Shown one piece after another: positions 1 to 32,918 of a stretch of DNA of 32,918 nt; the stretch's first letter is position 1, and every line of letters starts with the position of its first letter. The DNA is taken from positions 1 to 32,918 of the forward strand of contig JAYVWK010000434.1 in the NCBI GenBank assembly GCA_043786185.1, in the 5' to 3' direction. The stretch comes from Burkholderiales bacterium. Its GTDB lineage: Bacteria; Pseudomonadota; Gammaproteobacteria; Burkholderiales; JAEUOS01. The translations under genes and the position numbers were made by a program. The notes under the pieces are model-generated. The model was given only the letters and a program-made list of their open reading frames with translations, did not search any database and had not been told where the DNA came from.

Positions 1-383
1 GCCTCGAATTCAGGCGCCGACCAGTCGATGCGAAAGCGCCGCGGAAAGCGCTGCGCCAGCCAGCGCGCCATCATCCAGAAATAGTTGTAGTGGGTCGCGG
101 TATCGGCCATGCCGCTATCGGCCAGTACGCCGCGCCAGCGCGCCAGGTCGGCGCGTCGCGAGAAAACACCCAGTTCATGCCGCACCAATGCCAAAAGCCG
201 CGCATCGTCCGGATAGGCCGCCATGAAACACAGGATCTCGTGATAGCGCGCGAGCACGGCGGCGGTTCCAAAACGGGCGCCCCGTAAACGCGTCAAAAGT
301 TCGCGCTTGCGCATCGTGGCGTCGCTACCGTACGCCAGGCGCAGCGCCTCCAGCTGGCGCAAGATTTTTGCGGGCGCAGCCAT
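1..383 (-). CDS. hypothetical protein, 5' part only (gene continues past the left edge)
   Basis: Not in the supplied track because no stop lies inside the window. Hand translation of the minus strand from ATG (383-381) stays open for 127 codons to position 3: MAAPAKILRQLEALRLAYGSDATMRKRELLTRLRGARFGTAAVLARYHEILCFMAAYPDDARLLALVRHELGVFSRRADLARWRGVLADSGMADTATHYNYFWMMARWLAQRFPRRFRIDWSAPEFE. Composition is balanced, unlike the overlapping track ORFs 71..271 and 90..287. Same strand as the Bug gene and 75 nt downstream of it. No family recognised. Confidence 0.5.
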   Translation of the reverse strand, partial: MAAPAKILRQLEALRLAYGSDATMRKRELLTRLRGARFGTAAVLARYHEILCFMAAYPDDARLLALVRHELGVFSRRADLARWRGVLADSGMADTATHYNYFWMMARWLAQRFPRRFRIDWSAPEFE

Positions 384-458
384 CGGCTAGAACTTGTACG
401 GCCGCTGCGGCGGCAAGCGGCGGCGCGTTTCAAGCGAGGGTGCGCCGCGCATCCCGGC

Positions 459-1433
459 CTACTCCAGCGAGATGTTGGCGTCGCGCGCGACCGCGCGCCA
501 GTTGTCGAAGTCCTTTTTCACGTAGGCCTCGAAGGCCCGGGCATTCTGCTCGATCATTTCCACGCCAAGGGCCGCGAAGCGCTCGCGCACCGCCGGCTGC
601 GCCAGCACGCGCGCCAATGCGGCGGCGAGCCGGTCCAGCACCGGCCGCGGCGTGCCCGCCGGCGCGAAGAGCCCGGTGAAGGTACTGACTTCATATTCGA
701 AGAGACCCAGTTCCGAGAGCGTTGGCACCTCGGGCAGCAGCGCGGAGCGCTTGCGGGTAGTCACCGCCAGCGCACGCAAACGCCCTTCCTTGATATGCGC
801 CATCGAGGCGGTGAGCTGGTCCATCATGGTCTCGACCTGGCCGCCAACCAGATCGATCAGCGCCGGCCCCGAGCCCTTGTAGGGCACGTGAATCAGCTTG
901 AGGCCGCTTTGCTTCATCAGCAATTCGAGCGCGAGGTGGTTGGAGGTTCCGGTGCCGGCGGACGCCACCGAAACCCGCCCGGGCCGTGCCTGTGCCTGCG
1001 CCACGAATTCGCGATAGCTGGTGATGCTGGTCTTGGCGGACGCGGTCAGCACGATCGGCACCGCCTGGATCGGCCCGACTACGGCCAGATCGCGCGTCGG
1101 ATCGTAGGGCGGGTTCTTCGCTGTGGCCGGTGCCACCGAGATCGTGCTGGAGGAACCCAGTACCAGGGTGTAGCCATCGGCCGGCCCCTTGGCCACCTGG
1201 GCAGTGGCCACCATGCCGCCGCCACCGGGGCGATTCTCGACGATCATCTGCTGGCCCAGGATGTCCGCCATCGGCTGCGCGATGATGCGCGCGGTGATGT
1301 CGACATTGCCGCCCGGCGCGAAGGGCACGATGATGCGCAGCGGCTTGTTGGGAAAATCCTGCGCCAATGCGACGCCGGCCGCCAGGCAGGCTGTCGCTGC
1401 CAGGGCGCCCATCCATCGCTGCCACGCCTGCAT
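459..1433 (-). CDS. Bug/TctC-family tripartite tricarboxylate transporter substrate-binding protein
   Basis: Track ORF 459..1445. Signal peptide MQAWQRWMGALAATACLAAGVALA is followed by the family hallmark FPNKPLRIIVPFAPGGNVD. Start moved to ATG 1433 because GGAGA lies 5 nt upstream of it; the track start at 1445 is a GTG inside that SD. Confidence 0.9.
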   Translation of the reverse strand: MQAWQRWMGALAATACLAAGVALAQDFPNKPLRIIVPFAPGGNVDITARIIAQPMADILGQQMIVENRPGGGGMVATAQVAKGPADGYTLVLGSSSTISVAPATAKNPPYDPTRDLAVVGPIQAVPIVLTASAKTSITSYREFVAQAQARPGRVSVASAGTGTSNHLALELLMKQSGLKLIHVPYKGSGPALIDLVGGQVETMMDQLTASMAHIKEGRLRALAVTTRKRSALLPEVPTLSELGLFEYEVSTFTGLFAPAGTPRPVLDRLAAALARVLAQPAVRERFAALGVEMIEQNARAFEAYVKKDFDNWRAVARDANISLE

Positions 1434-1525
1434 GTTTGTCTCCACTATTGTTGTGATGCGCCGGCCGCAAATGATCCGGCTTATGCGTTGCCGGCGCGCC
1501 GGCCACTGTGTTTTGGCACGGGGCT

Positions 1526-2482
1526 TCAGCCGACCGCGCGGCGCATCGAATCCAGCGACGATAGCTTCAGGCGCGGTCCCGAACGCATGAACTGCCCCGG
1601 CAGTTCACGTCGCATCACCTCCTGCACACGGCGCGCCACCGTCGCCAGCGCCTCGAGATCGATGCCGGTCTCATAACCGCACTCATGCAACAGGTACACC
1701 AGGTCTTCAGTGCAGATATTGCCGCTGGCGCCGGGCGCGAACGGGCAGCCGCCGAGGCCGCCGAAGGACGACTCGTATTCGCGAATGCCCAGCGAGAGCC
1801 CGTTCATCACGTTGGCCAGCCCAACGCCGCGCGTGTTGTGAAAATGCAGCGCGATGATCGCCTGTGGATGGCGCGCGCGAATCGCCTCGACCGTGCGCGT
1901 CACCACCGGTGGCGTCGCCATGCCGGTGGTGTCGCCCAGGCTTATGTGACGGGCACCGCCAGCCATGTAGGCATCGACGATCTTCAGCACGTTCTCGATC
2001 GACACTTCGCCTTCGAACGGGCAGCCGAAGGCGGTAGCCACAGCGCCACGCAAGGCGATACCGTATTTTTTGGCGATCGGCGCGAACTCGTTGAAATCGG
2101 CGATCGCCGCGTCGATCGACTTGTTGAGATTGGCCTGGCAATGGGTCTCGGAGGCGGAAATGAACGAGGCCATCATGTCCACTTTGGCCGCCGCTGCACG
2201 CTCGGCGCCGCGCGCGTTGGGCACCAGGGCGGTCAGGCGCACGCCTGCCTTGCGCTTGACCATGTCCATCAACTGCGCGGCGTCCGCCAGCTGTGGCACC
2301 GCGCGTGGCGAGACGAACGAGGTGGCCTCGAAACTGGTGACACCGGCATCGATCAGGGCGTTGAGCAGTTCGGCCTTGACTTCGGTGGGAATGAATTCCT
2401 TCTCCGACTGGAAGCCGTCGCGGGTGCCGACTTCGGTGACCAGAACGAAGCGGTCGGTGACAGGGTTGGCAGGCGATTGCAT
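1526..2482 (-). CDS. hydroxymethylglutaryl-CoA lyase family (DRE-TIM metallolyase)
   Basis: Canonical motifs are present: EVGTRDGFQSE, GDTTGMATP, HFHNTRGVGLAN, GGLGGCPFAPGASGNICTEDL. An AAGGA SD lies directly upstream of the start. Confidence 0.9.
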   Translation of the reverse strand: MQSPANPVTDRFVLVTEVGTRDGFQSEKEFIPTEVKAELLNALIDAGVTSFEATSFVSPRAVPQLADAAQLMDMVKRKAGVRLTALVPNARGAERAAAAKVDMMASFISASETHCQANLNKSIDAAIADFNEFAPIAKKYGIALRGAVATAFGCPFEGEVSIENVLKIVDAYMAGGARHISLGDTTGMATPPVVTRTVEAIRARHPQAIIALHFHNTRGVGLANVMNGLSLGIREYESSFGGLGGCPFAPGASGNICTEDLVYLLHECGYETGIDLEALATVARRVQEVMRRELPGQFMRSGPRLKLSSLDSMRRAVG

Positions 2483-2492
2483 GAGAATCCTT

Positions 2493-2894
2493 TCAGGGAG
2501 TTGACTTGCTTGTTGAGGCGGCCTTGCGGCGCAACACGGGCACCCTTGCGGGCATTGGTTCAGACGCCATCGGCGGCTGCCGCATGCGCTTCCCGGCGGA
2601 CGTGTAGACCACGGAACCTTCGCGCTTGTCGACCGCCAGCACCAACACCAGCAAGATATCGTCGATCACGCGGTACACCAGACGATACCCAAGCCTGCGC
2701 AACTTTATCTTGTAACAGCCGCGCAGTTCACCGCCAAGTTCGGCGCCCGGGGTGCGCGGTTGGTCGAGCCGCTTCCTCAAGAGCTTGCGCAGCGGTTCCT
2801 TGACCGCGCCATCCAGGGCATTCCATTCCTTGAGCGCATCGTTCACAAACGCGAGGCGGTACTTCGGCTTGGCCGTCGCCTCAGACAGTGTCAA
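2493..2894 (-). CDS. type II toxin, RelE/StbE (RelE/ParE superfamily), with a C-terminal extension
   Basis: KYRLAFVNDALKEWNALDGAVKEPLRKLLRKRLDQPRTPGAELGGELRGCYKIKLRRLGYRLVYRVIDDILLVLVLAVDKREGSVVYTSAGKRMR follows the StbE/RelE pattern as I recall it (YxxxF..A.KEW..LD, CYKIKLR..GYRLVY.V.D, AV.KRE...VY). Overlaps the upstream antitoxin gene by 14 nt. The start (TTG at 2894) is uncertain. 28 further codons follow the point where family members usually end. Confidence 0.8.
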   Translation of the reverse strand: MTLSEATAKPKYRLAFVNDALKEWNALDGAVKEPLRKLLRKRLDQPRTPGAELGGELRGCYKIKLRRLGYRLVYRVIDDILLVLVLAVDKREGSVVYTSAGKRMRQPPMASEPMPARVPVLRRKAASTSKSTP

Positions 2895-3138
2895 CGTCCA
2901 CCTCGGTCAGCTCCCCGCGTTCGGCGCTCGCGATGCGCCGCTTCAACAGGGGCAGCAGCCGGGCGTCGGCCAGGTCTTCGAGCATGGCTTCAAACAATCC
3001 GGGTTCGACCATGTAGAACGCCGCCTTGTTGTGACTGAGCACGGCAACCGGTTGCGCACCGGCATCACGCAAAACCTTGGCCGGATTCTTCTTGAAATCC
3101 GACATGCTCACGGTGAGATCGGTATACAGGGTTTGCAT
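2881..3138 (-). CDS. type II antitoxin, StbD / Phd-YefM-like
   Basis: MQTLYTDLTVSMSDFKKNPAKVLRDAGAQPVAVLSHNKAAFYMVEP... has the typical Phd/YefM/StbD N-terminus. It lies directly upstream of, and overlaps, the RelE-type toxin. Start placed at ATG 3138 rather than the track's TTG at 3156. Confidence 0.8.
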   Translation of the reverse strand: MQTLYTDLTVSMSDFKKNPAKVLRDAGAQPVAVLSHNKAAFYMVEPGLFEAMLEDLADARLLPLLKRRIASAERGELTEVDVDTV

Positions 3139-3170
3139 TTTGCGAATCGCGATCAATAAAATAAGCTCTG

Positions 3171-3204
3171 ATTATAGCGCTAATATTTGATCCAATATAA
3201 GCGC
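3171..3204 (-). promoter_or_regulatory. putative promoter (-10 TATAAT) and palindromic operator of the StbDE-type TA module
   Basis: The minus strand reads GCGCTTATATTGGATCAAATATTAGCGC TATAAT. This is a near-perfect inverted repeat (GCGCTtATATT / AATATtAGCGC, plus coordinates 3177-3204) abutting a perfect TATAAT (3171-3176). It lies about 35 nt upstream of the antitoxin ATG in an AT-rich island. Confidence 0.45.
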
Positions 3205-3253
3205 CATCTGCTTCCTTTGATCGGCTTCGATCTACGGCTCCCGGCACGTCAAT

Positions 3254-4432
3254 TCAGATCACGCCGCGCGCGCGCAAATCGGCCACCGCATCGATATTGA
3301 AGCCGAGTTCCGCGAGGATGGCATCGCTGTCCGCGCCCAACAGCGGCGGCGGCCGGTGCACGCGGCAGGGGTCGTCGCTGAACTTGATCGGAAAACCCAG
3401 CACATCGAGCTTGCCATGCTGCGGATGGTCGATGCTGATGCGCATCTGCTGGTGCCGGGTCTGCGGATCGTCGAACACCTGTTCCAGGCCCAGTACGCGA
3501 CCGCACGGCACACCGGCACGGTTGAGCAATTCAATCCAGTGTTCCACCGAATGGGTGCGGGTGCGGGCGTTGATCTCGGCATTGATCGCCACCCGATGCT
3601 CGAAGCGTGCTTCATTGTGCAGAAAGTCCGGATGGTCTTGCAGATGCCTGAGATCGAGCGCCTCCAGCAACTTCACGTAAAACGCATCATTCGACGGTGC
3701 GATCGCCACCTCACCGTCGGCGGCTTCAAACAGGCCGTAGGGTGAAGCCAGTGCATGGTCGTTGCCGGTACGCAGCGGCTGCTTGCCGGTGGCGAAATAA
3801 TTGGTCGCCAGAAACGCCAGCATGCTGGTCATGCCGTCGGTGAGCGCGGTGGCCACTTCCTCGCCTTGGCCCGTGCGATTGCGGCGCACTAGCGCCGCCA
3901 GAATGCCCATCGCCGCCTGCGAGCCCGCCACCAGGTCGGAGATCGGCGGTGCGGCGCGCATCGGCGGCCCGCCTTCGTCGCCATTGACGCTCATGAATCC
4001 GCTCATCGCCTGGGCGATGAAGTCGAACGAGGGGCGCGCGGCATAAGGGCCGTCCAGTCCAAATCCGGTGACGTGGCAACTGATGATGTCAGGTTTCAAG
4101 GCCGTGAGCGCGGCACGGCCGAATCCCATCTTGTCCATCACGCCAGGACGGTAATTGTTGACCACCACGTCAGCGCGGCGAATCAGCGAACGCAGTATTT
4201 CCTTGCCGTCATCGCTACGCAAATCCAGTGTGAGAGACCGCTTGTTGCGGTTGAAGGTGGCGAAGTAAAGCGAATAACCGTTGACCGCCGCACCTTGCTT
4301 GCGCACCGGGTCGCCTTCATCCGGGTCTTCGACCTTGATCACCTCCGCACCCATGTCGGCCAAAAACATCGAACAAAACGGGCCGGACAGGATGCGCGTC
4401 AGATCGACGACGCGGATGCCTTCGAGTTGCAT
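3254..4432 (-). CDS. family III CoA-transferase (CaiB/BaiF family)
   Basis: N-terminus MQLEGIRVVDLTRILSGPFCSMFLADMGAEVIKVEDPDEGDPVR and length of 392 aa are typical of the family. Confidence 0.9.
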   Translation of the reverse strand: MQLEGIRVVDLTRILSGPFCSMFLADMGAEVIKVEDPDEGDPVRKQGAAVNGYSLYFATFNRNKRSLTLDLRSDDGKEILRSLIRRADVVVNNYRPGVMDKMGFGRAALTALKPDIISCHVTGFGLDGPYAARPSFDFIAQAMSGFMSVNGDEGGPPMRAAPPISDLVAGSQAAMGILAALVRRNRTGQGEEVATALTDGMTSMLAFLATNYFATGKQPLRTGNDHALASPYGLFEAADGEVAIAPSNDAFYVKLLEALDLRHLQDHPDFLHNEARFEHRVAINAEINARTRTHSVEHWIELLNRAGVPCGRVLGLEQVFDDPQTRHQQMRISIDHPQHGKLDVLGFPIKFSDDPCRVHRPPPLLGADSDAILAELGFNIDAVADLRARGVI

Positions 4433-4444
4433 GCGGCGCGCGCC

Positions 4445-5428
4445 CTACTCGATCTTGATGTTGGCTTCCCGGGCGACCTTGCCCCATTTGGCATAGTCCG
4501 CGCGTACGAATGCTGCGAAATCCTCCGCGGTACCGCCCACCGCGGTGGCGCCGCCGGCCGAGATCTTTTCGCGCACGTCCGGCATGGCCAACACCTTGTT
4601 GACCTCGGCGTTGAGCCGCGCCACGATCGCCGGCGGTGTGCCGACCGGCGCGAACAGGCCCAGCCAGATGCCGGCTTCCACCCCCTTGATGCCGGCTTCC
4701 TCAAGCGTCGGTGTATCGGGCAGCATGTGCGAACGCTTGGCCGTGGTAACCGCCAGCGGTATCAACTTGCCGCCCTTCACCAGACCCAGCACCGAAGGCA
4801 CCGACATGATCGCCACATCGACCGAGCCGCCCATCACATCGGCCAGCGCCGGCGCCGCGCCTTTGTACGGAACCTGCAGCAAGCGGATGCCTGTCGCGCT
4901 CCTGATCTGCTCGCCGAACAGATGGCCGGCCGAGCCGTTACCGGCAGTGGCCCAGGAAACACCGACGGCGGAACGGCCGCGGGCCAGCATGTCGCCCGCA
5001 TTCGCAAGCTTGGGCTGGCCGCTGCCAGGCACCACACTGCTGACAATCGCCAATGAAGCAACCGAGACCTGCACGATCGGAATGAAGCTCTTGACCGTGT
5101 CGTAACCCACATTCGGATACAGCCATGGCCCCAGCATCACGTTGTCGGTCTGGCCCATGACGATGGTGTAGCCATCCGGCGCCGACTTGGCGGCGGCGGC
5201 AATCGCCAAATTTCCGCCGGCGCCGGGCATGTTTTCCAGCACCACCTGCCACTTGGTCACCTCCGCCAGCTTGGCGCCGACGGTACGTGAAACGAAATCG
5301 GTGCCGCCACCGGGCGGGAACGGGATCAGCAAGCGGATCGGTCGCGCCGGGAAATCCGCCTGCGCCAGCGCGCCGGACATCAGGGTGGCCGCGGCGAACG
5401 CCGCGATGCCAAGCTTGAACACTTGCAT
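4445..5428 (-). CDS. Bug/TctC-family substrate-binding protein
   Basis: Signal peptide MQVFKLGIAAFAAATLMSGALA is followed by DFPARPIRLLIPFPPGGGTD. Start moved to ATG 5428 (AGGAGA SD upstream). The track start at 5518 would overlap the ferredoxin gene. Confidence 0.9.
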   Translation of the reverse strand: MQVFKLGIAAFAAATLMSGALAQADFPARPIRLLIPFPPGGGTDFVSRTVGAKLAEVTKWQVVLENMPGAGGNLAIAAAAKSAPDGYTIVMGQTDNVMLGPWLYPNVGYDTVKSFIPIVQVSVASLAIVSSVVPGSGQPKLANAGDMLARGRSAVGVSWATAGNGSAGHLFGEQIRSATGIRLLQVPYKGAAPALADVMGGSVDVAIMSVPSVLGLVKGGKLIPLAVTTAKRSHMLPDTPTLEEAGIKGVEAGIWLGLFAPVGTPPAIVARLNAEVNKVLAMPDVREKISAGGATAVGGTAEDFAAFVRADYAKWGKVAREANIKIE

Positions 5429-5492
5429 GATGAGTCTCCTTGGATGTTTTGAGCGGCGCGATGCGCGTGGGTCGTGCGACACCGCAGCAGCT

Positions 5493-5702
5493 TCAGCCGG
5501 GCGGATTATCGCCCACAATCAGAATCGCCTGGACCGGGCAAAGGCGCGCGGCTTTTCTCACAAAAGGTGCGATTTTCGCGCCCGGTTGTGCGTCGATCAG
5601 CATCACCAGGCCATCCTTTTCATCCTGGTCGAACACCTCGGGCGCGACCCGCACACACTGGCCGGCGCCGACGCATTTGCCGCGATCGATCAGCACCTTC
5701 AT
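5493..5702 (-). CDS. small ferredoxin (3Fe-4S type, P450-associated)
   Basis: 69 aa: MKVLIDRGKCVGAGQCVRVAPEVFDQDE...ARLCPVQAI, with a Cx5C...CP cluster motif. It lies 14 nt downstream of the P450 gene on the same strand. Confidence 0.8.
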   Translation of the reverse strand: MKVLIDRGKCVGAGQCVRVAPEVFDQDEKDGLVMLIDAQPGAKIAPFVRKAARLCPVQAILIVGDNPPG

Positions 5703-5715
5703 CGGCCGCCCGCCA

Positions 5716-6975
5716 TCACCACGTCACCGGCAGGTTGTGGATGCCGTAAATCTGCATGTCGTCCTTGAAGCGAATTTGTTCCAGCGGCAACGCAAGCCTG
5801 AGCGAAGGCAGCCGCTTGAGAATGGCCGCGAACATCACCTGCAACTCGTAGCGCGCCAGCATCTGCCCCAGGCATTGATGGATGCCGTAGCCGAAGGTCA
5901 GGTGCTGCGAGGTATCGCGTTCGATGTCGATACTGTCGGGGCAGGCGAACAACTGCTCGTCGCGATTGGCCGACGGCAGCGACATGAACAGGCCCTCGCC
6001 CTTCTTCACCGTCACACCGGCGATCTCGACATCTTCCAGCGCTACCCGGCGCGGCGAGAATTGCACTGGTGAAACAAAGCGCAGGAACTCCTCGACCGCC
6101 GCCGCGATCCGTGTCGGGTCAGCCGTGAGGCGCGCCCGCAAGGCGTCATCGCGCAGCAGCAAAAGACTACCCATGCCGATCATGTTGGTGGTGGTGTCGT
6201 GGCCGGCGCGCAGGATCATGGCGCCGATCTCGGCCAGATCGTCGCGCGACAGATTGCCCGGCTGCACATATTCAGCAATGACACGGCTCAACATGTCGTC
6301 TCCTGGCGCGGCTTCCTTGGCATCAATCAGGCGCCGCACATAGGCCGCCAGTTCGCGCGCCCTGGTTTCGGCCTCCTCGGGCGATTGCGTAAGCCCGTGG
6401 CGCGCCACCGCGCAGCGAATGATGAATACATGGTCCGCATAGGGCGAGCCGAACAGCTCGGCCATCACCAGTGACGGATACCTGACCGCCAGGGTCGCCA
6501 CCAGATCGGCCGGCGGGCCCTGCGCCAACAACTCGTCGATCAGGCGGTCGCCCAGCACCTGCATTTTCGGGATCAGGGCCTGCATGCGCCGCACGCTGAA
6601 TTCGCGCGTAAAGAAACGGCGATAGCGGTCATGCTCGGGATTGTCCATGCCCACGAAGGCACGCTCGTTGCGGTCCACCGTAACCCGCGCCTCGGTGATG
6701 GTCGGAAAATCAGGATGCCCCATGCGACCACTGAAGCGGCGGTCGTCCATCAGGATGGCGCGAATTTCGGCATGACGCGTCACCACCCAGGCGCGCTTGC
6801 CATTCCACAGCGTGACCGCCAGCAACGGCCCCTGGGTACGTGCCGCCGCGTACTGCGGTGGCGGATCGAAGGGACAGGAGCGCGCGAAGGGCAGCTTTGG
6901 CGCGCGCGCATCCGGGGAAATCTGCATACGAAGATTGTACCGTTGCAAGCCTGCATCACATGCCGCCATCGGCAT
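5716..6975 (-). CDS. cytochrome P450
   Basis: Heme-thiolate loop FGYGIHQCLG, I-helix AGHDTT and an EEFLRF (ExxR) motif are present. The start may be the internal ATG at 6927 (MQISPDARAPKLPF...). Confidence 0.9.
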   Translation of the reverse strand: MPMAACDAGLQRYNLRMQISPDARAPKLPFARSCPFDPPPQYAAARTQGPLLAVTLWNGKRAWVVTRHAEIRAILMDDRRFSGRMGHPDFPTITEARVTVDRNERAFVGMDNPEHDRYRRFFTREFSVRRMQALIPKMQVLGDRLIDELLAQGPPADLVATLAVRYPSLVMAELFGSPYADHVFIIRCAVARHGLTQSPEEAETRARELAAYVRRLIDAKEAAPGDDMLSRVIAEYVQPGNLSRDDLAEIGAMILRAGHDTTTNMIGMGSLLLLRDDALRARLTADPTRIAAAVEEFLRFVSPVQFSPRRVALEDVEIAGVTVKKGEGLFMSLPSANRDEQLFACPDSIDIERDTSQHLTFGYGIHQCLGQMLARYELQVMFAAILKRLPSLRLALPLEQIRFKDDMQIYGIHNLPVTW

Positions 6976-7037
6976 GCGCGTTTTGACCCGCTTCGAAATT
7001 TCTGCTTTACTCGCGCTGCCTTCAAAAAAGGGACTCC

Positions 7038-8312
7038 ATGAACAGTTTCAATCGCTTCGCCCAAGCAATGGCCACCGGCGGCCTGCTTGCCTGCGCACTG
7101 AGCTTCGCCGCCGACCTTCCGCGCGCCAAACCCGAACAGGTCGGCTTGTCGTCCGAGCGCCTGGTGCGCATCAGCGCATTGCTCAAGTCGGATGTGGAGT
7201 CGAAGAAGATTCCGGGCGCGGTGCTGCTGGTGGCGCGTCACGGCAAGGTGGCGCATTTCGAGGCAATCGGCAAGCAGGACCCGGCCGGCAGCGCGCCGAT
7301 GACGCGCGACTCGATTTTCCGCATCTATTCGATGACCAAGCCGATCACCTCGGTGGCGGCGATGATGCTGGCCGAGGAGGGCCGCATCAGTCTGGGCCAG
7401 CCGGTGTCGATGTATCTGCCGGAATTCGCCAAGATGACCGTCGGCGTGGAAAAGCCCGATGGCGACGGCAAGCCGCTGCTGGAGAGTGTAGCGGCGCGGC
7501 GCCAGATGACCATCCAGGACCTGCTGCGCCATACCTCGGGCCTGACCTATGGATTCTTCGGCCCTGGCCTGGTGAAGCAGGCCTACGTCGACGCCGGCCT
7601 CCTGATCGGTGACCCGACCAACGCCGAATTCAGTGTCGCGTTGGCCAAACTGCCGCTGGCCTACCAGCCTGGCACCACCTGGGATTACAGTCATTCGACC
7701 GATGTCCTCGGCCGCCTGATCGAGGTGGTCTCGGGCAAGACCCTTTATCAGTTCATGCGCGAACGCATTCTCGACCCGCTGGGCATGCGCGACACCAGCT
7801 TCCATGTCACCGACGCGGCGCGCCAGATGCGCCTGGCCGAGCCCTTTGCCGACGATCGCTCATTCGGCGTTGGTGCCACCATGGGTAACCCGCGCATCGC
7901 AGGCAAATGGGAGTCCGGCGGCGGCGGCATGGTCGGCACCGCGATGGACTACGCGCGCTTCCTGCAGATGCTGCTAAATCGCGGCTCGCTCGACGGCAAG
8001 CGCTATCTTGGCCCGCGCACGGTCGAGTACATGACCGCCGACCACAACGGTACGAGCATCACCCCCGGACCACTGTACCTGCCGGGCCCCGGCTATGGCT
8101 TCGGCCTCGGCGTCGCGGTACGGCGCGGCAATGGCGAATCGGCCGCCGCCGGTGCCGCCGGCGACTACTACTGGGGCGGCGCCGGCGGCACCTACATGTG
8201 GGTCGACCCGAAAAACGACATGTTCGCGGTGTTCATGATGCAGTCGCCGAAGCAGCGGGTGCACTATCGCGGGCTGCTGCGCGACATGGTGTTCGCGGCG
8301 ATCGTGAAATGA
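7038..8312 (+). CDS. beta-lactamase-fold serine hydrolase (class C / esterase EstB-like)
   Basis: Signal peptide followed by an SxxK nucleophile motif (FRIYSMTKPITS). 424 aa. Divergent from the P450 operon. Confidence 0.85.
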   Translation: MNSFNRFAQAMATGGLLACALSFAADLPRAKPEQVGLSSERLVRISALLKSDVESKKIPGAVLLVARHGKVAHFEAIGKQDPAGSAPMTRDSIFRIYSMTKPITSVAAMMLAEEGRISLGQPVSMYLPEFAKMTVGVEKPDGDGKPLLESVAARRQMTIQDLLRHTSGLTYGFFGPGLVKQAYVDAGLLIGDPTNAEFSVALAKLPLAYQPGTTWDYSHSTDVLGRLIEVVSGKTLYQFMRERILDPLGMRDTSFHVTDAARQMRLAEPFADDRSFGVGATMGNPRIAGKWESGGGGMVGTAMDYARFLQMLLNRGSLDGKRYLGPRTVEYMTADHNGTSITPGPLYLPGPGYGFGLGVAVRRGNGESAAAGAAGDYYWGGAGGTYMWVDPKNDMFAVFMMQSPKQRVHYRGLLRDMVFAAIVK

Positions 8313-8318
8313 CGGCAT

Positions 8319-8341
8319 TCAGGGACTGCACCATAGTCCCT
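8319..8341 (+). terminator. stem-loop after the hydrolase gene
   Basis: CAGGGACT-gcaccat-AGTCCCTG, a perfect 8-bp stem starting 7 nt after the stop. No U-tract follows, so intrinsic-terminator function is uncertain. Confidence 0.35.
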
Positions 8342-8452
8342 GCGCTGCGCACCGCATGATCGGCCCGGATCGCCGGCAGCCTTGCTGCAACCACGATCCG
8401 GCGCCCCGCTGCCGCCTTCTACGATCGCTGCTTGCCCCGATCACGGATGACG

Positions 8453-8465
8453 AATTTGAAAGCAA
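8453..8465 (+). promoter_or_regulatory. candidate Ada box upstream of ada
   Basis: AATttgaaaGCAA fits the AAT-N6-GCAA form of the E. coli Ada-box consensus as I recall it. The surrounding GAAAGCAAGAT resembles the E. coli ada promoter AAAGCGCAAGAT. It lies about 70 nt upstream of the ada ATG. Confidence 0.4.
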
Positions 8466-8536
8466 GATCCGGAGTGCCACTGTCGTGTTTCGCCCCTAAA
8501 GTCCTACCCATGGTCTACATTTACCGGGGGTAAAAA

Positions 8537-9616
8537 ATGAATCCAGGCACAAGCAGGAAAATTCGGGCGGCGGCAACCGTTCTTGATCCGCGCTGGGCGA
8601 GCGTGGCTGCGCGCGACCCGCTGGCCGACGGCAGTTTTTTCTACTCGGTGGCCACCACCGGCGTCTATTGCCGGCCGAGCTGTGCGGCACGTCCGGCACG
8701 CCCGGAAAACGTCGCCTTCCATGCCACCATGGCCGACGCCGAACAGGCCGGCTTCCGGCCCTGCAAGCGATGCAGACCCGGCCAGCCAAGCCTGGCGGCG
8801 ATGCAGGCCGCGAAAGTCACCGCACTGTGCCGCTTCATCGAGTCAGCCGAGCAAGTGCCAACCCTGAATCAACTGGCGCAGCGCGCTGGTACCAGTCCCT
8901 ATCACCTGCACCGTACGTTCAAGGCAGTCACCGGACTGACGCCGAAGGCTTATGCCGGTGCGCACCGGGCGCGGCGCCTGCGGCAGGCGCTGGCCACCGG
9001 CACGACCGTCACCGACGCCATCTACGACGCCGGCTACAACTCCGGCAGCCGGTTCTACGAACAAGCCGACCAGGTGCTCGGCATGACGCCCACGCGCTTT
9101 CGCGACGGTGGATCAGGCGCGCCGATACAGTTTGCGATCGGCGAGTGCTCGCTCGGGGCACTCTTGGTCGCACGGAGTGACCGCGGCGTCTGCGCGATCC
9201 TGCTGGGCGACGATGCGGACGCACTGGTTCGCGATTTGCAGATTCGCTTTCCGAAGGCGCGCTTGATCGCAGGCGATGCCGGGTTTGAACAATTGATGAC
9301 GCGGGTGCTTGGCCTGGTTGAAGCACCACGACTCGGTCTCGACCTACCGCTCGACGTTCAGGGCACCACGTTCCAGCAGCGCGTCTGGCAGGCCTTGCGT
9401 GACATACCGCCCGGCCGCACCGCCAGTTATGCCGAGGTCGCCAGGCGCATCGGCGCGCCGACCTCGACGCGTGCCGTGGCCCAGGCATGCGCCGCCAATC
9501 CGCTCGCACTGGCGATCCCCTGCCATCGTGTGGTGAAGAGCGATGGTGCGCTGGCCGGGTACCGCTGGGGGATCGAGCGCAAGCGTGCGCTGCTCGCGCG
9601 TGAGGCCGGCCAGTGA
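8537..9616 (+). CDS. ada: bifunctional Ada: methylphosphotriester-DNA / O6-alkylguanine-DNA methyltransferase and AraC-type activator
   Basis: N-terminal Cys4 zinc site (FYSVATTGVYCRPSCAARPARPENV...FRPCKRC), central AraC HTH (SPYHLHRTFKAVTGLTPKAY) and C-terminal acceptor site PCHRVV. Confidence 0.9.
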   Translation: MNPGTSRKIRAAATVLDPRWASVAARDPLADGSFFYSVATTGVYCRPSCAARPARPENVAFHATMADAEQAGFRPCKRCRPGQPSLAAMQAAKVTALCRFIESAEQVPTLNQLAQRAGTSPYHLHRTFKAVTGLTPKAYAGAHRARRLRQALATGTTVTDAIYDAGYNSGSRFYEQADQVLGMTPTRFRDGGSGAPIQFAIGECSLGALLVARSDRGVCAILLGDDADALVRDLQIRFPKARLIAGDAGFEQLMTRVLGLVEAPRLGLDLPLDVQGTTFQQRVWQALRDIPPGRTASYAEVARRIGAPTSTRAVAQACAANPLALAIPCHRVVKSDGALAGYRWGIERKRALLAREAGQ

Positions 9617-10377
9617 GCGCGTCGGCAGCTAGCGCGATGCCGGCCACGGCAACACCCGCTGTTGCAGCGCGCATCGCGGCAATCGATTGGTCACAGGTGG
9701 CTATCGACCTGGATGCCTTAGGCCATGCGCTGATTCCAGGCTTGATCGACGCTTGCCAATGTGAAGCACTCGCAGCGTTGTATGCGACCGGGGATGCGCA
9801 AAAGCCGCCGCTATTCCGCAGCCGCGTGGTGATGGCACGCCATGGTTTCGGGCGCGGCGAGTACAAGTACTTCAGCTACCCGTTGCCGGACCTGGTGGCC
9901 CAGCTGCGCTTTGCGCTGTATCCGCGCCTGGCGCCGCTGGCCAATCGCTGGCACGCGGCGATGGGGCTTGACGCGCGCTTTCCACCAGACCACGAGGCAT
10001 TCATCGCGCGCTGCCATCAGGCCGGGCAGCGACGACCCACGCCCCTGCTGCTGCAGTATGGGGAAGGAGACTACAACTGCCTGCACCAGGACCTGTACGG
10101 CGAACACGTCTTTCCGCTGCAGGCGGTGTTGCTGCTGTCCAGGCCCGGACACGACTTCGAAGGCGGCGAACTGGTCCTGACCGAGCAGCGCCCGCGCATG
10201 CAGTCACGCCCGATGGTGTTACCGATGCAGCAGGGCGACATGGCGCTGATCGCCGTGCATCACCGTCCTGTGAAGGGCGTGCGCGGCTTCTACCGCGTGC
10301 AGTTGCGCCACGGCGTGAGTCGCATCCGCGCCGGCAAACGCCACACCGCTGGCATCATTTTTCACGACGCCACGTAA
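9613..10377 (+). CDS. 2OG-Fe(II) oxygenase of the ada-operon-associated type (DUF2086/PF09859-like as I recall)
   Basis: HxD motif (CLHQDLYGEH), GGELVL, and distal ...RHTAGIIFHDA. The start (GTG) overlaps the ada stop (GTGA). The gene sits between ada and alkB. Confidence 0.75.
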   Translation: MSASAASAMPATATPAVAARIAAIDWSQVAIDLDALGHALIPGLIDACQCEALAALYATGDAQKPPLFRSRVVMARHGFGRGEYKYFSYPLPDLVAQLRFALYPRLAPLANRWHAAMGLDARFPPDHEAFIARCHQAGQRRPTPLLLQYGEGDYNCLHQDLYGEHVFPLQAVLLLSRPGHDFEGGELVLTEQRPRMQSRPMVLPMQQGDMALIAVHHRPVKGVRGFYRVQLRHGVSRIRAGKRHTAGIIFHDAT

Positions 10378-10381
10378 CGCA

Positions 10382-11065
10382 ATGGCGGCCGCGCACGACG
10401 GATTCACCGCCGATTTGTTTGCGGACCAGAGACGAGCGCCTGACGACCCGCCGGCGCAACAGGTTCTGGCGCCGGGCGCTTTGTTGATGCGCGGCCTGGC
10501 CAGCCCGCAAGCACCCGGCTTGTTCGCCGACCTGCAGGCGGTCCTGGCGCTGTCGCCGCTGCGCCGAATGGTCACGCCCGGCGGCTTGCCGATGTCGGTG
10601 GCGATGAGCAATTGCGGCCCCTTGGGCTGGGTAAGCGATCGCAGCGGCTATCGCTACGAGCAGCACGACCCCGGCAACGGCCGCCCCTGGCCGCCGATGC
10701 CTTCGTCCTTCCGCGCCCTCGCGGCAGGTGCCGCCGCGCAGGCAGGTTTCGAGGCTTTCGAATCGGACGCCTGCCTGATCAATTGCTATGCGCCCGGCGC
10801 CCGCCTGAGTTCGCACCAGGACCGCGACGAGCGCGACTTCAGTCAGCCGATCGTATCGGTCTCGCTCGGACTGCCGGCGATTTTTTTGTTCGGTGGCAGA
10901 AACCGATCCGAAAAATCGGCTCGCATTCCGCTCGATCATGGCGACGTCATCGCCTGGGGCGGCGCGTCGCGGCTGCGTTACCACGGCGTGCTCGCATTGA
11001 AGGACGGGCAGCACCCGCTCACCGGCCGCTGCCGCTTCAACTTGACCTTCCGACGCGCGAGTTGA
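10382..11065 (+). CDS. alkB: alpha-ketoglutarate-dependent DNA/RNA dioxygenase AlkB
   Basis: CLINCYAPGARLSSHQDRDE (HxD), SRLRYHGV (distal His) and RFNLTFRRA (RxNxTxR) are present. 227 aa. Confidence 0.9.
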   Translation: MAAAHDGFTADLFADQRRAPDDPPAQQVLAPGALLMRGLASPQAPGLFADLQAVLALSPLRRMVTPGGLPMSVAMSNCGPLGWVSDRSGYRYEQHDPGNGRPWPPMPSSFRALAAGAAAQAGFEAFESDACLINCYAPGARLSSHQDRDERDFSQPIVSVSLGLPAIFLFGGRNRSEKSARIPLDHGDVIAWGGASRLRYHGVLALKDGQHPLTGRCRFNLTFRRAS

Positions 11066-11257
11066 AAACTGCGCCGCTCATGGCGCCATCAGCGCAAGAC
11101 CCGTTTGACGCCAGTGAACACCAATCAACACTGCAAGGACTGCTTGCGTTTCGCATGTTGTCGGCCTATGATTTGAACATCCGGGAACCACGCAGACTCC
11201 CGGCACCCAGGCGGTTTCCCAATCGCCCAAGCTCTGCGGTCTTCATCGGGCTCTCAC

Positions 11258-11398
11258 ATGGACACCGCATCACACCCCGCCGGCAGCGCATTCTCCCCAG
11301 CCGCCACACGCCATTTCATCGCCTCGCATGCACGTGGATGTCAGTCCTGCGGCATGAAGGCGTTGGCATGCATGTGCGGCTTGCACCGGGGTAAGTAA
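11258..11398 (+). CDS. speculative 46-aa Cys-rich small ORF
   Basis: Hand translation: MDTASHPAGSAFSPAATRHFIASHARGCQSCGMKALACMCGLHRGK. Third-position GC is high (about three quarters). A stem-loop follows at 11405-11424 (CGCCCTT-cggct-AAGGGGCG). There is no convincing SD and no family recognised. Confidence 0.2.
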   Translation: MDTASHPAGSAFSPAATRHFIASHARGCQSCGMKALACMCGLHRGK

Positions 11399-11564
11399 GC
11401 TCACCGCCCTTCGGCTAAGGGGCGCACGGCGACACAATCGCAAGCGCAGGGTTCAAGCTTTTTCGCAAGGCATGAACACCTGGCCGGGTCACGCAGGCAC
11501 CCGGTAGACAAAGACATTTTCGTCTCAAGCGCTGCTTCTATCCCTCGCGGGAAGGAGTAGGCAT

Positions 11565-11750
11565 ATGAGCAATGTTCGTTTGTCCGACCCATTGATCGTC
11601 AACCCGGCGACCGGCAACGCCGGTACGACGCCGGTAAGACCGGGATTTTCTTCGCAATCACCGCGGTTTTCGTGGTTCACGGCCTGGCTAATGCATGGCT
11701 GTTGCTGCGCACACCCGATTCCGCAACCCGCATTGCAAGCTAAGCAATGA
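11565..11750 (+). CDS. small ORF with strong SD; product ambiguous (61-aa soluble peptide, or frameshifted ~59-aa single-pass membrane peptide)
   Basis: GGAAGGAG lies 7 nt upstream of ATG 11565. The track frame gives MSNVRLSDPLIVNPATGNAGTTPVRPGFSSQSPRFSWFTAWLMHGCCCAHPIPQPALQAKQ. From about 11633 a different frame reads GKTGIFFAITAVFVVHGLANAWLLLRTPDSATRIAS*, a clean TM helix ending at TAA 11741-11743, but that frame has no start codon of its own. Confidence 0.35.
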   Translation: MSNVRLSDPLIVNPATGNAGTTPVRPGFSSQSPRFSWFTAWLMHGCCCAHPIPQPALQAKQ

Positions 11751-12497
11751 TGTCCACCATGCGTAAATTCAGGGCGAGTCTTTCGCCAGCGTACCCGGTC
11801 GCCGTCTGCAGTGTCACCCTAATGCTTGGCGCATCCACTCTCCATGCCCAAGCGACGCGCGATCTCAATCGAGCCACCACAAGCGTTTCCGCAGCGTCTG
11901 CGCTCTTTCCGCCCAGAGTAGAGCGGGATGGCGCGCGCAATCGACTCTGGGCCCTCAGTGAAGGAAATGTCATGCTGTACAGTGGGCGCGCGGACCTGGA
12001 CGAAAACAATCGTATTGCGCGGCTGGTCGTCGGTCAGCGCGCAAAACAGCTGCGCAGCCAACATCGCCGTCGATGTCGCGGGCAGCGTGATCGTGTCAAG
12101 CAACATCGCGCCCACACTATGGCGTATCGATGCGAAAAGCCTTGAAGTGGAACGTCTGGACATCGTACTGGATGCCGACAACGACAAGGATGTCGGTTTC
12201 ACCGGCTTGCTGTCCACCAGCCGCGATCGCCTGTATGCCATCAGCGCGATCCATGGCTCGCTCTGGCGCATCGATCTGAATGCACGGCGCGGCACCAAGC
12301 TTGAGATGGCAAACCCCTTGAAGGGCGCTTGCGCGCTTGGCTTCGCGCCGCAACCCGAGCGCGTGCACGCTCGCCTCCATGTCGACTTGATGCCAGCGCT
12401 GCACCTTTGCGCATCCACCAGGACCGCGGCGCGCCGCATCGATGTGACTGGATTGGCACAGGCGACGCTGATGAACGACTCTTGCTCGCCGAAGTGA
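11747..12497 (+). pseudogene. secreted repeat protein, apparently split by a frameshift near 12000-12055
   Basis: Track ORF 11747..12145 opens with a signal peptide (MRKFRASLSPAYPVAVCSVTLMLGASTLHA-QA) and sensible sequence up to ...DENNRIARLVVGQ, then turns Arg-rich (RSQHRRRCRGQRDR). Track ORF 11928..12497 in another frame is implausible at first, then reads sensibly from ...SCAANIAVDVAGSVIVSSNIAPTLWRIDAKSLEVERLD... A recurring LW-x-(I/L) motif (NRLWALSEGNV, PTLWRIDAKSL, GSLWRIDLNAR) spans both frames, which argues for one original gene. Confidence 0.45.
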
Positions 12498-12525
12498 CAA
12501 TTATTGAGAATTGCGGAATTGATGA

Positions 12526-12561
12526 CAAAAACATGCCTCTGGCGAGGCTGTCATGTTTTTG
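12526..12561 (+). terminator. rho-independent-type terminator after the secreted-protein gene
   Basis: CAAAAACATG-CCTC-tggc-GAGG-ctgt-CATGTTTTTG. Perfect 10-bp outer arms with an inner GC stem and a T-run (TGTTTTTGG), about 30 nt after the stop at 12497. The symmetric A/T runs could work in both directions. Confidence 0.55.
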
Positions 12562-12628
12562 GCAACGATCAATAGGTCCAATTGCCGCACCATGACGACG
12601 CAGTGAAAAACCAACAGGAAGCACGAAA

Positions 12629-13738
12629 ATGACAAACCAAACCGATATCAAAGTAGCGATCCTCTACGCTGGTGATGCGGACGCGAGGAAAACCGCAAGC
12701 CCGGAGACCAGCCGATTCCTGCCGCTTTTCCAGACCCTGACAGGCCTTGGGATGCAAGCCGAACCGGTCGTCTATCACGACGATTTTGCAGACGCGGTAC
12801 GCACCCAGCTTGAGCGGATGGATGCGGTTCTGGTCTGGGTCAACCCGATTGAAGGTGGGCGCGACCGCTCACGACTCGATGCGATGCTGCGTGAGGTCGC
12901 CGCCTATGGCGTCTATGTCAGCAGTCATCCGGATGTGATCCTCAAATTGGGTACCAAAGAGGTGTTGTATCAAACCCGCGACATGGGATGGAGTGCGAGC
13001 GATACGCAACTGCACCTCAGTATCGATCAGCTTCAAAAAGCTGTGGCGTCGCAAATGGCCGCCGGATGCGCGCGGGTACTCAAGCAATATCGCGGCAATG
13101 GCGGCAATGGTGTGTGGAAGATCGAGCCGGCCGAAAATCCCCTGCCCGGCCAGGATCAAGCGAGCGCTGCGATTCACGCCCAGGATTTGCCGGTTCGTGT
13201 GCGCCACGCCAAACGCGGCAGCCTTGACGAGATCATGCCATTGGGTACATTTCTGAAACGCTGCGAACAATACTTCGAAGGCGAGGGCCGCATCATCAAC
13301 CAGGCTTATCAGGCGCGACTGCCGGAAGGCATGGTGCGCTGCTATCTGGTGCACGACAAGGTCGCCGGGTTCGGCCATCAGGCCGTCAATGCGCTGTGTC
13401 CTGTCCCTGCCGATGCACCAGCCGGCTGCGTGCCGGCCACGACAACGCGCGTGTACTATGCGCCGGACTTGCCGCGCTTCCAGGCACTCAAACGCCAACT
13501 GGAATCCGAATGGGTGCCGCAATTGCAACGCCAATTCGGCATCGATAGCGCCAGCCTGCCAATCATCTGGGATTGCGACTTCCTGCTGGGAGCGAAGAGC
13601 GGAAACGGTGACGACTCCTACGTGCTGTGCGAAATCAATGTCAGTTGCGTGACACCCTTTCCGCATGCGGCCATTGACGTGATTGCGAATGCAACGCTGG
13701 AACGGGTTGGTGAGACCCGGCAGGCGCGAGGGCGCTGA
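12629..13738 (+). CDS. ATP-grasp-like protein of unknown function (resembles the Cj0069 family as I recall it)
   Basis: AGGAAG SD. ATP-grasp-like elements: LGTKEVLYQ, VLKQYRGNGGNGVWKIE, YVLCEINVSC (E-x-N metal site). An N-terminal pre-grasp domain is present (IKVAILYAGD...AVLVWVNP). The family name is from memory and is not verified. Confidence 0.65.
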   Translation: MTNQTDIKVAILYAGDADARKTASPETSRFLPLFQTLTGLGMQAEPVVYHDDFADAVRTQLERMDAVLVWVNPIEGGRDRSRLDAMLREVAAYGVYVSSHPDVILKLGTKEVLYQTRDMGWSASDTQLHLSIDQLQKAVASQMAAGCARVLKQYRGNGGNGVWKIEPAENPLPGQDQASAAIHAQDLPVRVRHAKRGSLDEIMPLGTFLKRCEQYFEGEGRIINQAYQARLPEGMVRCYLVHDKVAGFGHQAVNALCPVPADAPAGCVPATTTRVYYAPDLPRFQALKRQLESEWVPQLQRQFGIDSASLPIIWDCDFLLGAKSGNGDDSYVLCEINVSCVTPFPHAAIDVIANATLERVGETRQARGR

Positions 13739-13919
13739 CGGCATGTCACTGATTTCGATGGATTGATGTTTCCGGCCGCACGATTTTTCAAGCATGCGGG
13801 ATTGATGAAGCTGCCTCAAAGCCGGGTGACCAGGTTGCCGGGCACGCCAACGCCGATGCGCGGAGAATCCTGCGCGTCCATTTCTTGTTGCCGCATCCAT
13901 CCTGTGGGGAGCAAACGCC

Positions 13920-14489
13920 ATGAGCGCTGACACTGAATCATTCGATCAAGCCAAACCCGGCGCCTTGCCGGCGGGCTGGATATCCGGCGTCACCGGATTC
14001 GGCACACCGCATTGGGCGGTGGTAGCCGATCCGGGCGCCCCGAGCCCGCCCAATGTGCTCAAGCAATCGGGCTCAGGCACGTATCCCTGGGCGGTGAACA
14101 AAGCCGCGTCACTGCGCGACGGCTTTGTTGAAACCCGCTTCATGCCCGTGTCGGGAAACGAAGATCAGGCAGGCGGCATCGTCTGGCGCTGGCAGAGTGG
14201 GCGCACCTACTATGTCGCGCGCGCCAACGCCAACGAGAACAATGTCTCGCTGTACTACATCACCCTGGGGATTCGCAGCACCATCAAGTATGTCGATGCG
14301 CCGGTGCCGCGCAACGCGTGGCACACCCTGCGCGCGGAGTTCTCCGGCAAAAAGATCCGCGTATTGCTCAACGGCAGGCAATACATCGAGGCCGATGACG
14401 AGCACATCAAGGACGCCGGTGCGGTCGGTGTATGGACCAAGGCCGATAGCGTGACCCTGTTCGACGATTTCAGCTACGGCGAAAAGTAG
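13920..14489 (+). CDS. DUF1080-like (3-keto-disaccharide hydrolase / concanavalin-type beta-sandwich) protein, no signal peptide
   Basis: GGGGAG SD. LPAGWISGVTGFGTPHWAVV..., FVETRFMP..., GGIVWRWQ...TYYVARAN..., WHTLRAEFSGKKIRVLLNG... and GAVGVWTKADSVTLFDDFSY fit the repeating pattern of that fold. 189 aa. Confidence 0.6.
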   Translation: MSADTESFDQAKPGALPAGWISGVTGFGTPHWAVVADPGAPSPPNVLKQSGSGTYPWAVNKAASLRDGFVETRFMPVSGNEDQAGGIVWRWQSGRTYYVARANANENNVSLYYITLGIRSTIKYVDAPVPRNAWHTLRAEFSGKKIRVLLNGRQYIEADDEHIKDAGAVGVWTKADSVTLFDDFSYGEK

Positions 14490-14862
14490 GCGCGCGAACC
14501 ACAATGCATCGCACCGGTGGCGGCAGCGCAGCATCGATGCCATGGTCTGGCGCCGGTTCGCGTCCTGTCGCCGCCACTCGCCGCAGGACAGACCGCGTGC
14601 GCGCTTCCCGGGCGACGCCATCTGGCAATTCGATGGTTACTGAGGTCATAGTCGCCGGGCCGCGAATATGTCGGACAGAAGACAACGCATGCTTCGCCGG
14701 GCACGGTTTCGCAGTTGGCTCGGCGCTTCAGGGGCGAAGCGAATGCGCAGGTGGCGCATGATTTCGGCAAAACAATCCCTACGGCCTGATGCCAGCAGTG
14801 AGCCGCTAAAGGCGCTGACCCTCAGCCCATAACTCGGCTGATGGTTGGTCTCAGCCATCCGA

Positions 14863-14890
14863 AGAATGTTCTCTTATATGCTAACATTCT
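14863..14890 (+). promoter_or_regulatory. inverted repeat (likely HigA operator) with embedded TATAT element
   Basis: AGAATGTT-ctcttatatgct-AACATTCT, perfect 8-bp arms ending 4 nt before the toxin ATG (14895). Confidence 0.5.
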
Positions 14891-14894
14891 CTTG

Positions 14895-15224
14895 ATGAAC
14901 TGGACCATCCACTTCTACAGCGAGCGGGTGCGAAATGACCTCACCGCGTGGCCTGCGGGCATTCGCGCAGACTTTTTGCGGCTGATCGGTTTGATGCAGG
15001 AGCATGGTGCCGACTTGCGGCTGCCGCACTCGCGCGCACTGGGTGATGGCCTGTTCGAATTGCGCTGCAAAGGAGCGGAAGGCATCGGTCGCGCTTTTTA
15101 TTGCACTGTGGTGGGCAGGAGAATCGTGATTGTTCACAGCTTGATCAAGAAGACCCAGGAAACACCGCAAGCGGAACTGCGGCTGGCGCGCAAACGTGTG
15201 AGAGAGGTGCATCGTGAAAACTGA
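14895..15224 (+). CDS. higB: type II toxin, HigB / Gp49-like (RelE/ParE superfamily)
   Basis: MNWTIHFYSERVRNDLTAWPAGIRADFLRLIGLMQEHGADLRLPHSRALGDGLFELRCKGAEGIGRAFYCTVVGRRIVIVHSLIKKTQETPQAELRLARKR has the typical Gp49/HigB layout. The toxin comes first, followed by an overlapping XRE antitoxin. Start moved from 14841 to ATG 14895. Confidence 0.8.
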   Translation: MNWTIHFYSERVRNDLTAWPAGIRADFLRLIGLMQEHGADLRLPHSRALGDGLFELRCKGAEGIGRAFYCTVVGRRIVIVHSLIKKTQETPQAELRLARKRVREVHREN

Positions 15225-15537
15225 AACCCTGAACGACAAATACAAACCGGTTCCACTGAACTTGAAAAAGGAAGTGGCGCGCGCCATGAGTCGCCCCGGA
15301 TTCAAGGAAGCGTGGGATGCCCTGGAAGAAGAGTTCGCCACCCTCGCCGCGCTGCTGGAAGCACGCAAGCAATCGGGACTGACGCAGGAGCAATTGGCTG
15401 CGCGCATGGGTACCACCAAGAGCGCTGTCAGCCGGCTGGAAGCGTCTCTGCGAAGTGACAAAGGCTCACCGTCGTTCGCCACTCTTCGCAAATATGCGCA
15501 CGCCTGCGGCCGGCGGCTGGTGATTCGGATGGTCTAG
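15214..15537 (+). CDS. higA: type II antitoxin, HigA-like XRE-family HTH protein
   Basis: HTH segment GLTQEQLAARMGTTKSAVSRLE. The GTG start overlaps the toxin 3' end by 11 nt. 107 aa. Confidence 0.85.
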   Translation: MKTETLNDKYKPVPLNLKKEVARAMSRPGFKEAWDALEEEFATLAALLEARKQSGLTQEQLAARMGTTKSAVSRLEASLRSDKGSPSFATLRKYAHACGRRLVIRMV

Positions 15538-15640
15538 GAATCTGCGCGGCATAACGAAATCGGCTGCAACGCGTGGCGGCAGGGTAGGTTCACCGATACG
15601 ATTCTGAATCTTGTTCAGAGCACCGGTATCGTTGATAAAG

Positions 15641-15672
15641 GCGCTCTGCCGCATCCAGCTACGGCAGAGCGC
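15641..15672. terminator. perfect 11-bp stem-loop between convergent genes
   Basis: GCGCTCTGCCG-catccagcta-CGGCAGAGCGC lies between the higA 3' end (15537) and the binding-protein 3' end (15719). There is no U-tract. Confidence 0.4.
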
Positions 15673-15718
15673 GCAATCCAATGGCGGGATGCGCGGTCGC
15701 ACGCAGACGACGATAGCC

Positions 15719-16708
15719 TTATTCAATAAGCTTTTCCGCGCTGATCAACACTGATTGCGGTATCGTGAGGCCCAGTGTCTGCGCGGTCTTGCGGTTGACG
15801 ATCAATTCAAACCGCGTGGGTTCTTCGACCGGCAGATCGGCAGGTTTGGCCCCCTTCAGAATCTTGTCCACATAAATGGCGGCGCGTCGGTAATTGTCGG
15901 CGTGGTCTGGCCCGTAGCTGAGCAGGCCGCCTGCGTGCGGGTACGCCCCTTCCCCGCCGATGGATGGCAGACGATACCTGACCGCAAGTTCGGCAATCTG
16001 GCGCCATTGCGCGATATACACCTGATCAACCGGCACGATCAGCGCTTCCACCTTCTTCTGCGCCAAGGTGGCGAACGCCACCTCGATTTCCGAGGCATTG
16101 CGCGCATCTGCGTGCAGAACCGCCAGCCGCAGCGTCCGGGCTGCCGACTCGATGGCCTTCAGTCTGGGCAGCAGCGCCGGGTTGTCAGGGTTGGTCATCA
16201 CGCCGACCAAGGCCAATTTTGGTCGCATGCTGGTCAGCAACTGCAGTAGTTTGGGGGCGGTTTCCACCGCATTTTCCGAGCGTCCGGTAATGTTGCCGCC
16301 AGGGCGCGCGAGACTCTTCACAAAACCACTCGCCAGAGGGTCGCCGGCCGAGGCGATCACGATCGGCACACTGGTGGTGGCCGCCTGCGCTGCCGCCGTG
16401 GGCAGCGTGCCTCCCGTCACGATGATGTCCACCTTCAACTGCACCAACTCTGCCGCCATCGCCGCCAGTCGCGCGGGTTGACCTTCCGCAAAGCGCCACT
16501 CAGTGTGCAGATTGCTCCCCTCGACATAGCCGAGCTCGCGCATGCCACGCAGGAAGGCCCCAAAAACGCCGGAATCCAGCGAGTCCGGACGCCGACGCAA
16601 TGTCAGCAGGCCAATGTGCCAGACCCGGGTCTTGGGTTGCGCCAGCGCGGCAAACGGCGCCAGCGACATGGCTCCCAGCGCTGCCACCAGTGTGCGGCGC
16701 TGGTTCAT
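15719..16708 (-). CDS. ABC transporter substrate-binding protein (ABC_sub_bind / PF04392-type), orphan
   Basis: Signal peptide followed by VWHIGLL..., RELGYVEGSNL..., KVDIIVTGGTLPTAAAQAATTSVPIVIASAGDPLASGFVKSLARPGGNITG, characteristic of this family. No permease or ATPase gene is adjacent. Confidence 0.85.
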   Translation of the reverse strand: MNQRRTLVAALGAMSLAPFAALAQPKTRVWHIGLLTLRRRPDSLDSGVFGAFLRGMRELGYVEGSNLHTEWRFAEGQPARLAAMAAELVQLKVDIIVTGGTLPTAAAQAATTSVPIVIASAGDPLASGFVKSLARPGGNITGRSENAVETAPKLLQLLTSMRPKLALVGVMTNPDNPALLPRLKAIESAARTLRLAVLHADARNASEIEVAFATLAQKKVEALIVPVDQVYIAQWRQIAELAVRYRLPSIGGEGAYPHAGGLLSYGPDHADNYRRAAIYVDKILKGAKPADLPVEEPTRFELIVNRKTAQTLGLTIPQSVLISAEKLIE

Positions 16709-16868
16709 GGCCTGCCTCCCTGCTGCCTGGTCATTTGATTGCCTTGTGGGTATGCGGCATCGGTTCAGGCGTAACCCCGAACCCCGTTGGCCGACTTGCC
16801 GTCTTGGTCGTCTTGGCCGTCAATCATCGAGGTTAACAACAAAGCGCACCGGCTGCTCGACTGGCAAG

Positions 16869-17765
16869 TTACCGGGCGCCCTGCCCCTTGATGTCTTGTC
16901 CATTCAGATCGCCCGCAGGTACGGGAGTTCGCACCAGCCGCTTGACCTTCCCGACCGGACGCTGCTTGTCGACCTGCTCGTTCAACACGTCGATGGTGAG
17001 CGGCCCCTTGTATGCAGCAAGCACCAGGTCGCGCATGCGCTCCAGGTGCGCGCGCCAGAAGCTCTCGACCACCGCCGGCACGCCGTTGCGCATCAGGGCC
17101 ACCGCCATCTCGCGACTCCTGATGCTCTCTTGCCGCAGCTTGTCGACACTGGCCCTGGTCGAAGTGCGTGCGGTCACGTCCTCGTGCTGGCGGCGGATGA
17201 TGTCGTAGATCAGCGAAGCCAGCAGATGAATGGTCTGGTTGCCGCAATGCCGCGTGATCAGCATCGAAAACTCGGCGCTCAGATCGGCATAGCGGATCAG
17301 GTCGTGCTGCGCGGCCTCGCGCGCGGCGGCGATGTTGGCCTCCAGCGCGGCGAATGCGTGCGGGTTGCCCTGGGCGGCCAGCATGCCGGCTGCCGGCGGC
17401 TCCAGGATGGTGCGCGCCAGCCATACGTCGGTGAGCGTGGTGCCGGCGATCTGCAGATACACCCCGACCTGGTTGGCCGCGGCACCGAGATCGATCTCGA
17501 TCACGCGCGCCCCGCCATGCTTGCCGCGGCTGATGCTGATCAGCGACTCCGACTCGAGAATCCGCAAGGCCTCGCGCATGGTCGGGCGCGAGATGGCGAA
17601 CTCGGCCTGCAGCACATTCTCCGGATGCAGCTTGTCGCCCGGTTTCAGGCGACCGGTGACGATCTGCCGGCGCAGTTCGGCCGCCACGTTCTCCGCGGCT
17701 TTGGGGCGCTTGGCTGGCGCGCTTGTCATCGGCGGCGGTCGCGCTGTCGTGCTGCTGCGTTTCAT
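16869..17765 (-). CDS. GntR-family transcriptional regulator, FadR (FCD) subfamily
   Basis: Winged-HTH segment LRRQIVTGRLKPGDKLHPENVLQAEFAISRPTMREALRILESESLISISRGKHGGARV plus an alpha-helical FCD-like C-terminal domain. Start moved to ATG 17765 (GGAGA 5 nt upstream). Confidence 0.85.
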   Translation of the reverse strand: MKRSSTTARPPPMTSAPAKRPKAAENVAAELRRQIVTGRLKPGDKLHPENVLQAEFAISRPTMREALRILESESLISISRGKHGGARVIEIDLGAAANQVGVYLQIAGTTLTDVWLARTILEPPAAGMLAAQGNPHAFAALEANIAAAREAAQHDLIRYADLSAEFSMLITRHCGNQTIHLLASLIYDIIRRQHEDVTARTSTRASVDKLRQESIRSREMAVALMRNGVPAVVESFWRAHLERMRDLVLAAYKGPLTIDVLNEQVDKQRPVGKVKRLVRTPVPAGDLNGQDIKGQGAR

Positions 17766-17804
17766 GTGTCTCCGGATTCGAAAAAGCGGTCGCGCGGGTA
17801 GCAC

Positions 17805-17855
17805 TTGACCTTGGATGCAGGATGCGATTAAATGGTTATACAAATAGAATGTCAA
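17805..17855. promoter_or_regulatory. divergent overlapping promoters with shared GTTATACAA element
   Basis: Plus strand: TTGACC (17805-17810), 17-nt spacer, TTAAAT (17828-17833), 1 nt, GTTATACAA (17835-17843). Minus strand: TTGACA (17855-17850), 17-nt spacer containing TTGTATAAC, TTTAAT (17832-17827), reading toward the GntR gene. Confidence 0.5.
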
Positions 17856-17921
17856 GCGCCGGCCCGCCATCAGGCGGGCAAATCATTGATTCGGTGCGGA
17901 TCCATCCACCAGGAGACAGCT

Positions 17922-18920
17922 ATGCGCAATCCATTTCGCGGCTCAACGACTCGCCTGGCCATGCTGACGACCGGGCTTGCATTCGCGCTCGCCGCCAGCG
18001 CCGCGCTTGCGCAATCCGGCCCGTTTCCGAACCGACCGCTGAAGATCATCGTGCCGTACTCGGCCGGTACCGGGAGCGACGTGCTGGCGCGCACCATCGG
18101 CCAGAACATCACCGAGAAGACCGGGCAGCCGGTGGTGATCGAAAACCGGGACGGCGGCGGCAGCCTGATCGGCACCATGGCAGCTGCCAAATCCGCACCC
18201 GACGGCTACACCATGTTGATCGCCGCCAACCCCTTCATCATCGTGCCGAGCCAGAACTCCAAGCCGCAATACGATCCGCTCAAGGATTTCGTGCCGATCG
18301 CCAAGGTCGCGGTGATTCCGCTGGTGCTGGCCGCCAATCCGCAAGCCCCGTTCACCAACATCCGCGAACTGCTGGCCTACGCGCGCGCCAATCCGGGCAA
18401 GCTGAGCTACGCCTCGTCCGGCGCCGGCACCATCAGCCAACAGGAAATGGAATTGTTCAAACAGGCGGCAGGGCTGGATATCGTCGAGGTACCGTACAAG
18501 AGCACGGCGCAGGCGATGACCGATACCATCGGCGGCCAGATCGCCCTGTTTCCGGTGGTGGTGCCGCTGGCATTGCCGCACCTGCGCTCCGGACGGGCGC
18601 GCGCGCTCGGCGTATTCGACACGCAACGTTCCCCGCTCTTGCCCGACGTGCCGCCGATGGCCGAGGAGATCCGCGTGGCCGGCTATACGCCAACGCCGGT
18701 CTGGTACGGTTTCCTGGCTCCGGCGGGTACACCGCGCGAGGCGGTGGCGACCCTGAACGAATTGATCCAGGGCGCGATGCGCTCGAACGAAGTCAAGGAA
18801 CGCCTGACCGGGCTGGGGGCACAACCAATCACCCGCACCAATGAGCAGTTCGAAGCCGACATGAAAAGCGAACTCGAAAAAGCCGGCCAGTTGGCGAAGA
18901 AGCTCGGCACTTTCAAGTAG
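17922..18920 (+). CDS. Bug/TctC-family substrate-binding protein
   Basis: Signal peptide MRNPFRGSTTRLAMLTTGLAFALAASAALA followed by FPNRPLKIIVPYSAGTGSD. Start moved to ATG 17922 (AGGAGA SD). Confidence 0.9.
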   Translation: MRNPFRGSTTRLAMLTTGLAFALAASAALAQSGPFPNRPLKIIVPYSAGTGSDVLARTIGQNITEKTGQPVVIENRDGGGSLIGTMAAAKSAPDGYTMLIAANPFIIVPSQNSKPQYDPLKDFVPIAKVAVIPLVLAANPQAPFTNIRELLAYARANPGKLSYASSGAGTISQQEMELFKQAAGLDIVEVPYKSTAQAMTDTIGGQIALFPVVVPLALPHLRSGRARALGVFDTQRSPLLPDVPPMAEEIRVAGYTPTPVWYGFLAPAGTPREAVATLNELIQGAMRSNEVKERLTGLGAQPITRTNEQFEADMKSELEKAGQLAKKLGTFK

Positions 18921-19027
18921 CGAGTCCGGCCTTAACCTGCCTCGCCTTCAAGCGATGGCCGTCCCGGCCGGCGCCATTGGCCAGGCGCCCGGTCCGATGT
19001 CACCTCCGAGCGTTCGCCAGCCGCAGC

Positions 19028-20683
19028 CTACAGCGACGCCAGCTTCTTGCGTTCGTGCTCGATCTGCCGCAGGCCCTTGCGGATGACCTTGCCGGTGGTG
19101 GTGGTGGGAATGGCGTCGTAAAATTCGATCTCACGCGGATATTCGTGGGCCGACAGGCGCGTGCGTACCAGGGTCTGCAGTTCCTGCGCCAGTTGCGCCG
19201 TCGGCGGGAAGCCCTCACGCAACTGCACGAAGGCCTTCACCACCTCACCGCGGATCGGATCGGGGCTGCCGACCGCGGCGGCCAGCGCCACCGCCGGGTG
19301 GCCGGTCAGACAGGCCTCGATTTCGCCCGGGCCGATGCGGTAAGCGCCACTGGAAATCACATCGTCCTTGCGCCCGACGTACCAGATGTAGGCATCGTCG
19401 TCCTTCTTTGCCAGGTCGCCGGTCAACAGCCAGTCGCCGCTGAATTTGTCACGCGTCGCGGCCTCGTCATTCCAGTAGCGCAGGAACATCGCAGGAATCG
19501 GGCGCTTGAGCGCGATCTCGCCAATCTCGCCGGCCGCCACCGGCTTGCCCTCGGCATCGAGCAGCGCGATCTCGTGGCCCGGAATCGGACGGCCCAGCGA
19601 ACCCGGCTTGATCGGCATGTAGTCGGTGCAGTTGCCGATGATCATCACTGCCTCGGTCTGGCCGAAAGCTTCGTGCGGCGTCGCCCCCAGAGCTTCGCGC
19701 GCCCAGCGGATCACGTCCTCGCCGACGGTCTCGCCGCCGGTGTGGATGGTGCGCAATTGCACGTCCCACTTCTCGCGCGGGTTGTCGATCAGGCGCATCA
19801 TCTTGAGCACGGTGGCCGGCAGGAACACGTTGCGGATCTTGTGCCGCGCCATCAACTCGAAAGCGCGCGCGGCGTCGAACTTGCGGCTGCGGTGCGCCAC
19901 CACCGTCACGCCGTAGTGCCAGCTTGGCAACAGCATGTCGAGCAGGCCGCCGGCCCAGGCCCAGTCGGCCGGGGTCCAGAAGCGGTCGCCAGGTTGCGGA
20001 AAGGCCTGGTGCACAAATTCCATCGAGGGCAGGCGCCCCAGCATGATGCGATGCGCATGCAGCGCGCCCTTGGGCGGCCCGGTGGTGCCGGAGGTGAAGA
20101 TCAGCAGCGCCGGATCCTCGGCAGCGGTCACGACCGGTTCGAACGCCTCGGACTCGCCGGCCAGAAGCAAGCGGTAGTCGAGCACACCATTAGCGCTGGC
20201 CGGGTCGGCGCTGATGATGTTGGCGAGTTCCGGATACTTTTTCCGCACTTCGAGCAGGCGATCGAGGCTTTGGGCATCGGTCAGCACCACCCGCACCCCG
20301 GCGCTGCGCAAGCGGTATTCCAGCGCGTCCGGGCCGAACAGGGTCGCCAGCGGCAGCACCACCGCACCGAGCTTGTAGATGGCGAGATGGGCGACGCCGG
20401 TCTCCGGCCGCTGCGACATCACGATGCCCACCCGATCGCCGCGCTGCACCGCAAGCCGCGTCAAGGCATGGGCCAGCTGATTGGAACGGGCGCGAAATTC
20501 GGCGAATGTGTGTTGGCTGACCTGCCCGTCTTCGTCCTCGTAGATCATCGCCAGACGCTGCGGGTCGTCGGCATGGCGATCGCAGATGTCGACGGCGATG
20601 TTGAAGTTGGCGGGAATGTCCCAGCGAAAGCGCGCGCACAGCTCTTCGTAGGTATTGCCGTCGGGCAGGGCTTTGTGGTTCAT
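19028..20683 (-). CDS. AMP-forming acyl-CoA synthetase / ligase
   Basis: AMP-binding signature LIFTSGTTGPPKGALHAH, plus later YWNDEAAT...GDWLLTGDLA and C-terminal ...PTTTTGKVIRKGL. Start moved to ATG 20683 (GAGGAGA SD). Confidence 0.9.
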   Translation of the reverse strand: MNHKALPDGNTYEELCARFRWDIPANFNIAVDICDRHADDPQRLAMIYEDEDGQVSQHTFAEFRARSNQLAHALTRLAVQRGDRVGIVMSQRPETGVAHLAIYKLGAVVLPLATLFGPDALEYRLRSAGVRVVLTDAQSLDRLLEVRKKYPELANIISADPASANGVLDYRLLLAGESEAFEPVVTAAEDPALLIFTSGTTGPPKGALHAHRIMLGRLPSMEFVHQAFPQPGDRFWTPADWAWAGGLLDMLLPSWHYGVTVVAHRSRKFDAARAFELMARHKIRNVFLPATVLKMMRLIDNPREKWDVQLRTIHTGGETVGEDVIRWAREALGATPHEAFGQTEAVMIIGNCTDYMPIKPGSLGRPIPGHEIALLDAEGKPVAAGEIGEIALKRPIPAMFLRYWNDEAATRDKFSGDWLLTGDLAKKDDDAYIWYVGRKDDVISSGAYRIGPGEIEACLTGHPAVALAAAVGSPDPIRGEVVKAFVQLREGFPPTAQLAQELQTLVRTRLSAHEYPREIEFYDAIPTTTTGKVIRKGLRQIEHERKKLASL

Positions 20684-20780
20684 CGCAGGTCTCCTCACAC
20701 ACATTTCCTGCCGCCGTGACCCGGAGTTTCGGCAGGCCGCCCCGAGGAGCGCCGGCCGCTCACCGCGCGGCAAAGGGATG

Positions 20781-20819
20781 TTGACTGATTTTTGTCATCG
20801 TATCATAATAGTTATACAA
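20781..20819 (+). promoter_or_regulatory. sigma70-type promoter of the large plus-strand operon with GTTATACAA element
   Basis: TTGACT (20781-20786), 17-nt spacer, CATAAT (20804-20809), 1 nt, GTTATACAA (20811-20819). Same architecture as at 17805-17843. Confidence 0.5.
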
Positions 20820-20851
20820 TTAAAACCTGCTGGCAGCCCGGAGCAACAAGC

Positions 20852-21976
20852 ATGAACTGGCCGACCGTGATCTACAACGAGGAGGTGATGCGCGAGGGCT
20901 TGGGCATCGAGGACGTGGCCATTCCTCTCACCGCCAAAGTAGAGTTTCTCGACGCGCTCTCCGAGACCGGATTGCAGCGCATTACCCTAGGCGCATTCGT
21001 AAGCCCGAAGTACGTGCCGCAGATGGCCTGCTTCGAAGAACTTCTCAAGACCTTCCGCCCGCGGCCAGGCGTGACCTACCTGCCCTACATTCACAACCCG
21101 AAGGCGCGCACGCTGGCGCTGCAATATGCGCCACCGCTGACGGTGGAAGAAGATGTGTTCAGGCTGTTCATCGACATTTGCGACATCCACCAGCGGCGCA
21201 ACGTCAATCGCTCGGTCGAGCAGATGATGGCTTCCTGGCCGGAGGCGATCGCGCTCGCGCGTGCGCGCGGCGTGACTCGTGCGCGCATCGGCGTCGGCTC
21301 GGCCTGGGGCTCCAACTTCATGGGCAAGTTCTCGCAGGAATTTCGCTTCTTCTTCCTGGAGCGGCAGATCGCCCTGCTTGCGGCCGCCGGCATCAGCGTC
21401 ATCGAGATCGGCCTGCACGATTCGCAAAGCTTTTGCCTGCCGCACGAGATGGAAGCGGATCTGGCGGAAGTCAAACGGCGCTGGCCGCAGGTCAGGCAGT
21501 TCCATTTCCACATGCACAATGCGCGCGGCATGGCGCTGCCTTCGCTGTATGCCGCGCTGCGCAGCCTCGATGCGCACGACACCGCCTTGATCGAAGGCAC
21601 GCTGGGCGGCATCGGTGGTGGGCAATTCGGCGGCAATGGCCGCGCCTGCGGAATGGTGGCCACCGAAGACCTGATGCATATGCTCGACGGCATGGGGATT
21701 GCAACCGGTGTCGACTTGGACCGCCTGATCGAATGTGTCTGGCACTTAGAAAAAATCATTGGCCGCGCTGCCTTCGGCAACGTCGCACGCGCCGGCCCGC
21801 GCCCAAGCCGGCCAGAGGCCTTCTATGACGCCAACATGCCGGCGGTGGAAAGCCTGGAAGCAGCCAGGCATTTCCGGCTTGGGCCAAGTGCCTACGCCAA
21901 TGCCGGCCCCAACCCGTGGAAGAACCCGATTTCCGGCCCCTACTATCAAGGCCTGCCGGACCACCTGAAGATCTAA
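20852..21976 (+). CDS. divergent HMGL-like / pyruvate carboxyltransferase-domain (DRE-TIM) protein
   Basis: EVMREGLGIE aligns with EVGxRDGxQ; HFHMHNARGMALPS aligns with HxHxTxG; GTLGGIGGGQFGGNGRACGMVATEDL aligns with GGLGGCPxAxGAxGNxxTEDL. Start moved to ATG 20852 (GGAG upstream); the track start lies inside the promoter. Confidence 0.8.
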   Translation: MNWPTVIYNEEVMREGLGIEDVAIPLTAKVEFLDALSETGLQRITLGAFVSPKYVPQMACFEELLKTFRPRPGVTYLPYIHNPKARTLALQYAPPLTVEEDVFRLFIDICDIHQRRNVNRSVEQMMASWPEAIALARARGVTRARIGVGSAWGSNFMGKFSQEFRFFFLERQIALLAAAGISVIEIGLHDSQSFCLPHEMEADLAEVKRRWPQVRQFHFHMHNARGMALPSLYAALRSLDAHDTALIEGTLGGIGGGQFGGNGRACGMVATEDLMHMLDGMGIATGVDLDRLIECVWHLEKIIGRAAFGNVARAGPRPSRPEAFYDANMPAVESLEAARHFRLGPSAYANAGPNPWKNPISGPYYQGLPDHLKI

Positions 21977-21992
21977 CCCAAGGAGCACGAGC

Positions 21993-23138
21993 ATGGATTT
22001 CAGCCTGACCGAGAATCAAATCATGATCCGCGATTCGGTGCGCAAGTACGCCGAGGCGGAACTGCTGCCCAACTACCAGCGCTGGGACAAGACCGGCGAG
22101 TGGTTGACCAAGGACTTCATGGACAAGCTGGTCGACATGGGCTTGTTGCGCCTGCGCCTGCCGGAAAAATACGGCGGCCAAGGTTACTCGTTTGTCGACT
22201 GCGGCATCGTGTGCGAGGAAATCGGCCGCTGCGACCACCAGATCCGCTACATCATCTCCAACGCCATCCACCTGGGCGAAATGGCCTCGTCGATGCACCC
22301 GGACCTGCAGGAGGAATGGATTCCGCGCATCGCCAACGGCGAAATGATGTCGCTCGCCTTCACCGAGCCGCGCGGCGGCGCCGACGCCGGCAACATCACC
22401 ACCAAGGCGGTGCGCGACGGCGACTTCTGGGTGATCAATGGCGCCAAGACCAGCATCACCTTCACCGGCGTGTCGAAAGTGGTGTTCGTCTCGGCACGCA
22501 CCGGCAAGCCCGGCCCCAAGGGCCTCTCGTTCTTCCTGGTGCCGACCGACACACCGGGCCTCACGACCACCAACTTCGAACGCATGGGACAAAAGCTCGA
22601 CCGCGGCGGCAGCATGTATTTCGACGATGTGCGCATCCCGGCGCACAACATGATCGGCAAGGAGAACGAAGGCTTCATCTGGGCCATGACCATCATCGGT
22701 TACAACCGCAATTTCGTGCCTCTGGCCTGCATCGGCGCGGCGATGAAGTCGCTTGAAGAGACCATTGCATACGTCAAGCAGCGCCAGGTGATGGGCCGCT
22801 CGCTTTCCAAGTGGCAGGGCGTCGCCAACGAACTGGCCACCGAAGCCACCAAGCTGGAGGCGGCGCGCCTGTTGTGCTATCGCGCCCTTTCGTTGAAGGA
22901 CAAGGGCTTGCGCCACGACGCCGAATCGTCGATGGCCAAGTGGTGGGGCGTGAAAACCGCCAACGAGGCGCTCTACACCTGCATGCGCCTGAACGGCCAC
23001 TACGGCTGGGCCAAGGATTTCCCGCACGAGCAACGGCTGCGCGATTGCCTCGGCATGGAATCGGCCGACGGCCCGCGTGAGGTGCATCTGGGCATCATCG
23101 CGCGCGACATCCTGGGCCGCGAATTCGCGCCGTTTTAG
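21993..23138 (+). CDS. acyl-CoA dehydrogenase
   Basis: 381 aa. Typical ACAD layout (MDFSLTENQIMIRDSVRKYAE..., FTEPRGGADAGNITTKA, ...ADGPREVHLGIIARDILG). Confidence 0.9.
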   Translation: MDFSLTENQIMIRDSVRKYAEAELLPNYQRWDKTGEWLTKDFMDKLVDMGLLRLRLPEKYGGQGYSFVDCGIVCEEIGRCDHQIRYIISNAIHLGEMASSMHPDLQEEWIPRIANGEMMSLAFTEPRGGADAGNITTKAVRDGDFWVINGAKTSITFTGVSKVVFVSARTGKPGPKGLSFFLVPTDTPGLTTTNFERMGQKLDRGGSMYFDDVRIPAHNMIGKENEGFIWAMTIIGYNRNFVPLACIGAAMKSLEETIAYVKQRQVMGRSLSKWQGVANELATEATKLEAARLLCYRALSLKDKGLRHDAESSMAKWWGVKTANEALYTCMRLNGHYGWAKDFPHEQRLRDCLGMESADGPREVHLGIIARDILGREFAPF

Positions 23139-23217
23139 AGTGTTTGTCCGCAGCAAAGCCGAGGTGTGGCAGTTGCCGCCCGGCCGGTGTGCCCCGTCCC
23201 GCTGGAAGGAGAATCGC

Positions 23218-24189
23218 ATGCATCTTTTTCGCCGTGCCATCGTGATCGCTGTCGCCACCGCAGGTCTGGCAGCCGCAGGCAATGCTTGCTCGCAACTCTA
23301 TCCCATGAAGCCGGTCAAGGTGATCGTGCCGTTTCCGCCCGGCCAGGGCACCGATGTGGCCACGCGGTTTCTGGCGGAGCGCCTCGGCAAGGCACTTGGA
23401 CACAATTTTCTCGTCGAGAACCGCCCCGGCGCCGGCGCCAGCCTGGGTACCGAAGCCTTGGCCAGGTCGCCGGCCGATGGCTACACCCTGGGCATCGGAA
23501 CGGCGGGCACGCACACCATGAATCCCTCGCTCTACCCGACGCTCGGGTATGACCCGGACCGCGATTTCGAGCCGATCATCCTGACCGGCATGCTGCCGCT
23601 GATGATCGCGGCCCACCCCGCCTTCCCCGCCAATTCGATCCAGGAACTGATCGCCCTGGCCCGCGCCAAACCGGACACCATCAACGTCGCCCTGCCGGCA
23701 CCGCCGCAGCGTGTCGCCTTCGAGTTGTTGCGACAGCAAGGCGGCGCGCCTCTATTCGGCGTGCCCTACAAAGGCTCGGCCACCGCCCTGCCGGAAGTCA
23801 TGAGCGGCCAGGTACCGCTGATCGTGGACAGCATCACGGCACTGCGCCCGCATGTCAACGCCGGCAAGCTCAAGGCATTGGGTGTCACTTCGCCCCAAGC
23901 CACCGACCTGATGCCGGGCGTGAAATCGGTTGCCGAGCAAGGCCTGCCCGGATTCGAGCTGACCGCCTGGAATGCCTTCTTCGCACCCAGGGGCACGCCG
24001 CAGGCGATTGTGATGTCGCTCAACGCGGAGGTGCGCAAGATTCTCGCCGAACCCGACACGCGCCAGCGCTTGATGGCGCTCGGCTTCGAAGTGGCGGGCG
24101 GCACGCCGCAAGAACTTGCGGAGCGGGTACGCAGCGAACGTGAAAAATGGAGCCGCATCATCCGCGCGGCGCGGATCACGGCGGATTAA
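23218..24189 (+). CDS. Bug/TctC-family substrate-binding protein
   Basis: Signal peptide MHLFRRAIVIAVATAGLAAAGNA followed by YPMKPVKVIVPFPPGQGTD. Start moved to ATG 23218 (GGAAGGAGA SD). Confidence 0.9.
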   Translation: MHLFRRAIVIAVATAGLAAAGNACSQLYPMKPVKVIVPFPPGQGTDVATRFLAERLGKALGHNFLVENRPGAGASLGTEALARSPADGYTLGIGTAGTHTMNPSLYPTLGYDPDRDFEPIILTGMLPLMIAAHPAFPANSIQELIALARAKPDTINVALPAPPQRVAFELLRQQGGAPLFGVPYKGSATALPEVMSGQVPLIVDSITALRPHVNAGKLKALGVTSPQATDLMPGVKSVAEQGLPGFELTAWNAFFAPRGTPQAIVMSLNAEVRKILAEPDTRQRLMALGFEVAGGTPQELAERVRSEREKWSRIIRAARITAD

Positions 24190-24277
24190 TGCGAAGAGGA
24201 CCGTCATCGTGCGCCCGGCGGCCAACAGCCAAGCCGCCTCATGCAATGCAGCGCCGCTACATCAGGATGCCAGTACC

Positions 24278-25525
24278 ATGAAACTCGAAGGCATTCGCGT
24301 CATCGACTTGTCACGCTTCCTGCCCGGCCCGATGTTGACGCAGTTGATGGCCGACCAGGGTGCCGAGGTGATCAAGATAGAGTCCACCGACGAGGGCGAA
24401 CCGACGCGAACCATCGGCGAGCTGCGCGAGGGCATCAGCGTGTTTTTCGCCAACACCAGCCGCGGCAAGAAAAGCCTGGCCTTGAACCTCAAGCACCCGG
24501 CCGGGGTGGAAGCGCTGCTGCGCTTGGCCGAGACTGCGGACGTCATCATCGAGGCATTCCGCCCGGGCGTGGCGGACCGGCTCGGCGTCGGCTACCGGCA
24601 GGTCGCCGCACGCGCCCCGCAAGTCGTTTATGCCTCGATCTCGGCCTATGGGCAAAGCGGCCCCTATCGCGACCTCGCCACCCATGACCTGGCCACCGAG
24701 GCGATGGCCGGCGTGCTGTCGCTCAATCATGGCCAGGACGGCAAGCCGGCGATTCCGGGCCTGCCGGCCTCCGACATGCTGGCCGCGACCATCGCCCTCT
24801 CGGGCGTGTTGATGGCGCTGCTGCGGCGCAAGGACACCGGGCGCGGCGATTTTCTCGACATCGCAATGGCCGAGTGCCTGCTCGCCTGCATTCCCAATAA
24901 TCTCGGCTCGGCGATGGCGGCGCGACGTCAGCCCGATGTCGGCAACGAACGCTCGCTCGGTGGCAATCCGCTCTACACGGTTTATGAAACACGAGATGGC
25001 GCGTGGATCGCGCTGGGCAGCCAGGAATTCAAGTTCGCCGTCAACCTGCTCACCGCACTTAAGCGGCCGGACCTGATCGATCTGTGCAGGCTGCCGCCCG
25101 GCCGCGCGCAACATCCGGTGCGCGACGCCCTGCGCGCGATCTTCCGCGGCAAGACCCGAGCCGAATGGATCGAATGGTTCAAGGGCCGCGACATACCGTT
25201 CGCACCGGTACAGAGCCTGCCCGAGGTGCTGGACGACCCGCACTTCCGGCAGCGCGGCATGGTGCTGACCGACGCACGCGGCTGGGATCACATCGGCAGC
25301 CCGATCCGCTTTGCGGATGAACCCGGGCAGGTGCGCTTCGCACCGCCCGCCCTGGGACAGCATTCGCAGGAAATCCTGCAATCCCTCGGGTATGCCGATG
25401 ACGAGATCGCCGCGTTGCAGGCAGCCGGTGCGTTCAGGCAGGCGATGCATGAGGACATCGCGCACCATTCGAGCGGCGCGGCAGACGCTCCGCCATTCGA
25501 GCACCGCGTCAAGCCGCCTGACTAA
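24278..25525 (+). CDS. family III CoA-transferase (CaiB/BaiF family)
   Basis: MKLEGIRVIDLSRFLPGPMLTQLMADQGAEVIKIESTDEGEPTR parallels the paralogue at 3254..4432. Start moved to ATG 24278. Confidence 0.9.
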   Translation: MKLEGIRVIDLSRFLPGPMLTQLMADQGAEVIKIESTDEGEPTRTIGELREGISVFFANTSRGKKSLALNLKHPAGVEALLRLAETADVIIEAFRPGVADRLGVGYRQVAARAPQVVYASISAYGQSGPYRDLATHDLATEAMAGVLSLNHGQDGKPAIPGLPASDMLAATIALSGVLMALLRRKDTGRGDFLDIAMAECLLACIPNNLGSAMAARRQPDVGNERSLGGNPLYTVYETRDGAWIALGSQEFKFAVNLLTALKRPDLIDLCRLPPGRAQHPVRDALRAIFRGKTRAEWIEWFKGRDIPFAPVQSLPEVLDDPHFRQRGMVLTDARGWDHIGSPIRFADEPGQVRFAPPALGQHSQEILQSLGYADDEIAALQAAGAFRQAMHEDIAHHSSGAADAPPFEHRVKPPD

Positions 25526-25605
25526 GGCGTAGCATGGCATTGGCGATTGCCACGCGAATGCCCGCCACGTTGTAGTGACCATCCTGCTCACCTGAGGCCC
25601 ACCCC

Positions 25606-26613
25606 ATGCAGCCACCCAGCGACTTTATCCTGATCACCCGCCGACTCAAACGCGGCGTCGCCACCCTGCTCGCGGCGTTCGCCACGCTGCCCACCTGCGC
25701 ACCCGCATTCGCGCAGGCCTACCCGACCAAGCCGATCCGCGTTTACGTGAACTCGGCGCCCGGCGGGCTGACCGACGTGATCGCGCGCTTAGTCGCGGTG
25801 CGCATGAGCCAGGCGCTTGGCCAACCGCTGCTGATCGACAACCGCACCGGCGTCGGTGGCTTAGTCGGCGCCGAACTGGTGACCAAGGCCGAGCCCGACG
25901 GCTACACCATCGGCGTGGTGGCCAGCGCGATCACCGTCTCGCCCCAACTGATGGCCACCCCGCCATTCGACGCATCGAAGGACTTCACCCCGGTCGCGCT
26001 CCTGATGTCGACGCCGCTGATTCTGGTGACCAATGTGAACTCGCGCTACCGCAGCGTGGCCGACTATGTGAGTGAAGCGAAAGCCCGGCCGGGAGAGTTG
26101 TCGTTTGCCTCGGGCGGCACCGGCACCATGACCCACCTCTTGGCCGAGCAACTGCAAACCCATGCCGGCCTGAAGCTGATTCATGTGCCCTACAAGGGTG
26201 GCGCGCCGGCCCTGAACGACGTGCTGGCCGGCCATGTGCCGATCTACTTCGATACCCTCACCACCAGCACCAAGCTGGTCCAGGAAAACAAACTGCGTGC
26301 GCTGGCGATCGTCAGCCCGAAGCGCTCGCCGGCCTTGCCGACGGTGCCGACCATCGCCGAGGCGGGCTATCCCGACGTGCAGGGCATGGCCTGGTTCGCC
26401 ATCGTGGCGCCGCCGCAAATGCCGCGCGAGATCGTCACCCGCTTGAATGAAGAAGCCAACAAGGCGCTGGCCGCGCCGGAAATCAGGGAGCGCATTCTCG
26501 CGCTCGGCGGCACCGTCGAGGGCGGCGGCGCCGCAGTGCTGGCCGACCTGATCCGCAGCGAAATGCCGCGCTGGGCCAAGCTGATTCGCGAACGCGGCAT
26601 CAAGATGCAATAA
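25606..26613 (+). CDS. Bug/TctC-family substrate-binding protein
   Basis: Signal peptide ...LLAAFATLPTCAPAFA followed by YPTKPIRVYVNSAPGGLTD. 335 aa. Confidence 0.9.
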   Translation: MQPPSDFILITRRLKRGVATLLAAFATLPTCAPAFAQAYPTKPIRVYVNSAPGGLTDVIARLVAVRMSQALGQPLLIDNRTGVGGLVGAELVTKAEPDGYTIGVVASAITVSPQLMATPPFDASKDFTPVALLMSTPLILVTNVNSRYRSVADYVSEAKARPGELSFASGGTGTMTHLLAEQLQTHAGLKLIHVPYKGGAPALNDVLAGHVPIYFDTLTTSTKLVQENKLRALAIVSPKRSPALPTVPTIAEAGYPDVQGMAWFAIVAPPQMPREIVTRLNEEANKALAAPEIRERILALGGTVEGGGAAVLADLIRSEMPRWAKLIRERGIKMQ

Positions 26614-26634
26614 GCGGTAAGCGGGAGGCGCTGC

Positions 26635-28326
26635 GTGGACTACACCGTGGGCGACCTGGTCGCCGATTTTCTCGCCGGCGCCGGGGTCGACACGGCATTC
26701 GGCATCGTCTCGATCCACAACATTCCGATCCTCGATGCGATCGGCCGGCGTGGCGTGATCCGTTTTGTGCCGACGCGCGGTGAAGCCGGTGCCGGCCACA
26801 TGGCGGACGCCTACGCACGGGTGTCGGGCGGGCTCGGTGTCTTGATCACCAGCACCGGACCGGGCGCGGCCAATGCGGTGCCGGCGTTAGTCGAGGCGCG
26901 CTTCGCCGGCTGCCCGCTGTTGCATATCACCGGCCAGACCGCGACCCGCCTGCAGGGACGCGACAGCGGTGCGGTGCACGACTTCCCCGGCCAGGGCGCG
27001 ATGCTGGCCGCGGTGTGCAAATCGGTGCATCGTCCGCGTAGCGCTGGCGAGGTGCTGGAAAATCTCGTCGCCGCCGCCAGCGACGCCTTGTCGGCGCCGC
27101 GCGGCCCGGTGACCATCGAGATCGCCGCCGACCTGCAGGCGCAGAAGGTCGCGCAGCCGGCCTCGTTTGCAGGGCTGGTGGCGCCACGTCCGCCACCCAT
27201 GCCACCACCACAGGACCTCGACGCGCTGGCCGACCTGCTGGCGCAAGCGCGCCGACCGCTGCTATGGCTGGGCAATGGCGCGCGCGGCGCCGGCGCCGAG
27301 GCGCGCGCCCTGCTCGATCTCGGGTTCGGCGCAGTAAGTTCGTGGACCGGCCGCGGCATCGTGCCCGAAGATCACCCGCGCACCCTGGGCGCGCTGCATG
27401 GCAATGGCGCACCGGCGATCGAGGATTTCTACGCCGGGGTCGACGCGCTGCTGGTGGTCGGCTCGCGCCTGCGCGGCCACGAGACGCTCGACGGCGCGCT
27501 GCGCCTGCCGCAGCACCTGATGCAGGTCGATATCGACCCGCAGGCCAACGGCCGCACCTATGCAAACGCCATGTTCGTGCGTGGCGACGCTGCGGCAACG
27601 CTCGCCGGCCTCAAGCAGCGCCTTGCCGGCCGCCTGAAGGTGGCGCCGGACTTCGGCACCGACCTGGCCCGCGCCCGCGATCTGGCCGCCGAGACCTACC
27701 GTGCCGGCCTCGGTCCCTATTGCGACTTTCCGGCGCAACTGCGGCGCGCCATGCCGCCCGATGCGGTGTGGGTACGCGACGCCACGGTCGCCGGCCACAC
27801 CTGGGCGCACCGCCTGATTCCCCTCCAAGGCCCGCGCGACTCGGTGCATCCGGTCAGCGGCGCGATCGGCCCCGGCCTGCCATTCGGCATCGGCGCCGCG
27901 CTGGCAGCCGGCGCCGCCGGCCGCAAGGTGGTGGTGCTGGCGGGCGATGGCGGCTTCGCGATGCACATGACGGAACTGTGGACCGCGCGCCAGGAACGCT
28001 CCGACCTCTGCGTGATCGTGATGAACGACGGTATTTACGCTGCGATCGGCTTTCTGCAGGATGCGAACCAGAATGGCCGGCGTTACTACGGCGAGTTGCA
28101 GGGGCCGGACCTGCGCGGCCTGGCGGCGCTGGCGGGGATGCCGTTCTGGCGGGTGGATCGCGCCGACATGTTTGGCGACGCCGTGGCCGCGGCCACGGCG
28201 TCGCCCGGCCCGACCATGGTGGAAGTGGACATGCGCGCGATCGGGCCGGTGCCGCCATACGGCCATCGTGTACGTCCGCCGACCGCAACAGGAAGTGACA
28301 AACGGCGGGATGCCAACACGACATGA
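26635..28326 (+). CDS. thiamine-diphosphate-dependent enzyme (acetolactate synthase large-subunit-like)
   Basis: N-terminal pyrimidine-binding domain (FGIVSIHNIPILDA...EAGAGHMADAYARVSG) and C-terminal ThDP motif GDGGFAMHMTELWTARQERSDLCVIVMNDG. GTG start. Confidence 0.9.
   Translation: MDYTVGDLVADFLAGAGVDTAFGIVSIHNIPILDAIGRRGVIRFVPTRGEAGAGHMADAYARVSGGLGVLITSTGPGAANAVPALVEARFAGCPLLHITGQTATRLQGRDSGAVHDFPGQGAMLAAVCKSVHRPRSAGEVLENLVAAASDALSAPRGPVTIEIAADLQAQKVAQPASFAGLVAPRPPPMPPPQDLDALADLLAQARRPLLWLGNGARGAGAEARALLDLGFGAVSSWTGRGIVPEDHPRTLGALHGNGAPAIEDFYAGVDALLVVGSRLRGHETLDGALRLPQHLMQVDIDPQANGRTYANAMFVRGDAAATLAGLKQRLAGRLKVAPDFGTDLARARDLAAETYRAGLGPYCDFPAQLRRAMPPDAVWVRDATVAGHTWAHRLIPLQGPRDSVHPVSGAIGPGLPFGIGAALAAGAAGRKVVVLAGDGGFAMHMTELWTARQERSDLCVIVMNDGIYAAIGFLQDANQNGRRYYGELQGPDLRGLAALAGMPFWRVDRADMFGDAVAAATASPGPTMVEVDMRAIGPVPPYGHRVRPPTATGSDKRRDANTT
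28014..28250 (+). repeat. copy A of a diverged direct repeat (functional 3' end of the ThDP-enzyme gene)
   Basis: Matches 29339-29590. Shared exact runs gatcgtgatgaacgacg and ggcccgaccatggtggaagtgga. 53 of 73 translated residues are identical by hand count. Confidence 0.8.
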
Positions 28327-28419
28327 GCGACAGCACTGCGGCAAGTCAGAAGCCTTGCGGCGATGGGCTGGCAACTCTGATAAACTGATTTTCTTATTAA
28401 CAAATGGATTCCGTTTGCC

Positions 28420-28701
28420 ATGGACTCGCTCGCCGTCAATGTCACCGAGTTTTCCCGCAATCTGTCCGATTTCTTGAATCAGGTGCAATATCGTGGGCAG
28501 GTTCTTGATATAGAGCGTGGCAAACGGGTGGTGGCACGCCTGTCGCCCGTCTCGGCAATCGATGGCTACCCCATCGCGCAACTCGACGCCCTGCTGGCCC
28601 GGGGCCCGCAGCTTGATGCGGCCGATCGCAAGTTGATGGCCAAAGACCTGCGCGCGATGCGCGTCCAATCGCGCTCACGGACTGATCCTTGGGCCTCGTA
28701 A
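28420..28701 (+). CDS. vapB: type II antitoxin, Phd/YefM-type (VapB role)
   Basis: MDSLAVNVTEFSRNLSDFLNQVQYRGQVLDIERGKRVVARLSPV is a Phd/YefM-like N-terminus. It overlaps the downstream PIN toxin gene by 13 nt. Confidence 0.8.
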   Translation: MDSLAVNVTEFSRNLSDFLNQVQYRGQVLDIERGKRVVARLSPVSAIDGYPIAQLDALLARGPQLDAADRKLMAKDLRAMRVQSRSRTDPWAS

Positions 28702-29105
28702 TCGACACGGATGTCTGGGTCCTTGCCGAGAAATCCGGCGGCAAACTCAATTTGGCGCGATGGGCGCACCATGGCAACGCCTATATGAGCGCAGTCACTG
28801 CCAGCGAGTTGCTGGTCGGTGTAGAACGCGCCAACAGCGCGCAACGCAAGGCGCTACGTGGCGCGTTTGTTGAGAGCATTCTGGCCTCGATTCCGATTCT
28901 GGACTTTTCCGCCGCGGTCGCGCGTACCCACGCGCGCATGCTTGCGCGCTTGCCAAAGAACAAGACGGCCACAGTCCAAGTCCAGGACGCGCTGATCGCC
29001 GCCACTGCGTTGCATCACGGTCACGCGCTGCTCACCCGAAACCTGGCCGATTTCAAGATTTTTGCAGGCCTGACCGTCGAAGCCTATAGCGATCCCGTGG
29101 ATTGA
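28689..29105 (+). CDS. vapC: type II toxin, PIN-domain ribonuclease VapC
   Basis: PIN acidic residues in context: LVIDTDV, TASELLVG, VQDALIAATALHHG, LLTRNLADF. TTG start. 138 aa. Confidence 0.85.
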   Translation: MGLVIDTDVWVLAEKSGGKLNLARWAHHGNAYMSAVTASELLVGVERANSAQRKALRGAFVESILASIPILDFSAAVARTHARMLARLPKNKTATVQVQDALIAATALHHGHALLTRNLADFKIFAGLTVEAYSDPVD

Positions 29106-29338
29106 CGCTGCGGCAAGCCGGCAGCGCCATGCGCACAAGCGCCCAATACTCCGCTGCGACCACTGGTGACGGCACTGATCGGGTCGCCGTGCCGCCAGCA
29201 CCGATTTCTCATCTTTCGCTCGATCACGTGTCGCATGCGAGCGATTAAATTTCCTGCTTCCCGACCGCAAGTCTGTCCGACGCCTGATCCACCAAGAGCC
29301 CTCGATGTCAGGAACTGCAAACGAGCGCACGATCGATT

Positions 29339-29618
29339 GATCGTGATGAACGACGACTTCTACGCGGCAATCGCCGTTCTGCAGGATGCAAACCAGGATG
29401 GCCGGCGCTTTCATGGCGAATTGCAGGGGCCAGGCTTGCGCGGTCTGGCGGCGCTGGCGGAGATGCCGTTGCGGCGGGTGGATAGTGCCGCGATGTTCGG
29501 CAGCTCGAGGGCCGCGGCCCTCGCAACGGCTGGCCCGACCATGGTGGAAGTGGATTTCCTATCCTTCGGTTCGGATCGGACGATCGGGCCTCCCGTGCAA
29601 GCGACGCGAACTCGATGA
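29339..29618 (+). pseudogene. orphan 3' fragment (copy B) of a ThDP-enzyme gene
   Basis: Translation LIVMNDDFYAAIAVLQDANQDGRRFHGELQGPGLRGLAALAEMPLRRVDSAAMFGSSRAAALATAGPTMVEVD... parallels residues about 460-535 of the upstream intact enzyme. The N-terminal ~460 codons are missing. It has its own stop at 29616-29618. The upstream part of track ORF 29166..29618 shows no homology. Confidence 0.75.
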
Positions 29619-29729
29619 TAATCGGGGCGCTAGCCTCTGCCGATCAACGAGCGAGATCGGCACCCTGATTCGGCTTGCCGCCGGGCCTGGAGGAGATTCC
29701 TGCGTCGGCGCCGGTGTCAACAGGAGAAC

Positions 29730-31121
29730 ATGCCGATGAGCACCGAACTTTGGAACCTTGCCGCCAGCGATCTCGTGCGCGAGTTTCGCGCCCGCCGACT
29801 TTCGCCGGTGGAGTTGCTACAGGCCATCCTGCGGCGTGCTGAAGCGGCCAATCCGGCCATCAATGCGCTGGCCTTCCTGGATGCCGAGCGCGCGCTGGCG
29901 GCCGCGCGCGCATCCGCGGCGCGCTGGCAGCGCGGCCAACCCGCGAGCCCGCTTGACGGCGTACCGGTGACCGTCAAGGACAGCATGCCGGCGGCCGGCA
30001 TGCTGTCCTTCAGCGGCAGCAAAGCCTGCAACGCCGAACGCATCCCCGACGCAGTCGACGCACCGGTCGTGGCACGGCTCAAGGAGGCCGGTGCCGTCCT
30101 CCTGGGCAAGACCACGATGCCCGATTTCGGCCTTGTCGCCTCCGGCATCAGCAGCCGTTTCGGCACCACCCGCAACCCGTGGGACCTGACGCGCAACTCC
30201 GGCGGCTCGAGCTCGGGTGCTGGCGCCGCGGTTGCCGCCGGCATCGGGCCGTTGGCCATCGGCACCGACGGTGGCGGCTCGATCCGCATCCCGTCCGCCT
30301 TTTGCGGCGTGTTCGGCCTCAAGCCGAGCTATGGCCGGGTGCCGGTGCATGAGCCGCAACCCTGGGTGGTAGCTGGGCCGATCACCCGCAGCGTCGCTGA
30401 TGCGGCGCTGCTGATGGGGGTGATCAGTCGCCCCGACCCGCGCGACTTCACGGCCCTGCCCTACGACCCGCGGGACTACCTTGCCGGCATCGACGACGGC
30501 GTGCGCGGTGCGCGTATTGGGCTGCTGGAAGACATCGGCTTCGGCCTGAAAGTCGAGCCGCAGGTGCGCGACCGGCTGATGCACGCCGCAAGAGTGTTCG
30601 AAAGCCTTGGTGCGACGGTTGAGCCGATCGCGCCGCTGTTCGCCGACAGCCCGGAACCCGATTTCGACCGCCTGTTGCACCTGCGCACCTACCTTCAGTT
30701 CTCGGCCATGACCCAGGACCAGCGTGATGCGATGCTGCCGGCGCTGGCCCGCTGGTGCGCGGACGAGAACGCCGAGCCGCGCGAGCGCTTGATGCAGGCG
30801 CTGGTCAATGTCGATGCAAGCCGTCGCGCCACGCTGGCGCCGTTCGCAGTGCATGAATTCCTGCTCGCGCCAGTGCTGGCAGTGCTGCCCTTTGCCGCCG
30901 AGCTGCCGTGGCCACCTGGCGGCACGGCGCACCACCCGTTCTGCTTTCCGTTCAACATGTCGGAGCAGCCGGCAGCCTCGATACACGGCGGCTTTTCCAG
31001 CCAGGGATGGCCGGTGGGCCTGCAAATCATAGGCCGCCGCTTCGACGACCGGGGGGTGCTGCGCGCGGCACACGCCTATGCGCAGGCCACCGGCTTTTTG
31101 CAACGCCGCCCGACGCTTTGA
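29730..31121 (+). CDS. amidase (amidase-signature family)
   Basis: AS signature GGSSSGAGAAVAAGIGPLAIGTDGGGSIRIPSAFCGVFGLKPSYGRV, catalytic Lys context PVTVKDS. AGGAGA SD. Confidence 0.9.
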   Translation: MPMSTELWNLAASDLVREFRARRLSPVELLQAILRRAEAANPAINALAFLDAERALAAARASAARWQRGQPASPLDGVPVTVKDSMPAAGMLSFSGSKACNAERIPDAVDAPVVARLKEAGAVLLGKTTMPDFGLVASGISSRFGTTRNPWDLTRNSGGSSSGAGAAVAAGIGPLAIGTDGGGSIRIPSAFCGVFGLKPSYGRVPVHEPQPWVVAGPITRSVADAALLMGVISRPDPRDFTALPYDPRDYLAGIDDGVRGARIGLLEDIGFGLKVEPQVRDRLMHAARVFESLGATVEPIAPLFADSPEPDFDRLLHLRTYLQFSAMTQDQRDAMLPALARWCADENAEPRERLMQALVNVDASRRATLAPFAVHEFLLAPVLAVLPFAAELPWPPGGTAHHPFCFPFNMSEQPAASIHGGFSSQGWPVGLQIIGRRFDDRGVLRAAHAYAQATGFLQRRPTL

Positions 31122-31297
31122 CAGCGCTCGCGCGGCAGTGCTCCAGCGGGCGAGGTTTGAATCACGCCCTTTTCATCTGATTCCCCGTGCTTGCCACGAC
31201 CAAACGCAGGCACCGGCACCGGGATCAGCCCACGTACACCCGACAACGCCTTCTCGAACGCTTCCGACCATGCGCTAAAAGCCGGTCCGCGGAATAG

Positions 31298-31501
31298 CTA
31301 ATTCCGGTCGCGCGCGGCGATCAACCATAGCAGCAGGAAGCAGCCGACGGTGACGGCGTCCGCACCCAACCGCAGCAGCGTGGCGGCATCGAAATCACCG
31401 TACCTGTGATGACCCATCAGCCTCGCCCCTCCCGCAAAGACCATCAGCAAGATGCCGAGCAGCCCGATCAATTGCCCAACCCTGTAAATCAATGCTTTCA
31501 T
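31298..31501 (-). CDS. small two-TM membrane protein (67 aa), unknown function
   Basis: MKALIYRVGQLIGLLGILLMVFAGGARLMGHHRYGDFDAATLLRLGADAVTVGCFLLLWLIAARDRN has two hydrophobic helices. AAGGGGG SD upstream of ATG 31501; the track start at 31630 is unlikely. Confidence 0.5.
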   Translation of the reverse strand: MKALIYRVGQLIGLLGILLMVFAGGARLMGHHRYGDFDAATLLRLGADAVTVGCFLLLWLIAARDRN

Positions 31502-31598
31502 CACTTCGCCCCCTTCGACCATTGCATCGCTAGAATCGCATTCCGAACCACCGCAAACGAAGCATACCAGCACTAAACGCCTGACCTGGAAATTGCGC

Positions 31599-32918
31599 GA
31601 TGAAAATTGGCCGACAGCATGATCCCTCACAACCGCGGCTCGGCATCGCGGCGCTGCGCGCGCATTTTGCCGCCCGCACGCTTAAGGTGACGGACCACCT
31701 GGCCGCGACGCTGGCGGCGATCGCGGCACGCAATGCCGGCATGGCGGTCTACCTGGCACTGGACGAGGCCCGCGCACGGGCCGCCGCCCAGGCGAGCGAC
31801 GCGCGCCACGCCGCCGGCACACCACTGTCGGTTCTCGACGGCATCATCCTCGCGGTCAAGGACAATATTGACGTCGCCGGCATGCCCACCACCGCCGGCC
31901 TGGGTTTCCGGCGCGGGCGCACCGCCGCGCAGGACGCCTTTGTCGTGGCGCGCCTGCGAGCCGCTGGCGCCATCGTGCTGGGGAAGGTGAACATGCACGC
32001 CGCCGCCTTCGGCGCGACCAACCGCAATGCGGATTTCGGCGACTGCGGCAATCCGGCGCATCCGGGGCGCGTGGCCGGTGGCTCCAGCGGCGGTTCCGCC
32101 GCGGCCGTGGCGGCGGGCTGGGCCCAATTGGCGCTGGGCACCGACACCATGGGATCGGTGCGCATTCCCGCCAGCTATTGCGGCATCGCCGGCATCAAAC
32201 CCAGCGCCGGTTTGGTCAGTTGCGGCGGCGTGGTGCCGCTGTGCACGCGACTGGACCATGTCGGCCTGCTGGCGGGCGGCGCGCAGGACCTCGCGGCAGC
32301 GCTGCCGCTGGCCGCCGGTTTCGATGCCGCCGATCCGGCGTCACGGGTTTTCGGGGCCTTCCCGTCCGCGCCCCCGCCGGCCCGGGTGCGCGCTCCCCGC
32401 GACGCGATGGCCACCATCGTCGAGCCGGGCATCTGGGACCGCTTCGAGGCCGCCCTGGAGGTGGTTCATGGTCTCGGCTGCAAGGTCGAGCGCTTCGACG
32501 CTCCCGCCTTTGACTTGGGCAGCCTGCGGCGCGCCGGGCTGCTCCTGACGGGCGCCGAGATGCTCGTCACCTACGACACCGAATGGCGCACACGGCGCGA
32601 GGTCCTGCCAGCCGAGATGGTAGCCACCATGGCCTGGGCAGAAGGCAAGTCCGCACGCGACATGGCGCGTGCGCTCGCCTCGCTCGCCGACGGCATCACC
32701 CTGCTGCGGCGCCTGCAGGGCGACGCACCGTGCCTGCTGCTGCCCAGTGCAGCGCAGGTGGCGTTCGCCGTCGAGGCACCGGCACCGGCCAACCAGGCCG
32801 ATTTCACCGTCCTGGCGAACATCGGCGGCGCGCCGGCGGTGAGCGTGCCGATGCCGTGCGCACCCGACGAGCACGCGGCCGGATTGCAGATCGTCGCGGC
32901 ATCCGGCGAAGACATGCT
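31599..32918 (+). CDS. amidase (amidase-signature family), 3' end beyond the window
   Basis: Not in the track because it has no stop. Hand translation from ATG 31599 stays open to the window end: MKIGRQHDPSQPRLGIAALRAHFAARTLKVTDHL...ILAVKDNIDVAGMPTTAG...GGSSGGSAAAVAAGWAQLALGTDTMGSVRIPASYCGIAGIKPSAGLVS... Confidence 0.85.

What the first reader, a model, noticed from the sequence alone, without database searches (positions are those of the whole stretch)
28014..29618. vapBC cassette lies between the working 3' end of the ThDP-enzyme gene and a diverged orphan second copy of that 3' end
Seen directly: the last ~80 codons of the intact ThDP-enzyme gene (28014-28250) recur in diverged form at 29339-29590. 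Gene copy: VIVMNDGIYAAIGFLQDANQNGRRYYGELQGPDLRGLAALAGMPFWRVDRADMFGDAVAAATASPGPTMVEVD. Orphan copy: LIVMNDDFYAAIAVLQDANQDGRRFHGELQGPGLRGLAALAEMPLRRVDSAAMFGSSRAAALATAGPTMVEVD. By hand count 53 of 73 residues are identical, and two nucleotide runs of 17 and 23 nt match exactly. The orphan copy lacks the rest of the gene and keeps its own stop. It sits about 110 nt upstream of the SD-led amidase gene, so it looks like the original gene end. The 1.3 kb between the copies holds only a Phd-type antitoxin, a PIN toxin and about 230 nt of unassigned DNA. Inference: the TA cassette entered the 3' end of the gene carrying a surrogate 3' end. That is how integrative elements targeting gene or tRNA 3' ends behave, yet there is no integrase or att-like structure that I can see. 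Recombination with a diverged homologue already linked to vapBC is the alternative. Either way the host gene stays intact while the TA pair is fixed inside an operon. A minimal integrase-less TA insertion module of this kind is not something I know to be described.
Basis: partly seen in the sequence, partly recalled or inferred. Interest (0 to 1): 0.7.

Follow-up and report, generated by a model that had tools for sequence, protein, structure and literature searches.

The report
Gene-fragment scar beside a vapBC cassette
The repeated piece of the thiamine-enzyme gene is real, but it is a decaying 217-base fragment left at an old rearrangement junction, and the neighbouring toxin-antitoxin pair arrived separately, so this is ordinary genome wear rather than a new kind of mobile element.

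Summary
The repeat is real. Window 28013-28229 and 29338-29554 are 82% identical in nucleotides and 53/73 in amino acids. The local alignment scores 230 against 21.8±2.5 for shuffles.

The favoured interpretation fails, because vapBC and the orphan copy are separable.
- Relative L187 has the same ThDP gene, the same vapBC cassette and the same downstream DNA, colinear with the window exactly to 29337. It has no orphan copy.
- Relative L094 has no vapBC. Its ThDP gene is colinear with the window gene through copy A and the family's conserved tail, up to 28294.

So copy A is the native end. The cassette (about 28295-29242, lower G+C) replaced only the last ~10 codons.

The "unassigned" DNA before the orphan (29243-29337) is the old ThDP-downstream spacer plus the first 11 codons of the neighbouring gene (g181, sulfopyruvate-decarboxylase-alpha-like).

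The orphan is an internal fragment (codons ~460-532). Both its edges are sharp and it lacks the conserved tail. It carries changes at family-invariant residues and branches inside the same species complex.

Most likely it is the relic of a second, diverged ThDP allele, left at an illegitimate-recombination junction that joined this locus to the amidase region.

No integrase or att structure exists. One point is unexplained: the g181 stub ends within 6 nt of the same site in two different arrangements.

The parts
26635..28326 (+). Intact ThDP-dependent enzyme gene (563 aa; NCBIfam PRK07064-type 'thiamine pyrophosphate-binding protein')
   Evidence: Pfam TPP_enzyme_N/M/C. NCBIfam NF005470 scores 668 bits against a cut-off of 495. 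Relatives at 78-95% identity keep the same architecture.
28013..28229 (+). Repeat copy A: codons ~460-532 of the intact gene. It is native and vertically contiguous with the rest of the gene.
   Evidence: It is colinear with vapBC-free L094 and with L096, L187, L097 and L108.
28230..28294 (+). Native conserved C-terminal tail of the ThDP family (MRAIGPVPPYGHRVRPPTATG). Copy B has no counterpart.
   Evidence: The tail is conserved in the homologues whose C-termini were inspected, P0002-P0039. Homology with L094 ends at 28294.
28295..29242 (+). vapBC cassette (~948 nt), an indel relative to L094, where 45-50 nt stand instead. It consists of a new 10-codon tail plus stop for ThDP (28295-28326), an AT-rich leader (28327-28419, G+C 0.51), vapB 28420-28701, vapC 28689-29105 and a 3' flank 29106-29242.
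   Evidence: Boundaries come from L094 against the window. G+C is 0.51-0.61, against 0.69-0.72 in the flanking genes. The PIN domain scores 55 bits. VapC structures match with the acidic motif positions aligned. The same cassette is present in L187 and its start in L096.
29243..29304 (+). Relic of the original ThDP-g181 intergenic spacer (starts GATTAAA)
   Evidence: Homologous to L094 3845-3904 and to L187 6358-6419.
29305..29337 (+). 5' stub (11 codons, MSGTANERTID) of g181, the sulfopyruvate-decarboxylase-alpha-like gene that follows ThDP in relatives. It is truncated at an illegitimate junction.
   Evidence: L094 g181 begins MSEAANERTVESWEE and matches TIGR03845. L187 shares the stub at 100% identity.
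29338..29554 (+). Orphan copy B: a 217-nt internal fragment of a second, diverged ThDP allele. It is a pseudogene relic and both its edges are sharp.
   Evidence: It has 21 private substitutions (12 non-synonymous, 9 synonymous) at family-invariant residues. It is 85-86% identical to sister alleles, 80% to window copy A and 74% to L097.
29555..29729 (+). Unassigned spacer between the orphan fragment and the amidase. It holds the incidental stop of the orphan ORF (29616-29618) and the amidase ribosome-binding site.
   Evidence: No significant similarity to the ThDP tail or spacer of any relative. tblastx finds it only in the same population.
29730..31121 (+). Amidase gene, the right-hand partner of the rearrangement
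   Evidence: Pfam Amidase. NCBIfam PRK07042 scores 505 bits. The nearest relatives outside the population are only 75% identical and have other upstream genes.

Best explanation
Two separate events are superimposed here.

Event 1: the vapBC cassette. A foreign cassette of about 0.95 kb replaced ~45 nt between the ThDP gene and the spacer in front of its old neighbour g181. It clipped only the last ~10 codons of ThDP and gave it a new short tail and stop. This arrangement (ThDP-vapBC-spacer-g181) is shared by at least two lineages that are ~10% diverged.

Event 2: the junction. Independently, an illegitimate junction formed inside codon 11-12 of g181. It joined this locus to a 217-nt piece (codons ~460-532) of a second ThDP allele from the same recombining species complex. 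That piece is in turn joined at its other edge to the DNA leading into the amidase/ABC-transporter region.

The most likely route for event 2 (inferred, not shown) is recombination between two differently arranged chromosomes. One was ThDP-vapBC-g181. In the other, a ThDP copy lay next to the amidase region. Homology would have been available on one side only (homology-facilitated illegitimate recombination), or else successive deletions occurred in a merodiploid. The functional ThDP_A copy was kept. The leftover ThDP_B fragment has since decayed as a pseudogene.

The TA pair is a passenger of the left-hand block. It neither made the duplication nor uses it as an attachment site.
For: Shown:
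- L094 (no vapBC) is colinear with the window from TctC through copy A and the conserved tail to 28294. Its post-ThDP spacer and first g181 codons reappear at window 29237-29341 (score 99 against 21.6±3.2).
- L187 has ThDP-vapBC-spacer-stub colinear with the window to exactly 29337. It then continues with other DNA: 363 nt, a FitA-like/PIN pair, a second copy of the spacer and an intact g181. Its only match to B is its own copy A.
- B has no homology beyond 29554 and lacks the tail conserved in all family members inspected.
- B sits inside the ≥88% clade. It is 85-86% identical to L082A, L099A and L096, and 74% to L097. It has 21 private changes, 12 of them non-synonymous, at invariant residues: NDGIY>NDDFY, PFWRV>PLRRV, GPDL>GPGL.
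- A 1-nt indel changes which ORF contains B across the population.
- The cassette has lower G+C than its flanks.
- The block from vapB to the stub is 94-100% identical between L187 and the window, against 87-89% for ThDP. B's ~10% private divergence is therefore hard to derive from the resident copy A after that block was shared.
- The window has no integrase or transposase.

From the literature: one-sided-homology insertion that leaves displaced gene fragments is documented (PMC5361080 and the references it cites).
Against: - No genome was found that shows the postulated second arrangement, a full ThDP_B next to this amidase. The amidase's nearest relatives (75% identical) have other upstream genes.
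- The order of events and the direction of transfer are not resolved.
- The g181 stub ends within 6 nt of the same position in L187 and in the window, with different right-hand partners. A purely random illegitimate event does not predict that.
- All comparators are short metagenomic or MAG contigs, and some may be chimeric.
Confidence: 0.62

Rival explanations
1. In-situ tandem duplication. The 1325-bp unit from codon ~460 of ThDP to codon 11 of g181 (R-tail-vapBC-spacer-stub) duplicated head to tail. Most of the second unit was later deleted or replaced, leaving only R-B, which then decayed.
For: The junction order is exactly that of a tandem-duplication joint: the downstream spacer and g181 stub are followed by an upstream ThDP segment. 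The repeat spacing is 1325 nt. B's closest relatives are alleles of the same gene.
Against: - It needs at least one more event ending precisely at 29554, plus replacement of everything downstream by the amidase region.
- B has ~10% private divergence and is 14-20% from every A-type allele. The neutral spacer and stub next to it differ by only 0-3% between L187 and the window.
- L187 has the stub without B.
- No contig shows two vapBC copies.
Confidence: 0.15
2. Site-directed cassette accretion. The ThDP-g181 spacer is a hot spot where incoming TA cassettes are captured at defined sequences (around GATTAAA and around g181 codon 12). Each brings a surrogate copy of the g181 5' region and leaves displaced stubs. 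The window junction would be one outcome of the same process.
For: - In L187 a second TA pair (FitA-like RHH + PIN) is flanked by two diverged ~180-nt copies of [75-nt flank + GATTAAA + spacer + 12 codons]. The left copy is an orphan stub and the right copy runs into intact g181 (score 106 against 22±3.2).
- The stub ends within 6 nt of the same site in L187 and in the window.
- L094, the window and L081 all diverge just left of GATTAAA.
Against: - No recombinase gene is present.
- The shared flank is not repeated elsewhere in 190 loci and is not significantly structured (z -1.0).
- 'Border of homology' effects in ordinary recombination between allele types can place junctions at the same spots.
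- L081's 54 nt may be an assembly chimera.
- Only two informative arrangements exist.
Confidence: 0.12
3. A minimal integrase-less vapBC module integrated into the 3' end of the ThDP gene, carrying a surrogate 3' end (copy A) and displacing the original end (copy B). This resembles elements that target tRNA or gene 3' ends, or R-M 'insertion with long target duplication'.
For: Direct repeats of a gene segment bracket a TA pair, and the upstream gene stays intact. Long target duplications flanking addiction modules without mobility genes are described for R-M systems (PMC2853133).
Against: - Copy A and the tail after it are colinear with the vapBC-free relative.
- The same cassette occurs without copy B in L187.
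- Native spacer and a g181 stub lie between vapBC and B.
- B is an internal fragment without the conserved tail and is not followed by the native continuation.
- There is no integrase or att structure.
- Every contig found with this exact VapB or VapC protein, and the 87%-lineage contig L187 that carries a diverged copy, places the pair at this one locus, directly after the ThDP gene.
Confidence: 0.03

Closest known systems
Displaced gene-end fragments from one-sided-homology (HFIR-type) insertion: Rhs C-terminal displacement and T6SS effector-immunity arrays (Kirchberger et al. 2017, PMC5361080, and Jackson 2009, Poole 2011, de Vries & Wackernagel 2002, Prudhomme 2002 as cited there)
   Same: An intact gene is followed by an orphan fragment of the same gene that keeps part of the conserved region. 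No mobility genes are present. The likely origin is exchange among diverged strains, with homology on one side and an illegitimate joint on the other.
   Different: In those systems the incoming DNA brings a new variable 3' end with its immunity gene. Here the working 3' end is the native one. The orphan is an internal fragment with two illegitimate edges, and it is separated from the TA pair by relics of another gene. The toxin is an intracellular PIN toxin, not part of the duplicated gene.
R-M 'insertion with long target duplication' (Furuta, Abe & Kobayashi 2010, PMC2853133)
   Same: An addiction-type gene pair is bracketed by direct repeats of tens to hundreds of bp, with no integrase or transposase. 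Examples include Burkholderia and Acidovorax.
   Different: The defining comparison fails. The DNA between the repeats is partly native (tail, spacer, g181 stub), and the second repeat is not followed by the native continuation of the empty-site genome.
Chromosomal type II VapBC toxin-antitoxin cassette acquired horizontally
   Same: A small antitoxin gene overlaps a PIN toxin gene. G+C is lower than in the flanks. The pair is present or absent among close relatives at a fixed position.
   Different: Nothing unusual. The only feature of note is that the insertion replaced the last ~10 codons of the upstream gene.
Integrase-less att-flanked remnants of integrative elements (cis-mobilizable elements; recalled from my own knowledge, not checked in the paper library)
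   Same: A short cargo lies between direct repeats without a recombinase gene.
   Different: The repeats here are not att sites, because the same cargo exists without the second repeat. No related integrase-bearing element was found.

Membership tests
Integrative element targeting a gene 3' end with a surrogate end (att-flanked) | The proximal repeat (the working 3' end) is element-borne, so it is absent from or different in the empty-site relative | tested here: not met
   L094 without vapBC is colinear through copy A and the tail to 28294.
Integrative element targeting a gene 3' end with a surrogate end (att-flanked) | The distal repeat is the displaced original gene end, followed by the original downstream DNA | tested here: not met
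   B ends at codon ~532 and lacks the conserved tail. What precedes B, not what follows it, is the original downstream DNA.
Integrative element targeting a gene 3' end with a surrogate end (att-flanked) | Cargo and both repeats occur together wherever the element is present | tested here: not met
   L187 has the same vapBC cassette and flanks but no copy B.
Integrative element targeting a gene 3' end with a surrogate end (att-flanked) | A recombinase gene in or near the element, or a related element that has one | tested here: not met
   No integrase or transposase domain in any window ORF scanned or in the called genes of L082-L105 and L187.
Insertion with long target duplication (R-M type, PMC2853133) | The repeat is single-copy in the empty-site genome | tested here: met
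   One copy in each of L094, L096, L097 and L108.
Insertion with long target duplication (R-M type, PMC2853133) | Everything between the repeats is absent from the empty-site genome, and both outer flanks are colinear with it | tested here: not met
   The tail 28230-28294 and spacer plus stub 29243-29337 are native to L094. The DNA right of B (amidase) is not what follows in L094.
VapBC type II toxin-antitoxin | PIN-domain toxin with the conserved acidic residues | tested here: met
   Pfam PIN scores 55.4 bits against a cut-off of 23.6. The alignment to Caulobacter VapC 5k8j conserves the DTxV, sxxEL, xDxxIAAxA and TxNxxDF positions. NCBIfam VapC models match but score below their cut-offs.
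VapBC type II toxin-antitoxin | Small upstream antitoxin gene overlapping or abutting the toxin gene | tested here: met
   vapB 28420-28701 overlaps vapC 28689-29105 by 13 nt.
VapBC type II toxin-antitoxin | Antitoxin assignable to a known DNA-binding antitoxin fold | tested here: inconclusive
   Phd/YefM Pfam E 0.0032, 17.7 bits, below the cut-off of 29.8. PDB Phd E 0.23. No NCBIfam hit.
VapBC type II toxin-antitoxin | Toxicity and neutralisation | not testable with these tools
   Needs expression experiments.
HFIR-type displacement scar | An orphan fragment of the same gene lies 3' of the intact copy and comes from a diverged allele | tested here: met
   B is 80-86% identical to A-type alleles and sits inside the clade.
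HFIR-type displacement scar | An illegitimate joint with short microhomology and one homologous anchor | tested here: inconclusive
   The joint reads ...ACGATCGAT|TGATCGTG. GATCG motifs occur on both partners, but the product is not a simple microhomology join. The anchor side cannot be identified without the parental arrangements.
Pseudogene relic | Lacks the rest of the gene, has substitutions at invariant residues and an unstable reading frame in the population | tested here: met
   ORFs of 104, 90 or 150 aa arise depending on a 1-nt indel.

The most novel reading that the evidence does not exclude
The ThDP-g181 spacer of this uncultured Burkholderiales species complex is a directed capture site for toxin-antitoxin cassettes. 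Successive cassettes (vapBC, then a FitAB-like pair in L187) are bounded by the same ~75-nt flank plus GATTAAA. Each brings a surrogate 5' end of g181 and leaves displaced stubs that end at one fixed position. This would be a recombinase-independent, or unknown-recombinase, 5'-end displacement array for TA modules. The window's stub|orphan junction would be a by-product of it.
Probability: 0.1. Interest if true: 0.5.

Novelty: new member of a known kind. Interest (0 to 1): 0.2.

Why it matters
The comparative evidence removes that reading.

What remains is a well-resolved example of two things. First, chromosomal TA cassettes and gene-fragment scars pile up in a variable spacer between conserved metabolic genes in a recombining natural population (contigs labelled BUSI22 and a MAG named GFS_1658). 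Second, a repeat that brackets a TA pair can mislead without empty-site comparisons.

Practical value is limited to three points:
- The orphan ORF should be annotated as a pseudogene fragment.
- The ThDP gene should be treated as intact, with a cassette-derived 10-codon tail.
- The clustered breakpoints are the only feature that might repay complete-genome sampling.

Tried and rejected
- **Close relatives of the orphan peptide.** Only the same population was found.
- **Exact-protein look-ups of VapB, VapC and orphan variants.** All ~30 contigs show the same locus, so there is no second context for this vapBC.
- **Amidase orthologue contexts, to learn the 'native' upstream gene.** The nearest relatives are 75% identical and have unrelated neighbours, so this was uninformative.
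- **Genome and metagenome scans with the ThDP protein.** These gave mostly ≤68% relatives. L108 and L188 (78-81%) have a TctC gene downstream, so the ancestral neighbour beyond the ~90% clade is not g181.
- **attC-like or structured cassette end.** Folding of 29106-29250 is not better than shuffles (z -1.0 and -0.6). The L187 flank has z -2.3, which alone is not convincing.
- **Multi-copy element test for the shared 75-nt flank.** No extra copies in the window or 190 loci.
- **Promoter and terminator scan of 27900-29800.** Nothing above background.
- **10-nt direct repeat CTGCGGCAAG bracketing vapBC (28336, 29108).** Judged compatible with chance.
- **Plasmid searches.** The cassette DNA has no hit; the best VapC match is 47% identical.
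- **Gene conversion from B into A alleles.** None of six A alleles carries a B-private variant.
Full report
**Observation.** The window holds, on the + strand:
- a family III CoA-transferase;
- a TctC/Bug binding protein;
- a complete ThDP enzyme gene (26635-28326);
- a 93-aa antitoxin-like gene (28420-28701) overlapping a PIN toxin gene (28689-29105);
- an ORF containing a second copy of part of the ThDP gene;
- an amidase gene (29730-31121).

The repeat is real. 28013-28229 and 29338-29554 are 82% identical (178/216 nt; 81% ungapped), and 53/73 residues match. Exact runs of 18 and 23 nt sit at the two edges. The local score is 230 against 21.8±2.5 for shuffles.

Both edges are sharp. Upstream of 29338 the frame does not read ThDP sequence. 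Downstream of 29554 there is no significant similarity to the ThDP tail of the window or of relatives (scores 20-26 against shuffled 21-22±3-4).

**The working end is native.** In the homologues whose C-termini were inspected (P0002-P0039, 71-95% identical), the family ends ...VEVDMRAIGPVPAYGHRVRPP followed by a short variable tail. Copy A is followed by exactly this tail. Copy B is not, so B is an internal fragment (codons ~460-532) and its stop codon is incidental.

**The empty site.** L094/L095 belong to a lineage with 89% nucleotide identity. There TctC-ThDP is followed, with no vapBC, by a short spacer and a two-gene split ThDP enzyme:
- g181 resembles sulfopyruvate decarboxylase alpha (TIGR03845, below that model's cut-off);
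- g214 matches NCBIfam PRK06163 above its cut-off and resembles the beta subunit (TIGR03846).

The window is colinear with L094 through copy A and the conserved tail, up to 28294. Homology resumes at window 29237-29341, which matches L094's spacer from GATTAAA through the first g181 codons. The window reads ATG TCA GGA ACT GCA AAC GAG CGC ACG ATC GAT; L094 reads MSEAANERTVES... The score is 99 against 21.6±3.2.

So relative to L094, ~948 nt (28295-29242) replace ~45 nt. This is the vapBC cassette. Its G+C is 0.51 in the leader and 0.61 in the genes, against 0.69-0.72 in the flanking genes. It supplies only the last 10 codons and the stop of ThDP.

**The cassette exists without the orphan.** L187 is an NCBI MAG contig of a lineage with ~87% identity. 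It has TctC-CoA-transferase-TctC-ThDP-vapB-vapC-spacer-stub, colinear with the window up to exactly 29337. It then diverges into:
- 363 nt of unassignable DNA;
- a FitA-like RHH gene and a second PIN gene;
- a second, diverged copy of [~75-nt flank + GATTAAA + spacer + 12 codons], which runs into an intact g181 that is 94% identical to L094's.

L187's only match to copy B is its own copy A. L096, another ~90% lineage, also has the vapB leader right after ThDP before its contig ends. The vapBC insertion is therefore older than, and independent of, the stub|B junction.

**What B is.** In the 219-nt codon-aligned segment, B is 85-86% identical to alleles L082A, L099A and L096. It is 84% identical to L094, 80% to the window's own copy A, 74% to L097 and 73% to L108. 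It therefore belongs to the same species complex.

B has 21 private substitutions (12 non-synonymous, 9 synonymous; codon positions 8/3/10). They include changes at residues invariant in the family: NDGIY to NDDFY, PFWRV to PLRRV and GPDL to GPGL. Four of these changes form one cluster that creates a perfect 18-nt palindrome, so they are probably a single template-switch event.

Across ~30 population contigs B is 99-100% conserved, like its surroundings. A 1-nt indel upstream changes which ORF contains it (104, 90 or 150 aa). These are the properties of a pseudogene relic.

**Population context.** All contigs carrying this exact VapB, VapC or orphan peptide show the same locus. They are ENA/Logan metagenome contigs, several labelled BUSI22, plus a Burkholderiales MAG named GFS_1658.

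The ThDP gene itself is a mosaic of alleles ~10% apart. Against L082 and L001, identity is ~100% at 25850-26900, ~90% at 26900-28250 and ~99% from 28250 rightwards. Between L187 and the window, ThDP is 87-89% identical but the stretch from vapB to the stub is 94-100% identical. Recombination among diverged lineages is therefore frequent here.

The window contains no integrase or transposase.

**Mechanism.** The following is shown:
- two separable events, the cassette indel and the g181-stub|ThDP-fragment junction;
- a second sharp junction at 29554/5.

The following is inferred. B came from a second ThDP allele that was already diverged when it was joined. Its ~10% private divergence far exceeds the 0-3% seen in the adjacent neutral spacer and stub between L187 and the window. 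The simplest history is recombination between two differently arranged chromosomes of the complex, with homology on one side only (HFIR-type), or deletions in a merodiploid. This kept the functional ThDP_A-vapBC block and left a fragment of ThDP_B next to the amidase region.

I could not find the second parental arrangement. The amidase has no relatives between 75% and 100% identity, and the 75% relatives have other neighbours. In-situ tandem duplication of the 1325-bp unit has the right joint topology. It needs extra events and fits the divergence data poorly.

**Unexplained.** The g181 stub ends at ...ACGATCGAT| in the window and at ...ACGATCGATACATGG| in L187, with different right-hand partners. 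Three sequences (L094, the window and L081) diverge immediately left of GATTAAA. In L187 a second TA pair is flanked by two ~180-nt copies of the spacer module.

This could reflect borders of homology between allele types, or a directed capture process. The shared flank is not multi-copy and not significantly structured, and no recombinase is present. I give the directed reading about 10%.

**Comparison with known systems.**
- The pattern 'intact gene followed by an orphan fragment of itself, no mobility genes' is known from Rhs C-terminal displacement and from T6SS effector-immunity arrays, for which HFIR has been proposed (PMC5361080).
- Long direct repeats around addiction modules without mobility genes are known for R-M systems as 'insertion with long target duplication' (PMC2853133).

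The present locus fails the defining empty-site test of the R-M case. It also differs from the Rhs/T6SS case, because the working end is native rather than imported. The TA pair is an ordinary VapBC-type cassette. The PIN domain is above threshold and its acidic motifs align with VapC structures. The antitoxin is only weakly Phd-like. The cassette DNA has no plasmid match and the closest plasmid VapC is 47% identical.

**Verdict.** The locus is a new instance of known kinds of genome scar. Interest is low, apart from the clustered breakpoints.

Noticed in passing
L187:6279-7804 (relative; corresponds to window 29164-29337 on the left): A second TA pair (97-aa FitA-like RHH + 146-aa PIN) is flanked by two diverged ~180-nt direct copies of [75-nt flank + GATTAAA + spacer + first 12 codons of g181]. 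The left copy is an orphan stub; the right copy continues into intact g181. This mirrors the window's repeat at the 5' end of the neighbouring gene.
   Followed up: partly
window 29337/29338 and L187:6458/6459: The g181 stub is truncated within 6 nt of the same position in two arrangements that have different right-hand partners. It is either a recurrent breakpoint or shared history; this is unresolved.
   Followed up: partly
L081:1-54, joined to window-equivalent 29243: One contig that is 99.3% identical to the window from 29243 onward has a different 54 nt immediately left of GATTAAA. No other match was found in any fetched sequence. It is either another allele of the cassette slot or an assembly chimera.
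   Followed up: partly
window 28174-28205 and 29506-29523: The window's copy A contains a perfect 32-nt palindrome (GGCGACGCCGTGGCCG/CGGCCACGGCGTCGCC); other alleles are only 16-24/32 self-complementary. Orphan B has a perfect 18-nt palindrome around the same GGCCGCGGCC centre. Both arise from clustered multi-base changes that look like independent quasi-palindrome template-switch mutations.
   Followed up: partly
window 26900-28250 (and 23056-25850): The ThDP gene and upstream genes are mosaics of alleles ~10% apart within one population, while DNA right of ~28250 is ~99% identical in all contigs. Several metagenome contigs (L085, L086, L088, L090-L093) begin at 28176-28215, where allele variation ends.
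   Followed up: partly
window ~29311 (GGAACTGC vs GGAAACTGC) and ~28954-29053: A 1-nt indel in many population contigs fuses the g181 start codon in frame to orphan B, giving a 104-aa ORF with its own spacer and RBS (P0001/P0122). A 6-nt indel makes VapC 136 or 138 aa.
   Followed up: no
window 28336-28353 and 29108-29125: A short direct repeat, CTGCGGCAAG (10 nt exact, 15/18 overall), lies 10 nt after the ThDP stop and 3 nt after the vapC stop, bracketing vapBC. The number of such repeats expected by chance in 2.3 kb is several.
   Followed up: partly
L094:5726-6456: The vapBC-free relative carries an unrelated second TA pair (100-aa antitoxin + 143-aa PIN) 1.9 kb downstream of ThDP, after g181-g214 and a Rieske gene. 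TA pairs recur in this neighbourhood across lineages.
   Followed up: no
window 459-24189: The rest of the window is ordinary Burkholderiales-type metabolic DNA. It has six TctC/Bug binding-protein genes, two more family III CoA-transferases, HMGL-like lyases, an acyl-CoA dehydrogenase, a P450, a beta-lactamase-fold protein and an Ada/AlkB-type alkylation-repair cluster (8537-11065). No mobility genes are present.
   Followed up: yes
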